IMG/VR virus record: IMGVR_UViG_3300040801_001224
Coordinates: 62,001-126,000 of that record
Direction: 5' to 3' (one strand)
DNA length: 64,000 nucleotides
Shown: positions 1-64,000 of the stretch, piece after piece
Position numbering within the stretch: the first letter of the stretch is position 1
Layout: every line of letters starts with the position of its first letter
Position numbers and translations under genes: made by a program
Notes under the pieces: model-generated
The model's input: only the letters and a program-made list of their open reading frames with translations
The model's database searches: none
Told to the model about the DNA's origin: nothing

Positions 1-420
1 TGATTTGCCTGCATTTGTGTGTGCTGTTCCAGATGCATTACCCGGTATCATTACATCACTAAATGCTTGTGGATAAGATCCTAACCAAAAACAATTGGTA
101 ATATCACCATTAATAAAGCCGACAATAACTTTTGTGCCGATATCTGGCGGTACCATCCACATGCCATATGAGGTTTGTGTTGCTTCAAATGTTTCTTTTT
201 TGTCTAGACCGTATATACTTGTAGCTCCCATAAATGGTGAGCAATATTGCGCCATAACCCAATTACGTGGATTCTTTCTTTCTGCCACTGAGCCACCTGA
301 AATGTCAGCAATGAAAACTTGTAGACGTCCTGCTCCTTGGCCATCAACGATGTCCATGATTTCTGCTACATACAGTCCATAATATTTCTTTGATGGATCT
401 TTAGTACGACCGTAACTCAT
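1..420 (-). CDS. Baseplate hub/spike protein, gp5-like N-terminal OB-fold region (partial, runs off the window; not in ORF track)
   Basis: Hand translation from ATG at 420: MSYGRTKDPSKKYYGLYVAEIMDIVDGQGAGRLQVFI...YGMWMVPPDIGTKVIVGFINGDITNCFWLG, a pattern typical of gp5/VgrG OB domains. The ATG overlaps the TAA of the upstream gene. Confidence 0.7.
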   Translation of the reverse strand, partial: MSYGRTKDPSKKYYGLYVAEIMDIVDGQGAGRLQVFIADISGGSVAERKNPRNWVMAQYCSPFMGATSIYGLDKKETFEATQTSYGMWMVPPDIGTKVIVGFINGDITNCFWLGSYPQAFSDVMIPGNASGTAHTNAGKS

Positions 421-2429
421 TAACTACTCCCCAAGTTTTCTTCAATTTGATCAGGAAATACTCTGACTTCCTTAACACAATTTAATAGCTGTACAAATTT
501 GCCACCTTGGAATTTACTTGTAAGGGACAATACGTAGTAAAGTCCATTTATAACATTACCTTTAGCATTTTCATTTACATTATAAAGACCCGTGTTTTCG
601 TCATAAAGACCAGGTGGCAGTAGTCTGAACGCAACCATTGGCGGACTGTCAACAAATTGTATTTCCCTTCCACTTGTATCGTCAGCAGTTGGGCCATTGT
701 CAGCAAGTCCTTGGAAAGCAAATGGGTTTGATAGTCTTTCTTTTGATTGCCCAGCAAGCTCTAGTCTATTGAAATCAACAGTGTCAGTTGAGAATCCCTT
801 GCCCAACCAATCTGGATCACCTTTAATGTCCAATTCAATTTTAATTAGGTCACCGCTTTGCATTGATTGTGACAGCAACGAGTTAAAGAATGATCTATCC
901 CCAGTTGATGTTGATTCTAAGTTATGCATCATACCATCTGGATTTTTTCCTGTTGATGCGAGTATTTCTGTTTCAGTCCCGCCATTTTCTAAACAACTAG
1001 CGATGAGTTTTTCTGTTCTCTTCTTATCCCTTTCCTGTTCGTCAGCAATGTTGATGTTTTCTGCCCCTTGTGCATTTTGGGCATCTTTATTCCTAAGTGT
1101 AGATGTAAATGGAATTAGGAATGCTGTATTAAAGTTTAAATCAAAGTCATTCACTTGATCGTTTCGTCCAGTGAAAATGTAATCATATCTTTTTCTGACT
1201 AGATCTTGTATTTCATCCATCCTTTCTTTTGATGTTTGCTTCGTCACAATGTTCTGGTTGTCGATATATAATTTTGGTGTATCGTGTTTCATAATATAAT
1301 ACACGATTAATTTGCTGTAGTCTCCCGATTCAGTATTTATGTCAACTGGGTCAGATAATTCTCCACTCTCAAGTATTTCAGGTTTTAGTACATTTAAATT
1401 TGATTGCGGTGGAAATCCATTTTCCGGATTTATAGGGACCACTTTAGTGAGTACCTTAAACATTGGCACCTTAGTGACCTTATCACATCCCTTTTTGTCG
1501 TTTATGCGAACTATTTCCCTAACTTCTTCAAATAATCCCGTAACTGACATGACATTGTTTATCACATCAATGACTGGTGTCCCTAATGCCCAAGATAAAG
1601 TCTTCTTACCACCGGCAGAACCGTCACTAAACCTATCGGTATTAGTGGGTGTGTTTGGTTCAATTTTTTTAGTATTGAAGTCTAAATTTTTTAAATTTGG
1701 ATCCACATGTATGTAGTATTTGTTTTTGTAAATCCTCTTGTTAGCGTTTGACTTATTTGTGTTTACGTTAGGATCAGCACCCACGTTCATCAACTTCTCT
1801 AACTCGTTGAACACAGCACCGGCACTGTCAATATCTCCTTCAGGTTGGAAGTCCTGCGGTAGTGTGCCGTGTGAATCCGAGTATCCAAGGTCGTCATAAA
1901 TCAATGCTTCAAAGTCATATGATGCACCACTTGAATTAACATTCAGTGAAACATTTTTAACAATGATTGGATAGATCCATCTGCGATCAAGCCTTGTTGG
2001 CAACGACTCGGGTTGTGATCTACCCAAGAAAGATAGGTCCATCAAATATGAACATTTAACAAAGGAATCATTCCCAAGTACCTGTGCCGCCAATTTCATT
2101 TCATCAAAAAAGGTAGCAGAGCTTGGTTCAATGATTGTGAAATTCAAAACTGTTGCCGTTCCGGTTTTTGTTTCTTCGGAATGTGAAGGATAATATTGTA
2201 ACTCAACATTGTCAATAGCAACTCGACTTGCTCCTGTTTCAGCAAGTAGGATTGGATCTGTTACTGAGTTAGGTTTTGAGTTAGGATCGATAGTTGAAAT
2301 ATCTGTATATCCACCATTAAACCCTGGAACTTGGACTCTACCCTTTTCACGAAACATAAAGAATCGGAAATGGTAAGTTGGACTATCCACTGAGTCAAGA
2401 ATATTATCGGTAATTTTGTCAAATGCCAT
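420..2429 (-). CDS. Large baseplate hub / tail-associated protein (gp27-like position)
   Basis: Long ORF between gp53-like and gp5-like genes; C-terminal IKIELDIKGDPDWLG and GLYYVLSLTSKFQGGKFVQ resemble hub proteins. Likely start MAFDKI at 2429, since the ORF-track start overlaps the upstream gene. Confidence 0.5.
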   Translation of the reverse strand: MAFDKITDNILDSVDSPTYHFRFFMFREKGRVQVPGFNGGYTDISTIDPNSKPNSVTDPILLAETGASRVAIDNVELQYYPSHSEETKTGTATVLNFTIIEPSSATFFDEMKLAAQVLGNDSFVKCSYLMDLSFLGRSQPESLPTRLDRRWIYPIIVKNVSLNVNSSGASYDFEALIYDDLGYSDSHGTLPQDFQPEGDIDSAGAVFNELEKLMNVGADPNVNTNKSNANKRIYKNKYYIHVDPNLKNLDFNTKKIEPNTPTNTDRFSDGSAGGKKTLSWALGTPVIDVINNVMSVTGLFEEVREIVRINDKKGCDKVTKVPMFKVLTKVVPINPENGFPPQSNLNVLKPEILESGELSDPVDINTESGDYSKLIVYYIMKHDTPKLYIDNQNIVTKQTSKERMDEIQDLVRKRYDYIFTGRNDQVNDFDLNFNTAFLIPFTSTLRNKDAQNAQGAENINIADEQERDKKRTEKLIASCLENGGTETEILASTGKNPDGMMHNLESTSTGDRSFFNSLLSQSMQSGDLIKIELDIKGDPDWLGKGFSTDTVDFNRLELAGQSKERLSNPFAFQGLADNGPTADDTSGREIQFVDSPPMVAFRLLPPGLYDENTGLYNVNENAKGNVINGLYYVLSLTSKFQGGKFVQLLNCVKEVRVFPDQIEENLGSS

Positions 2430-2433
2430 TGTG

Positions 2434-2730
2434 TTATGTTCTGTTTCCGCCTCTTGCAGGAACCCATATTTGTGTGCCAGCAAGGAAATCGTTTATTGGA
2501 TCAATTAATATATCTTTGTTACGCATAGCAAGTCTCCACCAAAGTGTGGAGTCACCAAAATGATCATACGCAAACAAGTCAGGACGTCTGTCATACTTTG
2601 ACTCAATAGTAACTTGCTCGTCATCATCAGTAGGCTCAATCTCTAAATTGTCAGCATTCCAAATATCTAAATAGAAGTCTGTAATTTCGGTATCTTTATA
2701 TCGACTGTTAGTTCCGTAAATATTTGCCAT
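2434..2730 (-). CDS. Baseplate wedge protein, gp53/LysM-like
   Basis: KYDRRPDLFAYDHFGDSTLWWRLAMRNKDILIDPINDFLAGTQIWVP matches the gp53/LysM-like pattern. Confidence 0.65.
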   Translation of the reverse strand: MANIYGTNSRYKDTEITDFYLDIWNADNLEIEPTDDDEQVTIESKYDRRPDLFAYDHFGDSTLWWRLAMRNKDILIDPINDFLAGTQIWVPARGGNRT

Positions 2731-3371
2731 TAGATAAATCCTCCTGAATTTTTATTCTTAAGAAAATCACCTTTTCTAAATCCGGATAGGGTAAAGTTAT
2801 CCCTAAGTGTCTTAACATTAAATTGCGGTTTTAATGTCACCGTTATTGACATATGGATTGGCACCCAAGTTTGATTTTCACCAAAGTTTACTGGAACGTA
2901 ATCAACATCCTTTGGGTATGAAAATGCCGCAGTAGTAAAAACGACAGGAACATTTCTAAATTGGTACGCACCTAGGTAGTTAAAGTTATAGACACCAGGC
3001 GGAACACCACGTTGCTCGTCTTTTATACCAAATCCACCTTTCATTGAACCACGTAAAAAATGGGTTACTGCCAACATATATTGTGCTTCTTCATGTGTGT
3101 TCGCAGTGAAGTCACCAGTGATTGTAATGTCACCCGGATCACTATATTGCCAACTATTGAACGCATAGTTTGAGTGTGCGAAGTTCTGCGGATCATATGC
3201 GGCATTCGGTATTATTTGGACATCTGGCGTGTAAGGAAATACCAATCCTTGCGACTTTTGTCGCAATGGATATAATACTGGGTTCTCTTCAGGGTTATCT
3301 GGACCCAATAGATCATCCCAGCCGCCTGGCTTGGGTCTAATCGATGCTCTTCTATCTGTTTGGTCTACCAT
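2730..3371 (-). CDS. Tail tube initiator / baseplate protein (gp48/gp54-like)
   Basis: LVFPYTP..., ITITGDFTA, PPGVYNFNYLG...VPVVFTTAAFSYPKDVDY; baseplate context; likely start MVDQTD at 3371. Confidence 0.5.
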   Translation of the reverse strand: MVDQTDRRASIRPKPGGWDDLLGPDNPEENPVLYPLRQKSQGLVFPYTPDVQIIPNAAYDPQNFAHSNYAFNSWQYSDPGDITITGDFTANTHEEAQYMLAVTHFLRGSMKGGFGIKDEQRGVPPGVYNFNYLGAYQFRNVPVVFTTAAFSYPKDVDYVPVNFGENQTWVPIHMSITVTLKPQFNVKTLRDNFTLSGFRKGDFLKNKNSGGFI

Positions 3372-3425
3372 AAAAGTATTTCCTTTTTTTATATTTATCA
3401 TAACAATTAACACACGTTATAAAGG

Positions 3426-3454
3426 TTGACAAACATAGTGAAAGATAGTATAAT
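3426..3454 (+). promoter_or_regulatory. sigma70-type early promoter for gp55
   Basis: TTGACA (3426-3431), 17 bp, TATAAT (3449-3454). Confidence 0.85.
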
Positions 3455-3475
3455 ATTGCTTATAACTGCATAACT

Positions 3476-4384
3476 ATGGATGGTATTATGGCAAGAGCAA
3501 AAAAGACAAATTATCTTAATAACAAGGATATGTTATTAGAGATACACAAGAGTAAAACGTCATTCTCAGAGTATGATGGCCCTGAGTATGAAACACCCAG
3601 CTACATACTTGAAAATAGAGAAATGGACGTAAAAAAAATTCGTTCAGGTATCTACGAAGTACGTAACCCACAGGAATTATATGACTTTATTACTTCAGAA
3701 GAAGTCATAACAGAAGCAAAAGCTAATCTAGCAAAACGTCTACAACAAGAAGCTTATCAAGCGGCATTAAAATCAAAGCCTGATGAGAAAATCAAGGCAA
3801 ATGAATTTGTTGTAGATCCAGACACGCTAACTAATGATGATCTTGTTTTCCGCGTATTGACATTCGCTCATATACCAGAAGATCTAGAACGTAAAAAGAC
3901 ACATAAAACTGTCGCCGACCGTCACGTTCAATTAAACTTTAATCCCTACAAACATTATGTTATTGATGGCGATAAGTTACGTGAAGTTGGACGTAGTCAT
4001 TATAAGAATGGTGAGTTCGATCCTGAATGCGGCCAGATCACAAATACGTTGGCAAAGATGTTTATGTTACTAGTTGAACGATATGCTGAGCGTTCTAACT
4101 GGCGTGGGTACACTTACATTGATGAAATGAAAGGCCAGGCACTCTTACAATTAAGTCATCGTGGCTTACAATTTGAAGAGATGAAGTCGAATAATCCGTT
4201 CGCATACTTTACCGCGGTTTTGACTAACAGCTTCACCAGGGTGCTAAATATAGAGAAGAATAATCAAAACTTGCGTGACAATCTGCTAGAATCATTTGGG
4301 CAGATGCCAAGCTTTTCACGTCAATTAAAGTATGAAGAAGACGCACGTAAACACCGCGAAGAAATAGACAAAGACAACTTTTAA
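3476..4384 (+). CDS. gp55: Late-transcription sigma factor, T4 gp55-like, with internal insertion
   Basis: NYLNNKDML; KMFMLLVERYAERSNWRGYTYIDEMKGQAL; KSNNPFAYFT; lies immediately upstream of gp47/gp46 as in T4-like phages. Confidence 0.85.
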   Translation: MDGIMARAKKTNYLNNKDMLLEIHKSKTSFSEYDGPEYETPSYILENREMDVKKIRSGIYEVRNPQELYDFITSEEVITEAKANLAKRLQQEAYQAALKSKPDEKIKANEFVVDPDTLTNDDLVFRVLTFAHIPEDLERKKTHKTVADRHVQLNFNPYKHYVIDGDKLREVGRSHYKNGEFDPECGQITNTLAKMFMLLVERYAERSNWRGYTYIDEMKGQALLQLSHRGLQFEEMKSNNPFAYFTAVLTNSFTRVLNIEKNNQNLRDNLLESFGQMPSFSRQLKYEEDARKHREEIDKDNF

Positions 4385-4420
4385 GGAAGACACATTGAGC
4401 AAATTGTTCAAGATTCATTA

Positions 4421-4473
4421 TATTATTGAAGCCGTAATGATAAATAATCATATACACTAAGGATTTAATAATG
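4421..4473 (+). promoter_or_regulatory. Late promoter motif inside an RBS/ATG-sequestering hairpin
   Basis: ATTATTGAA (4422-4430) pairs with TTTAATAAT (4464-4472); GATAAATA (4439-4446) lies in the loop. Confidence 0.55.
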
Positions 4474-5235
4474 TTTATATATCGAATCACGGCCGATGGG
4501 TTAAATTATATTGGAATGGACACTAATCCGTCGCATAAAGAAAAGAGATGGAGAGAGCATTGTCGTCTTGTTGAAAAAGGCGATACACGGTATCTCATAC
4601 ATAAAACTATGGCCGCCGTGGGTATTGAAAAGTGTGAGTTCTCAATAGTTGAAGACGGATTTAAAGACGTGCTGTCATTAGCATTGGCTGAAATATATTA
4701 TATTAAAAAATACGATTCAAAAAATAATGGACTAAATTCAACATATGGTGGGGACGGTTTAGGCTATCATCTTCACACTATGTCAGAAGAAGAAATTGAT
4801 AAGATTAAAAAAGCACTATCAAAATCAATGACAGAGTATAACTGCTCCACCAAATGGGCCAACACTACTGAAGAAGATAGAAAAAAGCTTACCAGGCATC
4901 TTCACAACGAAGAAGTATACACCAAAAAAAGCGAAACATTGAAAAAGTTTTATGACCTTAACCCCGACATTAAACAAGAAAAATATACAGCCATTAAAAA
5001 ATGGCGTGAGGAAAATCCAGAACAGTTAAAGGAACAGAATCGGAAAGCAGGCTTACTCGGAGCGGCAAAGGTTTCGAAAAAAGTCAAAGTAATTAATCCT
5101 GAAGGTGAGGAAAAGATATATCCAAGCAAATCTTCGTTTGTTCGAGAACATGGTCATATTATCAATTATATATTAATGAAAACTAAGGAAGGAAAATGTC
5201 ACAAAGGATGGAAAGGATGGGAGATAAATGAGTAG
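4471..5235 (+). CDS. Free-standing GIY-YIG homing endonuclease-like protein
   Basis: MFIYRITADGLNYIG, RWREH, EIYYIKKYDSKNNGLN; basic C-terminal DNA-binding region; inserted between gp55 and gp47. Confidence 0.75.
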   Translation: MFIYRITADGLNYIGMDTNPSHKEKRWREHCRLVEKGDTRYLIHKTMAAVGIEKCEFSIVEDGFKDVLSLALAEIYYIKKYDSKNNGLNSTYGGDGLGYHLHTMSEEEIDKIKKALSKSMTEYNCSTKWANTTEEDRKKLTRHLHNEEVYTKKSETLKKFYDLNPDIKQEKYTAIKKWREENPEQLKEQNRKAGLLGAAKVSKKVKVINPEGEEKIYPSKSSFVREHGHIINYILMKTKEGKCHKGWKGWEINE

Positions 5236-6250
5236 CAAAACTTTTTTCAAGAAAGCCGCTTGTTTTACTGATCTGCATTATGGCCTTAAAAATAACTCGA
5301 GGCAACACAATAACGATTGTGAAGAGTTTATCAAGTGGTTTATAGAGAAAGCGAAAGAAGAAGGATGCGAAACATGTATCTTCCTTGGTGATTTTCACCA
5401 CCATCGCGCTTCTGTGAACGTGTCTACACTCAACTATATGGTGAGTGGCCTTAAGATGCTCAGTGAAGGATTTGAAAATGTATATTTCATTACTGGTAAT
5501 CACGATTTGTTTTACAGAGAGAAACGTGAGATACACTCGGTTCCAATGGGTGAGCTCTTTGACAATATCCATATGATTGATGAAGTAATGGTTGAAGGCG
5601 ATGTTGCCATTGTCCCTTGGTTAGTTGGTGATGAGCATAAAGAAATTGTAAAGCTTAAAACCAAATACATGTTTGGACACTTTGAGATTCCTGGCTTTAA
5701 ACTTAACGCAATGATTGAGATGCCAGACCATGGTGGCTTAAAGCGCAATATGTTTAAGCACCAGGATTATGTTTTCTCAGGCCATTTCCATAAAAGACAG
5801 TGGGGTGACAATGTTCATTATATCGGCAACCCCTTTGGCCATAATTATTCTGATGTATGGGACTTCGATAGAGGTTGTATGATATTGGAATGGGGTAGTG
5901 AGCCACAATACATTAACTGGGAAGATGGTCCCAAGTATGTAAATGTTTTATTGTCAGACCTTGCAGAACATCCTGATGATTATTTACTTGAAAATGCCAA
6001 CGTTAAAGTTGTCATTGATTTACAATTATCATATGAAGAAGTAAATTATATGAAGGAACTTTTCTCTAGTCAGTATAATATACGTGAACTAAAAATGGTT
6101 CCACAAAAGAATGAAGACTTAACAAATGCCTCAGAGACAGATATTGCCTTTGAGACTGTTGATCAAATTGTTGTAGATCAGATCACTGCTATGGAATCTG
6201 AAAAGTACAGCACACAAACACTTTTAACAATTTATAGAAACTTGGACTAA
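5228..6250 (+). CDS. gp47: Recombination endonuclease subunit (Mre11/SbcD-like)
   Basis: Metallophosphoesterase motifs DLHYG, LGDFHH, ITGNHD, GHFE, SGHFH. Confidence 0.95.
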   Translation: MSSKTFFKKAACFTDLHYGLKNNSRQHNNDCEEFIKWFIEKAKEEGCETCIFLGDFHHHRASVNVSTLNYMVSGLKMLSEGFENVYFITGNHDLFYREKREIHSVPMGELFDNIHMIDEVMVEGDVAIVPWLVGDEHKEIVKLKTKYMFGHFEIPGFKLNAMIEMPDHGGLKRNMFKHQDYVFSGHFHKRQWGDNVHYIGNPFGHNYSDVWDFDRGCMILEWGSEPQYINWEDGPKYVNVLLSDLAEHPDDYLLENANVKVVIDLQLSYEEVNYMKELFSSQYNIRELKMVPQKNEDLTNASETDIAFETVDQIVVDQITAMESEKYSTQTLLTIYRNLD

Positions 6251-8007
6251 TGCTTAAATTTAAAACGTTAACTATTAAGAACTTTATGTCTGTTGGTAAT
6301 ATTACCCAGACTATACAGCTTGACACTGGCGAATTAAACCTTGTACTAGGTGAGAACTTAGACTTAGGTGGTGACGATAACCGGAACGGTGTTGGTAAGT
6401 CGAGTATCCTAAATGCTATTTCATATGTATTATATGATGGCGCATTAACAAAGATACGAAAAGACAACCTCGTCAATAAAACTAATTCTAAAGACATGTA
6501 TGTTACGCTTGACTTTGAAAAAGATGGCACGGAGTATCGATTAGAGCGTGGACGTAAGCCAAACACCTTAAAGTTTTTTATTGATGGAAATGAATTACAA
6601 GAAGATAAGAATGAGGCGCAGGGTGACATGCGTGTCACGCAGACTGTGGTTGAAGAGGTTATCGGAATCAGTCACACAATGTTTAAAAATATTGTTGGTC
6701 TTAATACTAACAGTGAACCGTTCTTGGGTATGCGAGCTAATGACCAGCGTGACGTTATTGAGCAGTTACTTGGCATTACAAAGTTGTCCGAGAAAGCTGA
6801 AAGCCTTAAAATACTATTAAAGAACACAAAGGATTTAATTAAAGACGAAGAGTATCACATTAAAGCTATTAGTGACGCCAACGAAACTATTGAAAAAAAC
6901 ATTAAATCGCTAGATATGAAGTCTAATGTGTGGGTTAAAAATAACGCTGATGACATTGAAAGCACAGAACTTGCTATTGATGAATTAAAGAAAGTAGACA
7001 TTGATGCTGAAATTGAAGCCCATAAACAAGCAGGTTTAGCACAAGAATACCAACGTAAACATAAAGGGTATGATAAAGAAATTAATAGTTTTAAGCGTGA
7101 AATAACCCTATTAGAAAAGGCTATATCACGTTCCGAAGGGCAATTACACACAACTAATGACAAGAAATGCCACACATGTGGACATGCTCTTGATGACGAC
7201 AAACATCAGGAATTACACGAAAAGATAGAAACAGAACATAAGAAAGACAAGGGCAAACTAACTGATGTTAGAGTCCATTTAAACGAAGTTATCAGTAAAC
7301 AGGATGCCCTGGAAGAAGTAGAAATGCCCGAAACTTTCTACGAAACAGTAGACGAAGCGTACTCACATAGAAGCAAAATAGAGTCTTTAACGGCTCATTT
7401 AACAGGCCTTAAGAACGCACAAAACCCTTATGTTGAGCAAATAGAATCACTAAAAGAAGACGGTCTTAAGACTATTGACTACAGTAGTTTAAATGATTTA
7501 GTCATGCTCAGGGACCACCAGGAGTTCTTATTAAGGCTATTGACAAATAAAGATAGCTTTGTGCGTAAGCGTATTATTGATCAAAATCTTAATTATTTAA
7601 ACGCCAGACTTGAACATTACCTAATAAAAGTAGGTTTGCCGCACGAAGTTACGTTTGTTAGTGATTTAAGTGTGGAAATATCAGAGCATGGTCGTAACCT
7701 AGACTTTGATAATTTATCACGCGGTGAAAAGACACGACTTATCCTTAGTTTAAGTTGGGCATTCCGTGATGTATTTGAAAGCTTAAATGGACGTATCAAT
7801 ATACTGTTTATTGACGAGTTAATGGACAACGGTTTAGATACAAGCGGTGTAGAAAATGCCCTACGTGTCCTAAAACATATTACACGTGATCTAAATAAGA
7901 GCATATTCCTAATCTCACATCGTGAAGAACTTATTGGTCGAGTTGATAACATTGTAAAAGTTATTAAGACTGGTGGCTTTACTACTATTGAAGATTATGA
8001 TGAATGA
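6250..8007 (+). CDS. gp46: Recombination ATPase subunit (Rad50/SbcC-like)
   Basis: KNFMS, Walker A NGVGKS, CHTC zinc hook, signature LSRGE, Walker B LFIDE, ISH. Confidence 0.95.
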   Translation: MLKFKTLTIKNFMSVGNITQTIQLDTGELNLVLGENLDLGGDDNRNGVGKSSILNAISYVLYDGALTKIRKDNLVNKTNSKDMYVTLDFEKDGTEYRLERGRKPNTLKFFIDGNELQEDKNEAQGDMRVTQTVVEEVIGISHTMFKNIVGLNTNSEPFLGMRANDQRDVIEQLLGITKLSEKAESLKILLKNTKDLIKDEEYHIKAISDANETIEKNIKSLDMKSNVWVKNNADDIESTELAIDELKKVDIDAEIEAHKQAGLAQEYQRKHKGYDKEINSFKREITLLEKAISRSEGQLHTTNDKKCHTCGHALDDDKHQELHEKIETEHKKDKGKLTDVRVHLNEVISKQDALEEVEMPETFYETVDEAYSHRSKIESLTAHLTGLKNAQNPYVEQIESLKEDGLKTIDYSSLNDLVMLRDHQEFLLRLLTNKDSFVRKRIIDQNLNYLNARLEHYLIKVGLPHEVTFVSDLSVEISEHGRNLDFDNLSRGEKTRLILSLSWAFRDVFESLNGRINILFIDELMDNGLDTSGVENALRVLKHITRDLNKSIFLISHREELIGRVDNIVKVIKTGGFTTIEDYDE

Positions 8008-8044
8008 TATAAATATAGTAGAGGACAATAAGGAAACCGATCTA

Positions 8045-8251
8045 ATGAGCATTAGACCAAATAACTGTGATAGCTGTGGTCGTGTGCCAAGCTTCGTTCA
8101 AGACAGAAATGGGCATTTTGTTATTTGTATTTGCGGAGAACGATCACAGCACATGAAGACAAGAAAAGAATCCATTCTAATGTGGAATCATGACCACACT
8201 GGCTTTAAACAGCCAGAATGGACTAAGGATGCCAATGACCATAACTGGTGA
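8045..8251 (+). CDS. Small Zn-ribbon protein, Lar (restriction alleviation)-like
   Basis: CDSCG...CICG...ESILMWN; likely start MSIRPN after AAGGA. Confidence 0.45.
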   Translation: MSIRPNNCDSCGRVPSFVQDRNGHFVICICGERSQHMKTRKESILMWNHDHTGFKQPEWTKDANDHNW

Positions 8252-8767
8252 TTAGAATTTATACTTAGATTCCCAACCTTCAGTAAGGGCTCTCTTGTTA
8301 GGGAGCCTTTTCTTTTGGATACGTGATATGCTGTACTTCTTTTCTAGTTCCGTTTCCGGCTTTAATTTGAACTTCATGTTAGCGATCATACCATTATAAT
8401 AAGCTGGTGTGCCATCCGGGAGAGTAGCTCTGAGTACGTCTTCAACAATCTGTAATTCTACTTCCCTATAATGTAGTGAAGCTTTGGATTCGTGAAGTGA
8501 TTCAATTAGGAATGTGAATTGTTCTTTTCCCCTCTTTTCAATCTCCTCCTTCAACCATTTGGACGAGCTACAATAAGACTTCCAATCAGATTCCTTGATT
8601 ACACGTTTGCGGTTCTTGCGACCTTTCACTATTTTACGGCGAGTACTGAAGAAGAATTTTTTTCCAATATACTGCATGCCAGTTTCATTATCAATTATTC
8701 GATAGATGAAACCAACCCAATCTTCTATATTAAATTCTCTGGGATATTCCCAATGACCCATATCCAT
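8252..8767 (-). CDS. GIY-YIG nuclease, T4 endonuclease II (DenA)-like
   Basis: GFIYRIIDNETGMQYIGKKFF, ESDWKSYCSSS, REVELQ..DVL, YYNGMI. Confidence 0.75.
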   Translation of the reverse strand: MDMGHWEYPREFNIEDWVGFIYRIIDNETGMQYIGKKFFFSTRRKIVKGRKNRKRVIKESDWKSYCSSSKWLKEEIEKRGKEQFTFLIESLHESKASLHYREVELQIVEDVLRATLPDGTPAYYNGMIANMKFKLKPETELEKKYSISRIQKKRLPNKRALTEGWESKYKF

Positions 8768-8861
8768 ATATTGTATTTATGTGACCAAGAAATAGTGGTG
8801 CTCTGTTCCTGGCACAGATATATACCGGTATAATTACTACAAAAATATTACTAAATAATAC

Positions 8862-8890
8862 TTGACAAAACACATTTTATACCGTATAAT
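8862..8890 (+). promoter_or_regulatory. sigma70-type promoter with no ORF downstream
   Basis: TTGACA (8862-8867), 17 bp, TATAAT (8885-8890). Confidence 0.85.
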
Positions 8891-8896
8891 AGATAT

Positions 8897-9775
8897 ATCA
8901 TAAAAGGAATTCCTGGTTTTATTGTTTCCAGGCCAAAAAAAATTACTCAACGCCCATTCAAAATATATAGACAATTTAAAACGCACTAACAAGTGGCATC
9001 GTGGCAGGAAGGTAAAAGTCCTGCACCTTACGAGGCCGGTACAGGGATGTATGCGGTCGGATGTGTTTGGTAGCCACCTACGTCAGGAACTACGTAGTAA
9101 ATATAAGGACCGACCAACACTACACAAGTAAACCGGCTGAGGAGCCGACAAGAATTGCCACACAGACACAGACAACTGATAACTTGTGTGAGTACTTGAG
9201 TAGATCGAGGTCAGAAAGATTATGCTCTGGCAGAAAAAGAGTTAGGTCCGGCCTAACGCCAACATAGGGCTATATAGCTTTTAGAACTCCAACACAGGGT
9301 TATATAGTTTGCGGCATTTTCCGTCACAACGGAATCGGAGTCACTAATGGGATGATGGTGCCCGCCCAGCGTAGTATTAGCGTTTGTACTGTAGTCGTGG
9401 TGTTATGGAGTGGCACACTGCATTGAAATGTGCTTTTTTTAAACTTCGCCGGCAACGGCGAAGCTATGGCTTCTACAATGAAATGAATAGGTCATTAGGT
9501 CATATGATAAAAATCTTCTTTCCCCTTTAAGTATAATCGAATCTTTAGAACAAAGCCGATAGGCGAAGTGATAAAGATGAAGATTAAGGCCTTTAGGCCT
9601 TTTCACTATTACCCATAATAATGTTAATGACTCTGAACTACTTCGTGTGTTATAGCGCACGATGATGTTCTGATTAAAAATATCAAGACCTTTCAGAGAT
9701 CTTTCCGACAAAAAAAATTGAGTTAAATGGGAATCGTCACCCGGCGATTAAGCCGGGATCAGATTGGCTGAGGAG
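8897..9775 (+). ncRNA. Candidate large structured non-coding RNA (alternatively a replication-origin region)
   Basis: About 0.88 kb with no credible CDS in an otherwise gene-dense genome; many nested inverted repeats, e.g. CTTCGCCG-GCAA-CGGCGAAG at 9444-9463; follows a consensus promoter. Confidence 0.45.
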
Positions 9776-10291
9776 CTATTTCCACTCACGACGTGAGTAT
9801 AATCTTTTGATGTTCTTAGCGAGGTCTTCGTCAGTAATTGCTTCTGCAAAGTCTTTGTTGATATGCATGTTTACAGCGACCACGTCATCACCGACGCTAT
9901 CGAATGAAACGATACCGCTGAATTTCTTGTAAACTGTGGTAATGAAAGCACCTATGCGTAGTTCTAAGCTACCACGGATTTCTTCTTCAAAGTCAAAGGT
10001 GTCTCTTGGCGCATGGGCGATCCATTTGATTTCGCCTTTATTGATTGCCACATATGTGGTTAGTTCATCACCCTTTAGTTGCTTAGTATATATCTTACCA
10101 GTATAGCCTTCAATGTTATAGGCATCATGCTTGACGTTAAATTTATCGTCTGCAAATGGTTGCCATTCAACATGTTGGAAGTCAAACAAGATTGAAGTCT
10201 GTTGTACCTTATTAAACTTTGGGTACTGTGTCCATGCTTCAACACTTGTTTGTGGACTTTTCTCTACTATAATGTCTGTTATGTCTGTCAT
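9776..10291 (-). CDS. Hypothetical protein
   Basis: 171-aa ORF continuing the minus-strand operon; no recognised motif. Confidence 0.6.
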   Translation of the reverse strand: MTDITDIIVEKSPQTSVEAWTQYPKFNKVQQTSILFDFQHVEWQPFADDKFNVKHDAYNIEGYTGKIYTKQLKGDELTTYVAINKGEIKWIAHAPRDTFDFEEEIRGSLELRIGAFITTVYKKFSGIVSFDSVGDDVVAVNMHINKDFAEAITDEDLAKNIKRLYSRREWK

Positions 10292-10294
10292 ATG

Positions 10295-10528
10295 TTAATC
10301 ACCCAATAGTTCAGGTGCTCCACTTTCTATTCGTCTGTATTTACTAACTCTTTTTGCAATTCTCTGCCGTTGCCTAAAACTCATCCCCCATGCATCCGAC
10401 CAACTAATCCTTGCAAAGTAGACTAAATCAATTATCTCATCTTCTAGAGCTAATTGCTCGTCTTTAAAACCATTAATAAACTTAACGATCTTTTCGGGGT
10501 CAGAGTTTACAAGGACTCTGTAAAAAAA
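10295..10528 (-). CDS. -1 frame extension of the gp26-like gene (gp51/GT-chaperone-like C-terminal module)
   Basis: Open frame FFYRVLVNSDPEKIVKF...ISWSDAWGMSFRQRQRIAKRV...LLGD* with no start codon in its first ~50 codons; begins at a T TTT TTT slippery heptamer (10522-10528). Confidence 0.6.
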   Translation of the reverse strand, partial: FFYRVLVNSDPEKIVKFINGFKDEQLALEDEIIDLVYFARISWSDAWGMSFRQRQRIAKRVSKYRRIESGAPELLGD

Positions 10529-11364
10529 GTTGCTGGATTAAAATCAATTGGAACACTCCAGCTATGTTCACAGTTACTACATGTGGCTTCGTAATCTTTC
10601 TTTATGCCAATGTTATTTATTCTATCTAGAACGTCTTGTATTTTTTTAATATCATTACGTCCAATGTTATTTATAAATTCTGCAATTTGTTTATGATTGG
10701 TAACGTCAATCGTCTCTTCTTCAGTAGCACCTTCTTTATAAACTCTCATTACACAATGTGAAACAAGTTCAAAGTTTAGTTTTGATAATGAACTAATTGA
10801 ATCGCCAATAATTTTGATCTTTTGCTCTTCACTAAAGCTAGGATTCTCAATATTACGTATAACATTGTTCTGTTCAAATGCTTTCTTAATAGCAACTAAA
10901 CTGTCGTCAAAGTTATAAGGGCGAATGAACGCTGTCAATCCATTATCCAAATTAACAGGATATTCTGCATCTAGTTTCTCTGCCGATGTTAATGTCATAT
11001 CCATAGATAATGCAAATGAATTATCTTCTCCACACTCTGGACATTTAGCGTTAATATCTAACTCATCACCATAACTAGCGTGGCGTATACCAACTACAAT
11101 TGCGTCAATGTCGTTTGTTAATAAATTGTCAACATTCTTAATTGCTGGCACACAAGATGCGATAACATCTTTAATTGCCTTGCCATTTAATAATGCGTCT
11201 GGATTACGGAATAAAACTTCGTCAGCGGCTGTCATTGGTAAGATACCAACTTCGTCATTACCTGTTAATTCTACAACGCTATCGTCATAAAACTTACCGC
11301 CTGAAGGCAATGAAACGTATAATTGCTCTTTTCTGTAAAACTGTTGTAATGGGTTGTTGCTCAT
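10507..11364 (-). CDS. Baseplate hub assembly protein, gp26-like
   Basis: LPSGGKFY, ILPMTAADE, DIDAIVVGIRHASYG, CPECG and CSNC; likely start MSNNPL at 11364. Confidence 0.75.
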   Translation of the reverse strand: MSNNPLQQFYRKEQLYVSLPSGGKFYDDSVVELTGNDEVGILPMTAADEVLFRNPDALLNGKAIKDVIASCVPAIKNVDNLLTNDIDAIVVGIRHASYGDELDINAKCPECGEDNSFALSMDMTLTSAEKLDAEYPVNLDNGLTAFIRPYNFDDSLVAIKKAFEQNNVIRNIENPSFSEEQKIKIIGDSISSLSKLNFELVSHCVMRVYKEGATEEETIDVTNHKQIAEFINNIGRNDIKKIQDVLDRINNIGIKKDYEATCSNCEHSWSVPIDFNPATFFTESL

Positions 11365-11388
11365 ATTAAATACCCTTTTAATCTGTGT

Positions 11389-11431
11389 GATAAATACAAT
11401 AAGCACTCATGCTAATGTATGAGTATTTATC
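11389..11431. promoter_or_regulatory. Face-to-face pair of late-promoter motifs serving the tape-measure (+) and gp26-like (-) genes
   Basis: GATAAATA at 11389-11396 (+) and TATTTATC at 11424-11431 (GATAAATA on -). Confidence 0.6.
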
Positions 11432-11458
11432 ACAGCATTTAACAGGTATCTGAAGATT

Positions 11459-13909
11459 ATGGCCGAACAATTTGACCAACGTACAGCAGAAGAGCTAGGC
11501 GATTTAAATAAAAACTTAAAAGAGTTAATAGACAAACTTGGATCTTCTTCTGGTGGAGCCACTAAATCCACGTCTTCTAGTGGTATGTCTGCCCTAGCTA
11601 AAGCCGCAGAAGAAGCGGCCAAGCATACTAATGAAGCTACTGAAGAAAAGAAGAAAGAAACAGAGCAAATCAAAGAGATTCATAGAGAAACAGCCAAGCG
11701 CATTGAAGTTACACGTGACTTAACTGATGAAACCAAGAAGTACTTGGAAGAGCATGGTACGATGACTCAGAAGCTTGCTATGATGAATAATAGTTTTGAT
11801 GAGCAAGCATTGGCTTCAGTCAATAAATCTTTTGCTTCAAACTTGGGTCCATTGGGAAAGGGGTTCGAAGATTTTGCTAAAAATAACGCAGTATTAGGCA
11901 CGTCCATAGCAGTTGCAGGCATTGCTGTTGGTGCTTTCGCTGGCAAGGTAATGAATGTCTTAGAATCATTTGATTCATTAGCCAAGAGTGGTGTAACAGT
12001 GGGTGGCGGTTTTGCAGGACTTATGACTGCGTCGGCAGGCCTAAACATGTCAATGGATCAGTTTGCTAGTTTAGCAACAGAACATGCTAGAACAATTAAT
12101 AAATTTGGCATACAAGAATTCCAAGCAGGAGCATTAGGTATACGTGATAGCATGATGGGGTTAGGTTTAACTACATCTGAAACAAGTGAATACTTAGCTG
12201 ATTACTTGGAAACTCAACGCTTAACAGGTGCGATGGCACAGATGTCTGGAAATCAACAAGCACAGGCGGCACAAAGATTAATGAGTCAGACAGATTCATT
12301 AGCAGTAGCATTCGGTGCGTCTAGGGAGGCGGTACTTGACGGTGTTGTGAAAGCGTATGACGATCCAATGATACAGGCAACACTAAGGGGGCTTCCACAA
12401 GGAGCCAAAGAAGCGTTTGACAAGTCGATGGCATTCTTCAGCGCATCTGTGCCGGCAATGGCTGATAGTATCCAGGAACTAATGGGTTCAGCTATTCCTC
12501 AAATGACCGACGCCTACCAGAACGCAATGCAGGCTGGCGTGCCTGGCGTAGCAACTGCTATGATGGAATTCACTAATAATATTAAAGCTGGCATGGATTC
12601 AGAAGAAGCAAGAAATAAATTGCTCAGCAAAATGGCAACGCAGGATACACATCGTTTAAGAATACTTGCTTCTGCAGGTGACGAAAATGCTAAGTCGATG
12701 TTAGCACAGGTGGAACAAGCAAAGCAGGCAATGGAAGCACGTAAACTTGAGACTGAGGCAGAAAAGAAAGCAAGACTTGAGAATCAGAAATCAGCATCCG
12801 GTGTAAGGCAGGCATTTGAACAATTGGGCACATTTGGTGATAAGGTAATGGCTGGATTGCTTGGGTCTTTAGGTGGATCAGGCGGTGTTGAAGCAGGCGT
12901 TAAGAAATTAAGTGGAGTAGTGTCTGATTTTGCCAACTGGCTAGGTGATACAGCAATCCCTTCAGCAATTAAGTTTGGAGAAGCCATGGGGCCTGTTGTA
13001 TCAGGGTTAGGATTAGTAGGTTCAGCGATTGGATCTGTTTTTGGCGTTTTCCGTGATATTGGTGTTGGTCTTGGTGAAGTTGCTGGCCATATTGTTATGA
13101 ATTTTGACGATATAGGGGAAAACTTTAAACACCTTATTAAGGGAATGGGTCTTGCCTTACTTGATATCTTGCCAACCGGTATGTCAGATGGAATTCTTAG
13201 TTTTTTCAATGGCGTTACTGAGATGTTTTCTGGTGTGTCTAGAGCAATTGATAATCTTATGGATGGCGGTAGTATCATAGGCTTCCTAGGTGAAATGTTT
13301 GATGGGTTGTTGCAGATGGTAACCTACCCAATAACAGCTCTAATTGATTATATTGGTGGCACTGATATTTCAGGTATGTTGTCTGAGTTTGGGTTCACTG
13401 GGATGATAATGGAAGGTATTGGTAATCTGTTTGACAAAATAGTTGACACTATTACTAGTATTGAGTTGCCGTCAGTATCAGACCTCATAGGTGGTGAATG
13501 GCTTGGGTTTGGTGGTAATGAAGAAGCAGACGATAATGCTCGATTAAGAATGTTAGCAAGTGCTGGTGACCTTGACGCAAGGGCACAATTAGAACAGCAA
13601 GATTCACCAGGACTGCTCAATAGAATAGGCAACTTCTTTGGCTCAGACGATCAAGCAGAAGTGTTAAGCCCTGCGGCATCGACAGAATTAGCCACAACAA
13701 GCGAAAAAATAAGCCAAATAACACAAGTGTCGGAAAAACAGGACACTGTTGTGACGGAGCAGATAAATACAAACAGAGAAGTAGTTCAATCATCTGGTGA
13801 ACAAATTGCTGTATTAAGAGAAGTAGCGGCTGGGATTAAATCCCTGGCTGACGGCAATAAGAAGATTACAACTGCTATTAAGGAGAACGGCACAACGTTC
13901 TTACGTTAA
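11459..13909 (+). CDS. Probable tape measure protein
   Basis: 816 aa, Ala/Gly-rich, helical with amphipathic repeats; divergent from the gp26-like chaperone gene and upstream of portal. Confidence 0.65.
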   Translation: MAEQFDQRTAEELGDLNKNLKELIDKLGSSSGGATKSTSSSGMSALAKAAEEAAKHTNEATEEKKKETEQIKEIHRETAKRIEVTRDLTDETKKYLEEHGTMTQKLAMMNNSFDEQALASVNKSFASNLGPLGKGFEDFAKNNAVLGTSIAVAGIAVGAFAGKVMNVLESFDSLAKSGVTVGGGFAGLMTASAGLNMSMDQFASLATEHARTINKFGIQEFQAGALGIRDSMMGLGLTTSETSEYLADYLETQRLTGAMAQMSGNQQAQAAQRLMSQTDSLAVAFGASREAVLDGVVKAYDDPMIQATLRGLPQGAKEAFDKSMAFFSASVPAMADSIQELMGSAIPQMTDAYQNAMQAGVPGVATAMMEFTNNIKAGMDSEEARNKLLSKMATQDTHRLRILASAGDENAKSMLAQVEQAKQAMEARKLETEAEKKARLENQKSASGVRQAFEQLGTFGDKVMAGLLGSLGGSGGVEAGVKKLSGVVSDFANWLGDTAIPSAIKFGEAMGPVVSGLGLVGSAIGSVFGVFRDIGVGLGEVAGHIVMNFDDIGENFKHLIKGMGLALLDILPTGMSDGILSFFNGVTEMFSGVSRAIDNLMDGGSIIGFLGEMFDGLLQMVTYPITALIDYIGGTDISGMLSEFGFTGMIMEGIGNLFDKIVDTITSIELPSVSDLIGGEWLGFGGNEEADDNARLRMLASAGDLDARAQLEQQDSPGLLNRIGNFFGSDDQAEVLSPAASTELATTSEKISQITQVSEKQDTVVTEQINTNREVVQSSGEQIAVLREVAAGIKSLADGNKKITTAIKENGTTFLR

Positions 13910-13920
13910 AGGATACTTAA

Positions 13921-15642
13921 ATGAGCTGGAAAAAATATTTCAAGCCTGTTGCAGGCGTACAATACAAAGCGAACTCTTCAACTGGAGGTAACGCTTCTGT
14001 AAGTAAGTTCAGTAACTGGCTACCAGAAGTATACCAAGGACCACCTAACAGACTACAGCGTTATGTTCAGTATGAGCAAATGGATTTAGACCATGAAGTT
14101 AATGCGTCACTGGACACCCTAGCTGAGTTCTCAACACAGATGGACGAGCGCACAGGCATTCCATTCCAAGTACGCTGGAAAGACGAACCAAGTCAATCAG
14201 AGATTAAAATCCTGGAAGAAGTCCTAAAGAAATGGTGTTACTTAAATGAGTTCCCTCAGCGTATATTTCGTATATTCCGTTCAACATTAATTTATGGTGA
14301 TCAGTTCTTTATACGTGATCCAGAAACATTCAAATTAGTTTGGATGGATCCTAACTCAGTTGAGTCTGTAATTGTAAACGAATCAAAAGCAAAAGACATT
14401 GAAATTTATTTCATGAACGATGTGTCACTTAATCTACAGACGTTGACTGGCACAGACATGTCCAAAAAGAATAGAGGCGGTTATGGTTCAGCTGATTCTG
14501 TATTCCCTAATGCTACACTGGGCGCACAAGCCAACTATAACACGGCTAACGCTACTCCAGCATTAAACAATGGTGGCACTTATTCAACAGGTGGCGAATC
14601 ATTCCCAGTTGATGCGAGTCACGTTGTACAAATTAGTTTAACAGAAGGTATGGATAGCGCATGGCCTTTTGGTATTAGTGTACTTGAACCAATATTTAAA
14701 GTATATAAGCAAAAAGAATTATTGGAAGACTCTGTGCTAATTTACAGAATACATAGAGCACCAGAACGTCGAGTATTTAAAATCGACGTAGGTACTATGC
14801 CTCCTCAGAAGGCACAGCAGTACCTAGAAAAAATTAAGTATGAAGTACAGCAGAAGCGTATTCCATCTAGAACAGGTGGTGGTGCGTCAATTATTGACAG
14901 CTCATACAACCCAATGAGTATGTTAGAAGATTATTACTTTGCCCAAACATCAGACGGTCGTGGTTCAGATGTAACTACGTTACCAGGCGGTGAGAACATG
15001 GGTGAGATTGATGACCTAAGATACTTTAATAACAAGATGATGCGAGCCCTAGGCGTACCTAGCTCGTACTTAGCTACTGGTCCAGAAGATGGAACAGATG
15101 GTTACAATGATGGTCGAGTAGGCACAGCATTCATCCAGGAATTCCGTTTCAGTAAAACGTGTCAGAGACACCAGGAAAAGATTATTGAACCACTTGATCA
15201 AGAGTTCAAGCTATACCTTAAGAAGAAAGGTTATGACGGCATTGACACATCAATGTTTGAACTTAAGTTTACTGAACCTCAGAACTTTAGTAAGTACCGC
15301 CAGATAGAACTAGACAGTTCAATGCTAGGTAATTTTGGTAATGTTATTGATATACCATTTATCAGTAAACAATTTGCTTTTAAGAAATACCTAGGATGGT
15401 CTAAAGAAGAGATTGCTGAAAATGAAAAGCTTTGGGAAAAAGAAAATCCTAAAGAAAACTTTGATAACATGTCAGATGCTGACTTAGGTGTTGGCGCAGG
15501 CATGGGTGAAGTAGGCCTTGGCATGGGTGGCGGTGATTTTGATATGGGTGAAGAAGGTGAATTCGATACAGATGACGCCGAAGCTGATATCGATATGGAA
15601 GGATCAGGTGATATTGAGCCGGGTCCAGACTTTGGAGAATAA
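13921..15642 (+). CDS. gp20: Portal protein
   Basis: LEDSVLIYRIHRAPERRVFKIDVG, LEDYYFAQ...GRGSDVTTLPGGENMGEIDDLRYF, RFSK. Confidence 0.95.
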   Translation: MSWKKYFKPVAGVQYKANSSTGGNASVSKFSNWLPEVYQGPPNRLQRYVQYEQMDLDHEVNASLDTLAEFSTQMDERTGIPFQVRWKDEPSQSEIKILEEVLKKWCYLNEFPQRIFRIFRSTLIYGDQFFIRDPETFKLVWMDPNSVESVIVNESKAKDIEIYFMNDVSLNLQTLTGTDMSKKNRGGYGSADSVFPNATLGAQANYNTANATPALNNGGTYSTGGESFPVDASHVVQISLTEGMDSAWPFGISVLEPIFKVYKQKELLEDSVLIYRIHRAPERRVFKIDVGTMPPQKAQQYLEKIKYEVQQKRIPSRTGGGASIIDSSYNPMSMLEDYYFAQTSDGRGSDVTTLPGGENMGEIDDLRYFNNKMMRALGVPSSYLATGPEDGTDGYNDGRVGTAFIQEFRFSKTCQRHQEKIIEPLDQEFKLYLKKKGYDGIDTSMFELKFTEPQNFSKYRQIELDSSMLGNFGNVIDIPFISKQFAFKKYLGWSKEEIAENEKLWEKENPKENFDNMSDADLGVGAGMGEVGLGMGGGDFDMGEEGEFDTDDAEADIDMEGSGDIEPGPDFGE

Positions 15643-15647
15643 TAAAA

Positions 15648-15893
15648 ATGAAAGCAAAAGACCTCTTAGTCGAGTTTTATGATGAGTCAGCTACTGACGA
15701 ATTCGGTTATATATCAAGTGCTGATGAGGACGAACTGGAGCCACTTAAGAAAGGTGATACTAGAAAGCGTCCTAAACTAACACTTAAGCACTTAAATAAG
15801 CTACGTAAGTTAAAGCAAGTTAAGCGTAAAGAGAAGATTAAACACTTAGATTTAGTTCAGAGAATGTACGGCAATAAGCCTGACATGGAATAA
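15648..15893 (+). CDS. Small head-morphogenesis-region protein
   Basis: Acidic N-half and basic C-half (RKRPKLTLKHLNKLRK); lies between portal and prohead genes. Confidence 0.6.
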   Translation: MKAKDLLVEFYDESATDEFGYISSADEDELEPLKKGDTRKRPKLTLKHLNKLRKLKQVKRKEKIKHLDLVQRMYGNKPDME

Positions 15894-15944
15894 ACTAGCA
15901 TAAAATTTCTGGGTCACCTCCGCTAAATACTATACAAACTTCCG

Positions 15945-15969
15945 AAAAGGCGCCTTTTGGGTGCTTTTT
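15945..15969 (+). terminator. Possible intrinsic terminator
   Basis: AAAAGGCGCC-TTTTG-GGTGCTTTTT. Confidence 0.45.
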
Positions 15970-16045
15970 CCCCCTTCATATTACAATTCCGTTAAATACG
16001 TATAGAATAAATATATTCTGACGAATTCAAGGAGATTTTACCATT

Positions 16046-16834
16046 ATGTCAAAGAAACTAGAGCAGGTATTAGAATGCCTGATTAACGAAGAATCTGATC
16101 GTGCTAGTGAGTTACTTCATGACGTTATCGTTGAGAAGGCTCGTGGTCTATACCAAGAACTAGTGAACGAAGAAGATGATATGGAGTTAGAAGAAGAAGT
16201 CGTAGAGGAAGAAGAAGCAGTTGAAGAAGGTGAAGACTGTGATTCAGACGACGAAGAAGAGCTAAAAGAGTTTGCTGGAGACGAAGAAGACTTCGGTGGC
16301 GATATGGCTGACGACTTCGATAGCGAAATTGAAGCAGACATGACTGACGACGAAGGCGAATTCGACGCTGAAGAAAGCGACGAAGAAGAAGTTGAAGATC
16401 GTGTTGAGGACTTAGAAGCGGCATTAGCTGACTTACGTGCTGAGTTCGACGCTTTAATGGACGAAGAATTAGAAGAACCACACCACGACGCAGAAGACTT
16501 TGAAGTTGATGCTGACGACATGGACATGGAAGATGACATGGACGAAAGCATGATGGAAGCTACTAAGTTACAGGACAAAGTTGCTGAACCAAGCAATGTT
16601 GAAGGTGCTGATAACAAAGAAGCTCCATACACTAAAGCTCCAAGCAAGCGTTTAGACGGTGCGGATCCAGTTGATTTTGCTGGCGACGCAGAAGAGCAAG
16701 GTATGAAAGCTGAAAAAGGTTCAGACCACACTCCATCAGATAACATTGATGAAGAGCCAAGTGCTACACCAGCGGCTAAGCAAAGCGACAAAGCAGACGA
16801 AAAACACTCTTTATTCACTAAGGAGCCTAAGTAA
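16046..16834 (+). CDS. Highly acidic prohead core / internal head protein
   Basis: Very D/E-rich; directly upstream of the prohead protease (gp67/68 position). Confidence 0.6.
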   Translation: MSKKLEQVLECLINEESDRASELLHDVIVEKARGLYQELVNEEDDMELEEEVVEEEEAVEEGEDCDSDDEEELKEFAGDEEDFGGDMADDFDSEIEADMTDDEGEFDAEESDEEEVEDRVEDLEAALADLRAEFDALMDEELEEPHHDAEDFEVDADDMDMEDDMDESMMEATKLQDKVAEPSNVEGADNKEAPYTKAPSKRLDGADPVDFAGDAEEQGMKAEKGSDHTPSDNIDEEPSATPAAKQSDKADEKHSLFTKEPK

Positions 16835-16836
16835 TA

Positions 16837-17466
16837 ATGCGTCAGCTTTACGAGTACATGTCGTTTGATAAGGCACACGCCTTAGTTGAATCTGTTGAAG
16901 AGAATGGTGAAAAGCATACTTATATGAACGGTATCTTTATCCAAGCTGAGCAAAAGAATCAAAACGAACGTGTTTACCCGTTAAATGAAATTAGAACGGC
17001 CGTTACTTCTATTAACGAGAAGATTAAAAACGGCTTTTCAGTATTAGGTGAGTTAGATCACCCAGAAGAATTAACAATTAACCTAGACAGAGCATCACAC
17101 ATCATCACAGAAATGTGGATGGATGGCAACGACGGTTACGGAAAGCTAAAACTACTTGAAACACCAATGGGTAAGATAGCTGAAAGTATGCTTAAGTCAG
17201 GTGTTAAGTTAGGTGTTAGTTCGAGAGGTTCTGGAAACGTAGATGAGTCAGGTCACGTTAGCGATTTTGATATCGTTACTGTTGATATTGTAGCACAACC
17301 AAGTGCGCCAAATGCGTATCCTAGAGCCATTTATGAAAGTTTGTTTAATATGCGTGGCGGATCTGTCATTCACGAAACTGCGAAAGCGGCTAGTGAAGGA
17401 GATGTCATAGCATCTAAGCATTTACCAAACGAGATCGTTAAGTTCATTAACGATCTGAAACTTTAG
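16837..17466 (+). CDS. gp21: Prohead protease
   Basis: GIFIQAEQKNQNERVYP, GELDHP, GVSSRGSG, DIVAQPSAPNAY. Confidence 0.95.
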   Translation: MRQLYEYMSFDKAHALVESVEENGEKHTYMNGIFIQAEQKNQNERVYPLNEIRTAVTSINEKIKNGFSVLGELDHPEELTINLDRASHIITEMWMDGNDGYGKLKLLETPMGKIAESMLKSGVKLGVSSRGSGNVDESGHVSDFDIVTVDIVAQPSAPNAYPRAIYESLFNMRGGSVIHETAKAASEGDVIASKHLPNEIVKFINDLKL

Positions 17467-17477
17467 GAGAACTTGCA

Positions 17478-18590
17478 ATGACTAAAAAGTTTGAACAAAT
17501 CTTGAGTGAGAGTGGCTTTGATAAAGAAGCTAAAGCTCAGATTCAAGAAGCTTGGGATAGCAAATTAGCAGAAGCAAAAGAAGTTCAAGCTTCAGAGCTA
17601 CGTGAAGAATTTGCACAACGCTTTGAGCATGACAAATCAGTTCTTGTTGAATCTATTGATAGCTTTCTATCAAACAAGATTAAAGAAGAAATGAAAGAAT
17701 TTGCCGCTGACCGTGAAAAGTTAATTGCTGAACGTATCCAATACAAGAACAACGTTAAGAAACATGCAGAAATGCTAAATAAATTCGTTACAGAAACTGT
17801 TGCCAAAGAAGTTAAAGAACTTCACGGTGATAAGGTTGCAATGAAGGAAAATGTTACTAAGCTGGAAAACTTTGTATTACAACAACTAGCTGAAGAAATC
17901 AAAGACTTCCATTCTGATAAGAAGGAATTGGTTGAACAGCGTGTTAAGTTAGTACGTGAAGGCAAAGCCCAACTTCAAGAAGCAAAGAAAGCGTTTATTG
18001 AACGTGCCTCTAAATTAGTAGAGACTACAATTAATAACACTTTACGCTCAGAAATTACACAGTTAAAAGAAGACATTACAGCCGCTCGTGAAAATGAGTT
18101 CGGTCGTAAGTTATTCGAAACATTCCGCAAAGAGTTCCTATCATCACACTTAAACGAAGGTACGGAAGTATCTAAGTTCAAGAAACAACTTGATGAGCAG
18201 AAAGCTCTTAACGAATCTCTAAAGTCTAAGTTAGCTGAAGGTAGAAAGCTACTTGAGTCTGCCCAGATTCAAGCTAAAGCCTCAAAAGACTTAGCCAATA
18301 GAAAAGAAATTATGTCTGAAATGTTACGTCCGCTAAACGCAAGTCAGCGCACTATCATGAAGGACTTATTAGAGTCAACTCAAACATCAAAACTTGAAGC
18401 GACTTTCAACAAGTATTTGCCAACTGTTCTAAACGAAACAGCTGAAACCAAAGCACAAGCTTCGAAAGAAACTTTAACTGAAGGTCAGCGTACTGTTAAG
18501 ACAGGCGACAAAGTAGAAAAGGGCACAGCCCATGACAACTCAGATGTTGTCGAACTTGACCAGATCCGTAAATTGGCTGGTTTAAATTAA
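17478..18590 (+). CDS. gp22: Prohead scaffolding protein
   Basis: Coiled-coil, charged 370-aa protein between protease and major capsid genes. Confidence 0.85.
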   Translation: MTKKFEQILSESGFDKEAKAQIQEAWDSKLAEAKEVQASELREEFAQRFEHDKSVLVESIDSFLSNKIKEEMKEFAADREKLIAERIQYKNNVKKHAEMLNKFVTETVAKEVKELHGDKVAMKENVTKLENFVLQQLAEEIKDFHSDKKELVEQRVKLVREGKAQLQEAKKAFIERASKLVETTINNTLRSEITQLKEDITAARENEFGRKLFETFRKEFLSSHLNEGTEVSKFKKQLDEQKALNESLKSKLAEGRKLLESAQIQAKASKDLANRKEIMSEMLRPLNASQRTIMKDLLESTQTSKLEATFNKYLPTVLNETAETKAQASKETLTEGQRTVKTGDKVEKGTAHDNSDVVELDQIRKLAGLN

Positions 18591-18605
18591 TAAATTAAGG
18601 AGTTC

Positions 18606-19784
18606 ATGAAAATGACTAAATTATTTGAATCTAACTGGGCAAAAACTAAAGAAGCACTTTTAGAAGGCGTTTCTGGTGCCCGTCGTCAATCTCTTGACGT
18701 TGTGTTTGAAAACACTAAATCACAAATGTTACGTGAATCTGCAAGTGCTGGTGCTACAGCGGCAGGTAACATTGCTACAATTAACAAGGTTATGCTACCA
18801 CTTATTCGTCGTGTAATGCCAACGGTTATTGCTAACGAAATCATGGGTGTACAGCCAATGACTGGTCCAGTAGGCCAGATCCACACATTACGTACTCGTT
18901 ACGCTGACACAGCTGACGGTGTTACTGCTGGTACTGAAGCACTATCTCCATTCGATATTGCTCGTGCTTACTCTGGTAACAACGTTGACGCTGATCCAGC
19001 GGCGGCAGGTACAGCGGCTCTAGAAGGTCGTCCAGGTAAGCGTATGTCTATCCAGATTCTAAAGGAAACTGTAGAAGCTAAGACACGTAAGCTATCTGCA
19101 CGTTGGACTTTCGAAGCGGCACAAGATGCTAATGCTGTTCACGGTATTGACATCGAAGCAGAAATTATGCAAGCTCTAGCTCAAGAAATTACTGTTGAAA
19201 TCGACCAAGAAATGTTAAACAACCTACGTTCACTTTCTGGTGCGGCTCCAGTAACTTATGACCAGGCGGCAGTTTCTGGTACAGCAACTTACGTTGGTGA
19301 CGAACACGCGGCACTAGCTATCATGATTAACGAGCAGGCTAACTTAGTAGCGGCACGTACACGTCGTGGTGCGGCTAACTGGGCTGTTGTTTCTCCAACT
19401 GCTTTAACTATCCTACAGTCAGCGACTACTTCTAGCTTCGCACGTACTACTGAAGGTCAGTTCGAAGCTCCAACTAACACTAAGTTAGCTGGTACATTAA
19501 ACAGCACTATGAAGATCTTCGTAGACCAGTACGCGGCTTCAGACGAAGCAGTACTATTAGGTTACAAAGGTACTACAGAAACAGACGCGGCGGCATTCTA
19601 CTGCCCATACATTCCATTAATGAGCACAGGCCCAGTAATGGATCCACAGACATTCGAGCCAGTTGTTAGCTTCATGACACGTTATGGATACGTAGAGCTT
19701 ACAAACAGCGCGAACTCTCTTGGTAACGCGGCTGATTACTTAAGCAAAGTCGGCATCGACGGCACAACTCTTACATTCTTCTAA
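18606..19784 (+). CDS. gp23: Major capsid protein
   Basis: IMGVQPMTGPVGQI, TVEAKTRKLSARWTFEAAQD, EIDQE, AFYCPYIPL, FMTRYG. Confidence 0.97.
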   Translation: MKMTKLFESNWAKTKEALLEGVSGARRQSLDVVFENTKSQMLRESASAGATAAGNIATINKVMLPLIRRVMPTVIANEIMGVQPMTGPVGQIHTLRTRYADTADGVTAGTEALSPFDIARAYSGNNVDADPAAAGTAALEGRPGKRMSIQILKETVEAKTRKLSARWTFEAAQDANAVHGIDIEAEIMQALAQEITVEIDQEMLNNLRSLSGAAPVTYDQAAVSGTATYVGDEHAALAIMINEQANLVAARTRRGAANWAVVSPTALTILQSATTSSFARTTEGQFEAPTNTKLAGTLNSTMKIFVDQYAASDEAVLLGYKGTTETDAAAFYCPYIPLMSTGPVMDPQTFEPVVSFMTRYGYVELTNSANSLGNAADYLSKVGIDGTTLTFF

Positions 19785-19808
19785 GAACTGTTTAAGTTTA
19801 TTGCTATT

Positions 19809-19839
19809 AAAAAGACTCGCTTTATGCGGGTCTTTTTTT
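19809..19839 (+). terminator. Intrinsic terminator after gp23
   Basis: AAAAAGACTCGC-TTTAT-GCGGGTC followed by T7. Confidence 0.85.
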
Positions 19840-19880
19840 GTGTCTATGATAAATACGTATAACACAGGTGCGAAGGTAAT

Positions 19881-21548
19881 ATGAACGAACGAGAACAAAT
19901 TATAGAACTTATCAAACAAAAACCAAAACATGTAACACAAATTATTAAAAGAGATGATCGGTTATCGATGTATGTATCGGATAATAAAAGAGTTAGTTCG
20001 GCTATATACGCAGAAGAAGTGTATTCGGCTATATACCCAGAAACAACGAACATATGTCCTAATAATAACTTAAAAAAGTTTAAATCGATTAAAGCCGGTT
20101 ATGCTTTTTGTGGCAGGGCAAACTCGTGCGAATGCGCTCGAAAGTCTGTGTCAGATAGTGTGTCGGCGAGTAAATCGAAATTTACAGATAACGATATATT
20201 AAATATTAACCGCAAACGAGAAGCAACCAATATAAAAAAATACGGAGTAAGCAATGTTGGACAGACAGCAAAAGCCAAAGCCAATCACCAAGCATATTAC
20301 GCAGACGACAATAATGTGTCTAAAACTGTTAAACAAATCGAACAAACAAAATTAGATAATTGGGGCAATAAGCATTATAATAATAGTCAGCAAATATCCT
20401 CTACCTGGCGGCAAAAGTCAGATAACGAAAAACAAAGAATAACCAAACAACGATTAAAAACGTATGCTGATAAGTATGGAGATAAGTCACTTCACCTTCT
20501 TCAGTCTTGGTATGATAAATTATGTGATTTTTTCGAAACTCACTACGATGTCAGTATGCTAACAAGCAAAGAAGAATACGTGGGTGTAAGTAACCAACAA
20601 TATTACGAGTTTAAGTGTAATAAATGCGAAGCAGAATTTACTACATACATAGATAATGGCCATCCGCCAATTTGTAAAAAATGTAATCCATCTCCTAAGT
20701 CTCAACCAGAACAAGATATACATGATTGGCTTGTAATGCATGGCATAGATCACGAGATGAACAACAAAACTATTTTAGATGGCAAAGAACTTGACATATA
20801 CATACCGGAAAAAAATATAGCAATTGAATATTGCGGTCTATATTGGCATTCGGATTTTCATAGTAGGATTGACAAATGGTATCACTACGACAAATGGAAA
20901 CAATGCCGAGACAAGAACATCCATCTTATAACTATATTCTCAGACCAATGGGTTCATAAGCGTGATATTGTACTTAAACGTCTTGAAACTAAATTAAAGA
21001 TAAATGTTAAATCTATCGGGGCTCGGAAAACACGTATACGCGAACTAACGAACACAGAAGAAAAAGAATTCTTCTTATTTAATCACATACAAGGCTACAA
21101 TCCAAGTAGAGTGGCTTATGGTTTAATAGAAAATGGCGAAATTGTAGCGGCCATGAGTTTTAAAAAGGTAAGATACCATAGCAAAGATTTATCAAAGGAC
21201 GACTGGGAATTACTAAGGTTTGCTTCATGTAAAAATGTGCAAGGCGGTGCAAGTAAACTTTTTAGGCATTTTATTAAAACAGTCGCCCCTTCGAAAATAG
21301 TTAGTTATAGTGATAATGACTGGAATACAGGGGGATTATATGAACAACTAGGGTTTACGTTGTCGAGGATTAGTGGACCATCATACTGGTACGCCAATGT
21401 CAACGATGATATTAGGTATCATCGGTTTAATTTTAGGAAGAAGGACACCGACCCTGACATGCCAGAAAATCAACGTGTATTTGAATCGCATAAATATCTA
21501 AGGTTTTGGGATACAGGCAATACTCGTTGGATATGGCAAGCCAGTTAA
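19881..21548 (+). CDS. Hef-like homing endonuclease (PD-(D/E)xK/Vsr-like nuclease plus GNAT/Mom-like C-terminal domain)
   Basis: CNKC...CKKC Zn ribbon; ELDIYIPEKNIAIEYCGLYWHS; NHIQG, WELLRFAS, GGASKLF, SYSD...GGLYEQLGF; own GATAAATA at 19848-19855. Confidence 0.75.
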   Translation: MNEREQIIELIKQKPKHVTQIIKRDDRLSMYVSDNKRVSSAIYAEEVYSAIYPETTNICPNNNLKKFKSIKAGYAFCGRANSCECARKSVSDSVSASKSKFTDNDILNINRKREATNIKKYGVSNVGQTAKAKANHQAYYADDNNVSKTVKQIEQTKLDNWGNKHYNNSQQISSTWRQKSDNEKQRITKQRLKTYADKYGDKSLHLLQSWYDKLCDFFETHYDVSMLTSKEEYVGVSNQQYYEFKCNKCEAEFTTYIDNGHPPICKKCNPSPKSQPEQDIHDWLVMHGIDHEMNNKTILDGKELDIYIPEKNIAIEYCGLYWHSDFHSRIDKWYHYDKWKQCRDKNIHLITIFSDQWVHKRDIVLKRLETKLKINVKSIGARKTRIRELTNTEEKEFFLFNHIQGYNPSRVAYGLIENGEIVAAMSFKKVRYHSKDLSKDDWELLRFASCKNVQGGASKLFRHFIKTVAPSKIVSYSDNDWNTGGLYEQLGFTLSRISGPSYWYANVNDDIRYHRFNFRKKDTDPDMPENQRVFESHKYLRFWDTGNTRWIWQAS

Positions 21549-21564
21549 ATCTAACAAATTGTGA

Positions 21565-21765
21565 TTAGTGTTTTCGAAACACTTCAGAGCTTAAGAAGTA
21601 AAATAATATGAAGCAGATCATGTATGAAAGGTATGGTGTGTGGAAGGCAGGCGCACATTCAACGCTTATTATCACATAAACGAAAGCGAGTAAGCCGCCT
21701 GATACTATGTTATCAGTGGAGCTTGCGATTAGGCCAGCTAACAGTATTAAAAGTATAATTTCCAT
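21565..21765 (-). CDS. Small membrane protein
   Basis: 66 aa, mostly hydrophobic; TATAAATA on the - strand at 21771-21778. Confidence 0.5.
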   Translation of the reverse strand: MEIILLILLAGLIASSTDNIVSGGLLAFVYVIISVECAPAFHTPYLSYMICFILFYFLSSEVFRKH

Positions 21766-21873
21766 ACTATTATTTATATAAAAGTGGTCCTTCTAAAATG
21801 TCGACTAGTTCACAAATTTAAAAAATGTTATTGAATTGATAAATACGATATAATACGTTTAGGATTTCATTCT

Positions 21874-23826
21874 ATGTCAAAAATAATAAAATTACAAGGC
21901 GCAACACCAACATATGAGATTAAATCATCTACTCCGGGTGGTGTTGTGGGATTCCAAGTTGGTGGCGACGCAGTCATTGACGGAAATCTAACAGTTCAAG
22001 GAACAACTACAACTATTGAATCAGAAACACTTTCTGTTGCTGACAATAGCATTCTTCTTAATAGCAACTTTTTAAGTGGCGCACCAACAGAAGATTCAGG
22101 TATTGAGGTTTCACGTGGTGATGAACCGAATGTTTTCTTACAGTGGAACGAGACTACTGATGCCTGGCAACTAACTGATAACACGGGTACATTCTATGAT
22201 ATTATACATCAGGGAGTCACTGGATCAGGCTCAGGATTAGATGCTGATACACTTGATGGTGTAGATAGTACTGAATTTGCGATTAAAGACATTAATGAAA
22301 TAGTTTCTGGACGATGGACGTTTGATGCGTCACAAGGCTCAACACCATTGAATAGTACTTACATAGAACTAAATGGTATTGATAACTCAAATATTAACTT
22401 TGAAAATGCCGGGACATTGCGTATGCAGGCCAGCGCATCGGCAACTAATTTTGCGTTAAGAAGACATGATGTTACGGGAACATTTATAGAGTCAAATCTT
22501 GTTGTAAATCTTGACTCAGGTGTAATGACATTGGCGTCTGATGATACAATTATATTGGACACGCCAAGATTATTAGGAATAGCAGACCAAGATTTAACTA
22601 TTATAGCAGGGTCTAACACTGTATTAAATGGCGACGGCTATGATCTAGTACTGAGACCAGGCGTAGCAAACGGAACAGGTAATGAAGGTAAAGTAGTTGT
22701 AGGTGGCTCAACACCTGAATTAACATCACTATCTAGCCTTGCGCTAACGGCTACAGGTGATTTAAGTATACAGGGTTTAGTGTACCCAAGCGCAGATGGA
22801 ACATCGGGCCAAGCAATACTTACTGATGGTGCTGGCAACTTAACGTTTGGTTCTATTGATCTAGATGGTGTGTTAGCATCAGATCTACAAGGCCCTAACG
22901 AAATTATTAGAATGAATGCCGCTGGAACGGCATGGGAATATGTTGTAGATTTCCAGGAACTATCTCAAGATACAACACCACAACTAGGTGGCAACTTAGA
23001 TGTTAACGGCAATAGTATTGTGGGTGATATTGTTCTTGACCCAACGACTAACATTGTTGTTGATGGTGGAATTAAAGCTACTGACGATACAGCACTCACA
23101 ATTGGTGCGGGTAATTCGACAGGGACAGGTGCCGATTTAATCCTAGAGCCGGGTACAGGCACAACGGCTGACGGAAACGTAGTCATTGGCACACCATCTT
23201 CAGATACAGTAATTGAGGCGCCTTCAGGCAACTTAATATTTGATATACAGGACGGCTCAAGTGTTATTATTGGTGATAGCTCATCAGCTAGTCCACAACT
23301 AAGTCCAGACACAGGCGTTGATCTAACTGTTTCAGGTGGAGATAGCATAGCGCCTGATACTGCCGATGGCGGTGATTTAATACTTCGTGGTGGCATTTCA
23401 GACTTAGGCACACCAGGTAGAGTTGTTATTGACAGCGACGTAGTGTTTAATGGAAACGCACCCACTGGCACACCATACCCAATTAACTTTTTTATACATG
23501 ACTTGTTCACAACTGGCGCCAACGCAAATGCGGTTATGTCAGGACACGGTGTTACTGATGATGCGACATTGTCAGCAACAGGCCATGTAGGCCAAGCGTT
23601 TATTGCTTCGGCCACAACATTTAGCTATATTATTAGACGTTTACGTGGGGCGACCTCAACTGACATAGGTACTATTGAATTCTCGGCTGGTAACGGAATA
23701 GCTACAAACTTTACTATCACGGATAGTACATTATTAGCAGGTGATGTGTTGTTGATTGTCAATCCACCAACCCCGGATTCTAACATAGATCACATCACTA
23801 TCACGCTTAAATCTACTACATCGTGA
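21874..23826 (+). CDS. Virion structural / fibre-like protein
   Basis: GNLTVQGTTTTIESETLSVADN, GSGSGLDADTLDG and DTTPQLGGNLDVNG motifs typical of T4-like fibres; GATAAATA at 21838. Confidence 0.7.
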   Translation: MSKIIKLQGATPTYEIKSSTPGGVVGFQVGGDAVIDGNLTVQGTTTTIESETLSVADNSILLNSNFLSGAPTEDSGIEVSRGDEPNVFLQWNETTDAWQLTDNTGTFYDIIHQGVTGSGSGLDADTLDGVDSTEFAIKDINEIVSGRWTFDASQGSTPLNSTYIELNGIDNSNINFENAGTLRMQASASATNFALRRHDVTGTFIESNLVVNLDSGVMTLASDDTIILDTPRLLGIADQDLTIIAGSNTVLNGDGYDLVLRPGVANGTGNEGKVVVGGSTPELTSLSSLALTATGDLSIQGLVYPSADGTSGQAILTDGAGNLTFGSIDLDGVLASDLQGPNEIIRMNAAGTAWEYVVDFQELSQDTTPQLGGNLDVNGNSIVGDIVLDPTTNIVVDGGIKATDDTALTIGAGNSTGTGADLILEPGTGTTADGNVVIGTPSSDTVIEAPSGNLIFDIQDGSSVIIGDSSSASPQLSPDTGVDLTVSGGDSIAPDTADGGDLILRGGISDLGTPGRVVIDSDVVFNGNAPTGTPYPINFFIHDLFTTGANANAVMSGHGVTDDATLSATGHVGQAFIASATTFSYIIRRLRGATSTDIGTIEFSAGNGIATNFTITDSTLLAGDVLLIVNPPTPDSNIDHITITLKSTTS

Positions 23827-23877
23827 TAAATACATAGAACATTATATTTAATTAATTTTTTATAGGAGAATATTAAA

Positions 23878-24285
23878 ATGGCATTAGTAGTACCAAATTC
23901 AGCAGAAGGCTTTATCTTAGGCTACATTGTTGGAACTGATACACCAGAAGCATTAACTATTCGTTTATTTGGAAACGATTACACACCAACTGAAATTGAC
24001 ACAGTAGCGGCTTACACTGAAGTTACTGGCGGTGGTTATGCGGGAATTAGCTTAAGTTCACTTAACTGGACTATTACTGACGGCGATCCTTCACTAGCAG
24101 AGCATACTCAGGTTTCATGGACATTTGACGCAACTGCGGCATCTGTAGGTAACGTTTACGGTTACTATGTAACTCGTGATACTTCTAGTGATTTAGTATG
24201 GGCTGAGCGTTTCACAAACGGTCCTTACAACATCCAGACTGAAAACGATCAAATCAGAATTACACCACGTCTAACTGCTAACTAA
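23878..24285 (+). CDS. Small virion structural protein
   Basis: YTEVTGGGYAGISL...VYGYYV...LVWAERF pattern; RBS AGGAG; GATAAATA at 23825. Confidence 0.6.
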   Translation: MALVVPNSAEGFILGYIVGTDTPEALTIRLFGNDYTPTEIDTVAAYTEVTGGGYAGISLSSLNWTITDGDPSLAEHTQVSWTFDATAASVGNVYGYYVTRDTSSDLVWAERFTNGPYNIQTENDQIRITPRLTAN

Positions 24286-24295
24286 GGAGTAGATT

Positions 24296-24802
24296 ATGTC
24301 TAAGGACTTTAAATCTACCGTAGATCAGACCGTGGCACGTAAGGTTGCAGAAAAATCTGCAATCGTAGAAGCTGAAAAGAAAGCTGTTCGAGAACAAGAG
24401 CAAATGGCTCAAATTACCGAACAGTTTTCTAACACCTTCATGGTCGAGAAAGTTGTTCACAAGATTAAAGAGCAAATGGCAGAAGATTTTCGTCAAGAGC
24501 TTGAAGAGGGACTTGCTGTTCAGATTGCAGAGTCAGTTCGTGAAGAAGTGACTGAGCAAGTTCGAGGTGAACTAAAGCAACAGTTAGACGAAAGAGTTCT
24601 TGAGTCTAACTTATTACTCATTAAAGCTATAAAAGCATTATCGGATAAAATTGAGAGTGTTAACGAAAGCTTAAATGTCGAAGTACCAACGCCAGTGGTT
24701 CATATGAACATGCCAACGATTACACGTAAAGTTAATCGTGGTGACAACGGTTTAGTTGAAAGTATTACGGAAGAATTTGACAATAACAATAGCGAGGAGT
24801 AA
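24296..24802 (+). CDS. Coiled-coil virion-associated protein
   Basis: E/Q-rich helical body with a VEVPTPVVHMNMP C-terminal segment. Confidence 0.55.
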   Translation: MSKDFKSTVDQTVARKVAEKSAIVEAEKKAVREQEQMAQITEQFSNTFMVEKVVHKIKEQMAEDFRQELEEGLAVQIAESVREEVTEQVRGELKQQLDERVLESNLLLIKAIKALSDKIESVNESLNVEVPTPVVHMNMPTITRKVNRGDNGLVESITEEFDNNNSEE

Positions 24803-24805
24803 TAA

Positions 24806-25759
24806 ATGGCTGACAATACTCAGTTAAATGAAAACTCAACGCCAGGGGATATTATCGCTACCGATGACATCGGTGGGGTTAAACACCAGCGTGTAAAAGT
24901 ACAGTATGGTCCAGACGGCAGTGCGACTGACGTTACAGAGACTACTCCCCTTCCAGTTACAGTAACTAACCAAGATGACGGTCCAATCGAAATTACAATT
25001 GTTGAGACACCAAACCCAACAACTGTACCAGTTGATGTATACGGTGAGATCATTGGAAATGCGTATACAACTGCGAATGTCGACGGTTTTGACGTTTGGC
25101 GTGGTGGTGAATTAACACCTGCACCGTCTATTGCTAATATTCAAAGAATTCCATTGCCAGCAAGTGCTGGTGAGCAGATGGAAATTGTTTCTGAAAGCGG
25201 ATCAAACTCAGCGGCCGGCACAGGCATAAGAACACTGCGTATCGTATACCTGGATCCAGCGGGAAATGAGTTATTTGAAGATATTACTTTAAACGGAACT
25301 ACACCAGTAACATCTACGGCCACTGATATCGCTTTTGTTCAGAACTTATTCGCATTAACAGTTGGCACGAACGGGTCAGCAACCGGCCATATTAAAGTGC
25401 GTAGAGTTGGCACAACCAACTTAGTATTTAATATGATTGCCGCAGGTGATAACAGCTCAGGCATTTCACAATATAAAGTTCCAGCGGGCAAGACACTTGT
25501 CCTAAAAAGCTGGAATGCGTCGGAAGCATTTAGTCGACGAGTAACTTATCGTGTACGTTCAACTGATGAGAGCGGAATATTAGTTCCAGATGTATTCATT
25601 TCAAAAGGATCTGTAGCATTGGACAATATTACATCAGGGTCACTTGTACTTAACGCAAGAATCCCACCACTGTCTGTTGTTAAAGTTACCGGATTTGGTG
25701 ACCAGATTGACTGGGGTGGCTCAGTTTCGTGGTATGGCGAACTCATAGATAACCCATAG
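24806..25759 (+). CDS. Virion structural protein (beta-rich)
   Basis: IATDDIGGVKHQRVKVQYG N-terminus; QYKVPAGKT; late operon context. Confidence 0.6.
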   Translation: MADNTQLNENSTPGDIIATDDIGGVKHQRVKVQYGPDGSATDVTETTPLPVTVTNQDDGPIEITIVETPNPTTVPVDVYGEIIGNAYTTANVDGFDVWRGGELTPAPSIANIQRIPLPASAGEQMEIVSESGSNSAAGTGIRTLRIVYLDPAGNELFEDITLNGTTPVTSTATDIAFVQNLFALTVGTNGSATGHIKVRRVGTTNLVFNMIAAGDNSSGISQYKVPAGKTLVLKSWNASEAFSRRVTYRVRSTDESGILVPDVFISKGSVALDNITSGSLVLNARIPPLSVVKVTGFGDQIDWGGSVSWYGELIDNP

Positions 25760-25770
25760 TGAGGTAAGAC

Positions 25771-28700
25771 ATGCCATTGCTCTTACCCTTACGCCTTAAC
25801 ATTGATGGAGAAGCGCCGGATATTGTATTTGGCGGACATTCTAACGACTATCAAATATTTGCAGGCGAAGAAATAGTATTTGGCGGTGAAGCTGAAACGG
25901 GCTTCTCTCAAGGCTACATTCCAAATCCAAACGGCACAGACGAAGACATAGTCTTCGGAGTGTGTATAGAACCATCAGTTGCTTTTGAGAACATAGCAAC
26001 AGCGACTGGTATATCTGTTACGGCAAATATAGGCACTCCAAAGACTAAAAGATTAGTCGTAATCGCTCTTAGCGATGAAGGGGCATATCCTGAAGAGTTC
26101 CAAGGCGATGTATTTGTGGACGGCAAACTTGCTACGCGAATCGCGGTAGCACAAAACACTGCCGGTTTACAAAACCACCAAGAAATGTTTGCTATTCACG
26201 AGGATCAACTTGGCACATCATCAGGGACAGTTAATGTAACATATACGGGTGGCAATGCAGGCTGGGGCATAAGAGCAATGCTATACACTGGTATTAAGAG
26301 TGTTATTCCTTTTGATGTTGGGATTGATAATACAAACATAGGACCGGATTTAGTAACAACAACACTTGATACTCCACCCGGCGGTTTATTAGTTTACGGT
26401 GTTAGTAATGGTTGGGAATTTGAAACTATTGAGTATCCTGCGCCAATAAATAAGAGAAATATTGGCCTTAACGATCCACCAGATTCAGTAAAATTTACGA
26501 TAGGTGACGTAATTGGAACACCTGACGAAACAGACGCAGTGTATACGGCCGATCCAGGACCTCAATTACGCAGTACAGGCATTGCCGCGTCTTGGGAAAG
26601 AGCTAATTGTGATGCTACGGGCTCACCCTCGTTTACAGTCAATATTAATACTCCACCATCAGCCGCAGATCTTTTTGTACGCTTTACTAGAACAGATAAC
26701 TCAACAACAGGAACGGCTGACCGTGTACCTAACAACGGTGGCGTTCACATATTAAAGCTAGACCCATCTGACAATTACGGTCGATATACAGCCTCAGCGC
26801 AAGGTCTTATCACAGCAACCGAATCAGACATGGTTCTTGACACAACTATTGAGCAAGATCCTGGTATTACACGAGTAGGAAATTCAGTAACATTAGCCAA
26901 CACAGGACGTTACTTAGTTCATTATGAAATGGACTTACAGCATTCTTCAGCAAATGATAGAACAGATGCCACAGCGTTTATTGAAGCAAACGGTACAAGA
27001 ATAGATGGCACTAGATCTTATGCGTATATGCGTGGCCTTGATGGCACTAATGACGGCGCATTAACATGGACAGGCATAATTGATATAAATGCTGGAGATT
27101 CAATTACAGTACGACATCAAAAAACTGATGGGCAAGATTCAACAATTAACCCATCTACCACATTCTTGCAGATTTGGGAAATACCTGCCAACGGTGACGA
27201 AGTAATAATGGAAGCCACTACCGGCGATTTCAATGCTAATGGCATATTTACATACGACACGTTACCGCATATAGACACTGACTCATTTACAGCTACCGCC
27301 GGTGGCAATAGCATTACAGTTGATCAGCAAGATCACGTACTATCGTTCGCTACAATGGGTAGATCTACTCAAACAGCACCACGAGCATATCCAGAAGTAC
27401 GTTTTGTTCTTGATGGAACAACACTTGACTACATGTCGGCCGGTGTATACGAACGTGATTCTGGCGGCCAAGCTCTTGCTAATAATGTTGCCGGTATTAT
27501 TCCTTCAGTTGACGCTAATGGTGTTATACAGGTAGAAACTACACAAGCATCAGGACAAGGTGGTACAGTAACTAATACTGAAGGACAGTTTGCGTTACTA
27601 TCGTTAGAGTCTGTATTTGGACCTTATACATATCCACCAACAGCAACATCAAATAGTAGTATTGGTGACTTTTTAATACTTAGTAATAATGGGTTGTCAG
27701 ACGCACTAGGTACTGCCGGAACACTAGATCCGAATTGGGATACAGTGGTAGCACAACAAGGTTCGGTAGGATCATACAACAACGGAAAATTTTCTCTAAG
27801 ACCAGGCAAATATTTAATAATGTATTCAGAGAAGTTTGCGACTCTAAATACGACAAACAATGAACGTTTTGAAATACAAGGTGAGATAGTTCAAGACGGT
27901 GTTGGTGTCATAGGTGGACGTGGATCAGACTATATACGCAAATCTTCTGGACAACAATCATGTATAGTGTCTGGTGCGATGATTGTGGATATTCCTGGTG
28001 AAGATCTACCTGACGACATAATATTTAATGGCGAAGCGGAAACTTCTAATGCTGAAATATTTGATTACGACCCAGTGACAGACAGCATAATATTTAACGG
28101 CGATTCCGGTAACGATACAGAGATTTCTATAGGCTATGATCCAGTAACTGATCCAAATGATAATTTAATTTTCAACGGCTCGGCAGAAACAGGGTTCGAC
28201 CAGATCTATGTACCAAATCCAAATGGCACTGACATAGATATTGTATTTAATGGCACAGCAGTCGTTACATTTGTTGATACATTTGAATATGAACCACATC
28301 CAGGTGATGTAAACATTGTGTTTGGTGGCGATGCTGATGACACAGGCGTGTCATTCGACTTTAATCCTAATCCAAATGGTACTGATGTTGACATTGTGTT
28401 TGATGGAAACGCAGGTGATGATGTAGAAGTAACGTTTATTTACAATACAAATCCAGATGGAACAGATGAAGACTTAATATTTAACGGCAGTGCTGGTGAT
28501 GATGTGGAAGTAACATTCACATATAACCCAAATCCAGATGGAACAGATGAAGACTTAATATTTAACGGCAATGCTGGTGATGATGTTAGCGTATCATTTG
28601 GATATTTGCCTAATCCGAGTGATAATGTTGTAGATATAGTATTTGATGGCAACGCAGGTGATGACGTTGGTATTACTGTTAATATTAATCCAGAAACAGA

Positions 28701-31700
28701 TGCTGGCGGCGATTTAATATTTAATGGCAATGCTGGTGATGATGTAGAAGTAACCTTTACCTATAATCCAAACGAAGATGGAACAGATGAAGATGTTGTG
28801 TTTAACGGCAACTCAGGTGATGATGTTGGTCGTGACTTTGCTTACATTCCAAACCCACAAGGCTTTGACACTGACATTGTATTTGATGGCGGTAGTTCAG
28901 AAACAGGATTCACACAAAATTATAACCCAGAATTCATACTTGGTAGAGATGATGACATTGAATTTGGTGGTGAAGCAGTAGTAGTTGTCGCAGAAGCATT
29001 TGAATGGATACCAAACCCAGTAGACAATAATATTATATTTGATGGTAACTCTGGTGATGATGTTGGCATTGAGTTAGGATTTGATTCTAATCCAGATGGG
29101 ACAATTGTTGATCTAGTATTTAATGGAACAGCGATAACAGAATTTACAGTTAATGTTGATGTTAACCCAGACGGTACAGATGAAGACCTAATATTCAACG
29201 GTAACTCAGGTGATGATGTTGGAGTAACATTCACTGTACTGCCTAATGATGGCGATACAAACGTTACTGACATCGTATTCAATAGCGACACTGACGATAC
29301 AGGTATAACATTTAACTATATTCCAAATCCATTTGATGCAGATATTGATATATTATTTGCAGGTGCTGGCATCCAAGTAGTTACACGAGTCTATGATACG
29401 AATCCAAATGGCACAGACGAAAACATCGTTTTTGATGGCAACTCCGGTGACGACGTTAATATTGAATTAGGGTACATTCCAAATCCAGATTCTACAGATG
29501 AAGACATTGTATTCAATAGTAATACTGACGATACAGGAATTACGTTTAACTATATTCCAAACCCAACTGACAATGATGTTAATATCGTGTTTGCAGGTAA
29601 TGCGAGTCTCGATACAGAAGTAAGTTTGGGATATACACCAAACCCAACTGGAAGCGATCTTGATATAGTATTCAACGGAGAGGCGATAGTCTCGAATTCA
29701 GAAGTTAATGAATGGATACCACATCCGGGTGACATAAACATCGTGTTTAATGATCACGCCATAACAGGATTTGACCAGAACTATATTCCAAATCCAAATG
29801 GCACAGATGAAGATTTAATATTCAATGGTAATGCAGGTGATGATGTTGAAGTAACATTCACATATAATCCAAACGAAGATGGCACAGATGTTGACATCAT
29901 ATTTGATGGAAATGCCGGCGATGACACTGGAATTACAATAAATATTGACCCAGAAACAGGTGCTGGCGGTGACCTAATATTTAACGGTAATGCATCTGAT
30001 GACGTAGAGATAAGCTTAGGATACTTGCCAAACAATGGCAATACTAACGTTGTTGATCTATTATTTAACGATCACGCCGTAACAGGATTTGACCAGAACT
30101 ATATTCCAAATCCAGACGGCACAGATGAAGATCTAATATTTAACGGCAATACTGACGATACAAACGTTATAATTAATATTGATCCTGAAAACGACAACAA
30201 CGGTGACTTAGTATTTAACGGCAACGCAGGTGATGATGTAGGCGTAGAGCTCGGATACATCCCTAATCCAGATGGTACAGATGTAGATGTTGTCTTTAAC
30301 AGTAATACTGACGATACAGGAATTACGTTTAACTATATTCCGAATGCTGATGGTACCGATGAAGACCTAGTATTCAACGGTGAAGCAATTGTCACATTTG
30401 TTAATGTGTACATTTACGAATCACATCCAGGCGTTAACAGTATTCTGTTTAACGGCAATGCTGGAGATGATGTTGGTATTGAATTAGGGTATAACCCTAA
30501 TCCAAATGGTACAGATGAAGACCTAATCTTTAACGGACATGCTGATACACCATTTGTTGTTAACGTTGATCCGGATACTGACGCTAACGGTGATTTGATA
30601 TTTAATGGCAACGCTAGTGATGACGTCGAAGTAACATACAATGTATTGCCTAATGATGGTGACACAAATATCACTGACCTTGTCTTTAATAGTAACACTG
30701 ACGATACAGGAATTACGTTTAATTATGTTCCAAATGCAGATGGCACAACTACTGACATCTTATTTGATGGCAGTACATCGGACATTAGTTTCGATTTCGG
30801 ATGGACACCAGACCCATTTGATGAAAACATAATATTCGACGGTGACCCTACGTTTGGGTTTACACAAAATTATATTCCAAACCCATCGCTTGGACAGACT
30901 GACATTAGGTTCCTTGGCACTGCTATTGTGGAAGTTGACATCGCTGAGAATAACATATTCGAGTACATCCCTAATCCTACTGGAAATGATGTTGATATAA
31001 TATTTAACGGTGAAGCGCAAGTATACACTAACTACTTGCCTAACCCTGACTTAGATATTATTGACATTGAATTTGATGGTGATGCAGAAGTCACAGTATG
31101 CTGGACGGTGGAACCAGAAAACGACAACAACGGTGATTTAGTATTTAACGGTAACGCTGATACTGATTTCGATGACACATTTGAATATATTCCAAATCCA
31201 GATGGCACTACTGTTGACATAGTATTTGATGGTGATGGAACTGCCTCATTCTGCATTAATGTCGATCCTAACCCAGATGGAACAGATGTAGATATAATAT
31301 TTAACGGCCATGCGGATGTGGTTGCTGATATCACATATGTTCCGAATCCAGACGGTACGGATGAAGACATAATATTTAACGGTCATGCTGACACTTCATT
31401 TGGCGATGAGAAAGGCGGACGTGGTGTTAACAAGACAGGTGCAACTAAGTCACCAGCACGTAGAGCAAGAACTCAAAGAATACTTGTACAGCACGAACCA
31501 TCATTAATGAGAGCAGACGCAAAGGTTGGTTTTGCTGGACACGCCGATGCCCAGTTCTACTCAGCGACATGGTCACCATTAGCTCACCCAGATATGGTGG
31601 AGAGCAAATTCTCACTGATCAATACATTAGACGCTCCAAAGAAATCTCTACAGCTTACGGAATCAACTGAAGAGAAGAAGAAACCAAAAGTTGAACTACT

Positions 31701-31887
31701 GCCGGCAGTATATGATTATGAAGGCAACGCAAAAATTGAAATAGATTTAGATGGTGAGTCAGACGTAGAACACTATGACCACCATAAATATTTGGAAAAT
31801 GAAGATGAAAAGATTATTGAATCACTGTTGAATGAACAAACAAGGATGTTTAGCTATATAATATTCAATAAACCAGAAGTCAAATAA
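25771..31887 (+). CDS. Giant acidic repeat protein (probable virion fibre/appendage) with C1q/BclA-like inserted domains
   Basis: 2038 aa; ~44 repeats of YxPNPDGTDEDLIFNGxAGDD; GRYLVHYE...ANGTRIDG...IDINAGDSITV jelly-roll-like segments. Confidence 0.7.
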   Translation: MPLLLPLRLNIDGEAPDIVFGGHSNDYQIFAGEEIVFGGEAETGFSQGYIPNPNGTDEDIVFGVCIEPSVAFENIATATGISVTANIGTPKTKRLVVIALSDEGAYPEEFQGDVFVDGKLATRIAVAQNTAGLQNHQEMFAIHEDQLGTSSGTVNVTYTGGNAGWGIRAMLYTGIKSVIPFDVGIDNTNIGPDLVTTTLDTPPGGLLVYGVSNGWEFETIEYPAPINKRNIGLNDPPDSVKFTIGDVIGTPDETDAVYTADPGPQLRSTGIAASWERANCDATGSPSFTVNINTPPSAADLFVRFTRTDNSTTGTADRVPNNGGVHILKLDPSDNYGRYTASAQGLITATESDMVLDTTIEQDPGITRVGNSVTLANTGRYLVHYEMDLQHSSANDRTDATAFIEANGTRIDGTRSYAYMRGLDGTNDGALTWTGIIDINAGDSITVRHQKTDGQDSTINPSTTFLQIWEIPANGDEVIMEATTGDFNANGIFTYDTLPHIDTDSFTATAGGNSITVDQQDHVLSFATMGRSTQTAPRAYPEVRFVLDGTTLDYMSAGVYERDSGGQALANNVAGIIPSVDANGVIQVETTQASGQGGTVTNTEGQFALLSLESVFGPYTYPPTATSNSSIGDFLILSNNGLSDALGTAGTLDPNWDTVVAQQGSVGSYNNGKFSLRPGKYLIMYSEKFATLNTTNNERFEIQGEIVQDGVGVIGGRGSDYIRKSSGQQSCIVSGAMIVDIPGEDLPDDIIFNGEAETSNAEIFDYDPVTDSIIFNGDSGNDTEISIGYDPVTDPNDNLIFNGSAETGFDQIYVPNPNGTDIDIVFNGTAVVTFVDTFEYEPHPGDVNIVFGGDADDTGVSFDFNPNPNGTDVDIVFDGNAGDDVEVTFIYNTNPDGTDEDLIFNGSAGDDVEVTFTYNPNPDGTDEDLIFNGNAGDDVSVSFGYLPNPSDNVVDIVFDGNAGDDVGITVNINPETDAGGDLIFNGNAGDDVEVTFTYNPNEDGTDEDVVFNGNSGDDVGRDFAYIPNPQGFDTDIVFDGGSSETGFTQNYNPEFILGRDDDIEFGGEAVVVVAEAFEWIPNPVDNNIIFDGNSGDDVGIELGFDSNPDGTIVDLVFNGTAITEFTVNVDVNPDGTDEDLIFNGNSGDDVGVTFTVLPNDGDTNVTDIVFNSDTDDTGITFNYIPNPFDADIDILFAGAGIQVVTRVYDTNPNGTDENIVFDGNSGDDVNIELGYIPNPDSTDEDIVFNSNTDDTGITFNYIPNPTDNDVNIVFAGNASLDTEVSLGYTPNPTGSDLDIVFNGEAIVSNSEVNEWIPHPGDINIVFNDHAITGFDQNYIPNPNGTDEDLIFNGNAGDDVEVTFTYNPNEDGTDVDIIFDGNAGDDTGITINIDPETGAGGDLIFNGNASDDVEISLGYLPNNGNTNVVDLLFNDHAVTGFDQNYIPNPDGTDEDLIFNGNTDDTNVIINIDPENDNNGDLVFNGNAGDDVGVELGYIPNPDGTDVDVVFNSNTDDTGITFNYIPNADGTDEDLVFNGEAIVTFVNVYIYESHPGVNSILFNGNAGDDVGIELGYNPNPNGTDEDLIFNGHADTPFVVNVDPDTDANGDLIFNGNASDDVEVTYNVLPNDGDTNITDLVFNSNTDDTGITFNYVPNADGTTTDILFDGSTSDISFDFGWTPDPFDENIIFDGDPTFGFTQNYIPNPSLGQTDIRFLGTAIVEVDIAENNIFEYIPNPTGNDVDIIFNGEAQVYTNYLPNPDLDIIDIEFDGDAEVTVCWTVEPENDNNGDLVFNGNADTDFDDTFEYIPNPDGTTVDIVFDGDGTASFCINVDPNPDGTDVDIIFNGHADVVADITYVPNPDGTDEDIIFNGHADTSFGDEKGGRGVNKTGATKSPARRARTQRILVQHEPSLMRADAKVGFAGHADAQFYSATWSPLAHPDMVESKFSLINTLDAPKKSLQLTESTEEKKKPKVELLPAVYDYEGNAKIEIDLDGESDVEHYDHHKYLENEDEKIIESLLNEQTRMFSYIIFNKPEVK
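28012..31401 (+). repeat. Coding tandem repeat array, ~26-aa (75-84 nt) unit, ~44 copies
   Basis: Counted 44 (I/L/V)(I/V/L)F(N/D/G/A) cores by eye; near-identical DNA copies, e.g. 28451 and 28532 (81-nt period). Confidence 0.9.
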
Positions 31888-31933
31888 CAGTGCTAATAAG
31901 ACTGATAAATAGATAAAACAATAAGGACGAAAC

Positions 31934-32170
31934 ATGGCAACCCAACAAGGAACGGTATTATTTAAAAACAAAAGTATTGAAATGCTTGAATGTAAAATTC
32001 AGGCTGTCAACACTGCGACTGCCGTCCTATCTTGGGATGGAGTTGGGTCAAACAACGATGGCGATGGGTTTTATAGCGCAACCTGTGTATTAGTTGACAG
32101 CACAACGATCCAGGTTTTTCGTAGAGCAGATTCCGAGCAAGTGTTAGTACATTGGGAGATAACTGACTAA
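31934..32170 (+). CDS. Small fibre-accessory protein (paralog of 43222-43506)
   Basis: KSIE..VNTA..ATCVLVDSTTI..VHWEITD aligns by eye with KSVQ..VNTA..CTAELTSSTNV..IFVVEFN. Confidence 0.55.
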   Translation: MATQQGTVLFKNKSIEMLECKIQAVNTATAVLSWDGVGSNNDGDGFYSATCVLVDSTTIQVFRRADSEQVLVHWEITD

Positions 32171-33000
32171 TGAGCAATTTTTATGTAAAAGTGAACTCTA
32201 ACAGAATTGTTGTCGCAGTGATGGACCTGGGTGCTGAGTACACGAAAAATAATTATTACCCGATTGATGAGTACAACACAGACTTGTTAGGAACTCAACT
32301 TGCACCAGGAATCTTACCTGGAACTCCAGTGACTATAGGTGATTTTGAAGAAAACCCCGATATTGCTGATGTCGATAATGATGGCATTTCTGTACTTAGT
32401 TCAGGCACAAGCTCATGCTGTTTATGGTTTCCTGAAACAATAGTTAAAACATACAACGTCAATCTTAAGGGCAACAGGATGACGGTCTATAATACTGACA
32501 GTAGCTCATTTTGGTCTTATTTTGCTTATGGCGGAACATATGAATATTGGGACGCTACTACGAGGTATTTCACAAATAATACCTCAAATCAAACTATCGT
32601 TGATATTGAAGGTCAAGGAGTTTTGACAAACGTTATTTGTCCAGTGCCCAATTCATGGAACAGTACCGTTACGGTGATTGTAACTGTTGATGGGGTAGAG
32701 AACGTATTTGTGTCTAGATCTAACGATACAGTAAGTAGATACTGTTTGGGATTCTTAGCACCAGAGTATGACAGTAGTGACGATGATGACGATCACATAC
32801 AATATCCGTCAGCAAACTGGAGAGAAGAAGACAGGGAAATGTTTGTGTTAATACCACCGACTGCTTTGTCACGAGGGCGTTCAGGAATTAAATTCAATTC
32901 AAGCTTAAAAGTTGACGTAAAAAGTAGCAGTGGTTGGCAATATGGTAATGATAGCATCGGCGGTGTATCATACCTAACATACATTCCGTTTGGATTATAG
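32170..33000 (+). CDS. Fibre-associated protein, paralog family A
   Basis: FPETIV..NLKGN, QTIVDIEGQGVLTNVICP, C-terminal SYLTYIPFG shared with 33010 and 43506. Confidence 0.65.
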   Translation: MSNFYVKVNSNRIVVAVMDLGAEYTKNNYYPIDEYNTDLLGTQLAPGILPGTPVTIGDFEENPDIADVDNDGISVLSSGTSSCCLWFPETIVKTYNVNLKGNRMTVYNTDSSSFWSYFAYGGTYEYWDATTRYFTNNTSNQTIVDIEGQGVLTNVICPVPNSWNSTVTVIVTVDGVENVFVSRSNDTVSRYCLGFLAPEYDSSDDDDDHIQYPSANWREEDREMFVLIPPTALSRGRSGIKFNSSLKVDVKSSSGWQYGNDSIGGVSYLTYIPFGL

Positions 33001-33009
33001 GATTAAAAT

Positions 33010-33849
33010 ATGACATTTTATGTACAACTAGACGCAGATGATACAGTTAATGCGGTTTTGGACTTAGACGGCACTGTCAGTGATCCTAGTCTTTATCCAA
33101 TTGCTTCTTTTAATTTGAGTTACTTAGGATTAAAATACACTGGCAGTGGAGATAACACTCAACAAGTAAATTTAGATGATTTTGAAAGTGCGCCCGGCAC
33201 CCCGTTTGATCCCACTGATCCAGACAATCCAAATTCACCAGTTTCCACTGGAAAATGCTTGAAATTTCCTGAAACAATCGTTAATAACGAAAATTTGAAT
33301 CTTAAAGGCAATAAGATGGCTAGTTATAATACTGACGATAATAGCTTCTGGTCTTATTTTGGTGCAGGCGGGACTTACGAATACTGGGATTCCACAGTGT
33401 ATTATGCGTATGATAACTACGAAGATCAGACGATTGTGGAACTCGAAGGCTCTGGTATTTTAACTAATGTGATCTGCCCATCGCCGAAGTCAAACAATAG
33501 CACGGTGACAGTAACGATAACGCTTGATGGGGTGGAGTATATGTTTACGTCACGAGAAAATGATGCTAATCGTAGATATTGTCTGGGATACTTAGCGCCA
33601 GATTACGATGGTAACGAAAACAACGATGATGATGATACGAGGATAGAATACCCGGCTTCGAATTGGAAAGAAGTTGATAGGGAAATGTTTGTATTGATTC
33701 CGCCAACAGCATTACAGCGTGGCCAATCAGGATTAAAATTTAAAGAGAGTATGAAAGTTCAGATAAGGAGCAGTTCAGGCTGGTCGAGATCGGGACGTGA
33801 TGAATTTTCCGGCGCATCCTATCTAACATACATACCATTTGGAGTATAA
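33010..33849 (+). CDS. Fibre-associated protein, paralog family A (tandem duplicate)
   Basis: Closely similar to 32170-33000 along the whole C-terminal two-thirds. Confidence 0.65.
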   Translation: MTFYVQLDADDTVNAVLDLDGTVSDPSLYPIASFNLSYLGLKYTGSGDNTQQVNLDDFESAPGTPFDPTDPDNPNSPVSTGKCLKFPETIVNNENLNLKGNKMASYNTDDNSFWSYFGAGGTYEYWDSTVYYAYDNYEDQTIVELEGSGILTNVICPSPKSNNSTVTVTITLDGVEYMFTSRENDANRRYCLGYLAPDYDGNENNDDDDTRIEYPASNWKEVDREMFVLIPPTALQRGQSGLKFKESMKVQIRSSSGWSRSGRDEFSGASYLTYIPFGV

Positions 33850-33852
33850 ATT

Positions 33853-34293
33853 ATGACAATAATAGTATTAAACCCAGCAACGAAGGAACCATTGGACCCT
33901 CAACGTACGCCAGTGAATGGTGATCTAGTTGAAGAAATCATGCCTGGCGGTATGAAAAAACGATATACATTTTTAGATTTAGTAGAGCCAGAGCCGATTC
34001 CAATTAGAATTATTTCAGTGAGATCTTTTCTAAATAGATTTACTTTACCAGAAAGAATTGCCTTACGAACAGCGGTGGGTGTAGATCCAATTGTAGAAGA
34101 CTTAATGGAAAGTTTAAAACTTGCGGCATTCATTGATTTGGATGATCCAATTATCCCGCCAGGCTTAGGCTACATTGCTGGTATGTCACAAGCACCAGAT
34201 CCAGTAATCGCCCAACCCATAATTTCGCCAACACGCATACCAGAATTATTAGTGGACGGTGAAGAATACGAAGAATATACAGGCTTCCGTTAA
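33853..34293 (+). CDS. Tail-fibre assembly/chaperone-like protein, paralog family B
   Basis: IRIISVRSFLNRFTLPERIALR...AAFIDLDDP domain shared with 39218, 44323 and 44821. Confidence 0.6.
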   Translation: MTIIVLNPATKEPLDPQRTPVNGDLVEEIMPGGMKKRYTFLDLVEPEPIPIRIISVRSFLNRFTLPERIALRTAVGVDPIVEDLMESLKLAAFIDLDDPIIPPGLGYIAGMSQAPDPVIAQPIISPTRIPELLVDGEEYEEYTGFR

Positions 34294-34296
34294 AAT

Positions 34297-34899
34297 TTAT
34301 TTTAAGTAACGGTCTGTTGTTTCAGTCATTAATAAGAAAACCTCTTTGTAGTGAAGTAGGTTTTCTTTTACGTTATTGAGTACTGATAGTTCTCTTTCGA
34401 TGTGTTTATTTGAAACTTGGTGAAGGTGCCTTTGTTGGAAACGACTGATTGAAGCGTAGTCATAATCAATGGCTTTGATTAAGGCATTAAACCAATCTGA
34501 ATCTTTGAATAATTTCAGTATCCAGCGGTGGGTAGCATTGCTTTTGTTGAAGTAAAATAATGTTTTCTGTAATTCGTTATATAATGCTGTGACTGGATTG
34601 ATCCCTTTTCTATATTTTGACATGACTGTTGGGAACATAAATAATGATGATTGTGTTTGGAACCCTGATGTTAGGAGTTCTAAGTCTTGATTAAAGTCAT
34701 TGATGAGATTTGTCTTTCTATTTTTCTTTTCTTCTCTAAGACCATTTAGTGTTGCCTGATAACCAACATATTTTTTTGAATAGGAAGGGAGATTGCCCTC
34801 AATGACTAACGGCAAATTCTTGTGTATGTGGCCGTGCGTCTCTGTATAACGCAAATAAGCCGCAATACGTGCTTTGTTGAAATTTATTATCTTGCTCAT
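34297..34899 (-). CDS. Hypothetical protein
   Basis: 200-aa ORF overlapping the NUDIX stop codon by 4 nt. Confidence 0.6.
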   Translation of the reverse strand: MSKIINFNKARIAAYLRYTETHGHIHKNLPLVIEGNLPSYSKKYVGYQATLNGLREEKKNRKTNLINDFNQDLELLTSGFQTQSSLFMFPTVMSKYRKGINPVTALYNELQKTLFYFNKSNATHRWILKLFKDSDWFNALIKAIDYDYASISRFQQRHLHQVSNKHIERELSVLNNVKENLLHYKEVFLLMTETTDRYLK

Positions 34900-35327
34900 T
34901 TATGTTGTTCAATTATTAATTGTAGTTTTTCATAAGCTTTGGCAGTACAAAAACTTTTCCTCGCACCAACGTGCATCGGCTTAGGCCACAACCCTAATTT
35001 AATCCATGCGTATCCTATATTTTCAGAATTTAAAATTGGTGTAAATTCTTCGTCGACAATACATATAAAGGTATAATACTTAAACATTTTGTCTCGACTT
35101 TCATAGATATCGAATGGATAAAACCTTTCTATATCTGGCACATTGCCCATCTCTTCAGACATTTCACGTAGCAGACAATCCTTGGGATTCTCGCCATTTT
35201 CGTGCATCCCGCCCCATATGCTCCAGTGCATACTGTGTGTTTTGTGTGGGGCTCTTAGAGAAAGCATTACCCTTTCTGTCTTAGGACATAAGATCAATGC
35301 CCCCGAGCCAGTCTTTTGTGCCTTCAT
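34896..35327 (-). CDS. NUDIX hydrolase
   Basis: Nudix box WGGMHENGENPKDCLLREMSEEMG. Confidence 0.85.
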   Translation of the reverse strand: MKAQKTGSGALILCPKTERVMLSLRAPHKTHSMHWSIWGGMHENGENPKDCLLREMSEEMGNVPDIERFYPFDIYESRDKMFKYYTFICIVDEEFTPILNSENIGYAWIKLGLWPKPMHVGARKSFCTAKAYEKLQLIIEQHK

Positions 35328-35381
35328 AATAATATTTACCGGAGGTTAAAGTGGTTTGTTAGGTAATGCGAAGAAAAGCGT

Positions 35382-36761
35382 TTATTTTGAACTGTATAGA
35401 CGCCAATAACCCGGATTAAATTCACCTAAATAAGTGAATATCCATTCACCGTTCACATATTTATAGTGTTGCATGTTGAATGAATTAACTGTATAAGCGA
35501 TGTCATTCTGGGTAGCGGCTTCAAATACAACTTGCCATTGGGCACCGTTATATTGGATGATATCATTAGGATAAGCTCGCAACGCACCCCAAGCGCCTGA
35601 TGTGACATCAATAGCAGGTTCTTCACCGTTACTTGTATCTGATGTTATTAAATAACGCTGACCAGTAATCGCCCCTGGAAGTTCATTACCTGGTGAGCGT
35701 TTAACTGGATTGACAATTCTGTTGATAGGACTAATGCCAGCAGTAGTGCCAGGCACAGTGTCTTGGTCAATGGCAACTTTAACAACATCTGGTTCATTAG
35801 TTAGATCAATTTGACCAATAATGTCTCCATCTTCAGATTCAATATCATTATCAGTTTTAATATATAAATCGGTAAACTCGATGTCTAGGCCATATGTTTC
35901 AGTTAATAGTGAATTCCAATCAGGAGTTTCATCAGGATCATTACTTATAAGTTTAGCAACAACATCCTGCCCTTCATATCCAACTTCTAACTTATAATCG
36001 CCTGGCGTAACAATTAATCGATCTAATTCGTTGAAACAGCCCAGTGGATCTTCTAATGTTAAATCAATCTCACGATCACTTAAATCATTAATTTCAACTA
36101 TGTTGGTTACAACTTGTTCAATCCATTGCTTACTCTTTAACTTGGCCGGTGGATTTAGCCATATAGGTGCTTCGAATGTTAGTGATGTAATTTCACGATC
36201 AGTAACAGAGCCTTGCGGAATACTTCTAGAAGACCACTGTGTGTTTGTTAGTTGTAACTCAAATATATTTGTCCAATCATAAGCGTTATCATTTTGTTGT
36301 AACGTTAGTGCATCATTGAACCAGACTAAAATTTGTTCCAATAATTGTAGCTTAGTCGTTGTTGACGTAGTCCAAATGTCTAATTGGAATGTTAACTTAT
36401 ATGGCACTGGCATGTAACGCTGTAGGGTATACATGTTGCCTGCTTCAGTTCCGTAACCAGTGTCTTTATCGTAGTTTCTTTCAACAATATTTTTTGTATC
36501 GTTAAACATTGGGTCACGTCTGCGACCAGGATCCATTTCAATATCTCTAATCCATGCGCTCATCATAGGCGATGGCATAACAACGTTTTCACTATTTTCA
36601 CGTAAAATACTTGCTACCATACGGTTTGGATCACCGTACATAATTGGCACACGTTCAGTAACAAGAGCACCGCCACGAGTTTCCTGGTAGCTTAGGTCAG
36701 CAAATACACGAATGAACTGTAGTAAGTAACGTCTAATCTGTTGGTCGTAGAAAAAATCCAT
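35382..36761 (-). CDS. gp15: Tail sheath stabiliser / tail terminator
   Basis: FFYDQQIRRYLLQF, VPIMYG, MPVPYKLTFQLDIWT, LLEQILVWF; likely start MDFFYD at 36761. Confidence 0.8.
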   Translation of the reverse strand: MDFFYDQQIRRYLLQFIRVFADLSYQETRGGALVTERVPIMYGDPNRMVASILRENSENVVMPSPMMSAWIRDIEMDPGRRRDPMFNDTKNIVERNYDKDTGYGTEAGNMYTLQRYMPVPYKLTFQLDIWTTSTTTKLQLLEQILVWFNDALTLQQNDNAYDWTNIFELQLTNTQWSSRSIPQGSVTDREITSLTFEAPIWLNPPAKLKSKQWIEQVVTNIVEINDLSDREIDLTLEDPLGCFNELDRLIVTPGDYKLEVGYEGQDVVAKLISNDPDETPDWNSLLTETYGLDIEFTDLYIKTDNDIESEDGDIIGQIDLTNEPDVVKVAIDQDTVPGTTAGISPINRIVNPVKRSPGNELPGAITGQRYLITSDTSNGEEPAIDVTSGAWGALRAYPNDIIQYNGAQWQVVFEAATQNDIAYTVNSFNMQHYKYVNGEWIFTYLGEFNPGYWRLYSSK

Positions 36762-36814
36762 GATATCCTTTTTCGATAAATATAACAATACTATTTATCA
36801 CAAAGAGAGACTAT

Positions 36815-37252
36815 ATGGATCAAGACCACGAATACTGGCAGAATTTGGAATACCCAAAGAAGCCAAATCCTACTGAAGTGGAATTATTTACGGAATATTC
36901 TTTTGGTAGTGTGTTATTACTTGGGGAAACCAAGGCCCTTCAACCCCATTGTACTGAAGCTGTGGATATGTTTCCATCAGGTTTTGCTTATCAGGGTGAT
37001 TGGTTTAGATTAGACAAACACTACAACACAATCATAGGCGACGGTGTCATTAATATTACCGGGATGGATCTAGTAGATGCTCTAAAATCAAAATGTGATA
37101 GACTAATCGTTAGAGTGTTTGGCCCAGAGCTTGAGCACAAGTATCCCTGGAAATATGCCAAATATTTTCCTGATACTTTTCCAGGAGCGTTAGATGTGTT
37201 CGAAACGCAACTGGGCTGTAGATTCGTTATCTGGGATTTTACTCGTCCTTAG
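36815..37252 (+). CDS. Possible SAM-dependent methyltransferase-like protein
   Basis: VLLLGET, AVD, GDWF, IIGDGVIN resemble class I MTase motifs; opposite strand to both neighbours. Confidence 0.35.
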   Translation: MDQDHEYWQNLEYPKKPNPTEVELFTEYSFGSVLLLGETKALQPHCTEAVDMFPSGFAYQGDWFRLDKHYNTIIGDGVINITGMDLVDALKSKCDRLIVRVFGPELEHKYPWKYAKYFPDTFPGALDVFETQLGCRFVIWDFTRP

Positions 37253-38270
37253 GACGTACAACTTTACTTAGTGCGACTTTTTCATCAGTTAACGTGCCAT
37301 CAGTATTCTTGGTGATGTTGTCGTTATTGATGAATGTATCAATTGATTTGTTAGTGCCAGTCCATTCCACACGTCTGTCTTTTTCAACATTACGGAAACA
37401 AGATCCTTCCTTACGGAATAAACGGTAAGGGTCAAAGTCAGTGCGTAGGAAATACTCGCCATCCTGTAAATCTTCAGGGAACGCATCACCTTCACCAGCT
37501 AATGGGCAACCATTGTCTGGTATAACATCATCACCCTTCCAGAATACACCAGGAGACCCATCTTCCATTACACCGATGTAGTAATGTTCTGCTTGGAAAT
37601 ACACAGGATCATAAGGAACATTCTCAGCGGCTTCTTCAATAATACCATCTGTGATTTCCTGTTGCTTACACCACGTGCTTAGTTCGTTACGAATGTCGCC
37701 TTCTTCACTGCCATCACCAATAATGTCACGGAACTCTGTGCTATCTGAAATAAGTTTTAAACGAACACGCCAGAAATGCGACCACCAACGTGGACCATAT
37801 CCCTGTCCATAGTTAGCGGCATCTTCAACGACATAGTAACGATTTACAGCACCGCGTTCTTCGTCTAGAGGGTAAAGCTCACGTAAGTGTGGCAGTTCAA
37901 TAACATCGCCTGACATAATCTTACGTCCTAAGCGATCAACCATATTGGATAGATGGAAAACAAGTTGAAGTGTATCATCAGAAAACATCAAGCCAAATTG
38001 CGTAAGATCAAAATCTCTATCACTTGGATCATAGTGGCCACGTAGCTCGTAAATTTCATCATCATAGTTACGTTCACGATTTTCTAAAAACAGTACGTCT
38101 TGTATTGTCGTTTCAGTAACATCACGTGTATCACCATCTTCTAACTTTGGTCCTACATATTTATGGACATAGCATCCAGTAGCACCGAGGTCAGTAACCT
38201 CACCTGCGATTTGGTCTATGAATTTATAATCGTTAGTCTTGTATGGTGACCATAAACTGATCTTTGGCAT
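37239..38270 (-). CDS. gp14: Neck / head-completion protein
   Basis: IQDVLFLENRERNYD, DLTQFGL, RLGRKIMSGDVIELPHL. Confidence 0.75.
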   Translation of the reverse strand: MPKISLWSPYKTNDYKFIDQIAGEVTDLGATGCYVHKYVGPKLEDGDTRDVTETTIQDVLFLENRERNYDDEIYELRGHYDPSDRDFDLTQFGLMFSDDTLQLVFHLSNMVDRLGRKIMSGDVIELPHLRELYPLDEERGAVNRYYVVEDAANYGQGYGPRWWSHFWRVRLKLISDSTEFRDIIGDGSEEGDIRNELSTWCKQQEITDGIIEEAAENVPYDPVYFQAEHYYIGVMEDGSPGVFWKGDDVIPDNGCPLAGEGDAFPEDLQDGEYFLRTDFDPYRLFRKEGSCFRNVEKDRRVEWTGTNKSIDTFINNDNITKNTDGTLTDEKVALSKVVRPKDE

Positions 38271-38427
38271 AGCGTTTTCCTTTAAAATATAACAGTATTT
38301 ATCACGGCCATAAACTTTCCTATAATACAGTTATCCTGATAAATAAGAATAAAGTACGTAACCATAGACTAGTAGCGTTCGTTGCTAGACGGGTCTCAAA
38401 GGCTCGAACGTTGGAGAAAAAAATTAA

Positions 38428-39216
38428 ATGGCTGTAACATTAAACGCAAAGGCAACTTCGTTTCCTAGTTTCACGATAGGTAAGAAGGGCGTCACTTTAT
38501 TTCAGGGAGATTCTACTCCTGCTTCACCAAACGCTGGTGACTTTTGGTTCCAACCGACCGCAGGAAGAATTCAAACATACACTGGAACTGAATGGGCAAG
38601 TCTAGCAAGCGAATCGTTTACACTAATCACATCAGCACATACAGCCACATCAGGTGAGCGATTAGCAGTTGACACTTCTGGTGGCGCATTTACTATTACT
38701 CTCCCAGCATCACCAAGTGCTGGTGACATTGTTGAGTTCGTTGACAACGGCAATTTTGCTTCCAACAATCTTACTATAGATCGCAATGGCAGTAACATCG
38801 ATGGCACGGCAGATGACCTCGTGGTGTCAGACAACAATACCCATTTTTGGTTACAGTATAAAGACGGCACGACAGGATGGGAAGTATTTGGTGTAGTAGG
38901 CGTAGTAACGTCTGGCGGCGATTCGTCAACAACGTCCACTACGTCATACTCAGGTGGTGGAACGTTGGCATTAGGCCCAGTGATATTGTTGACCGATAGC
39001 TTAACATACACTCTACCATCAGCTGATAGTGTGTCAAATGGAGAATCAATGTTAATTGAACTGCCTTCAACATATAGTAGTTCAACACCTACGGTACAAC
39101 GTGCGGGAACAGATTTAATACGATATAGCGGTGGTACAGATACATCATACCAGTATACAAATGGCGCCCAATCAGTAAGATTTATATCGAATGGAACAGA
39201 TGAGTGGATGATATAA
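38428..39216 (+). CDS. Virion fibre/baseplate-associated protein
   Basis: VDTSGGAFTITLPASPSAGD...NNLTIDRNGSNIDG...GW domain typical of T4-like fibres; GATAAATA at 38338. Confidence 0.65.
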   Translation: MAVTLNAKATSFPSFTIGKKGVTLFQGDSTPASPNAGDFWFQPTAGRIQTYTGTEWASLASESFTLITSAHTATSGERLAVDTSGGAFTITLPASPSAGDIVEFVDNGNFASNNLTIDRNGSNIDGTADDLVVSDNNTHFWLQYKDGTTGWEVFGVVGVVTSGGDSSTTSTTSYSGGGTLALGPVILLTDSLTYTLPSADSVSNGESMLIELPSTYSSSTPTVQRAGTDLIRYSGGTDTSYQYTNGAQSVRFISNGTDEWMI

Positions 39217-39217
39217 G

Positions 39218-39706
39218 ATGAAAAGTTTAAGGGATACATTAAATATTACAGTAGGCGGTGGAACAGCACAATTCAATATGCTTAGAACAATGGCGTTAAT
39301 TGAAGATGGTGTTGTGACCAATAAAATTAAAGCTGACCCCATTCAACTTCCAGATTGGGTTGACGTAACAGACATTGAGTGTGGTATAGGATGGATAGCT
39401 AATGAAGATGGAAGCTTTACCAAGCCTCCAATCAGAGTACTAGCAGTACAATCATTCTTACAGAGATTTACTCAAGCAGAACGTATCGCTATTCGTAACT
39501 CTACAGATGATATAGTTGTTGATTTATATGAATTAATTAAAGTGTCTACATACATTAATTTGGATGATCCGAATATTGGACCGGGTCTTTTATATATTTC
39601 AGGACAAACAGATCCTGCGATAACATCGCCAATAATTGATCCATTAAGAATACCAGATTTAATGGCAGATGGAACTGACGAGGAAGCTCACAACGGTATA
39701 CTGTAA
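39218..39706 (+). CDS. Tail-fibre assembly-like protein, family B
   Basis: ALIEDGVVTN N-terminal motif plus family B C-terminal domain. Confidence 0.6.
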   Translation: MKSLRDTLNITVGGGTAQFNMLRTMALIEDGVVTNKIKADPIQLPDWVDVTDIECGIGWIANEDGSFTKPPIRVLAVQSFLQRFTQAERIAIRNSTDDIVVDLYELIKVSTYINLDDPNIGPGLLYISGQTDPAITSPIIDPLRIPDLMADGTDEEAHNGIL

Positions 39707-39742
39707 TGCTAAATATAACTATAAAAATGGAGAATACTTTTA

Positions 39743-42700
39743 ATGCCAATTAATTCTTTTGACGCATTTCCAATTAATGCTTCTCAGTTAACCGGTACTG
39801 ACAAATGGCAAGACGGTGATAACTGGGATATCATTCCACTGGTCGATTCTTCAGGCACAGCGCACATTGGATTAAGACTAGACTTCCATAACGAAGATTC
39901 AAAAACCATTGCTACTGATGCTTATGACTGGAGAATTACTGCTGGCATTGATAATGCTCCCCTAAAATTCATTAATGACGCTGGCACTGAAGTATTTGAA
40001 TTTGGTAACGACGGCAATCTAACGATGTCAGGCGACACCATTTCTATTAATGGTGGCACAACTGATATACAACTTACTGCCAATAAAACTATTGATTGGA
40101 CACTAGCAAGCCAGGGCACTATTGATGCTACTAACCTACCGGCCATCGCTATAAGTGAAGTGTTTACTGTGGCCAGTGAAGCGGCACAAATAGCACTAAC
40201 AGCCCAATCAGGTGATGTAGCAATACGTACTGATTTAAATAAATCTTATGTTCACAATGGCGGCTCTGCTGGCACAATTGCTGACTGGTCAGAACTATTA
40301 ACTCCGACTGATGCCGTATTAAGTGTTGATGGACAAACAGGCGCAGTTAGTCTGTCAGGCACATATGCGCCACTAAGCCACACTCACGTTATTGGTGACA
40401 TAACAAATTTACAAACAACATTAGATAGCAAATATGACTCAAGTAACTTTGTGGCAGGTACAGATTACCAGACGCCACTAAGTAATGTTGCTTTCACTAA
40501 CGTAGCAAATACATTTGTGTCCGATCAGTTAATACAAGGCACAATAAGAACACCACTGACGTTAGAAAGAACAAGTTCACAAGAAAATATTAATATTGAA
40601 TATAAAGGCCCAACTAATTCTTATTACGCAGGTTTCACAACAGGTGGTGTATTTAAAGTTGGCGATACAGACTTGTTGGCTACTGGTGGCGACACAGTAT
40701 TAACTGATGCGAACTTTGTTGCCGGTACTGATTATCAAGCACCATTAAGTAATGTGGCTTTTACGAATGTAGATAATAACTTTACTACTACACAAACTTT
40801 ACCACAAACACCAACAACTTCTGGATTAAATGTAGGCTCGTTTAATGTCCAAAGTGTAGGAAACACTAACGGTTTTGTTGGTAATAATGGTTATTGGGAT
40901 GGCACTGACTGGATTCTTAAAGAAAATGGTTCGAGCGCATTGCTCCAATTTATTAATGACAGAATATCATTAAGGTCTACTCCATCTGGTACATCAGGTG
41001 GTTCTGTATCTATTACTACATTGATGGATTTAAGTATTACTGACGGAGTTAAAGTTTATGATAATTTTACTCCAGATACAGATTCTTCGTATGACATAGG
41101 TACGTCTACTCTTAAATTTAAAGATTTATATGTAGATAATATTGATAATCCAATATTAAGTGCGTATCGAGTAGCACAGACAGCTGACCCAGATGAAGGG
41201 TCAGTTCTTAAATACCCAGCCGCAACAACTGTAAGCACAGGAAGTTCTTCAAACGACATTGTTATTGATTTGCCAGTATCAGGAAATAATGTTTTTATTA
41301 GTTTAGTTCTGGTTATACAAGATAGTTATGGCCCAAGAACTAAAGTTGAATTGGGGGGCTATTATAGAGGTGCAACCTCAGACTGGATTAATACTTTCAT
41401 TACTTCATATGAATCAAGTGTTAACAATATAATTTCTTCTGTTACTTTTGGGTTATCTGCAACAAATACAAGTCACATCATTCTTACTTCAAAATCGGGA
41501 ACGTGGCAAAGTTATCCTCGAATATACATTGAAGAAGTTAGTATGGGGTGGACTGGGGCAGATGATGTTGTATGGAATACACCTTCAAATTATTCGATTT
41601 CATTGCCAACTACTAATCCGACACTTTCTGTATTTAGTATCACCCGTCCTGAAAGCGCAATAGTGAAATCAATATATCAAAACACTGGTGCGGCAGTTCT
41701 TGGTGTAGAAGACAGCGTAGCAGGGACTTTAACAGTTCATGGTGGTAATGCTGGAGTAGGAGCCAAGGTAAGACTCCATAATGGTGCTAATGATGATACA
41801 GATATAGACTTTTTCGATATCGAAGCAGATGCTGGTTATCTTGATATACGAAAAGATGCCATAAACCTTCTTAGACTTGGCGGCACACTAACAACAGATG
41901 CTCAGATATTAGCAGGATCGCAGGGTGCAAACAGAGCATTATTTTACTTGTATGGTGGTGCTACTACCAATGGCTCACAATTGCGTTTATATGCTGGTAA
42001 CACAGTTCCCGTAGGTGCTAACTATTATTATCGTAATTTCATAAGTACTTCAGGCGATTGGATATTTGATGTTCAGGGTGGAACATCAGGGCATACAGGT
42101 AATTTGATTACTGTTGATGCTAGTGCATCAGGGCTTATTAATGTCAATCCTCCTATTAATCTTAATTCGTCTGTCACTATCCCTAACGGAAGTCTGACTG
42201 TTGGTACAGCAGATACAACATTTGGTGCTTTGCGTCTTGAATCTAGTAGTACGTCTCAGGGCGGTTTAATTAGTTTAGTAAACGGTCCAAACCAAGATAC
42301 AGACGTTGATGTCTGGCGTCTTGAAGCAGATGCCGCAGGACGTTTTAGGGTCTTTGTTGATGGCGGTACACACTCAGGCGCTAGTCCGTTTATCATTAAT
42401 GATGACATGACTCAGATATTCATGCCAGGTACATCGACGGCGGCAACGACTGGGGTTGCGTTATCACTGGGTACTGACCAAGAACGCTACGGACAGATAA
42501 ACATGTATGGTAACAACGGCAACCAAGGCCCAGTGCTTAACATGTTCAATGCGGCCAACGAAGACACTGACATTGACTATTTCCAGATACAACCAAACGG
42601 TGCTTCTCTGCTATTTAGAGCAGTAGGCCAAGAGTCAGGCAACGACACCCTAGTATCAATGAATTGGATAGGCGACAGCGGCTCTCCAGAAGATATTTTA

Positions 42701-43225
42701 CGTGTTCAAACTAACATAGGCGTTAACGGATTTTATCCGGGTTACTTGTATCTGGAAGGTAATGATGATACTACATCGGGACGATTGTACATAAGGAACG
42801 GTGCTAACTCTGATACAGAAACTGACGCTTGGTTAATCTATTCAAATACGGCTGGTGATTTTAAAATTAATGGACAATCAGGCACAGCAAATCTCGGTGA
42901 TGTGTTGACAATCAATAGGTCAACAGGACATATAATAGTTGAAGGTGGCATCACAGACAGGAATGTGTCTACATCAGCCACTTCTAAGACAGCAACACCT
43001 GGAGAAACGGTATATATTAGTGCTAGTGGTCAGACAGTGACACTGCCGGCGAACCCGATATCAGGCACGATGGTAAGAGTACACGTAGGAAACTTTACGA
43101 ATACAGTGGTAGCAAGAAACGGACAAAGAATTATGAGTTTATTAGAAAATATGACAATTGATATTCCAGATGTAACGGTAACATTTGAATTTATTGATTC
43201 AACAAGAGGATGGGCGGCATCATGA
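39743..43225 (+). CDS. Long tail fibre protein
   Basis: 1160 aa, G/T/N-rich; duplicated NFVAGTDYQxPLSNVAFTNV; four repeats ending NG(A/P)NxDTD; C-terminal VTLPANP domain. Confidence 0.75.
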   Translation: MPINSFDAFPINASQLTGTDKWQDGDNWDIIPLVDSSGTAHIGLRLDFHNEDSKTIATDAYDWRITAGIDNAPLKFINDAGTEVFEFGNDGNLTMSGDTISINGGTTDIQLTANKTIDWTLASQGTIDATNLPAIAISEVFTVASEAAQIALTAQSGDVAIRTDLNKSYVHNGGSAGTIADWSELLTPTDAVLSVDGQTGAVSLSGTYAPLSHTHVIGDITNLQTTLDSKYDSSNFVAGTDYQTPLSNVAFTNVANTFVSDQLIQGTIRTPLTLERTSSQENINIEYKGPTNSYYAGFTTGGVFKVGDTDLLATGGDTVLTDANFVAGTDYQAPLSNVAFTNVDNNFTTTQTLPQTPTTSGLNVGSFNVQSVGNTNGFVGNNGYWDGTDWILKENGSSALLQFINDRISLRSTPSGTSGGSVSITTLMDLSITDGVKVYDNFTPDTDSSYDIGTSTLKFKDLYVDNIDNPILSAYRVAQTADPDEGSVLKYPAATTVSTGSSSNDIVIDLPVSGNNVFISLVLVIQDSYGPRTKVELGGYYRGATSDWINTFITSYESSVNNIISSVTFGLSATNTSHIILTSKSGTWQSYPRIYIEEVSMGWTGADDVVWNTPSNYSISLPTTNPTLSVFSITRPESAIVKSIYQNTGAAVLGVEDSVAGTLTVHGGNAGVGAKVRLHNGANDDTDIDFFDIEADAGYLDIRKDAINLLRLGGTLTTDAQILAGSQGANRALFYLYGGATTNGSQLRLYAGNTVPVGANYYYRNFISTSGDWIFDVQGGTSGHTGNLITVDASASGLINVNPPINLNSSVTIPNGSLTVGTADTTFGALRLESSSTSQGGLISLVNGPNQDTDVDVWRLEADAAGRFRVFVDGGTHSGASPFIINDDMTQIFMPGTSTAATTGVALSLGTDQERYGQINMYGNNGNQGPVLNMFNAANEDTDIDYFQIQPNGASLLFRAVGQESGNDTLVSMNWIGDSGSPEDILRVQTNIGVNGFYPGYLYLEGNDDTTSGRLYIRNGANSDTETDAWLIYSNTAGDFKINGQSGTANLGDVLTINRSTGHIIVEGGITDRNVSTSATSKTATPGETVYISASGQTVTLPANPISGTMVRVHVGNFTNTVVARNGQRIMSLLENMTIDIPDVTVTFEFIDSTRGWAAS

Positions 43226-43506
43226 GTTTATTGACAGATTTTTACGGTGGTGGTTCTAGTGGCGGTGGCGGCATCAAGTCGGTACAGACAGTTAATGGTT
43301 TTTTAAATAATGTAAATACTGCGGATGTTACTATTACTGCGGTTGACTTAACAAAAACATTTATAACAATGAGTGATCGGCCAAGCGGTACTAGCTTAAG
43401 AGACCTGTGTACTGCTGAATTGACATCCTCAACTAATGTTAGGATACAAAAAAGCCAGACGTCAGGTGTAGCTACGTATAGAATTTTTGTCGTGGAGTTC
43501 AACTAA
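43222..43506 (+). CDS. Small fibre-accessory protein
   Basis: ATGA overlap with the fibre stop codon; paralog of 31934. Confidence 0.6.
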   Translation: MSLLTDFYGGGSSGGGGIKSVQTVNGFLNNVNTADVTITAVDLTKTFITMSDRPSGTSLRDLCTAELTSSTNVRIQKSQTSGVATYRIFVVEFN

Positions 43507-44321
43507 TGATTAAAGTAATTGGGATAGATGAGAACAACATAGTTATTAGCATTAAAGAGGTTAAGGATGGATACGTTTTCCAGCCTAACGAACATGATGT
43601 GACAGGATTAACAGAGTATTTTGAGTTACTTGGTGAATATGACCCAGCAGGCCCAACATATACGCCACCCGAAAGTGTTGATCCATTGGTGTTATCTAGT
43701 TCAGGAATGGTCGATGAACCAGACATGTATTCACAAGGAAAACTAACATTTCCTGAATCAGTTATTGGTGACACTGAACTAAACATTGAAGGCAGTAATG
43801 CTAATGTTTATGACAGTGATGAGAGTAATTTCTGGACGACAGTGGAAGCAAAAACAAGTGAACGTTGGACTGGTGCGTATATTACGTCAATGGCCAATAG
43901 TAACGAGCAGACGATCATCAATGTACAGGGTCAGGGAATCTTAACGAATGTGGTCGGCGCATGTCCAAAAAATAATAATTCTACCGTAACTATTAGGATC
44001 ATTATTGATGGTTATGAAAAAGTATTCACTGCTGAAGATGTAGATAAAAATAATCGTTATGTGTTGGGATATTTGAGTAATAATCGCCAAACAGAGTCTA
44101 ACCGCTGGGGCTGGACAAGCAAGTGGTTTGGCAACGGCTGGGCATTGAACAACAACAAACTGTTAACGACACCAGAAGATTCTGTGTATGATCACAGGGC
44201 TGGTTTAAAATTTGAAGAATCACTTAAAGTTACGATACAATGTGACGGAGATATGACGAGCTCCAACTTTGAAAATAGAGCTGGCGTGACATATTTAACA
44301 TATATTCCAAAGGGCTATTAA
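43506..44321 (+). CDS. Fibre-associated protein, family A
   Basis: EQTIINVQGQGILTNV, GLKFEESLKV, TYLTYIPKGY. Confidence 0.65.
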   Translation: MIKVIGIDENNIVISIKEVKDGYVFQPNEHDVTGLTEYFELLGEYDPAGPTYTPPESVDPLVLSSSGMVDEPDMYSQGKLTFPESVIGDTELNIEGSNANVYDSDESNFWTTVEAKTSERWTGAYITSMANSNEQTIINVQGQGILTNVVGACPKNNNSTVTIRIIIDGYEKVFTAEDVDKNNRYVLGYLSNNRQTESNRWGWTSKWFGNGWALNNNKLLTTPEDSVYDHRAGLKFEESLKVTIQCDGDMTSSNFENRAGVTYLTYIPKGY

Positions 44322-44322
44322 T

Positions 44323-44745
44323 ATGACAATTGAAATATTAAATAAAGAGACAGGGGAATTAATTGATCCGCAAAGAGCACCAGTTGAAGGCGACTGGGTA
44401 CGTGAAACCGTTGGTGGTGTAGTAACTGAATATGAATACCATGAGCCAGTAGTCACTACAGAACCTGCCATTCGAATCATTACTGTGAGACAGTTCTTAA
44501 AACGTTTTACACAGGCAGAACGTATTGCTATGCGTAATTCAACTGACGATATTGTTATTGACTTATACACGGATTTAACACTAGCATCATATGTGGATTT
44601 AGATGATCCAGAGCTAATTCCAGGTTTGATGTATATTTCAGGACAAACTGATCCTGCTATATCATCGCCAATTATATTACCAAGTCGTATCGCTGACTTA
44701 ACAGTAGACGGTACGCAACAGGAAGCATACAACGGTATCCTATAA
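44323..44745 (+). CDS. Tail-fibre assembly-like protein, family B
   Basis: N-terminus matches 33853 (DPQRxPVxGD); C-terminus nearly identical to 39218. Confidence 0.65.
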   Translation: MTIEILNKETGELIDPQRAPVEGDWVRETVGGVVTEYEYHEPVVTTEPAIRIITVRQFLKRFTQAERIAMRNSTDDIVIDLYTDLTLASYVDLDDPELIPGLMYISGQTDPAISSPIILPSRIADLTVDGTQQEAYNGIL

Positions 44746-44820
44746 GATGCCGTTTTAACATAGAGTATTTATATTTACTTTTAAATATAAATGCTCCTTT
44801 ACAAACAAAGGAGATTTATC

Positions 44821-45600
44821 ATGGCTAATGAGCTATACCCACTAGAAGATCTTGAGTTCAAAAAATATGGACCTCAAGTTACAATCGGCGGCAATCCATA
44901 CGTTGTGTGGTTTTGGATGACTGATGATTTTGGCACAGGCGCAGGCTATACACCAGCCCCAAAGACGGCCTCAGGATGGTCTTACGATGACGACGATACT
45001 GAAGCAGACGCATATCAGATGGGACTATCACCAATTAAACTAGGCAGTACTGGTTACACTAATGGCACATTTGTTAAGTCAAAAGACAAGACATACGCAG
45101 TAGCAAGTGCTAACCCACTTACATTAAAAAGAAACGGCAAAGAGCCAAGCTTCGTAATGGAGCAGTTCATTGAACGAGTTCAGAAATATATTGATGATCA
45201 TCGTTTAGATGGTGAATTAACATCTTTTGAATTCAGTGAAGAAGGCGTGAAATTACCACTTAACCCTACATTAACAGAAACACTGTTAGCATATATGAAT
45301 CAAGGATTGAAGCCAGTTGAGCCACCGAAGCCAATCCGTAAGATTACAGTAAGACATTTTATGCGTAGATTCCCACAGGAAGTACGTATAGTAATTAGAT
45401 CTTCAGATAATCCTTACGTTATTGATATGTACGAGGACTTAAAGTTAGCGACATTTGTTGATTTAGATGATCCTGAACTACTCAAAGGTTTAGAAGAACT
45501 GAAGAAGCACGTTGATATTTCTGATGAAGTCATGGAGCTATTGTTAGCTGACGGCACTGAAGAAGAAGAGATGGCAGAGAAAAAGGGCGTTTTCCTCTAA
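44821..45600 (+). CDS. Two-domain protein: family C N-terminus plus family B C-terminus
   Basis: GGNPYVVWFWMTDD domain (shared with 45652) and IRKITVRHFMRRF...ATFVDLDDP; RBS AAGGAG before ATG 44821. Confidence 0.65.
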   Translation: MANELYPLEDLEFKKYGPQVTIGGNPYVVWFWMTDDFGTGAGYTPAPKTASGWSYDDDDTEADAYQMGLSPIKLGSTGYTNGTFVKSKDKTYAVASANPLTLKRNGKEPSFVMEQFIERVQKYIDDHRLDGELTSFEFSEEGVKLPLNPTLTETLLAYMNQGLKPVEPPKPIRKITVRHFMRRFPQEVRIVIRSSDNPYVIDMYEDLKLATFVDLDDPELLKGLEELKKHVDISDEVMELLLADGTEEEEMAEKKGVFL

Positions 45601-45651
45601 TTAAGAGGCTAACAAAAAACACAAATCCATTAATACCATAAGGAGGATATA

Positions 45652-46110
45652 ATGGCAAATGAAATACATTTTATGAGAGACTCTGAGGACAAGAAGTTTG
45701 GAGTTCAATTTAGAGTTGGCGGTCAACCATATGTAATATGGATGTGGATGACTGATGACACCGCAGACGATGCAGATAGAGATGCGGACGCATACCAAGT
45801 ACAGGTTTCACCAATCGTATTGAAAGGTAATGTGTACACAAACGGTAGTGCGGTTAAAACTGAAGACGGAACATTGGTCTTACAAGCAATTAATAAATGG
45901 CGAGTCGATAATCAGTTCGACGGCAGTGTAATTAAACTATACGAATCTTTCTTAGAGAAAGTTAACAAATTTATTAAAGAAAACACAAAGGAGGATGACG
46001 TGCCAGCAGACGTAGCCGGGTTTCCCGTGGATGGTACGATTACTGAACAACTTATTTGGTTGGTTCAGAAAGGTACTAAGATAGAGAACGGCGAAGTTAA
46101 GCGCAAGTAA
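45652..46110 (+). CDS. Family C protein (paralog of the 44821 N-terminal domain)
   Basis: GGQPYVIWMWMTDD...DADAYQ..SPI..YTNG; RBS AGGAGG. Confidence 0.65.
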   Translation: MANEIHFMRDSEDKKFGVQFRVGGQPYVIWMWMTDDTADDADRDADAYQVQVSPIVLKGNVYTNGSAVKTEDGTLVLQAINKWRVDNQFDGSVIKLYESFLEKVNKFIKENTKEDDVPADVAGFPVDGTITEQLIWLVQKGTKIENGEVKRK

Positions 46111-46140
46111 GCCGTAATCTCTAACTCTCTAATGAAAATT

Positions 46141-46168
46141 AGGCGACTATCTATGAGTCGCCTTTTTT
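46141..46168 (+). terminator. Intrinsic terminator
   Basis: AGGCGACT-ATCTATG-AGTCGCCT followed by a T-run. Confidence 0.8.
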
Positions 46169-46216
46169 ATGTCAGAAATGTGATAAATAAAGTAAATATT
46201 GGAGATACTAAAAACA

Positions 46217-49087
46217 ATGGCTGTACAGTATATTAATGTAGAAGGCATAAGCAACGCTACAAATACATTCCAGATTGGTGAGAATGGTGTTAAAATATTC
46301 CAGGGTAACGCTACGCCAACAGGCATGAATGCCAATGACGTTTGGATTAACACTAACGATGGTTCGATTAAATCATACAGTGGTTCATCATGGGATAACT
46401 TATCATTCGACAACCTTCGTATATCTGGAAATACTATTTCATCAGTGTCAGGCAGTATAGAAATAACGCCTGCTCTGGGTCAAGACGTTACAGTCAATGG
46501 GACACCAGTTTTAACGTCAGGCGCATCAAGCACAGACGACCTAACCGAAGGATCTAATTTATTCTTTACAGATGCCAGAGCAAGAAACGCAATCAGTTTA
46601 ACCACAAGTAATACAGGTGGTCTAAGCTCATTATCATTATCATATAACCCAACAACTGGACAATTTGATTTCGTAGGCCCAACGACAATTAACTTAGGTA
46701 CTGAAACAACTGGTGATTACCTATCATTTGTGACACAAGGTGATGGAATCACTGTTACTGGTACTCCTGGCGAAGGCGCATCACCAACTGTGGCAGTTAA
46801 TAATACAGTAGTCAGAACAACTGGTGCTCAGAGCATCGCAGGCACAAAAACATTTACTGATACAATTGATGGTGATATTACAGGTAACGCAGTCACGTCG
46901 GATGCGTGGTCAACAGCAAGAACGATAACCCTAACAGGCGCCGTGTCAGGTAGCACGTCAATAGATGGTTCAGGCAACGCGACAATCGCTACTACAGCGG
47001 GCGCATCAACAACACCTGCGATACTTTCAAATGGAACAGCACCGTCACTGAATGCTGGAATCACTGACGTAGAGATTCGCACTTTAATAGACGCACAACA
47101 GGCTGGCACGTACAACACAGTGATTGGTACTGATGTTGATTTAGATTTCACCGGCGCCAACATACTAGGGTCGATTGAACTGACTGACGGTGTGGTAACA
47201 GCATACTCAACCCGCACGTTATCTCCAGCAGATATTGGCGCACAGCCGGCAGGAACGTATAATACTATAATCGGTACTGATGTTGATTTAGATTTCACAG
47301 GTGCTAATGTGTTAGGATCGATTGATTTAACTGATGGCGTCGTAACAGCATATTCGAATCGCACATTAACGCCAAGCGATATTGGCGCACCACAGACTGA
47401 TGGTACAGGAGCAACAGGCACGTGGCCAATCAGCATAACGGGTAATGCGGCAACTGCTTCGGCTACGGCGCAAGCAACAGTGGCAGATCGTTGGACAACT
47501 GCCAGAACAATTACACTAACAGGTGATGTATTAGGTTCTGTGTCAATTGATGGTTCAGGAAACGTATCGTTAGCAACGACATTTTCAGGCGGTGGCAACT
47601 ATATCCACCCAACGTTTGATGGCGATGACATTAATATTGATACTACGCCGTTAACTGGCGCTACAGTCATTAGTGATTTAGACATTAATATTACAACAAA
47701 TAATGAAGGCCACGTAACCGACGCCAATGGCACTGTCTCAACACGTAACCTAACACCGGCAGATATTGGCGCACCAAGCACGACGGGTACTGGCGCAACA
47801 GGCACATGGCCTATTAGCATAACAGGTAATGCGGCAACAGCAACTACCGCATCGTCTGCGACAACTGCCACAAGCGCAACCACCGCAAATACAGCAACTA
47901 CCGCCAACAGATGGACTACAAGCAGAACATTAACTCTTGCTGGTGACATAACTGGTAGTGTGTCATTTGATGGGTCAAGCAATGTTACACTTAACACCAA
48001 CTTAGCAACTGTTGGTTATACCCACCCAACATTCACTGGCGATGATATTGACATCGACACTGGTGTCTTAGCTGGCGCCACTGTTATTAGTGATTTAGAC
48101 TTCAACATTACAACAAACACTGAAGGCCATGTTGTTGACGCAAACGGAACAGTATCTACGAGAAACTTAGTGCCATCAGACATAGGCGCACCGAGTACAA
48201 CAGGTGTTGGCGCTACAGGCACGTGGGGTATTAATGTCACAGGTACTGCGGCTTCAGCTACTACTGCGAGTCAACTAAGTAACGCAAGGACAATTAGTTT
48301 AACTGGTGATGTAACTGGTTCAACATCATTTAACGGTACTGCTAATGTTAGTATTGCGGCAACGGTAGCAAATGATAGTCACACTCATACATTTGATAAC
48401 TTAACTAGTAAAACTTTAGGAACAGGAAACTATTCTACAAATGGCTATTTCCAGGCCGGCAGAGGCTCTGGCAGTGTAGCAATGACGGTTAATGATGGTT
48501 CTGGCAATGCCAATGTTACCTTCAATCATATAGCTGGCACACCAGATGCCACTGGTAGCGCAGGCAGAATAGTATGTAACGTAGATTCACCAACTGCCGG
48601 AATGTTATTCCAGTTGGCCAACAATGCTACATCGGGCGTTGGTGTTGCTACACCTAACTCGTTTGGAATGACAACTTCCACCGTTACGTCGTATGTTGAC
48701 TTTGCCGTACAGGGAAGTGCTACAGTCACAGGCACAATGACGGCCAGTTCATATAATACTAGCTCGGATATGACCAAGAAAGAAAACGTGGAAGAATTCA
48801 TGTCATCAGATAATGAAATACAAGCATACACGTATAATTTCATAGATGATAAAGAAAAGCGAATTCATGTTGGTTATATTGCTCAGGATGTACAGAATAG
48901 TAGTTTAGACTTCACCGTGTCCACTGACACTGAAGGGAAGTTAGCATTAGACTACACTAGTATTCACACTGCTAAAATAGCAAAATTAGAGCAAGAAGTA
49001 GAAGACTTAAAACAAATTTCTAAAAACCAAGCAGAACAAATAGAAAGACTGTTTGATATAATCGATAGGTACATGGATGGCCTATAA
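46217..49087 (+). CDS. Tail fibre with C-terminal intramolecular chaperone (peptidase S74-like)
   Basis: Four ARTITLTGDVxGSxSxDGSxN repeats; C-terminal SSDMTKKENV...GYIAQDV...LDY...LEQEVEDLK; likely start MAVQY at 46217. Confidence 0.85.
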   Translation: MAVQYINVEGISNATNTFQIGENGVKIFQGNATPTGMNANDVWINTNDGSIKSYSGSSWDNLSFDNLRISGNTISSVSGSIEITPALGQDVTVNGTPVLTSGASSTDDLTEGSNLFFTDARARNAISLTTSNTGGLSSLSLSYNPTTGQFDFVGPTTINLGTETTGDYLSFVTQGDGITVTGTPGEGASPTVAVNNTVVRTTGAQSIAGTKTFTDTIDGDITGNAVTSDAWSTARTITLTGAVSGSTSIDGSGNATIATTAGASTTPAILSNGTAPSLNAGITDVEIRTLIDAQQAGTYNTVIGTDVDLDFTGANILGSIELTDGVVTAYSTRTLSPADIGAQPAGTYNTIIGTDVDLDFTGANVLGSIDLTDGVVTAYSNRTLTPSDIGAPQTDGTGATGTWPISITGNAATASATAQATVADRWTTARTITLTGDVLGSVSIDGSGNVSLATTFSGGGNYIHPTFDGDDINIDTTPLTGATVISDLDINITTNNEGHVTDANGTVSTRNLTPADIGAPSTTGTGATGTWPISITGNAATATTASSATTATSATTANTATTANRWTTSRTLTLAGDITGSVSFDGSSNVTLNTNLATVGYTHPTFTGDDIDIDTGVLAGATVISDLDFNITTNTEGHVVDANGTVSTRNLVPSDIGAPSTTGVGATGTWGINVTGTAASATTASQLSNARTISLTGDVTGSTSFNGTANVSIAATVANDSHTHTFDNLTSKTLGTGNYSTNGYFQAGRGSGSVAMTVNDGSGNANVTFNHIAGTPDATGSAGRIVCNVDSPTAGMLFQLANNATSGVGVATPNSFGMTTSTVTSYVDFAVQGSATVTGTMTASSYNTSSDMTKKENVEEFMSSDNEIQAYTYNFIDDKEKRIHVGYIAQDVQNSSLDFTVSTDTEGKLALDYTSIHTAKIAKLEQEVEDLKQISKNQAEQIERLFDIIDRYMDGL
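47105..48430 (+). repeat. Internal coding duplications in the tail fibre: 147-nt unit x2 and ~417-nt unit x2
   Basis: GTYNT(V/I)IGTDVDLDFTGAN at 47105 and 47252; Y(I/T)HPTFxGDD...STRNLxPxDIGAP at 47600 and 48017. Confidence 0.85.
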
Positions 49088-49824
49088 TGTCAGATTTTAA
49101 AAACAATGGTGTTGATTTAGATAGCCTATTTGAGTTGGGAGACACAGGAGCTCCTGCGACAGGATACTTGAATAATGGCCAAAACCTAGCGGATCGTTAC
49201 CAGGCCCTCGCTCGCGATCAGCAAATCCCAGATATTGATTATGAAAATAACGGCACAAATTTGTCACAAATTTTCATGGGCAATGCTGGGCAATACACGC
49301 TAACAAATAATAGACTTAATATTACAAGAACTATACCGTGGAACGGAAATATTGATGCGAGATTTACGGTGACGTTTTCTAATGTCACCGCCCGAACTAA
49401 CTTTTTTACGTTTGGTGGTAGAATTAAGATAAGTGGTTCACGAACAGGTGGCTCAAGCACACCTAAAAATACAGATTGGTCAAATATTTTGGCCGCAATG
49501 GGTACAATAGAATTAGGAAAAACGGCAACATACACTGGAACAAGTCAGACCAGCACTGTCGGATCTGATGACCTAACGGGTACTGATCAGGTGATCTATA
49601 ATGGATCAAATACTGGATCAGGTGTGTACGCTGAGAATGATCTAATAGTGTATGCCAGATCAACAAGTTCAAACGTAGTTGATTTCCGCATATTGTTGAG
49701 AGACCAAGACATAGGCGATCCAACAGTTGATGAAAATGTTGACGGAACATTAACGTTTGATGTAGACGAAAGACGCCATCCCACACAGAGCGCACCGACA
49801 TACACACTGACGAACGCATTATAA
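49087..49824 (+). CDS. Virion structural protein (fibre-associated)
   Basis: Overlaps the fibre stop (TAATG); T/G/N-rich beta composition. Confidence 0.6.
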   Translation: MSDFKNNGVDLDSLFELGDTGAPATGYLNNGQNLADRYQALARDQQIPDIDYENNGTNLSQIFMGNAGQYTLTNNRLNITRTIPWNGNIDARFTVTFSNVTARTNFFTFGGRIKISGSRTGGSSTPKNTDWSNILAAMGTIELGKTATYTGTSQTSTVGSDDLTGTDQVIYNGSNTGSGVYAENDLIVYARSTSSNVVDFRILLRDQDIGDPTVDENVDGTLTFDVDERRHPTQSAPTYTLTNAL

Positions 49825-49831
49825 ATAAAGG

Positions 49832-49860
49832 TTGACAATGCCACTATTATATAGTATACT
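49832..49860 (+). promoter_or_regulatory. sigma70-type promoter for the GGDEF-EAL operon
   Basis: TTGACA (49832-49837), 17 bp, TATACT (49855-49860); a TATAAATA lies just upstream at 49820-49827. Confidence 0.8.
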
Positions 49861-49920
49861 GAGTAGGATTGTGTGGTTCTAAGCCAGATAGTCCTATGCT
49901 TGTCTTAAGGAGGACAGTTG

Positions 49921-50055
49921 ATGTTGTATAAGAGTGATTATGTTTCTGAAGAAGAACGTAAAGATATTGAAAAAGCGTACAGTAGCAAAAAACAGAAACG
50001 TAAGTTACAAAATACAATACCTGTAAAAGGAAATGACAGAAGAAGTCAGAATTAA
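49921..50055 (+). CDS. 44-aa basic upstream ORF overlapping the GGDEF-EAL start (not in ORF track)
   Basis: AAGGAGG (49907-49913), 7 nt, ATG; MLYKSDYVSEEERKDIEKAYSSKKQKRKLQNTIPVKGNDRRSQN*. Confidence 0.55.
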   Translation: MLYKSDYVSEEERKDIEKAYSSKKQKRKLQNTIPVKGNDRRSQN

Positions 50056-52009
50056 TTTTTATAAGATTGCTCTTGTATACTGGGTAGTGTTTGCTCTATT
50101 TGAGCTTCTGATGCACAGCATTTATATGAGTGGAGCAGGCGCTTATAGCAAAGTTGCCATCGTCGAAGCGATTTTATTTATATCTGGCATTGTGCTAACA
50201 ATACTTGCCAAAAATTCTCTCAAAGACGAAAGCAAAAAGATATATGATGAGCAGTATGAGAGAAAGATCAGGGATCTAGCATCACGTTCACCAACAATGG
50301 GAAGTGACGAATATTTCTCAGTCCTAACAAAAAACATTATTGATGCTGTTGGCTGTGATTATGTTGTTATTGGACAAATAAATTATACTGATAATACTAG
50401 TAAACCATACATAACAACTAAGTCAGCTCGTGGTAGAAATAGAGAGTATCTCCAAACTGAAGTATTATTAAAGACGAGCAACTGTCAAGTAACTGTTCAG
50501 GACATTGAAGATGCTGACCTATCTAGAATATTTAAGGGCAAAAAAGGCAGACACATAAACATGCCACTAGTGTCTAGTGATAACGATATCCATGGTATCC
50601 TGTCTTGTATTTGGATCGGCCCTGATCATCCGCCCAAAACTGCCAAAAACGTACTCAAAATATTTTCGACACAGTGTCAGTCAGAACTTGAGCGATTACT
50701 TACTGAAGAAAAACTTAAATATCAGGCAACTCACGATGAGTTAACTGGCCTACCAAATCGAAACTTTGTAATGGAAAAGTTAAAAGGTATAGTTACTAAA
50801 TACAATTCGGGTGTCATAACTAATAAAACATATAACGTTTATTTTATTGACCTGGATGATTTTAAAGAAGTTAATGACGAATTTGGGCATGACGCTGGCG
50901 ACCAGTTATTAGTGGAGATATCAAGAAGATTGGAGTCATGTGTGAGGGAAGAAGACACGGTGGCAAGACTAGGAGGCGATGAGTTTGTTATTGTTGAAGC
51001 AGGATCAACGAATGTTTCTTCAATTTCGCTATCAGATAGAATTATCAATAAATTACAGCAAGCCGTAAATCTTCATGACAACGTTTCTGTTACCGTGACT
51101 GCTTCAGTCGGGCATTTATGTATTCCTGAAGATTCACAAGATGTGACTGAAATATTCAAGTATGCTGACTTTGCCATGTATTACGCTAAATCACTGGGTA
51201 AGAATGTTGGTGTTAAATTTACTCAAGAACTATTCCGTGATTGTCAGCAAGAAAAAGTTATTGAAGGAAAGCTCATTAGTGCCATTGAGAATAAAGAAAT
51301 TGACATGGCCATCCAGCCAATTGTTGATCATAATCAAAAGATAGTGAAAGGTGAGGTACTGGCAAGATGGTTCTCAGATGACATTAGTCTAACAATTGAA
51401 GATGTGATTAACATTGCTGAGAGACGTGGCCTTATCGTTGCGTTCAGTAAACACATATTTGAAAAGTCAGCTGAATACTGCTCAGAACTTAAATTCGAAC
51501 ATGGCATTTATGCTAGACTCGCTGTTAACTGCTCGCCACTACTGTTTAAGGATCCAGAGTTTGTGCCATATATTTCCAGTGTGTTTGATAAGTATAACAT
51601 AAGTCCTAAACAAATTACTCTTGAAATTACAGAGTCAGTAGCAAGTAAGCACAAGGAAATATTGCCTACTATTGTCGACTTAAAGAGTAGGGGATTTGAA
51701 CTGGCACTTGACGATTTCGGCAAGGGATATTCATCATTGAGTTTTCTAGAAACCTTGCCAATTGATGTAGTGAAACTTGATAGGGCATTGGTTACAGACG
51801 CAATTGGCAACAAGAAGAAGTCTACATTATTGAAAGCCGTAGCTGAGATTTGTAAGGTGTATGAATACAAGTTGGTTGCCGAGGGAATTGAAACTAAAAA
51901 AGACTTTGAGTTTTTGAAAAAATTGGGGTATGACTGGCTACAAGGATATTACTTTTCTAGACCGGTACCATCAGAAGAATACACAAAGTTATTGACACAG
52001 GAGAAATAA
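50033..52009 (+). CDS. Membrane-anchored GAF-GGDEF-EAL diguanylate cyclase / phosphodiesterase
   Basis: Two N-terminal hydrophobic helices; HDELTGLPNR, FIDLDDFKEVNDEFGHDAGD, REED I-site, RLGGDEF; EVLARW, VNCS, LEITES, DDFGKGYSS, VKLDR, AEGIE, LQGYYFSRP. Confidence 0.95.
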   Translation: MTEEVRINFYKIALVYWVVFALFELLMHSIYMSGAGAYSKVAIVEAILFISGIVLTILAKNSLKDESKKIYDEQYERKIRDLASRSPTMGSDEYFSVLTKNIIDAVGCDYVVIGQINYTDNTSKPYITTKSARGRNREYLQTEVLLKTSNCQVTVQDIEDADLSRIFKGKKGRHINMPLVSSDNDIHGILSCIWIGPDHPPKTAKNVLKIFSTQCQSELERLLTEEKLKYQATHDELTGLPNRNFVMEKLKGIVTKYNSGVITNKTYNVYFIDLDDFKEVNDEFGHDAGDQLLVEISRRLESCVREEDTVARLGGDEFVIVEAGSTNVSSISLSDRIINKLQQAVNLHDNVSVTVTASVGHLCIPEDSQDVTEIFKYADFAMYYAKSLGKNVGVKFTQELFRDCQQEKVIEGKLISAIENKEIDMAIQPIVDHNQKIVKGEVLARWFSDDISLTIEDVINIAERRGLIVAFSKHIFEKSAEYCSELKFEHGIYARLAVNCSPLLFKDPEFVPYISSVFDKYNISPKQITLEITESVASKHKEILPTIVDLKSRGFELALDDFGKGYSSLSFLETLPIDVVKLDRALVTDAIGNKKKSTLLKAVAEICKVYEYKLVAEGIETKKDFEFLKKLGYDWLQGYYFSRPVPSEEYTKLLTQEK

Positions 52010-52012
52010 AAA

Positions 52013-52378
52013 ATGGAATTTGAAAAGCCGAGTTATACTTATAACGCAACACTTTTGAAAGTTATTGATGGTGATACGATTGATGTAATGATTGATTTGG
52101 GTTGCTACACAAGCGTAAGAAAGCGTCTACGCTTCTTAGAGATTGACACTGAAGAATTGCGTGATCGTGATATTGAACGTAGAGAAGATGCGGCAGAAGC
52201 TAAAGAAAGAGTTACTAACTTATTGGAAAATGCTGATAAAATATATGTTCAAACCGTTATGGATTCAACAGGAAAATATGGGCGTCTATTAGCTTATGTT
52301 TGGTATGAAGATGAGTACGGTGTACAGAATTTAAATACTCAATTGTTGAGGGAAGGCTTCCAGAAGAAACCTAGATAA
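52013..52378 (+). CDS. Staphylococcal-nuclease (SNase/thermonuclease)-like protein
   Basis: VIDGDTI, RLRFLEIDTEE, GKYGRLLAYVW. Confidence 0.85.
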   Translation: MEFEKPSYTYNATLLKVIDGDTIDVMIDLGCYTSVRKRLRFLEIDTEELRDRDIERREDAAEAKERVTNLLENADKIYVQTVMDSTGKYGRLLAYVWYEDEYGVQNLNTQLLREGFQKKPR

Positions 52379-52404
52379 AAAAAGCGGCTAAAGCCGCTTT
52401 TTTC
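52377..52404. terminator. Bidirectional intrinsic terminator between convergent genes
   Basis: A8-GCGGC-TAAA-GCCGC-T6. Confidence 0.85.
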
Positions 52405-52427
52405 ATGTTTCAAAGTTTGATCACTTA

Positions 52428-52817
52428 TTAAGCGTCAACGTCAGTGTCATCACCTAAATCTGCATCTACTGAATCAGTAGCTGAATCAGCTTCTTTTGTA
52501 ATGTCACTCCATACGTAAAAACCACCAGCGAAACCGTATACACGGTGTGCCGTAATTTTACGTGCGTAGTCTGCTCCACCGTTAATTGCAATGCTCATTT
52601 CGCCTGGTGCCGCCGGAGCGCCATCAACTAATTTGCATACCAATGTAGTTAAGCCGGTAGCCGCATCAGCCACCTCAAACTTGCGGTTCGAACGTTGACG
52701 AACAATGTAACATGCTTCAGCCGCAATCCCGCCTTCAAACCATGCGGAACCAGTGATCTGAAATCCATCGCCACCTGCGTCAGGTCCGAAATACTTAGAA
52801 TCAATCGGTCTACCCAT
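52428..52817 (-). CDS. Conserved-looking late (probably virion) protein
   Basis: MGRPIDSKYFG start; RBS AGGAG; GATAAATA on the - strand at 52851-52858. Confidence 0.6.
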   Translation of the reverse strand: MGRPIDSKYFGPDAGGDGFQITGSAWFEGGIAAEACYIVRQRSNRKFEVADAATGLTTLVCKLVDGAPAAPGEMSIAINGGADYARKITAHRVYGFAGGFYVWSDITKEADSATDSVDADLGDDTDVDA

Positions 52818-52893
52818 TTTTAAATTCTCCTATATAAATGGTTGTACCGATATTTATCACAATCATACAGAAAAAATAGATAAATATAGGACT

Positions 52894-53190
52894 ATGGAAA
52901 AAATAAATTATACACCGGATATTAACGCAATTGTGTCTATCCCTGAGATAGCAGAAGCTTTAGGTACCGCAGTATCAGTATTAGATGTTTGGTTCCCTCA
53001 CGTATCAAAGAATATAGTCTTACGATGGGGCAAGCCAGAATTCGCTGAATACTATGGCACCCTTGTTCAGACAACACGCCCTCACAGGCAAGGATTCCCT
53101 TTTGATGCCCTAAATGAAATAAGCATCATAGCAGACGTCCATAATGAACTATTCCCACAATACAAATCAGACCTAAGAATATTCATGTAG
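52894..53190 (+). CDS. Hypothetical protein
   Basis: 98-aa ORF after GATAAATA (52879-52886) and AGGA. Confidence 0.55.
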   Translation: MEKINYTPDINAIVSIPEIAEALGTAVSVLDVWFPHVSKNIVLRWGKPEFAEYYGTLVQTTRPHRQGFPFDALNEISIIADVHNELFPQYKSDLRIFM

Positions 53191-53294
53191 GTGTTATAGT
53201 CAGGTATAACACCCTGTTACATTTTCTTCACTTTTCGTTACACTCTATTAATATTTTAATCTATAAATATTAGTATAGAACAAGGAGAAGTGTG

Positions 53295-53438
53295 ATGTCT
53301 ATTCTATTAATTATATTTGTTTCAATGCTGTTAGCTTGGAACTATTTTGAGCAACCAGAATGGTGTAGATCGTTTTGGGAGTGGATTTCTAACGTCTGGA
53401 ATAGTCCGGAAAAAGAAAAAGAAGTGGAGGAAAAATAA
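53295..53438 (+). CDS. 47-aa single-pass membrane protein (not in ORF track)
   Basis: AAGGAG RBS; MSILLIIFVSMLLAWNYF...EKEKEVEEK*. Confidence 0.55.
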   Translation: MSILLIIFVSMLLAWNYFEQPEWCRSFWEWISNVWNSPEKEKEVEEK

Positions 53439-53602
53439 TGGGTATTGTAATAGCAACAGGTCTAAGCATAGCGGCAATTATTGCGGCACGTAGACATAAA
53501 AATAGTGATCCGGGCACCGGTAAAGTGGTAGCAGGATTTGGTATATTTTTACTATTAGTTGCCATAGGCAACGCAGGCCATCAAACATGGCACATTTGTT
53601 AA
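53438..53602 (+). CDS. 54-aa two-helix membrane protein (not in ORF track)
   Basis: TAATG overlap with the preceding ORF, GGAGG upstream; two hydrophobic segments. Confidence 0.55.
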   Translation: MGIVIATGLSIAAIIAARRHKNSDPGTGKVVAGFGIFLLLVAIGNAGHQTWHIC

Positions 53603-53631
53603 CTAAATAGTTCTGTTAACCCATATACTGG

Positions 53632-53660
53632 TTGACAGGACCACTTTCTTCCTGTATAAT
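53632..53660 (+). promoter_or_regulatory. sigma70-type promoter for rIIA
   Basis: TTGACA, 17 bp, TATAAT. Confidence 0.85.
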
Positions 53661-53696
53661 GATGTTATTAAGTTAACAAATGCAGGAAGGAAGTTT

Positions 53697-55823
53697 ATGA
53701 AAAAGATACAAGAAAATGGCTTAGACATTGGTTTAGAGTCACATCAATTTCAAATGAAAGCGTCAGCTAAGGCGTTCTCAATTCTTTCAAGTGGTTTGTA
53801 TTCAAATAAAGTACAAGCTGTAATCCGTGAATTATCATGTAATGCGTATGATGCTCAAGTTGAAGCTGGTAACGCAGACCTCCCGTTCGACGTAAAACTT
53901 CCAGACAATAACTATGGCAAGGACACTTTTTATGTTCGTGACTATGGCACTGGTTTAACTGAAGAGCAGATCTACAATGTGTACACAACTTACTTTGAGT
54001 CTACTAAAACAGAATCAAACGATTATGTCGGTGCGTTAGGCTTAGGTTCCAAATCACCATTCTGTTTAACAGATTCTTTTACTGTTGAATCATTTGTTGA
54101 CGGCAAACTATTAACATTCCTGGCTTTCATTGGTAAAGAAGGTATGCCGGAAATATCTAAAGTTGGTGAAGCAGAGACTACTGAATCAAATGGTTTGAAG
54201 GTGTCTTTTGAAACTGACGCGGGTCCTGGAAAGTTTCGTCGAGAAGCCAGGAACCTTTTCAAATGGTTCCCGGTTGTGCCAAATTTCATAACAAATGAAG
54301 AATTGGCCGTTGAAACTGTTGAGCCATTGCGTACATTGAGTGACACTGTTAAGGTTTACCCGGGTAACGTATTCGGTTACGATGAGCGTATCCTTGTGAA
54401 GCAGGGCACAGTGGTTTATCCGATTCCGGAAAGCATTATGCGACAGCATTTTGCGGAATTTGAATATCTATCATCAATGAGATTGGTCATTGAAGTTGAC
54501 CTCGGTCAAGTGGATATCACTGCCAGCCGTGAGTCATTAAGTTTTGTTGAAATGACAGTCACTAACATGAAAGCTAAGTTTCAGGAAATTGACACTTTAG
54601 TTAGAGGTGCAATTACTGAAGAGCTAGATGTGCAGGAGGGTAATATCTGGAAGCTTACTGAAGCGACGGAAAGACTTGGTCATATCTACCCAAGTAGTTT
54701 AATTTGGGAACATGAAATTGTGCGTAGCCATCCACAGTATGATTCTAATGACTTTAGGTTGCCTGAAACCGAGTACCTTAATAAGAAATCTGAAACTGTT
54801 ACTATTAAAAAGTACAGCACATGGAGTAACCGCATTAAGGGCGGATCCGGCAAGGAGTATCCTTTCCATAGTACGTTTGGTAAAGAGGTGACTGTTAAGG
54901 CCAAAACAAATACTGTGTTTATGGTCAACGACACAACTCGTGGACCATTAAATGTTGCTCGAGAGTACTTGAAAAAGAACACTGTTTCACAGCTTATTGT
55001 AATTGATTACGTTAATCGTAGGAATTATTCTAAGCGTGTTGTTAACCGTATTCTGAAGGAGTTCGAGAATCCAACTAACGTAGTGTTTGTTAGTGATTTG
55101 CCTAAACCGACTCGTATGACGACTAAAATTGATCCTAAAGAGATTCGTATCCGCCAAGCAAATAATATGGACGTTCAGTATTGGGATGCAGATTGGACTA
55201 CACGTAGTTACAATGAAGAACGTGACGGTGATGCTTACTTTGTAAACCTGGAACGTTCTACTATTGTGGATGGCGACTTCGATGGAAAGATTGATGAGAT
55301 GAAGCGCATTGTGGAAAACGTATTCCCTAATTTTTACAATAAGGTTAAGGTGTGTGGTATTCCAAAAGCACAAAAGCACAAGTTGGCTAAGGCTGGCATC
55401 GAGCTTAATTCATTCATTGACTTATTGAAAGAAAAAGTTGCTGAGATTACAGTCAACGACATCCGAATTAAGTCATTCATTGACTTGCCAGATTGGGCTG
55501 ACACAGGTGAGTTTAAGAAGGCTTTTGAAAACGGTGACATCACTGAGCCTAGAGTGGTTGAGATGATGACCCGGTACACCCTTTCTTCAGCAAAGTCTAA
55601 GAATGGTGTTAGCAAGCGATACCTGAAGAACTTAGCATTAAGGTTTGGTATCGAGCTTGCTCCGGAAGTCAAAAACTTCCTGGACAAGGATCCTGAAGCT
55701 ACTGAGGATTACCGAGCCAATGTTACTGCTATTGAAGAGTCATTCCCAATGGTTAAGTTCCACAGGGCAGGTTGGAATACAGACGATGCAACAAAAGCGT
55801 TGGTGGATTACTTAAACGGATAA
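53697..55823 (+). CDS. rIIA: rIIA-like protein (GHKL/Hsp90-type ATPase N-terminus)
   Basis: KAFSILSSGLYSNKVQAVIRELSCNAYDA, VRDYGTGL, YFESTK, GALGLGSKSPF, SRESL. Confidence 0.85.
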   Translation: MKKIQENGLDIGLESHQFQMKASAKAFSILSSGLYSNKVQAVIRELSCNAYDAQVEAGNADLPFDVKLPDNNYGKDTFYVRDYGTGLTEEQIYNVYTTYFESTKTESNDYVGALGLGSKSPFCLTDSFTVESFVDGKLLTFLAFIGKEGMPEISKVGEAETTESNGLKVSFETDAGPGKFRREARNLFKWFPVVPNFITNEELAVETVEPLRTLSDTVKVYPGNVFGYDERILVKQGTVVYPIPESIMRQHFAEFEYLSSMRLVIEVDLGQVDITASRESLSFVEMTVTNMKAKFQEIDTLVRGAITEELDVQEGNIWKLTEATERLGHIYPSSLIWEHEIVRSHPQYDSNDFRLPETEYLNKKSETVTIKKYSTWSNRIKGGSGKEYPFHSTFGKEVTVKAKTNTVFMVNDTTRGPLNVAREYLKKNTVSQLIVIDYVNRRNYSKRVVNRILKEFENPTNVVFVSDLPKPTRMTTKIDPKEIRIRQANNMDVQYWDADWTTRSYNEERDGDAYFVNLERSTIVDGDFDGKIDEMKRIVENVFPNFYNKVKVCGIPKAQKHKLAKAGIELNSFIDLLKEKVAEITVNDIRIKSFIDLPDWADTGEFKKAFENGDITEPRVVEMMTRYTLSSAKSKNGVSKRYLKNLALRFGIELAPEVKNFLDKDPEATEDYRANVTAIEESFPMVKFHRAGWNTDDATKALVDYLNG

Positions 55824-55840
55824 TCATAGCGCAAAAACTT

Positions 55841-55891
55841 AACTCCTATTTGATAAATATTGTATAATAACAATATATACAGATAGGAGTT
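55841..55891 (+). promoter_or_regulatory. RBS-sequestering hairpin with a late promoter in the loop (may also terminate rIIA transcripts)
   Basis: AACTCCTAT (55841-55849) pairs with ATAGGAGTT (55883-55891); GATAAATA at 55852-55859. Confidence 0.7.
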
Positions 55892-55898
55892 TTTTTTC

Positions 55899-56693
55899 AT
55901 GTCCAGTTTTCTTGAAATCCGCAATGTTGTGGCTAAAGAAATCGACTTAAACAATTGTGATAAAAAATATGATCACAAATATTTCTTAGCATCAATGTAC
56001 TTTGCCCAGCTAGTCTATTTTCGATGGGAGTTTGTCATCTGTTCATTGAAGTCTTTACCTGGTTATGTTTCTCATGAAATATATGATATAGATGGCGTCC
56101 AAGCATTCATGGTAGAATTTGAGAAAACAGCGTGGGTGTCATTCCGTGGCACTGAAATGAAGATCAACGACTGGAAAACAATCCTTAAATTTTGGCAAAA
56201 CGACTACAATAATACTGAAGCTCATGATGGCTTTGCCAGTGCGTTGAGTAAGATCAAAGATCCCGTACTTCGAAAAATTACACAAATGCGAGTAGCTGGC
56301 AAGAGAATACATTTCGTTGGCCATTCAATGGGTGGCGCTCTAGCTACCCTGTTGGCAATTACCCATAAGCCGGAATCCTTAATTACTTTTGGTTGCCCTA
56401 GAGTACTTAAAGGTGATTACTATAAAGAATACTTTCTTTCATTCCCATTTTTTAGAATGGAAAAGCAATGGGATCCTATCACACACATTCCGTGGGCAAT
56501 GCCATTCATCACAACATATAGACATGTTGGCAAGGCGATTGAAATGCCGGGTGAATTTGCCTTCATAAAAAATCATTTCATCAAATCATATTTAAGAACA
56601 GCATTGAACGAATACTATGCTGAATCAACTGGTATCCCAACATCTTTCGCCAGAGTATCAGCAAGAGATCTAAAGCGTATAAAATCATCTTGA
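55899..56693 (+). CDS. Class 3 lipase (alpha/beta hydrolase)
   Basis: VSFRGT, HDGF, VGHSMGGALA nucleophile motif, TFGCPRV, DPITHIP. Confidence 0.9.
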   Translation: MSSFLEIRNVVAKEIDLNNCDKKYDHKYFLASMYFAQLVYFRWEFVICSLKSLPGYVSHEIYDIDGVQAFMVEFEKTAWVSFRGTEMKINDWKTILKFWQNDYNNTEAHDGFASALSKIKDPVLRKITQMRVAGKRIHFVGHSMGGALATLLAITHKPESLITFGCPRVLKGDYYKEYFLSFPFFRMEKQWDPITHIPWAMPFITTYRHVGKAIEMPGEFAFIKNHFIKSYLRTALNEYYAESTGIPTSFARVSARDLKRIKSS

Positions 56694-56718
56694 CAAAACC
56701 ACTACACTATGTTATAAT
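56690..56718 (+). promoter_or_regulatory. sigma70-type promoter with extended -10
   Basis: TTGACA (56690-56695), 17 bp, TG-N-TATAAT (56713-56718). Confidence 0.85.
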
Positions 56719-56724
56719 GTTAGT

Positions 56725-56889
56725 GTATAGAGGTAAAACTCGTGTGGACGTTCGCGGTGTAAGGGGCTCGTCGGCTGATCTCAATATGAATAACTCAACA
56801 CACCACATACATAGAAGTGTTGACGTTTCTTATAGTAGGCAAAAAACCGCATAATACATGTAAATGACCCTGAGGGTGGTTCTCTATAC
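56725..56889 (+). ncRNA. Candidate ~165-nt rod-like small RNA or structured leader
   Basis: The predicted +1 region GTATAGAG (56725-56732) pairs with CTCTATAC (56882-56889); internal helices GCGGT/ACCGC and TAAGGGGC/GTTTCTTA. Confidence 0.4.
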
Positions 56890-56939
56890 TTGACATCAGA
56901 AATGATGAGTGATCCGCCCACATATATAAAGGAACTAAT

Positions 56940-57413
56940 ATGAGTAAAGAAATCGAACGAAAGTTTTTAGTAAATCAGAAACAATTGCCAGCATTATTTG
57001 ATCCAGACTATATCATCCAGGGATATTTACATTCTGATGAAAACAAATCAATCCGAGTGCGTGTCAACAGTGATGGATATAATGCTAAAGGCACACTGAC
57101 AGTTAAGAGTCGTCGTGTAGGCTTAACCTGTGACGAATATGAATATGAAATCCACCCAGACGATGCTCAAGAAATGCTTGATAATATGTGTGACAAAACA
57201 ATGTGTAAAGAACGCTATTACATCAAGCACGATGATCATATGTGGGAGATTGACGTGTTCCAGGGTGATAGTGAAGGGCTTGTTATTGCTGAAATAGAAC
57301 TGTCTACTGAAGGTGAGAAGTTTCCATTTCCAGACTGGGTTGATGCCGAGATATCAGATGATCCCAAGTATTTGAATGTCAATTTATTGGAAAATCCTTA
57401 TAAAAATTGGTAA
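56940..57413 (+). CDS. CYTH-domain (triphosphate tunnel) enzyme, CyaB-like
   Basis: EIERKFL (ExExK), IQGYL, IRVR, EYEYEI, KERY, WEIDVF, AEIEL, PDW..EISDDPKY. Confidence 0.92.
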   Translation: MSKEIERKFLVNQKQLPALFDPDYIIQGYLHSDENKSIRVRVNSDGYNAKGTLTVKSRRVGLTCDEYEYEIHPDDAQEMLDNMCDKTMCKERYYIKHDDHMWEIDVFQGDSEGLVIAEIELSTEGEKFPFPDWVDAEISDDPKYLNVNLLENPYKNW

Positions 57414-57423
57414 TTTACATTCT

Positions 57424-57450
57424 GTAACATTCGTAACATTCGTAACACTT
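57424..57450. repeat. Three tandem 9-bp repeats upstream of flagellin
   Basis: GTAACATTC GTAACATTC GTAACACTT. Confidence 0.8.
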
Positions 57451-57498
57451 AACAGGCTCAAAATACCCGTAACCGACCCAAAACCAGGGTACTCAAAG

Positions 57499-57506
57499 CA
57501 TAAATA
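57499..57506 (+). promoter_or_regulatory. Late-promoter-like motif upstream of flagellin
   Basis: CATAAATA, one mismatch to the local GATAAATA consensus, 36 nt before the ATG. Confidence 0.5.
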
Positions 57507-57542
57507 AAAGTGTAGAGCATATATAATCGAGGAGAAAGGAAT

Positions 57543-58358
57543 ATGATTACTATTAATTCAAACACATTGGCTTCATCTATTAGTAATAACTTTAATAGTA
57601 TTAGCAAGCGCATCGATGATGTTTCACGTTCAATTGCGTCAGGCAAGAGAATTAACTCAGCTAAGGATGACCCTGCTGGCTTATTCCAAGCAAACGCATT
57701 ACGCACACAGACGAGCTCATACAACGTAGTTCGCAATAACTTAACATTTGGTACTTCACTATTGGAAACAGCAAGTTCAGCATTAAGCACAGTCGTAAAT
57801 GACTTGGGCAAGATGCGTGACCTAGCTGTCCAGGCGGCAAGTGGCACACTTTCAACAGAAGGTCGTGCGGCACTACAGGCAACATTTGCAGAATACCAGT
57901 CACAGATTGATGATACGGTATCTAACGCATCAGTATTCGGCCAGAACTTAGTTTCGGCGGCCGCGGCAGATGTTGATATCCAGTCAGGCATCAACGCAGG
58001 TCAGACAACTACCGTTACAGCGGCGGCTTCAGATGCTACGACATTGGGTGTTAATGCGTTAGACTTAACTTCAGAAGCAAATGCGTCAGCGGCTATCACA
58101 GCCATTGATACTGCTATTGCTACGGCCGGTACTAACCAGTCTACGTTTGGTGCCCAGTTAAATCGCATTGAATCAATTGACGCAAATGTGGCTAACATTG
58201 TTGAAAATTTAGAATCAGCACGTTCACGTATTGAGGATGCTGATGTAGCACAGCTAACAACAGACCTAGCACAGTTGCAGGTTCAACAGCAGTTAGCGTC
58301 AGCAATGTTAGGAATTGCTAACCAGTTACCACAGAGCTTCTTAACACTATTACGTTAA
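57543..58358 (+). CDS. fliC: Flagellin (minimal, D0/D1 only)
   Basis: SGKRINSAKDDPAG, MRDLAVQAASGT, FGAQLNR, NLESARSRIEDAD, ANQLPQSFLTLLR. Confidence 0.95.
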   Translation: MITINSNTLASSISNNFNSISKRIDDVSRSIASGKRINSAKDDPAGLFQANALRTQTSSYNVVRNNLTFGTSLLETASSALSTVVNDLGKMRDLAVQAASGTLSTEGRAALQATFAEYQSQIDDTVSNASVFGQNLVSAAAADVDIQSGINAGQTTTVTAAASDATTLGVNALDLTSEANASAAITAIDTAIATAGTNQSTFGAQLNRIESIDANVANIVENLESARSRIEDADVAQLTTDLAQLQVQQQLASAMLGIANQLPQSFLTLLR

Positions 58359-58371
58359 AGGGTGAATAACA

Positions 58372-58722
58372 ATGGACGTTGGCCAAGTTAAATCACAGTA
58401 TAGCTTAGTAGCAGGGAATAAAGGAGACATCAAACCTCCCGAGCCTCCTAAAGGAACTGCTACTGAACCGCTCGTTCGTGATTACAGCATTGAAGAGATG
58501 CAGGATTTGGCTCGGGCGGCAAATGCTTCTATGCCCAATAGTAGTATTCGTTTTAAGATTGATGAACAAGGCGAGCCGCCTATCATTGTCATTATTGATC
58601 CAGAAACAGATGAAATAGTAAGACAGATACCTCCAGAAGAGATTCAAAATATCAGAGATATGGTTGAGTCTCTTCAAAATGGAGAAAGTTACATAACTAA
58701 TTTTATAGATAGGTACGCATAA
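58372..58722 (+). CDS. flaG: FlaG-like flagellar protein
   Basis: IRFKIDE...IVIIDPETDEIVRQIPPEE; directly after flagellin. Confidence 0.88.
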   Translation: MDVGQVKSQYSLVAGNKGDIKPPEPPKGTATEPLVRDYSIEEMQDLARAANASMPNSSIRFKIDEQGEPPIIVIIDPETDEIVRQIPPEEIQNIRDMVESLQNGESYITNFIDRYA

Positions 58723-59072
58723 TGAATACAGGCATAGATGCTTATAAAAAAGTTTCAGTAGAAACATCCACTCCGGAAGATCTTTCAATGAAGGTCATTA
58801 ACAGTATCCTTTCATACATTAAGGAAGCACAACTCCTGCCATTGGAGACACCAAAGTACAAAGAGTGTTTACTTAATGCTCAGATGCTTTGTGTGGGCGC
58901 CATATTTAGTCTATCAGGCAATGAGCGCACAAAGGCTAATGTTGTACTGACTAACGTATTTGACAGTGTTCAAAGTGAACTATTGCTTGTTTTAAAAGAT
59001 GGTACCGGTGACCTAAACCAATGTAAGCGTCTACTAAGCCTATTAACTGAAAAGCCAGAATACATAGGATAG
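58722..59072 (+). CDS. fliS: FliS-like flagellin export chaperone (divergent)
   Basis: N-terminal AYKKVSVETSTPEDL motif; helical; position after fliC-flaG; TAATG coupling. Confidence 0.72.
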   Translation: MNTGIDAYKKVSVETSTPEDLSMKVINSILSYIKEAQLLPLETPKYKECLLNAQMLCVGAIFSLSGNERTKANVVLTNVFDSVQSELLLVLKDGTGDLNQCKRLLSLLTEKPEYIG

Positions 59073-59113
59073 TGATAAATAAGTGTACTAATAACCATTT
59101 AATGGAGTACACA

Positions 59114-59755
59114 ATGAAATATATATTACTTGCGATTACACTTGCCTTCACACTTATCACACAAGCAAGTGATGAAAAATCCGTTAATCAAATACCACAA
59201 GCGGCGACTAAGTCACTTGATAGGCTACTTAAATCACAAGACAACAGCGCCGAAGCTCGCTTAAAGAGACAAGTCATCCAGCTACAGAATGAACTTCGCT
59301 CAGCCAATCGAGCTTATTACGCATTGTCTAAAGAAAACGAAGATCTTAGAATTCAACTTGAAGCATCACAGCAATCTGAAGCATATGCCGAACCTGAAGA
59401 AGAATTATATACAGCTGAGCAAGTTGAAGAACTAGTCCAGAACGCACAGAACGAAGTGTGGTCAGACAGCATGATCTACAGAATTGCTGAGCGTGAATAC
59501 TTACTGGCTCAAGACAATATCGTTCATGGAAAATTTATAGTAGAAGATATGTTAGCTTCAGATTATGCTAACCTACGCTCAGTATATGGCGAAGATTTTG
59601 ATTTTAGCTCTTATGTAGGTAAAGCAGTTGAAGAGTACAGAACTTACTTTGAAGCCAGATTCCCGCGTGGTGAAGAGTTACATAAAGCAACCACTGAAAT
59701 ATTATCAGCAATGTGTACAGTGGGTCCACAAGAACCAGAATTAGGAATTGAATAA
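59114..59755 (+). CDS. Secreted/periplasmic coiled-coil protein
   Basis: MKYILLAITLAFTLITQA signal peptide; GGAG RBS; GATAAATA at 59074-59081. Confidence 0.65.
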   Translation: MKYILLAITLAFTLITQASDEKSVNQIPQAATKSLDRLLKSQDNSAEARLKRQVIQLQNELRSANRAYYALSKENEDLRIQLEASQQSEAYAEPEEELYTAEQVEELVQNAQNEVWSDSMIYRIAEREYLLAQDNIVHGKFIVEDMLASDYANLRSVYGEDFDFSSYVGKAVEEYRTYFEARFPRGEELHKATTEILSAMCTVGPQEPELGIE

Positions 59756-59758
59756 AAA

Positions 59759-60214
59759 ATGCCACCAGAAGATAACAGAGAAGGTATTCTATTAGAAATA
59801 TCACCAATACAGTTTGTGAGTGTAGTTGGAACAATAGCATCTGCTATCGTTGGCGTTACTATATATGTTGTTTTAAACTACACACCACTCAACTCGCACA
59901 CGACTCTATCACAGAAACATGATGCTCTATCAGGAAAGACTACTACGATTATCGAAGAGAACGCAAAGGTGCCAGTGGCACTGGACGTTATGTCCAGTAA
60001 AATCGTTGATCTAACCCAAGACATTGACAGCAAAATAGCAGAAGTTGAAGAAAGAAATCTAACCCTACGTAGGAATGTGTTGATACGTATCAAGGACGAC
60101 GTTGGCGGTGTTGCCAACATGAAAAAAGAACATCGTGCTGAACTACGTGACATTGAAGACATTATGCTACAGCAAGGATACTTATCCCCAGCCTCGAGGA
60201 CACAGGGCCTGTAA
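59759..60214 (+). CDS. Single-pass membrane protein with coiled coil
   Basis: IQFVSVVGTIASAIVGVTIYVVL hydrophobic helix, then a heptad-like region. Confidence 0.6.
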   Translation: MPPEDNREGILLEISPIQFVSVVGTIASAIVGVTIYVVLNYTPLNSHTTLSQKHDALSGKTTTIIEENAKVPVALDVMSSKIVDLTQDIDSKIAEVEERNLTLRRNVLIRIKDDVGGVANMKKEHRAELRDIEDIMLQQGYLSPASRTQGL

Positions 60215-60220
60215 AATAGG

Positions 60221-60249
60221 TTGACAGCACCACTTATTTGTAGTATAAT
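60221..60249 (+). promoter_or_regulatory. sigma70-type promoter
   Basis: TTGACA, 17 bp, TATAAT. Confidence 0.85.
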
Positions 60250-60366
60250 ATATACATAAATAAGGAGACTGTGTGAGACAGGTTTTCAAATACCGCCACC
60301 ACAAGATACGTAGTATACAAAAGTGGGGCAAAAATTCACCAACTAGGAAACACAAGGAGCCTAGTA

Positions 60367-60774
60367 ATGATGAAGCACAACTACATAGCAGTACTACAGG
60401 AAAGACTAAGTCGGTTTAACGGTGACATAGAAGTAACAGTTAAAGATGACTGTTTAATACTGGATGGAGTTACTCAAAAAGTACACTCAATGTTACAGCT
60501 TCAGTTTAGAGCACCGCATTATATGGATGATGTAGGAAGAACAGTTGTGCCATTTGAAGATCCTTTGGCACGTATCTTGACGAGCAACGAACACGCTCTT
60601 CTCGACGAGCTTATTGATGGCCTCTCTCTTCCCTTATTGTTAGTAAACTTTGGTATCAGAGAATATGATCCTAAAATGGGTTATATAAAATTTGTATCCG
60701 AGGAAGATATTTTCGCAATGGAGTTCCGCATGATTGAGAACGCCATTGATCATGAAGATACCTTAATGGTTTGA
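60367..60774 (+). CDS. Hypothetical protein
   Basis: 135-aa ORF with an AAGGAG RBS. Confidence 0.6.
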   Translation: MMKHNYIAVLQERLSRFNGDIEVTVKDDCLILDGVTQKVHSMLQLQFRAPHYMDDVGRTVVPFEDPLARILTSNEHALLDELIDGLSLPLLLVNFGIREYDPKMGYIKFVSEEDIFAMEFRMIENAIDHEDTLMV

Positions 60775-60880
60775 TAAATATTCGTATACACCTGCCTTAG
60801 GACCGGTGTGTGCGACACCTGCAAGGAATACTGATTCGCTACCAGGAAAACAGAGTGGTGTGACAGAGGGAGAGACCCAT

Positions 60881-61084
60881 ATGATAGAAAGAATAAATTT
60901 CAAAGAGTTGAACGACTGGTTCGACATCCCCCTCAAAAAAGATATCACTAAAAAAGAATTTGAAGAAATATACAATTGGGTAGAGGAAAACGCAGAATAC
61001 GATTATATTGTTGGTTTCGCGTATGTGAGTTTTCAAGATGAACAAGACGCCTTTACCTTTAGTATGAATTTTGGAGTAGGATAA
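60881..61084 (+). CDS. Small hypothetical protein
   Basis: GGGAG RBS, start MIERIN; SFQDEQDAFTFSMNF C-terminus. Confidence 0.6.
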   Translation: MIERINFKELNDWFDIPLKKDITKKEFEEIYNWVEENAEYDYIVGFAYVSFQDEQDAFTFSMNFGVG

Positions 61085-61482
61085 TGGAACAACTACTTAT
61101 TGATTATCTTTCGTTTTATAAGCCTTTACTAGAAGGATCTGGCGAAGCAGGCCCATTTTTTCTACTCGCCATAGGATTATGGCACGTTGGTCTGTTACAC
61201 ATTCTATTGAAGGTGATAGAAAAAACACCTGGCTTTTACCGCAAGTTTATCAGGAAAGATGAGTTTGCTTTAGGCTGGGATTACGATGTCGCTATACAGC
61301 GTGATCGGGATGATCCATATGATAAAATATATTACAAGGATGGTCAATTATTTAGACGATCCAAAGACATAGTGCGTAGCAAATCATACGCAAGGCAAGC
61401 GAATGCCGCAAAGAAAATAATGCTTAAACAAGGACGTAGAAAATATGGCAAATCTAAATATAGCTTCAAATCCAAACCCTAA
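61084..61482 (+). CDS. Hypothetical membrane protein
   Basis: TAATG coupling; PFFLLAIGLWHVGLLHILL hydrophobic stretch. Confidence 0.55.
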   Translation: MEQLLIDYLSFYKPLLEGSGEAGPFFLLAIGLWHVGLLHILLKVIEKTPGFYRKFIRKDEFALGWDYDVAIQRDRDDPYDKIYYKDGQLFRRSKDIVRSKSYARQANAAKKIMLKQGRRKYGKSKYSFKSKP

Positions 61483-61732
61483 TCCACTGCTTTCGGTCAG
61501 TAGTGTTGGCGGCATGAAATCGGGACAACTTGTTATGGCCAATGGGTCAGGAGGATTTTCCACGACAGATGGCCTTGAAACTACGTATCTTACATTAAAG
61601 CAGGGTGATGAAGAGCTAATACTTTCATTTGATGACTTAAAGAATATTAAGGAACTGTTGGACTTCATTAACAATTCAAGCCTCAAAGAAGAATACGAAG
61701 AGTTTAAATTATTTAAAAGGTTAAAAGAATGA
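61445..61732 (+). CDS. Small protein, SSL-EE family member 1
   Basis: C-terminal DFINNSSLKEEYEEFKLFKRLKE. Confidence 0.6.
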   Translation: MANLNIASNPNPNPLLSVSSVGGMKSGQLVMANGSGGFSTTDGLETTYLTLKQGDEELILSFDDLKNIKELLDFINNSSLKEEYEEFKLFKRLKE

Positions 61733-61905
61733 CACCTGATATAGAATATAATGGCGAAGGACTCTATGTTAATGATGGTAAGGGTAACAAACATAATCTA
61801 GTTGAATTGCTTGAAGACGTAATGTTAATTAAGGAGTTTTTGGAAGAGTCTTCACTCACTGAAGAGTTTAACGAATATAAATCGTTTTGGAAATTAAAGA
61901 AATGA
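61729..61905 (+). CDS. Small protein, SSL-EE family member 2 (not in ORF track)
   Basis: ATGA overlap; MTPDIEYNGEG...EFLEESSLTEEFNEYKSFWKLKK*. Confidence 0.6.
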   Translation: MTPDIEYNGEGLYVNDGKGNKHNLVELLEDVMLIKEFLEESSLTEEFNEYKSFWKLKK

Positions 61906-62078
61906 GTGCAATTGAGCAACCTAAACAATTTGTAAAGATGCAGGATGTTGTCCAGACACTAATCGATTCTGTCAATGAGTTGAACGGTGAACTGGAGGAC
62001 ATGAGAGAATTTATAGAAGAAAGTAGCCTTTCGGAAGAATACCGAAAGCATAAGATGGTAAATACCTTAAAGAAATAA
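61902..62078 (+). CDS. Small protein, SSL-EE family member 3
   Basis: ATGA overlap at 61902; EFIEESSLSEEYRKHK. Confidence 0.6.
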   Translation: MSAIEQPKQFVKMQDVVQTLIDSVNELNGELEDMREFIEESSLSEEYRKHKMVNTLKK

Positions 62079-62453
62079 GGCGTTCGGATAAGGGCTGGTA
62101 TCCCGGAGAACTCACTGGCTGAAGAAGCTATAGACCTCCTTAAGTGCCATTGCGTAAAGCATAAATCAGTTCGCCGTTTTAATTCGATGAAGTAATTTAA
62201 TGATACTGTGGACGCCAGTTCGAATCTGGCCATCTCCACCAAATCTATGGGGATGAATTAGGTTTCGACAGGGTATACTGAGAATTATGGAGAATCAGTC
62301 AATGCTAAAGGCTGTGAGGATTGGGAGTAACACCTTTAATGGTGCTCGGTCGAAGAAGCAAAAAAATAATTGAAAATGATGAAATTTTCGCATTAGCGGC
62401 ATAGACCGTTAACGGGGTTTTACACCGTCTTCCTTGTTATCAAAAGACGGTGT
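62079..62453 (+). ncRNA. ssrA: Circularly permuted (two-piece) tmRNA; outer boundaries approximate
   Basis: T-arm GCCAG-TTCGAAT-CTGGC plus CATCTCC-A-CCA ends at 62241; 7-nt spacer; GGGGATG starts at 62249 (G3.U pair); tag ORF ENDEIFALAA* at 62372-62404. Confidence 0.9.
62422..62453. terminator. Hairpin at the tmRNA 3' end, overlapping the convergent gene stop
   Basis: ACACCGTCTT (62422-62431) / AAGACGGTGT (62444-62453). Confidence 0.6.
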
Positions 62454-63096
62454 CTTTATGTATGCTATAGTGTTGGCGTAACCCGTTCACTGACTTTTCT
62501 TCTCCGCAAATAATACAAGAACATTTTATTCTGCTACTATTATTTTTAGAAATTTTTTCTCTGGTAGTTTTGGATAATTTTCTTCCCTTCCCTTGCCCAG
62601 TGCGATCTATGTTTCTTATCTTCGGGTCATGCATTGGGTTGTTGTTTTTTAATCGTTCCGAAGCTTGCCGGCGTTGTTCGTTAGTCCATTCGTACCCTCC
62701 ACCACCTGGTCTAGATACTCCTTTATTTGACTCAGATATTTTTCTTTTGTGTTCTTCAGAAAAAGATCGTCCAGTATTGGCCTGACTTATTGTTTTTTTG
62801 TGTTCGTCAGATATTACCCTCGGTCCACCATCTGTTCCGTTTTCTATAGCAAGATTTGCCCATTCTTTTGATTCTACGATTTGGTTTAGCTTTGAAAAAA
62901 GTGTAGAAAATCTTTTTAGCTTTTCTAAGCTTTTGAATTCCTTATACCACAAGGTATCGATAAATTTGCCGTGTTTCTTGATGTGACGTAACCAGTATTT
63001 GCCCGATCCGGCATATTTAGTCGGCTCATTTTTTGTCTTGCCGAAATATTTGAGCCCGGTTTTCTGGTGCTGTTTTATATATAGATAAATACTCAT
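62440..63096 (-). CDS. GIY-YIG (Seg-like) homing endonuclease with NUMOD3-like repeats
   Basis: IYLYIKQHQKTGLKYFGKT, YAGSG, WANL..ENG..GG, SDEHKKTIS / SEEHKRKIS; likely start MSIYLY at 63096 after AGGAG. Confidence 0.8.
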   Translation of the reverse strand: MSIYLYIKQHQKTGLKYFGKTKNEPTKYAGSGKYWLRHIKKHGKFIDTLWYKEFKSLEKLKRFSTLFSKLNQIVESKEWANLAIENGTDGGPRVISDEHKKTISQANTGRSFSEEHKRKISESNKGVSRPGGGGYEWTNEQRRQASERLKNNNPMHDPKIRNIDRTGQGKGRKLSKTTREKISKNNSSRIKCSCIICGEEKSVNGLRQHYSIHKDTVF

Positions 63097-63100
63097 GCTG

Positions 63101-63164
63101 ATACTCCTATTCAGTATTAGAGTAGTCGGATACGCCAATATCGCGGACTACATTTTTATTTATC
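63101..63164 (-). promoter_or_regulatory. Late promoter plus structured leader of the homing endonuclease
   Basis: GATAAATA (- strand, 63157-63164); GTAGTC/GACTAC stem with inner GATA/TATC; competing TACTC/GAGTA stem over the RBS. Confidence 0.5.
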
Positions 63165-63171
63165 ATTTTAC

Positions 63172-63200
63172 TTGACATTTAACGATTTCATTGCTATAAT
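63172..63200 (+). promoter_or_regulatory. sigma70-type promoter with extended -10
   Basis: TTGACA, 17 bp, TG-N-TATAAT. Confidence 0.85.
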
Positions 63201-63206
63201 AGATCT

Positions 63207-63470
63207 ATGACTGATAAAATTTTTTATATGACCGAAATAGAGCCCCATGGATGGATAGTTACTTCTACAAAAGATGACCTCTTAGAAATAGACTACGAAA
63301 TGTCTAAAGATGGCAGAGGCTTTAGTAACACCCCAGCAGTTGAAGTTCGTCGTAGACCAGGGCATAGCATACCGGATAAATACAAACGGGCATTCTTTGA
63401 ATTAGATATTCTTTATTCTAGGTTTATTTATATTGCAGAAAACTGTGTTCCGTGGTTGGAAAAAGTTTAA
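63207..63470 (+). CDS. Hypothetical early protein
   Basis: 87-aa ORF starting almost at the predicted +1 (possibly leaderless). Confidence 0.55.
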   Translation: MTDKIFYMTEIEPHGWIVTSTKDDLLEIDYEMSKDGRGFSNTPAVEVRRRPGHSIPDKYKRAFFELDILYSRFIYIAENCVPWLEKV

Positions 63471-63555
63471 CATGCTTTAGCGGGGTTTCAAGGGCACCTG
63501 GCAACAGAAGCCCTTTCTTTTATAAAGGAAGATAAATACTATTAACGTTTATTTT

Positions 63556-63581
63556 AATAGGGCGTTACGCCCTATTTTTTT
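63556..63581 (+). terminator. Hairpin followed by a T-run
   Basis: AATAGGGCG-TTA-CGCCCTATT followed by Ts. Confidence 0.55.
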
Positions 63582-63592
63582 AAGGAAACATT

Positions 63593-64000
63593 ATGAGACT
63601 CAATGAATTAAAGGGCCAAACAATTCACCAAAAAGTAGACAATTTTATAACATCTGTTAGTGAACAGTATGGCACATCATGGTTATTTGACACACACGTA
63701 TCTAATAGAATGTGGACACGTGGTGATGGCAAACGTTATAAAGAATTATCGAGAATTACGTCATTTTTCAATACTGACCAAATAAAGACCAGAGCGCCTA
63801 AAGATTTAAAGGATCTACCAGATGAAATACAAGATACGCCGGGTGTTATAGACTTACTTTGGAAAGAAATCGAATCTAAAGGCAAGCACGTAGGTCAGTT
63901 GTCAGACGAGTTTCCAAGTATCCCACGTGGTGATTGCTATGTATTAGATAAGGTGTTATATGTACGTAGAGGTGGTATAGACATCATACAGTATGGTTCA
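63593..64000 (+). CDS. Hypothetical late protein (partial, runs off the window)
   Basis: AAGGA RBS, MRLNELKGQ..., open to the window end; GATAAATA at 63531-63538. Confidence 0.6.
   Translation, partial: MRLNELKGQTIHQKVDNFITSVSEQYGTSWLFDTHVSNRMWTRGDGKRYKELSRITSFFNTDQIKTRAPKDLKDLPDEIQDTPGVIDLLWKEIESKGKHVGQLSDEFPSIPRGDCYVLDKVLYVRRGGIDIIQYGS

What the first reader, a model, noticed from the sequence alone, without database searches (positions are those of the whole stretch)
57543..59072. Phage-borne flagellin-FlaG-FliS cassette with fliD cleanly missing
Seen: three tightly packed genes (13-nt gap, then a TAATG overlap) with clear flagellin N- and C-terminal signatures, the FlaG RQIPPEE motif and the FliS AY..V.VET..P motif, embedded among phage genes. 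Known: bacteria commonly have fliC-flaG-fliD-fliS(-fliT); FliS chaperones flagellin for type III export and FliD caps the filament. I know of no characterised lytic phage with this set. Inference: the phage kept the subunit and its dedicated chaperone but relies on (or subverts) the host cap and export gate. Outcomes could be filament resurfacing to block flagellotropic phages, filament poisoning or shedding, sustained motility of the virocell, anti-FlgM/FliS titration, or a flagellin-derived virion fibre.
Basis: partly seen in the sequence, partly recalled or inferred. Interest (0 to 1): 0.95.

Follow-up and report, generated by a model that had tools for sequence, protein, structure and literature searches.

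The report
Jumbo-phage flagellin, FlaG, chaperone operon
A giant bacterial virus carries its own long-maintained gene for the protein that builds the bacterial swimming filament, plus that protein's escort and a filament-length regulator, and dozens of uncultured large phages carry the same filament-escort pair, so these viruses probably rebuild or tamper with their host's flagellum during infection.

Summary
Window 57543-59072 holds three tightly packed + strand genes. They encode a 271-aa minimal (D0-D1) flagellin, a 116-aa FlaG and a 116-aa four-helix flagellin chaperone. The chaperone is FliS-like by fold, context and a conserved Tyr, but it scores below the FliS model cut-offs. The genes sit in a T4-superfamily jumbo phage (a 328-kb IMG/VR contig) between rIIA/lipase/CYTH and small phage ORFs.

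This is not a chimera or a recent host capture:
- Synteny recurs in independent samples.
- Codon usage matches the other phage genes.
- dN/dS is about 0.1.
- The flagellin belongs to a 76-member clade that contains every homologue I found in a phage-like context and none of the 79 bacterial-genome flagellins in the tree. Bacterial flagellins are at most 42% identical.

The conserved core is flagellin plus its co-evolving chaperone, found in 18 of 19 loci. FlaG is one of two alternative accessories; the other is a FlgK-like hook-associated protein. FliD was not found in any locus.

My best explanation (confidence 0.42) is a phage-private flagellin-chaperone pair that is delivered to the host flagellar export gate late in infection. 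It would extend or replace the host filament, and FlaG would compete with host FliS-flagellin at FlhA. Function is untested. The rivals are gate or regulator interference and a virion-associated polymer.

The parts
57424..57447 (+). Three tandem GTAACA hexamers (period 9), about 100-120 nt upstream of the flagellin ATG. A candidate cis-regulatory element specific to the phage flagellin gene.
   Evidence: This is the only exact tandem occurrence in the 64-kb window. The same tandem GTAACA/GTAATA copies lie upstream of the flagellin in L025, L026 and L004. In ten other hairpins from nine phage loci the hexamer GTAAYA is the loop of a 4-7 bp hairpin whose stems covary.
57499..57506 (+). CATAAATA, a one-off variant of the phage's recurrent GATAAATA motif (T4 late-promoter-like), 44 nt before the flagellin ATG. 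Probable promoter of the operon.
   Evidence: GATAAATA occurs 23 times against 4.35 expected (0 of 100 shuffles), mostly 15-123 nt upstream of gene starts, including structural operons. [T/G/C]ATAAATA lies upstream of the flagellin in L025, L026, L018, L010, L019, L016 and L009. No sigma-70-like site lies upstream of the cassette. Late timing is inferred, not shown.
57530..57534 (+). Shine-Dalgarno AGGAG, 8 nt before the ATG.
   Evidence: Read from the sequence. A strong AAGGAG-type site is present in nearly all related loci.
57543..58358 (+). Flagellin, 271 aa, minimal D0-D1 type, member of a phage-specific clade.
   Evidence: Pfam Flagellin_N and Flagellin_C match at full length. The fold matches solved filament flagellins. 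It lies in a 76-member clade with SH support 99 and no bacterial-genome member. dN/dS is 0.10.
58372..58722 (+). FlaG, 116 aa.
   Evidence: PF03646 scores 47 bits against a cut-off of 23.8. NCBIfam FlaG equivalog models match only weakly. Orthologues hold the same position in L025, L026 and L004. FlaG is also present in L011 and L114.
58722..59072 (+). Flagellin secretion-chaperone-like protein (FliS/FlaF-like four-helix bundle), 116 aa, translationally coupled to flaG by the TAATG overlap.
   Evidence: The model's top fold matches are FliS structures. There are weak full-length FliS HMM matches. A homologue sits beside the flagellin in 18 of 19 loci. Y8 is at least 90% conserved in A2 and aligns with the FliS Tyr. 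Pairwise identities track those of the flagellin (Mantel r 0.77).
59074..59081 (+). GATAAATA motif marking the start of the next transcription unit and so the downstream boundary of the cassette. The next gene probably starts at ATG 59114 (MKYILLAITLAF..., a signal peptide).
50033..52009 (+). Context, not part of the operon: a 658-aa membrane GGDEF-EAL protein (c-di-GMP turnover) 5.5 kb upstream.
   Evidence: Pfam GGDEF 2.6e-39 and EAL 2.1e-56. GGDEF, EVLxR, ExTE, DDFGKG and EGIE motifs are intact in the translation.

Best explanation
The operon is a phage-owned flagellar filament module.

Proposed mechanism:
1. Late in infection the phage makes large amounts of its own minimal flagellin.
2. 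Its private chaperone (FliS/FlaF-like) binds the flagellin C-terminal D0 helix. This keeps the flagellin monomeric and docks it, through the conserved N-terminal Tyr, onto FlhA of the host flagellar type III export gate.
3. The flagellin is exported and polymerises under the host's existing FliD cap. That is why no phage fliD would be needed.
4. Phage FlaG, a known antagonist of FliS-flagellin docking at FlhA, biases the gate against host FliS-flagellin complexes or limits how much is exported.

The net effect would be that the infected cell's filament is maintained, extended or re-surfaced with phage flagellin after host gene expression has been shut down. This is a protein-level counterpart of the transcriptional flagellin switch of temperate FR-phi phages.

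The most likely benefit is control of the motility behaviour of the infected cell, because c-di-GMP, chemoreceptor/CheW and MotY-like genes occur in the same phages. Masking of a flagellar receptor is a secondary possibility.

Shown here: gene identities, phage ownership, purifying selection, co-evolution of the pair and the variable accessories. Inferred: late timing, export through the host gate, incorporation into the filament and the benefit.
For: - Identities: flagellin and FlaG pass Pfam cut-offs. The chaperone fold matches FliS.
- Gate docking: the only residue conserved in at least 90% of the chaperone alignment A2 is Y8. hhalign places it on the FliS 'AY' Tyr. Tyr-10 of FliS is the FlhA_C docking residue (PMC8527033).
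- FlaG: its only known activity is at the FlhA gate, where it competes with FliS-flagellin, and it is itself secreted (PMC11536152).
- FlgK-like proteins in relatives keep the axial-protein N- and C-terminal domains (Flg_bb_rod, FlgK_D1, Flg_bbr_C). These domains are typical of exported flagellar axial proteins.
- The flagellin-chaperone pair is adjacent in 18 of 19 loci and co-varies.
- The flagellin is the most conserved gene in its neighbourhood: 81% identity against 43% for rIIA, with dN/dS 0.10. In most cases it is the only gene shared between the window and the other loci.
- In none of the loci examined does the cassette sit among recognised structural genes. The neighbours are rIIA, DNA polymerase B, DnaB, RNA ligase, Thg1 and NAMPT.
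- Motility-related genes occur in the same phages: GGDEF-EAL, MCP plus CheW in L002, HDOD in L114, MotY_N/OmpA plus GGDEF in L113.
- Precedent: prophage FliCP is exported and assembled by host machinery, and also by E. coli (PMC13418256).
Against: - There is no experimental or expression data, and the host is unknown.
- The phage clade has replaced about 40 columns that are at least 80% conserved in 135 other flagellins, including D69, Q75, R90, E114, N132, R199 and Q258. Co-polymerisation with a host lattice, junction and cap is therefore uncertain.
- A host-interacting subunit might be expected to track host flagellins. This one is a single phage clade with no close bacterial relative.
- The promoter-like motif is the one that precedes structural operons, which fits a virion component equally well.
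- The chaperone fails FliS HMM cut-offs and sequence-profile searches of PDB.
- FlaG is absent from many members, so it cannot be essential to the core function.
Confidence: 0.42

Rival explanations
1. Interference or decoy. The module does not build filament. It jams or rewires the host flagellar system. Over-produced phage flagellin-chaperone complexes and FlaG occupy FlhA and stop host flagellin export, or they cap or poison filaments. Alternatively, cytoplasmic phage flagellin titrates flagellin-sensing regulators (FliW-CsrA, FlbT/FlaF, FlgM via FliS). That would change host translation and save energy and proton-motive force for phage production.
For: - About 40 canonical flagellin positions have been replaced by clade-specific conserved residues. 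This fits a subunit that binds partners but need not fit the host lattice.
- FlaG is a gate antagonist.
- Some chaperone-family members weakly match FlaF, the partner of the FlbT translational control system.
- A conserved 5' hairpin or tandem hexamer upstream of the flagellin suggests dedicated post-transcriptional control, as in flagellin homeostasis circuits.
Against: - A blocker would not need a full-length, polymerisation-type D0-D1 flagellin conserved over its whole length.
- FlgK-like accessories suggest assembly rather than blockade.
- Genes that favour motility or chemotaxis in the same phages fit poorly with switching motility off, although a GGDEF-EAL protein could act in either direction.
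Confidence: 0.2
2. Receptor resurfacing. The export-and-assembly mechanism is the same as in the best explanation, but the selected benefit is to cover or replace the host filament with a flagellin that flagellotropic phages cannot bind. Those phages could include the phage's own progeny. This would give superinfection exclusion and less loss of progeny on cell debris.
For: - Several jumbo phages use flagella as receptors (titles; review).
- The phage flagellin lacks outer domains and differs at many D1 positions.
- A late-type promoter motif fits action shortly before lysis.
Against: - Flagellin adds only at the distal tip, so the older host segment of each filament stays exposed.
- In the one studied case (FR-phi), exclusion and flagellotropic competition were tested and not supported.
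- Nothing here shows that this phage is flagellotropic.
Confidence: 0.15
3. Virion or cytoplasmic polymer. The flagellin is a phage structural protein. The chaperone keeps it soluble in the cytoplasm, and it polymerises on the particle into a fibre. In relatives a FlgK-like adaptor would nucleate this. The host export apparatus is not involved.
For: - The clade is phage-specific and appears to have been kept within phages, with no bacterial-genome member and no close bacterial relative.
- Constraint is strong and the flagellin is the most conserved gene locally.
- The promoter-like motif is shared with structural operons, and the Shine-Dalgarno is strong.
- Canonical lattice residues are replaced.
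- FlgK-like proteins could act as adaptors.
Against: - In none of the loci examined does the cassette lie among recognised head or tail genes.
- FlaG has no known role outside the export gate.
- The chaperone keeps the FlhA-docking Tyr.
- The related cultured jumbo phages in INPHARED, which include PA5oct and Atu_ph07, gave no flagellin hit.
- No viral protein in BFVD has this fold.
Confidence: 0.13
4. Artefact. The cassette is an assembly chimera, host contamination or a decaying recent capture with no function.
For: The contig is a metagenome assembly, and no reads were available to check the junctions.
Against: - The order rIIA-lipase-CYTH-flagellin-FlaG-chaperone-downstream genes recurs in contigs from independent samples at about 80% protein identity (L025, L026).
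- GC3 and codon adaptation equal those of the portal and capsid genes.
- dN/dS is about 0.1 for all three genes.
- Fifteen further IMG/VR loci of the phage clade carry the flagellin, and those with enough flanking sequence also carry the chaperone.
- No bacterial genome flagellin exceeds 42% identity.
Confidence: 0.01

Closest known systems
FR-phi prophages of Enterobacter: prophage-encoded flagellin FliCP with the RNA-guided repressor TldR (Walker et al., Nat Microbiol 2026, PMC13418256; bioRxiv 10.1101/2023.11.30.569447)
   Same: A phage-encoded flagellin that relies on the host's flagellar machinery. The proposed outcome, a filament made of phage flagellin with changed properties, is the same.
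   Different: - FR-phi is a temperate siphovirus. Its FliCP has enlarged outer domains, and the switch is transcriptional: TldR represses host fliC.
- The FR-phi paper mentions no FliS or fliD anywhere in its text.
- Here the carrier is a T4-superfamily jumbo phage and the flagellin is minimal (D0-D1).
- No TnpB/TldR-like domain was found in the adjacent ORFs scanned.
- The partners are protein-level factors: a private chaperone, FlaG or a FlgK-like protein.
- The flagellin forms its own phage clade.
Bacterial flaA/fliC-flaG-fliD-fliS(-fliT) operons of polar flagellates (Vibrio, Pseudomonas, Campylobacter, Shewanella). FlaG acts as an FlhA-gate antagonist (Waller et al., PNAS 2024, PMC11536152).
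   Same: The order flagellin-FlaG-chaperone. FlaG matches the Pfam family. The chaperone has the FliS fold and the N-terminal Tyr. The flagellin is a canonical D0-D1 hairpin most like the Shewanella, Roseburia and Caulobacter minimal flagellins.
   Different: - fliD is absent.
- The chaperone is far below FliS model thresholds.
- Flagellin identity to bacteria is at most 42%, with about 40 canonical positions changed.
- In most phage relatives the chaperone precedes the flagellin, and FlaG is replaced by a FlgK-like gene or by nothing.
- Transcription appears to depend on a phage late-type motif rather than sigma-28 or sigma-54. This is inferred.
Caulobacter-type FlaF (flagellin secretion chaperone) and FlbT (5'-UTR translational control) system (PMC7591256)
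   Same: A small helical flagellin chaperone encoded next to minimal flagellins. Six of 89 phage chaperone-family members weakly match Pfam FlaF. A conserved 5'-proximal hairpin precedes the phage flagellin genes, which is reminiscent of 5'-UTR control of flagellin mRNAs.
   Different: No FlbT homologue was identified. All FlaF matches are below threshold. The hairpin's binding partner is unknown.
Cyanophage psbA and other phage 'auxiliary' copies of high-turnover host proteins
   Same: Same logic only: a virulent-type phage carries its own copy of an abundant, exposed or short-lived host component to keep a host function running after host shut-off.
   Different: psbA copies are usually close to host genes. 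This flagellin clade has no close bacterial relative. It also brings its own chaperone and assembly accessories.

Membership tests
Bacterial flagellin (Pfam PF00669 Flagellin_N + PF00700 Flagellin_C) | Both terminal helical regions match above the curated cut-offs over their full length. | tested here: met
   90.8 bits against 26.6 (model positions 1-136 of 139) and 65.7 bits against 23 (1-86 of 86).
Bacterial flagellin (Pfam PF00669 Flagellin_N + PF00700 Flagellin_C) | D0-D1 helical hairpin fold as in assembled filaments. | tested here: met
   AF2 model with pLDDT 79. Foldseek against PDB: 92 hits at E<=1e-3. The top hits are Shewanella FlaA/FlaB, Roseburia, Leptospira and Caulobacter FljK filaments, at TM 0.67-0.71.
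Bacterial flagellin (Pfam PF00669 Flagellin_N + PF00700 Flagellin_C) | Near-universal D0/D1 residues of canonical flagellins, for example the R90/E114 region and the C-terminal AQAN motif. | tested here: not met
   28 conserved columns are shared. About 40 columns that are at least 80% conserved in 135 other flagellins differ in the 76-member phage clade. D69, Q75, R90, E114, N132, R199, L248 and Q258 are kept in 0-4% of members. This is not a formal defining feature, and I recall that some TLR5-evading functional flagellins also lack part of it.
Bacterial flagellin (Pfam PF00669 Flagellin_N + PF00700 Flagellin_C) | Exported by the flagellar T3SS and polymerised into a filament. | not testable with these tools
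   Needs expression, secretion and EM assays.
FlaG (Pfam PF03646) | Match to the family model above the curated cut-off. | tested here: met
   47 bits against 23.8. NCBIfam equivalog models are far below their cut-offs (25.2 against 154), so this is a family member and not an equivalog of any named FlaG.
FlaG (Pfam PF03646) | Encoded beside the flagellin and chaperone genes. | tested here: met
   The position is the same in L025, L026 and L004.
FlaG (Pfam PF03646) | Binds FlhA and limits filament length. | not testable with these tools
   Known from C. jejuni only.
FliS flagellin export chaperone (PF02561 / TIGR00208) | Match to the family models above the curated cut-offs. | tested here: not met
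   Pfam 13.6 bits against 26.7 (E 0.085). TIGR00208 16.1 bits against 53.75 (E 0.009). Only 3 of 89 family members give even weak FliS hits. Family profiles find no FliS in PDB by sequence.
FliS flagellin export chaperone (PF02561 / TIGR00208) | Antiparallel four-helix bundle with an N-terminal cap helix. | tested here: met
   The AF2 model has pLDDT 85 and five helices. The top Foldseek PDB hits are FliS chains: 5maw_E (TM 0.65/0.67, 23% identity), 6gow_E, 3k1i_A, 6lea_A, 3iqc and 1orj. E-values are weak (0.03-0.6) because helical bundles are common.
FliS flagellin export chaperone (PF02561 / TIGR00208) | Conserved N-terminal Tyr (Tyr-10 in Salmonella) that docks on FlhA_C. | tested here: met
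   Y8 is the only column conserved at 90% or more in A2. hhalign puts it on the 'KAY' Tyr of a Thalassotalea FliS, with 104 aligned columns at E 0.0014. The role of Tyr-10 comes from PMC8527033. In the deeper alignment A6 the Tyr is the majority residue but falls below 90%.
FliS flagellin export chaperone (PF02561 / TIGR00208) | Binds the C-terminal D0 segment of its flagellin. | not testable with these tools
   Indirect support only: adjacency in 18 of 19 loci and correlated divergence (Mantel r 0.77, 0 of 5000 permutations).
FlaF flagellin secretion chaperone (PF07309) | Match to the family model. | tested here: inconclusive
   6 of 89 family members match, with a best E-value of 0.0038. All are below threshold, and the window protein itself does not match.
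FR-phi type flagellin-remodelling phage (TldR-gRNA + fliCP) | A TnpB-derived TldR gene and guide RNA next to the flagellin. | tested here: not met
   The adjacent ORFs are CYTH, Lipase_3, FlaG, the chaperone and two ORFs with no Pfam domain. No TnpB-like domain was found. Rfam finds no guide-like RNA at 57300-57600.
FR-phi type flagellin-remodelling phage (TldR-gRNA + fliCP) | A temperate phage integrated in the host chromosome. | not tested
   The window looks like a T4-superfamily jumbo phage. The whole contig was not available to look for integrases.

The most novel reading that the evidence does not exclude
The flagellin is not sent through the host flagellum at all. A lineage of jumbo phages has domesticated flagellin as its own polymer, for example a virion-attached filament or an intracellular tube. 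It would be assembled in the cytoplasm with the FliS-like protein as an anti-polymerisation chaperone. In some members a FlgK-like protein would act as the nucleating adaptor. [quoted passage not shown]
Probability: 0.13. Interest if true: 0.95.

Novelty: new variant of a known kind. Interest (0 to 1): 0.8.

Why it matters
Phage-encoded flagellin was described only recently, in temperate Enterobacter prophages, and was called there the first prophage-encoded flagellin.

This finding shows a second, independent and much larger case:
- The flagellin clade has 76 members in the tree, built mostly from clusters at 90% identity.
- Its chaperone family has 98 hits in the library of 50%-identity cluster representatives.
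- Both are carried by uncultured large phages from many samples.
- The module works through protein partners (chaperone, FlaG, FlgK-like) rather than through a repressor.

If the module is exported, it would mean that virulent-type phages actively manage the motility organelle of the infected cell. That bears on phage dispersal, chemotactic behaviour of infected cells and flagellotropic phage competition. It would also offer an orthogonal flagellin-chaperone pair for studying substrate selection at the FlhA gate.

If it is not exported, it would be a new use of the flagellin fold.

Either way it is directly testable with standard expression, secretion, pull-down and EM assays.

Tried and rejected
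- Near-identical DNA in INPHARED phages: none.
- tblastn of the flagellin against 50,697 phage records: five weak hits at 31-47% identity. Four are in unannotated records of 2-6 kb, which I suspect are host contamination. The fifth is a 43-kb faecal phage contig. None is in a jumbo phage.
- Sequence-only confirmation of FliS: failed with Pfam, NCBIfam and two family profiles against PDB. hhalign against single bacterial FliS sequences was weak (E 0.0014 and 0.048). The assignment therefore rests on fold, context and the Tyr.
- Search for a FlgK-like gene elsewhere on the window's contig, by a pattern scan of IMG/VR: it found only the loci already known to carry FlgK-like genes. This is not conclusive for the unread 264 kb.
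- Search for FliD or other flagellar genes in the window, by phmmer against ORFs of 80 bacterial flagellin loci: only flagellin, FlaG and the GGDEF protein matched. Candidate 426-435-aa ORFs near the relatives' cassettes turned out to be a DNA ligase and an ILEI-domain protein.
- Rfam on the flagellin leader: nothing meaningful.
- Sigma-70, sigma-28, sigma-54 and CtrA-box readings of the GTAACA repeats: considered by eye and rejected because spacing and sequence do not fit.
- Recent host capture: rejected because codon usage is fully ameliorated and no bacterial flagellin exceeds 42% identity. The 5.8-billion-protein search scored only the 8000 candidates that shared the most words, and it gave the same picture.
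- L113 (two flagellins, MotY-like, GGDEF): it could not be settled as phage or bacterium. A PHROG tRNA nucleotidyltransferase match at 7e-130 favours a large phage.
- Host identification: not achieved. The FlaG link to polar flagellates and the permuted tmRNA are only hints.
Full report
**1. The observation**

The ORF listing and the raw sequence confirm three + strand ORFs: 57543-58358 (271 aa), 58372-58722 (116 aa) and 58722-59072 (116 aa). A 13-nt gap separates the first two, and a TAATG stop/start overlap joins the second and third.

- The first ORF matches Pfam Flagellin_N and Flagellin_C over their whole lengths, far above the cut-offs.
- The second matches Pfam FlaG at 47 bits against a cut-off of 23.8.

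An AlphaFold2 model of the third protein, built on a 17-sequence family alignment, has pLDDT 85. It is a helical bundle. Its best PDB matches are FliS chains from B. subtilis, H. pylori and Aquifex, at TM about 0.65 with near full-length alignment, although the E-values are weak.

The window is plainly phage. It holds a T4-type portal (61% identical to PA5oct, 53% to Atu_ph07), a major head protein, tail-fibre proteins, rIIA and homing endonucleases. It is part of a 328-kb IMG/VR contig.

**2. Not an artefact**

- Two contigs from other samples carry the same gene order at about 80% flagellin identity. They are L025 (Logan SRR22808019) and L026 (JGI 3300041081). The order is rIIA, Lipase_3, CYTH, flagellin, FlaG and chaperone. 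In L025 the same downstream genes follow.
- dN/dS is about 0.10 for the flagellin, 0.09 for the chaperone and 0.11 for FlaG. dS is near saturation.
- GC3 and codon adaptation of the three genes are like those of the portal and capsid genes.

**3. A phage flagellin clade**

A search of 5.8 billion proteins gave about 60 metagenome-only clusters at 43-84% identity, all 271-275 aa. Named bacteria appear only at about 40% identity. A scan of one genome for each of 185,579 species found nothing above 42%.

In a FastTree of 211 flagellins the window protein lies in a 76-member group with SH-like support of 99. The group contains:
- every protein I traced to a phage-like context;
- every metagenome protein at 43% identity or more, plus three just below;
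- none of the 79 bacterial-genome flagellins.

IMG/VR holds 15 loci of this clade besides the window's own. They include contigs of 318 kb and 137 kb, the latter from the window's own sample. The contexts I read are phage-like: DNA polymerase B, DnaB, RNA ligase, Thy1, Thg1, NAMPT/NMNAT, Acb1 and T4_Y16D. One locus, L113, remains ambiguous.

**4. The conserved unit**

An iterated HMM seeded with the window's third gene finds a homologue next to the flagellin in 18 of 19 loci that have enough flanking sequence.
- In most loci the homologue lies directly upstream of the flagellin.
- In the window, L025, L026, L004 and L114 it lies downstream of FlaG.

Pairwise identities of the flagellin and the chaperone are correlated (Mantel r 0.77, 0 of 5000 permutations). 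The chaperone evolves much faster, with a median identity of 20% against 52% for the flagellin.

The chaperone family profile gave 98 hits at E<=1e-3 among 1.84 billion representative proteins (one per 50%-identity cluster). Nearly all are 70-130 aa. Scanned one by one against Pfam, a few members touch FliS (3 members) or FlaF (6 members), always below threshold. I therefore call it a FliS/FlaF-like flagellin chaperone, not a FliS family member.

The only position conserved at 90% or more in the 17-sequence alignment is Y8. hhalign aligns it with the Tyr of a bona fide FliS. In Salmonella that Tyr (Tyr-10) is critical for docking on FlhA_C (PMC8527033).

**5. Variable accessories**

The slot downstream of the flagellin holds one of the following:
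- FlaG: window, L025, L026, L004, L011 and L114, with a weak match in L115.
- A 340-352-aa protein with Flg_bb_rod, FlgK_D1 and Flg_bbr_C domains, that is, a short FlgK-like hook-associated protein: L006, L008/L009, L012, L018, L019 and L020.
- Unrelated small ORFs.

FliD was not found anywhere.

Motility-related genes occur in the same phages:
- a GGDEF-EAL protein with intact motifs, 5.5 kb upstream in the window;
- a chemoreceptor plus CheW in L002;
- an HDOD protein in L114;
- a MotY_N/OmpA protein, a GGDEF protein and two flagellins in L113.

**6. Expression signals**

GATAAATA, close to the T4 late promoter TATAAATA, occurs 23 times in the window against 4.35 expected. Most copies lie just upstream of gene starts, including structural operons.

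The flagellin has CATAAATA 44 nt before its ATG, and relatives have TATAAATA or GATAAATA in the same place. There is no sigma-70-like site upstream of the cassette. The next GATAAATA, at 59074, starts the following unit. Late expression is therefore likely but unproven.

Three tandem GTAACA hexamers lie further upstream at 57424-57447. They are the only exact tandem copies in the window. They recur upstream of the flagellin in L025, L026 and L004.

In nine other loci the same hexamer is the loop of a 4-7 bp hairpin, 30-76 nt before the ATG, and the stems differ with full compensation. Ninety per cent of cells are paired against 58% in shuffles, with 15 double-sided changes and 0 of 500 shuffles as high. 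One caveat is that the hairpins were picked by a script that required at least 3 bp.

**7. An unexpected property of the flagellin**

The fold is a canonical D0-D1 flagellin. Its best matches are Shewanella FlaA/FlaB, Roseburia, Leptospira and Caulobacter filaments.

Compared with 135 other flagellins, the clade shares 28 conserved columns. It has changed about 40 columns that are at least 80% conserved elsewhere, among them D69, Q75, R90, E114, N132, R199, L248 and Q258. It has its own conserved residues instead: P44, S59, V63, A129, F132 and Q199. Several of these changes lie in the C-terminal D0 helix, which FliS binds in known systems. That fits a private, co-diverged chaperone-substrate pair. 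It also means co-assembly with host subunits cannot be taken for granted.

**8. Mechanism**

I favour export through the host flagellar T3SS and assembly under the host cap (0.42). The reasons are:
- The chaperone keeps the gate-docking Tyr.
- FlaG's only known activity is at FlhA, in competition with FliS-flagellin (PMC11536152).
- FlgK-like proteins are exported axial proteins.
- In none of the loci examined does the cassette sit among recognised structural genes.
- The same phages carry c-di-GMP and chemotaxis genes.
- FR-phi shows that a phage flagellin can be assembled by host machinery.

Rivals:
- Interference with the gate or with flagellin-sensing regulators (0.20).
- The same mechanism, selected for receptor masking (0.15).
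- A virion or cytoplasmic polymer (0.13). This rival is favoured by the phage-only phylogeny, the late-type motif and the altered lattice residues.
- Artefact (0.01).

**9. Comparison and novelty**

The closest known system is the FR-phi tldR-fliCP module of temperate Enterobacter phages. That paper calls it the first known prophage-encoded flagellin. The present module differs in:
- phage type;
- flagellin architecture;
- its partners, a chaperone with FlaG or a FlgK-like protein instead of an RNA-guided repressor;
- being a large phage-specific clade.

Other sources:
- A 2026 review of jumbo phages mentions flagella only as receptors.
- A megaphage paper notes a 'flagellar assembly' enrichment in one genome without analysing it.
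- A 2026 preprint lists FlaA, FlaG, FliJ and FliI in a Nitrosospira phage.
- BFVD has no viral protein with this fold.

I rate this a new variant of a known kind, with high interest because it is widespread, unexpected for virulent-type phages and directly testable.

**10. Limits**

- The host is unknown.
- There are no expression or proteome data.
- 264 kb of the contig were not read.
- Several database scans were capped.
- The chaperone's family assignment is by fold and context only.

Noticed in passing
window 50033-52009 (+): A 658-aa protein with two N-terminal membrane helices and intact GGDEF and EAL domains (GGDEF, EVLxR, ExTE, DDFGKG, EGIE). It is a phage-encoded c-di-GMP enzyme 5.5 kb upstream of the flagellin, and it matches phrog_11823 at 8e-109.
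   Followed up: partly
window 62181-62404 (+): A permuted (two-piece type) tmRNA: Rfam RF04321 at 95.6 bits against a gathering score of 47. ARAGORN also calls a tmRNA with tag peptide ENDEIFALAA. It abuts a homing-endonuclease-like ORF (62440-63138, - strand). From memory, permuted tmRNAs are known from Alphaproteobacteria, some Betaproteobacteria and cyanobacteria, so it may be a host clue.
   Followed up: partly
window 57424-57447; L025 890-913; L026 5094-5109; L004 9933-9948; hairpins in L002, L009, L010, L013, L014, L016, L018, L019, L115: The hexamer GTAAYA is specific to the region upstream of phage flagellin genes. In the window's subgroup it appears as 2-3 tandem copies. In the other subgroup it is the loop of a short hairpin with covarying stems. 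What binds it is unknown.
   Followed up: partly
window, 23 sites, e.g. 11389, 13762, 21838, 46182, 55852, 59074: GATAAATA is strongly over-represented (23 against 4.35 expected). It sits just upstream of many genes, including structural operons, and is probably this phage's late promoter, a variant of T4 TATAAATA.
   Followed up: partly
window 60221-60249 (+): A perfect sigma-70 consensus promoter (TTGACA, 17 nt, TATAAT; 12 of 12) just after the 59759-60214 ORF. It probably starts an early transcription unit.
   Followed up: no
window 59072-59755 (+): The mechanical GTG start is probably wrong. ATG 59114, with GGAG 7 nt upstream, gives MKYILLAITLAFTLITQAS..., a signal peptide followed by a Q/E-rich helical region. 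L025 has a homologue in the same position. Function unknown.
   Followed up: partly
L002 2547-4698 (ENA ERZ23495662, 96.8-kb contig): A phage-like contig with a methyl-accepting chemotaxis protein (4HB_MCP_1 + MCPsignal) and a CheW 6 kb upstream of its chaperone-flagellin pair.
   Followed up: partly
L006 10858-11916; L009 10555-11577; L012 5688-6710; L018 10833-11855; L019 10860-11882; L020 10849-11871: A short (340-352 aa) FlgK-like hook-associated protein (Flg_bb_rod, FlgK_D1, Flg_bbr_C) lies immediately downstream of the phage flagellin. In the loci seen it occurs only where FlaG does not.
   Followed up: partly
L113 8030-13200 (JGI 3300053699, 61.5-kb contig): Two clade flagellins, a MotY_N/OmpA protein, a GGDEF protein, a TilS-like protein and a CCA-adding enzyme lie on one contig, with no chaperone homologue detected. 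Whether it is a large phage or a bacterium is unresolved.
   Followed up: partly
window 57543-58358 and alignment of 211 flagellins: The phage flagellin clade has replaced about 40 positions that are near-universal in other flagellins, including R90, E114 and the AQAN glutamine, and it has its own conserved residues instead. The consequences for lattice compatibility are unknown.
   Followed up: partly
window 55899-57413; L025 410-880; L026 3728-5097: A Lipase_3 esterase and a CYTH (triphosphate tunnel) protein precede the flagellin in the three closely related phages. CYTH matches phrog_6660. Roles unknown.
   Followed up: no
window 19881-21548 (+): A 555-aa HNH/homing endonuclease (phrog_3339, 1e-92) sits directly after the major head protein gene.
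   Followed up: no
L114 3478-3978 and 499-2169: Another flagellin-carrying phage contig encodes an Acb1-type anti-CBASS nuclease and an HDOD-domain protein.
   Followed up: no

What the first reader, a model, noticed from the sequence alone, without database searches (positions are those of the whole stretch)
62079..62453. Phage-encoded circularly permuted (two-piece) tmRNA with a gammaproteobacterial-style tag
Seen: the 3' tRNA-like half (GGAC, T-arm, CATCTCC-A-CCA ending at 62241) precedes the 5' half (GGGGATG...GGTTTCGAC from 62249), separated by only 7 nt. The acceptor stem pairs fully with the G3.U alanine determinant. The tag frame AAAAAAATAATT|GAA AAT GAT GAA ATT TTC GCA TTA GCG GCA TAG gives (A)ENDEIFALAA. 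Known: two-piece tmRNAs occur in Alphaproteobacteria and some cyanobacterial and betaproteobacterial lineages; E. coli's one-piece tag is ANDENYALAA, and the LAA end targets ClpXP. Inference: either an independent permutation event in a phage lineage or capture from a two-piece host. The resume codon is GAA instead of the usual GCA, and splitting could protect against host anti-tmRNA/tRNA nucleases.
Basis: partly seen in the sequence, partly recalled or inferred. Interest (0 to 1): 0.75.

Follow-up and report, generated by a model that had tools for sequence, protein, structure and literature searches.

The report
Two-piece tmRNA gene in jumbo phage
A 328-kb phage from a microbial mat carries a real, circularly permuted (two-piece) tmRNA gene of the betaproteobacterial type, but such genes are already known in phages and are common in viral metagenomes, so this is a divergent new member and not a new kind.

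Summary
ARAGORN calls a permuted tmRNA at 62149-62495 with the tag ENDEIFALAA. Rfam's tmRNA_permuted model scores 95.6 bits against a cut-off of 47, E 3e-17.

The window lies in a complete 328,096-bp, 40% G+C phage genome with terminal repeats, 26 tRNAs, no SmpB gene and no integrase.

The gene was not permuted independently. The betaproteobacterial two-piece model (RF01850) aligns over its full length and beats the other clan models, although its 66.3 bits fall below the cut-off of 84. The gene keeps that lineage's stop-codon helix and its post-tag hairpin with the conserved loop CCUUGUUAUCAA.

Its nearest relatives are phage and metagenome tmRNAs that share a pseudoknot-1 motif. They are at most 72% identical, and no close relative was found.

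Permuted tmRNAs are already catalogued in phages. About 100 turned up in IMG/VR with one pattern. Beta-type examples also sit in the cultured phages Stenotrophomonas phage Marzo and Acinetobacter phage BUCT628.

Two features stand out. The 7-nt linker is short but not unique. The GAA resume codon was the only one among 107.

The most likely function is extra ribosome rescue during infection, using host SmpB. No RNA evidence exists. I rate it a new member of a known kind, of modest interest.

The parts
62079..62180 (+). Non-coding leader between the upstream ORF stop (TAA 62076-62078) and the first modelled helix. It may hold the transcription start or the 5' tail of the acceptor piece. Its function is unassigned.
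   Evidence: Sequence read. The consensus scan found no sigma-70-like promoter on the + strand. No other Rfam family matched. ARAGORN starts the gene at 62149 and RF01850 at 62140.
62181..62241 (+). Acceptor piece (the 3' tRNA-like half). It holds the P2 strands (62181-62209), GGAC (62210-62213), the T-arm (62214-62230), the 3' acceptor strand CATCTCC (62231-62237), the discriminator A (62238) and an encoded CCA (62239-62241).
   Evidence: RF04321 alignment with structure line, ARAGORN 3' tRNA domain and coordinates checked.
62242..62248 (+). A 7-nt intervening segment AATCTAT. It would be removed by RNase P cleavage before G62249 and by 3' trimming back to CCA. This removal is inferred.
   Evidence: Intervening lengths in 107 permuted tmRNAs from viral contigs range from 4 to 39 nt, and 19 of them are 12 nt or less.
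62249..62300 (+). Start of the coding piece. It holds the 5' acceptor strand GGGGATG (G3.U with T62235), the D-loop analogue AATTAGGTTTCGAC, and the P2 strands that pair with 62181-62209.
   Evidence: RF04321 and RF01850 alignments, ARAGORN 5' tRNA domain and the co-fold of the two pieces.
62301..62360 (+). Pseudoknot-1 region with the sub-clade motif AATGCTAAAG...CGGTCGAAGAAGCAAA. A hairpin GATTGGG (62319-62325) / CTCGGTC (62345-62351) has its loop (62326-62344) enlarged in this gene by a small extra hairpin, CACC/GGTG.
   Evidence: Alignment with L014, L238-L245. The motif was found in only 4 IMG/VR and 9 metagenome contigs. Relatives show pair-preserving one-sided changes in the hairpin. 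Rfam's own PK1 stem is not matched.
62361..62371 (+). A-rich resume context AAAAAATAATT. It has U at -5 and A at -4 relative to the resume codon, as in E. coli SsrA.
   Evidence: ARAGORN resume consensus and the alignment to the beta consensus ccaUAAAuGCc. The E. coli comparison rests on my own knowledge.
62372..62404 (+). Tag reading frame GAA AAT GAT GAA ATT TTC GCA TTA GCG GCA TAG. The predicted tag is (A)ENDEIFALAA, with GAA (Glu) as the resume codon.
   Evidence: It is homologous to the GCc AAc GAU GAg ... position in RF01850. It is four codons shorter than in the nearest sub-clade.
62391..62412 (+). Helix 5 analogue. TTAGCGG (62391-62397) pairs with CCGTTAA (62406-62412), enclosing the stop codon in the loop.
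   Evidence: Read from the sequence. Equivalent pairings with different sequences occur in relatives, for example GCAG/CUGC, GCUG/CAGC and UUUGCCG/CGGUAAA. These were judged by eye and not formally tested.
62422..62453 (+). Terminal hairpin of 10 bp, ACACCGTCTT / AAGACGGTGT, with the conserved beta-type loop CCTTGTTATCAA. GGGG at 62414-62417 may pair with CCTT to form a pseudoknot. The hairpin may also serve as the transcript's end.
   Evidence: RF01850 alignment. In the sequences scored before the script stopped (25 of 38), the stem is present with quite different sequences and the loop is conserved. The pseudoknot stem is not statistically supported. The terminator scan found no match.
62440..63138 (-). 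Neighbouring Seg-like homing endonuclease gene (GIY-YIG-like N-terminus, NUMOD3). It is not part of the tmRNA. Its stop codon lies at 62440-62442, in the loop next to the 3' strand of the terminal hairpin, and its last four codons overlap that strand.
   Evidence: Pfam NUMOD3 at 27.3 bits and phrog_314 homing endonuclease at E 3e-9. Translation.

Best explanation
This is a phage-borne ssrA gene of the betaproteobacterial-type two-piece (circularly permuted) lineage.

It is transcribed as one precursor. That precursor is either read through from the upstream + strand gene array or started from an unidentified phage promoter.

Host RNase P cuts before G62249. Exonucleases then trim the 7-nt trailer back to the encoded CCA. 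This yields an acceptor piece of about 60-95 nt and a coding piece of about 205 nt. The two pieces are held together by the 7-bp acceptor stem and the A/U-rich P2 helices.

Host AlaRS charges the RNA through G3.U and the discriminator A. Host SmpB and EF-Tu then deliver it to ribosomes stalled on broken or stop-less mRNAs, which are plentiful during infection. Translation resumes at GAA and adds (A)ENDEIFALAA. The ...LAA end marks the product for ClpXP-type proteolysis and the ribosome is freed.

The benefit to the phage would be extra ribosome-rescue capacity, alongside its 26 tRNAs.

Shown: the gene, its fold class, its lineage and its intact tag frame. Inferred: transcription, processing, charging, dependence on host SmpB, and the benefit to the phage.
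For: - ARAGORN calls a permuted tmRNA.
- RF04321 scores 95.6 bits against a cut-off of 47, over the full model.
- RF01850 aligns over positions 1-331 at E 1e-19 and is the best of the clan models. Its 66.3 bits exceed the cross-hits of standard tmRNAs in 151 Burkholderiales genomes, which reach at most 50 bits.
- The acceptor stem has 7 bp with G3.U, a discriminator A, an encoded CCA and a T-loop UUCGAAU.
- The resume context has U-5/A-4, and the frame is in-frame and ends ALAA-stop.
- The stop-codon helix is kept, as is the post-tag hairpin with its conserved loop. The stem of that hairpin differs in sequence between clades while staying paired.
- Related beta-type permuted tmRNAs sit in many viral contigs, some next to tRNA arrays and some on contigs of 146-234 kb. 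They also occur in cultured phages.
- The gene's G+C equals the phage's 40%.
- A strain in an unrelated sediment metagenome keeps the tRNA-like and PK1 parts at about 97% identity.
- The phage has no SmpB gene, so host SmpB would be needed.
- No integrase was found, so the gene is not an attachment-site remnant.
- From my own knowledge: host tmRNA is needed for growth of lambda-immP22 hybrids and of Mu.
Against: - There is no RNA evidence. None of the three metatranscriptome runs listed for the source sample holds it, and nothing was laid from the one that was laid.
- RF01850 is below its gathering score, at 66.3 against 84.
- The P2 helices are short and A/U-rich with two non-canonical pairs. 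Rfam's PK1 stem is not matched.
- The GAA resume codon is unique among 107 permuted tmRNAs from viral contigs.
- A close relative has a different, longer tag with a GCA resume codon. The tag region has therefore changed recently, which could also mean relaxed constraint.
- No consensus promoter or terminator was found.
- The host is unknown.
Confidence: 0.68

Rival explanations
1. The RNA is a decoy or modulator. It binds host SmpB and/or ribosomes but tags poorly, so it dampens or redirects host trans-translation instead of adding to it.
For: - The phage encodes no SmpB, so it must compete for the host's.
- The resume codon is atypical.
- Position 2 of the tag is Glu instead of Ala. In E. coli that position contributes to SspB binding (my own knowledge).
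- A TLD-only tmRNA exists in mycobacteriophage DS6A, and a similar molecule inhibits tmRNA in E. coli (PMC4131195, PMC11915505).
Against: A pure decoy would not need an intact in-frame tag ending ALAA-stop, a conserved resume context, the stop-codon helix or the post-tag hairpin.
Confidence: 0.1
2. The gene is a passenger drifting towards loss. It was inherited from an ancestral phage but is no longer under selection in this genome.
For: - It sits on a long branch, at most 72% identical to anything found.
- Its scores are the lowest among the beta-type phage genes examined: 66 bits against 93-185.
- The tag region differs sharply from that of a 97%-identical relative.
- P2 is weak.
- No expression data exist.
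Against: - All tRNA-identity elements are perfect.
- The 12-nt length difference in the tag is in frame.
- The 7-bp stop-codon helix and the 10-bp terminal hairpin are intact. Random decay would be unlikely to preserve all of these.
Confidence: 0.14
3. The permutation arose independently within a phage lineage from a one-piece gammaproteobacterial tmRNA.
For: - The tag resembles E. coli ANDENYALAA.
- Cultured phages with similar genes infect hosts (Stenotrophomonas, Acinetobacter) that have one-piece tmRNAs, to my knowledge.
Against: - The gene aligns end to end with the beta two-piece model.
- It shares that lineage's architecture after the tag, with no PK3 or PK4, and the conserved loop CCUYGUNACNNAA.
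- It groups inside the beta-type set in trees.
Confidence: 0.04
4. The gene was captured recently from a two-piece betaproteobacterial host chromosome such as Rhodocyclaceae.
For: - It shares the lineage.
- The AU test does not reject placing it with the bacterial clade (p 0.32).
Against: - The gene has 40% G+C, against 53-62% in bacterial two-piece genes.
- Its PK1 motif is shared only with viral and metagenome contigs of 37-43% G+C.
- The best tree puts it with those contigs, with support 97/78.
- No bacterial genome carries its tag.
Confidence: 0.04

Closest known systems
Betaproteobacterial two-piece tmRNA (Rfam RF01850 beta_tmRNA; the 'third lineage' of Sharkady and Williams 2004, as cited in PMC9004378)
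   Same: - The gene order is the same: acceptor piece, linker, coding piece.
- The tRNA-like domain matches.
- The tag pattern xNDExFAxAA matches.
- The stop codon sits in a helix.
- A single post-tag hairpin carries the loop CCUUGUNACNNAA.
- There is no PK3 or PK4.
- The model aligns over its full length.
   Different: - It scores 66.3 bits, below the cut-off of 84.
- It has 40% G+C, against 53-62%.
- The linker is 7 nt, against about 25-33 nt.
- The outer P2 segment and the final G+C-rich terminator hairpin are missing.
- The PK1 region is enlarged.
- The resume codon is GAA, not GCC or GCA.
- It lies in a phage, not a chromosome.
Phage and metagenome tmRNAs with the PK1 motif AATGCTAAAG...CGGTCGAAGAAGCAAA (IMG/VR L014, L078, L098, L106; metagenome contigs L238-L246)
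   Same: - These are the closest sequences found, at 72% identity over 135 nt.
- They share the PK1 motif and hairpin and have low G+C.
- They group with the window's gene in the tree, with support 97/78.
   Different: - Their tags have 14 residues (ANDDVYTEEYALAA and the like) with a GCA resume codon.
- Most of their linkers are longer.
- They lack the extra small hairpin at 62328-62344.
- Their surrounding genes are unrelated to this phage.
Permuted tmRNAs of cultured phages: Stenotrophomonas phage Marzo (MZ326868), Acinetobacter phage BUCT628 (MZ593728), Stenotrophomonas phage BUCTxx99 (OR529408)
   Same: - These are phage-encoded permuted tmRNAs.
- Marzo and BUCT628 pass RF01850 at 94.6 and 94.3 bits. 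BUCTxx99 passes RF04321 at 100 bits.
- Their tags begin ANDD or ANDN and end in AA.
   Different: - Only the tRNA-like domain is alignable by BLAST.
- Their tags are different and longer.
- In Marzo the gene sits in a tRNA cluster, whereas here it lies about 137 kb from the tRNA array.
Two-piece tmRNA of OM43 phage Melnitz and of pelagiphages and cyanophages (Buchholz et al. 2022, PMC9004378)
   Same: - These are phage-encoded two-piece ssrA genes.
- A role in maintaining translation during infection has been proposed for them.
- 53 of 133 unique phage tmRNAs were called two-piece.
   Different: - Melnitz's gene is of the alphaproteobacterial type and carries a glutamine riboswitch.
- No riboswitch or other Rfam family was found here.
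E. coli SsrA (one-piece tmRNA, Rfam RF00023)
   Same: - The tRNA-like domain has G3.U.
- The resume context has U-5/A-4.
- The tag is of the form xNDExxALAA, ending in the ClpX-recognised LAA.
   Different: E. coli SsrA is one piece with four pseudoknots, a GCA resume codon, and Tyr where this tag has Phe.

Membership tests
Permuted (two-piece) tmRNA, Rfam RF04321 | Score at or above the curated gathering score over the tRNA-like domain, P2 and the tag region | tested here: met
   95.6 bits against 47, model positions 1-213 of 213, E 2.8e-17. The same result was obtained on the whole genome.
Permuted (two-piece) tmRNA, Rfam RF04321 | Circular permutation, with the 3' acceptor/T-arm half upstream of the 5' acceptor half in one gene | tested here: met
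   CCA ends at 62241 and G1 is at 62249. ARAGORN reports 'Permuted', with the 3' domain at [55,93] before the 5' domain at [101,128].
tmRNA in general | Alanine identity: 7-bp acceptor stem with G3.U70, discriminator A and a CCA end | tested here: met
   GGGGATG pairs with CATCTCC, with G62251.T62235. A is at 62238 and CCA at 62239-62241.
tmRNA in general | Short tag reading frame with a resume context and a hydrophobic C-terminus followed by a stop | tested here: met
   The context AAUAAUU precedes GAA, and the frame reads ENDEIFALAA-UAG. The resume codon is atypical, seen once in 107.
tmRNA in general | Pseudoknot 1 upstream of the tag | tested here: inconclusive
   Rfam's PK1 stem is not matched, with all pairs flagged. 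A sub-clade-specific hairpin with pair-preserving changes occupies the position, but a pseudoknot was not demonstrated.
tmRNA in general | Processing by RNase P, charging by AlaRS, SmpB binding and tagging of stalled products | not testable with these tools
   No RNA run was listed that holds the sequence. Biochemical tests are required.
tmRNA in general | An SmpB partner is available | tested here: not met
   PF01668 was not found in the complete 328-kb phage genome at E up to 1. The partner would have to come from the host, as in other tmRNA-bearing phages.
Betaproteobacterial two-piece tmRNA, Rfam RF01850 | Score at or above the gathering score of 84 bits | tested here: not met
   66.3 bits, full-length alignment, E 9.6e-20, and the best of the clan models. 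Bacterial members scored 169-313 bits, and standard tmRNAs in the same order scored at most 50.
Betaproteobacterial two-piece tmRNA, Rfam RF01850 | Lineage-specific 3' architecture: stop codon in a helix, then one hairpin with the loop CCUYGUNACNNAA, and no PK3 or PK4 | tested here: met
   The helix pairs 62391-62397 with 62406-62412. The hairpin at 62422-62453 has the loop CCTTGTTATCAA.
Betaproteobacterial two-piece tmRNA, Rfam RF01850 | Placement within the beta-type clade in a tree with alpha- and cyano-type outgroups | tested here: met
   The gene falls inside the beta-type group in both trees, nearest the PK1-motif sub-clade with support 97/78. It is on a long branch, and its relation to the bacterial sub-clade is not resolved (AU p 0.32).

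The most novel reading that the evidence does not exclude
The 'betaproteobacterial' two-piece tmRNA may be mainly a phage-borne RNA family. It would move among phages whose hosts mostly have one-piece tmRNAs and work with whatever SmpB the host supplies.

On this reading, the chromosomal two-piece ssrA of Rhodocyclaceae-like bacteria could descend from such a phage gene. The sporadic 'beta-type' calls in MAGs of many phyla could have the same source. This would reverse the usual assumption that phages take the gene from bacteria.

The window's gene would then be a deep, AT-adapted phage branch. Its tag module is being reshaped (GAA resume codon, four-codon deletion), possibly helped by the adjoining homing endonuclease.

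The evidence is compatible with this reading but does not show it:
- The bacterial clade is one branch among many phage branches.
- Only 4 of 151 sampled genomes of the order carry the form.
- Beta-type genes occur in Stenotrophomonas and Acinetobacter phages.
- Beta-type counts are scattered across phyla (supplement read).
Probability: 0.12. Interest if true: 0.65.

Novelty: new member of a known kind. Interest (0 to 1): 0.3.

Why it matters
The finding adds a complete jumbo-phage example to the phages that carry their own ribosome-rescue RNA, and it is a divergent one.

It also shows that the beta-type two-piece form is widespread in uncultured phages. The form is present, partly unannotated, in cultured phages of Stenotrophomonas and Acinetobacter.

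For tmRNA biology, the natural GAA resume codon is a ready-made variant for testing frame setting. The tag (A)ENDEIFALAA, with Glu at position 2 and Phe at position 7, is a ready-made variant for testing SspB/ClpX recognition. The 7-nt linker marks a near-minimal substrate for making two pieces from one transcript.

None of this changes current understanding.

Tried and rejected
- **Close relatives in isolate phages.** BLAST of the locus and of 12 kb around it against 50,697 phage records found no match. At E up to 10, only short hits to the tRNA-like domain appeared.
- **Close relatives of the phage.** A scan of IMG/VR with the RIIA protein found none. RIIA is at most 33% identical to any isolate phage.
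- **Exact tag in bacteria.** xNDEIFALAA has no match in 185,579 species genomes.
- **Exact sequence in metagenomes.** A 26-mer from the gene has no match in JGI metagenomes.
- **Relatives of the genome.** The genome search does not offer 'relatives' for a virus record.
- **A phage promoter upstream.** CCATTGCGTAA recurs 16 times in the genome, against 1-6 in shuffles. However, the copies lie in unrelated, coding-like contexts with no shared flanks, so I rejected it as a promoter. The sigma-70 and terminator scans found nothing on the + strand.
- **Post-tag pseudoknot GGGG/CCUU.** 89% of cells pair, but this is no better than shuffles, so the result is inconclusive.
- **MFE folding of the precursor.** The z-score is -1.4, which is not informative. 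The co-fold of the two pieces recovers the acceptor stem and the T-arm, but not a reliable P2.
- **Mosaic origin of the tag module.** I asked whether it came from the ANDE[VK]FALAA group (L003, L045). Separate trees of the 5' and 3' parts both place the PK1-motif sub-clade nearest, so this is not supported.
- **AU test.** It cannot reject grouping the gene with the bacterial clade (p 0.32).
- **Attachment-site remnant.** There is no integrase in the genome, and both halves of the gene are complete.
- **Expression.** None of the listed RNA runs holds the sequence. Nothing was laid from X4, the one metatranscriptome run laid. This is not evidence of silence.
Full report
**1. What is there**

- The acceptor/T-arm half comes first: GGAC at 62210-62213, a T-arm GCCAG-UUCGAAU-CUGGC at 62214-62230, the strand CATCTCC at 62231-62237, the discriminator A and CCA ending at 62241.
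- Seven bases later, GGGGATG begins at 62249. It pairs with CATCTCC over seven positions, including G3.U.
- GGTTTCGAC follows.
- After an A-rich stretch comes the frame GAA AAT GAT GAA ATT TTC GCA TTA GCG GCA TAG at 62372-62404.

ARAGORN reports a permuted tmRNA at 62149-62495 with tag ENDEIFALAA. It is the only tRNA-like gene in the window. Rfam's tmRNA_permuted model (RF04321) matches 62181-62404 over its whole length at 95.6 bits, against a gathering score of 47, with E 2.8e-17.

**2. The genome around it**

The window is bases 62001-126000 of a single 328,096-bp IMG/VR virus record. The record has direct terminal repeats, is rated 100% complete and has 40% G+C. It came from a microbial-mat metagenome.

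The window encodes RIIA, long tail-fibre proteins and a GGDEF-EAL protein. A Seg-like homing endonuclease lies directly after the tmRNA on the other strand. Elsewhere the genome has 26 tRNA genes. It has no SmpB gene and no tyrosine integrase.

It is far from every sequenced phage. There are no nucleotide matches, and RIIA is at most 33% identical to any isolate phage. This is therefore a jumbo phage of unknown host, probably lytic, and the tmRNA is its own gene and not a host flank.

**3. Which tmRNA lineage**

I reran the region with permissive thresholds. The betaproteobacterial two-piece model RF01850 then aligns over all 331 positions (62140-62458) at E 9.6e-20. It is the best of the tRNA/tmRNA clan models, with six lower-scoring overlapping matches suppressed. 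Its 66.3 bits are below the gathering score of 84.

For scale, bacterial two-piece genes score 169-313 bits. Ordinary one-piece tmRNAs in 151 evenly drawn genomes of the same order cross-hit at 50 bits or less. Only 4 of those 151 genomes carry the two-piece form.

The alignment shows lineage-specific features beyond the universal tRNA-like domain.
- The tag pattern GC-AAC-GAU-GA----UUCGC--U-GC-GC-UA is present.
- A hairpin after the tag carries the loop CCUUGUUAUCAA, which matches the model's CCUUGuuACcaAA.
- In an alignment of 38 beta-type sequences, the loop is conserved. In the 25 sequences scored before the script stopped, the enclosing stem keeps pairing with quite different sequences. 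Examples are ACACCGTCTT/AAGACGGTGT here, GATAGTTGA/TCAACTATC, GGTAGGTT/AACCTACC and AGCGC/GCGCT.
- A 7-bp helix (62391-62397 with 62406-62412) encloses the stop codon. Relatives have the equivalent helix with compensating third-codon positions. I judged this by eye.
- A possible pseudoknot stem, GGGG with CCUU, pairs in 89% of cells. That is no better than shuffled controls, so I leave it open.

The gene therefore belongs to the beta-type two-piece lineage by architecture. It fails that family's curated score. An independent permutation event is unlikely.

**4. Relatives, and whether this is new**

Published work already counts two-piece tmRNAs in phages. Buchholz et al. found 402 of 18,146 phage genomes with ssrA, giving 133 unique forms, of which ARAGORN called 53 two-piece (PMC9004378). 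The 2025 tmRNA database lists 79 phage sequences (PMC11915505).

One pattern for a T-arm, CCA, a short linker and GGGG found 105 IMG/VR stretches. ARAGORN calls a permuted tmRNA in nearly all of them. Most have 35-42% G+C, and some lie on contigs of 146-234 kb or next to tRNA arrays. Of the 32 I classified with Rfam, 24 pass RF01850 and four pass the alpha model.

Weak BLAST hits led to cultured phages.
- Stenotrophomonas phage Marzo has an annotated tmRNA that is permuted and passes RF01850 at 94.6 bits.
- Acinetobacter phage BUCT628 passes RF01850 at 94.3 bits but is unannotated.
- Stenotrophomonas phage BUCTxx99 passes RF04321 at 100 bits and is also unannotated.
- Rhizobium phage RHph_I1_18 has an alpha-type gene.

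To my knowledge, Stenotrophomonas and Acinetobacter have one-piece tmRNAs. The beta-type form therefore travels in phages irrespective of the host's own gene form.

The kind is known. This gene is a new, divergent member.

**5. Nearest relatives**

No close relative was found.

The best matches are 72% identical over 135 nt. They are four IMG/VR contigs (L014, L078, L098, L106) and nine metagenome contigs (L238-L246). All share an otherwise rare motif in the pseudoknot-1 region, AATGCTAAAG...CGGTCGAAGAAGCAAA. Their surrounding genes are unrelated to this phage.

A maximum-likelihood tree puts the window's gene with this sub-clade, with support 97/78. The bacterial two-piece genes form another branch, with support 93/99. 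The window's branch is long, and an AU test cannot reject joining it to the bacterial clade (p 0.32).

Two points argue against recent capture from a Rhodocyclaceae-type chromosome. The gene has 40% G+C, equal to the phage's and well below the 53-62% of bacterial two-piece genes. The PK1 motif is also shared only with viral and metagenome contigs.

**6. What is unusual in this copy**

1. *Linker.* It is 7 nt. Among 107 permuted tmRNAs from the viral loci, the range is 4-39 nt and 19 have 12 nt or fewer. It is short but not unique.
2. *Resume codon.* It is GAA. The others are GCN (102), GGC (2) and GAC (2), so GAA is unique in this set. It sits at the position homologous to GCc in the model, preceded by UAAUU with U-5/A-4. 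ARAGORN's frame therefore looks right, and the tag would be (A)ENDEIFALAA.
3. *Tag length.* The tag is four codons shorter than in the nearest sub-clade, and the PK1 hairpin loop carries an extra small hairpin.
4. *A close relative with a different tag.* A 252-nt contig from an unrelated sediment metagenome matches 62149-62368 with six differences. It then diverges into ...UAUCA GCA AAC GAU GAU ACA UUU GAA UAU G, which reads ANDDTFEY... with a GCA resume codon. The tag module has therefore changed recently while the tRNA-like and PK1 parts stayed nearly constant. I tested whether the module came from the ANDE[VK]FALAA group, but separate trees of the two parts do not support that.
5. *Overlap with the endonuclease gene.* The homing-endonuclease ORF on the other strand has its stop codon in the loop of the terminal hairpin, next to the stem's 3' strand, and its last codons overlap that strand. 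This invites the idea of co-conversion, but nothing tests it.

**7. The tag's affinity**

The 120 stretches it returned are almost all Betaproteobacteria, with a few Alteromonadales and Thiomicrospira. ARAGORN standard and about 14 genuine two-piece genes among them.

'Betaproteobacterial style' is therefore more accurate than 'gammaproteobacterial style'. This is at best a weak hint about the host, because Marzo and BUCT628 show that phages of gammaproteobacteria carry such genes.

**8. How it most likely works**

*Shown:* an intact tRNA-like domain with alanine identity elements, the P2 strands, a tag frame with a proper resume context and an ...ALAA-stop end, and the lineage's 3' helices.

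*Inferred from established tmRNA biology:*
- The gene is transcribed as one precursor.
- RNase P cleaves before G62249, and exonucleases trim the 7-nt trailer to CCA.
- The two pieces stay together through the acceptor stem and P2.
- Host AlaRS charges the RNA, and host SmpB and EF-Tu deliver it to stalled ribosomes.
- Translation resumes at GAA, the product is tagged, and ClpXP-type proteases degrade it.

The likely gain is more ribosome-rescue capacity during infection. This fits the phage's large tRNA set and the known dependence of some phages on host tmRNA (my own knowledge).

*Caveats:*
- There is no RNA evidence. None of the listed RNA runs holds the sequence, and nothing was laid from the one metatranscriptome run that was laid.
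- No promoter or terminator was recognised.
- P2 is A/U-rich with two mismatches.

The rival explanations are an SmpB-titrating decoy, a passenger drifting towards loss, an independent permutation and a recent capture from a host. They are weighed in their own section.

**9. Verdict**

This is a real feature and it was correctly recognised. It is a divergent member of the beta-type two-piece tmRNAs that are already known in phages and are common in viral metagenomes. I rate it a new member of a known kind, of modest interest.

The most novel reading still open is that this 'betaproteobacterial' form is primarily a phage-borne family and that bacteria acquired it from phages. I give that about 0.12.

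Noticed in passing
window 62440-63138 (-): A Seg-like homing endonuclease gene lies directly after the tmRNA on the other strand. It has a GIY-YIG-like N-terminus and a NUMOD3 motif, and its likely ATG is at 63096. Its TGA stop (62442-62440) lies in the loop of the tmRNA's terminal hairpin, and its last four codons overlap the stem's 3' strand. Two weak paralogues exist elsewhere in the genome.
   Followed up: partly
window 63096-63131: A 35-nt cassette lies just upstream of the endonuclease ATG. On the minus strand it reads CCGACTACTCTAATACTGAATAGGAGTATCAGC-ATG, which looks like a promoter plus a ribosome-binding site. It occurs four times in the 328-kb genome at 91-94% identity. It also sits on several other contigs of the same metagenome with different flanks.
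   Followed up: partly
window 62149-62368 compared with a contig of run X3 (sediment metagenome): A relative from an unrelated study is about 97% identical over the tRNA-like and PK1 parts. It then diverges abruptly into a different tag (ANDDTFEY...) with a GCA resume codon. The tag module has therefore changed recently between close strains.
   Followed up: partly
window 50033-52009 (+): The phage encodes a 658-aa protein with GGDEF (135 bits) and EAL (191 bits) domains, which make and break cyclic-di-GMP. It matches phrog_11823, a family of unknown function.
   Followed up: no
G000:C1:261544-290925 (outside the window): The genome carries an array of 26 tRNA genes. One, at 266270-266347, has an 8-nt anticodon loop (ARAGORN 'tRNA-???', tttg). 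Rhizobium phage RHph_I1_18 has a similar odd call (tatg) next to its tmRNA.
   Followed up: no
L237 (MZ593728.1 39424-39757) and L234 (OR529408.1 98583-98908): Acinetobacter phage BUCT628 and Stenotrophomonas phage BUCTxx99 carry permuted tmRNA genes that their GenBank records do not annotate. Their tags are ANDNVFGAKTLAA and ANDDVYVVALAA.
   Followed up: yes
L003:772-1086 (IMGVR_UViG_3300013132_002598): A low-G+C viral contig has a beta-type permuted tmRNA (RF01850 at 119 bits, tag ANDEVFALAA). Its acceptor strand is followed by ACTA and not ACCA, and its D-loop analogue is altered. ARAGORN misses it.
   Followed up: partly
window 61800-62078 (+): Two adjacent small ORFs just upstream of the tmRNA end in similar peptides (...EEFNEYKSFWKLKK and ...EEYRKHKMVNTLKK). 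This suggests a tandem duplication of a small gene.
   Followed up: no
Supplementary Table 2 of PMC11915505: Beta-type permuted tmRNA calls are scattered through genomes of many phyla: Bacteroidota 23, Bacillota 7, Acidobacteriota 5, Patescibacteria 5, and several archaeal MAGs. This would fit phage or prophage DNA binned with those genomes.
   Followed up: no
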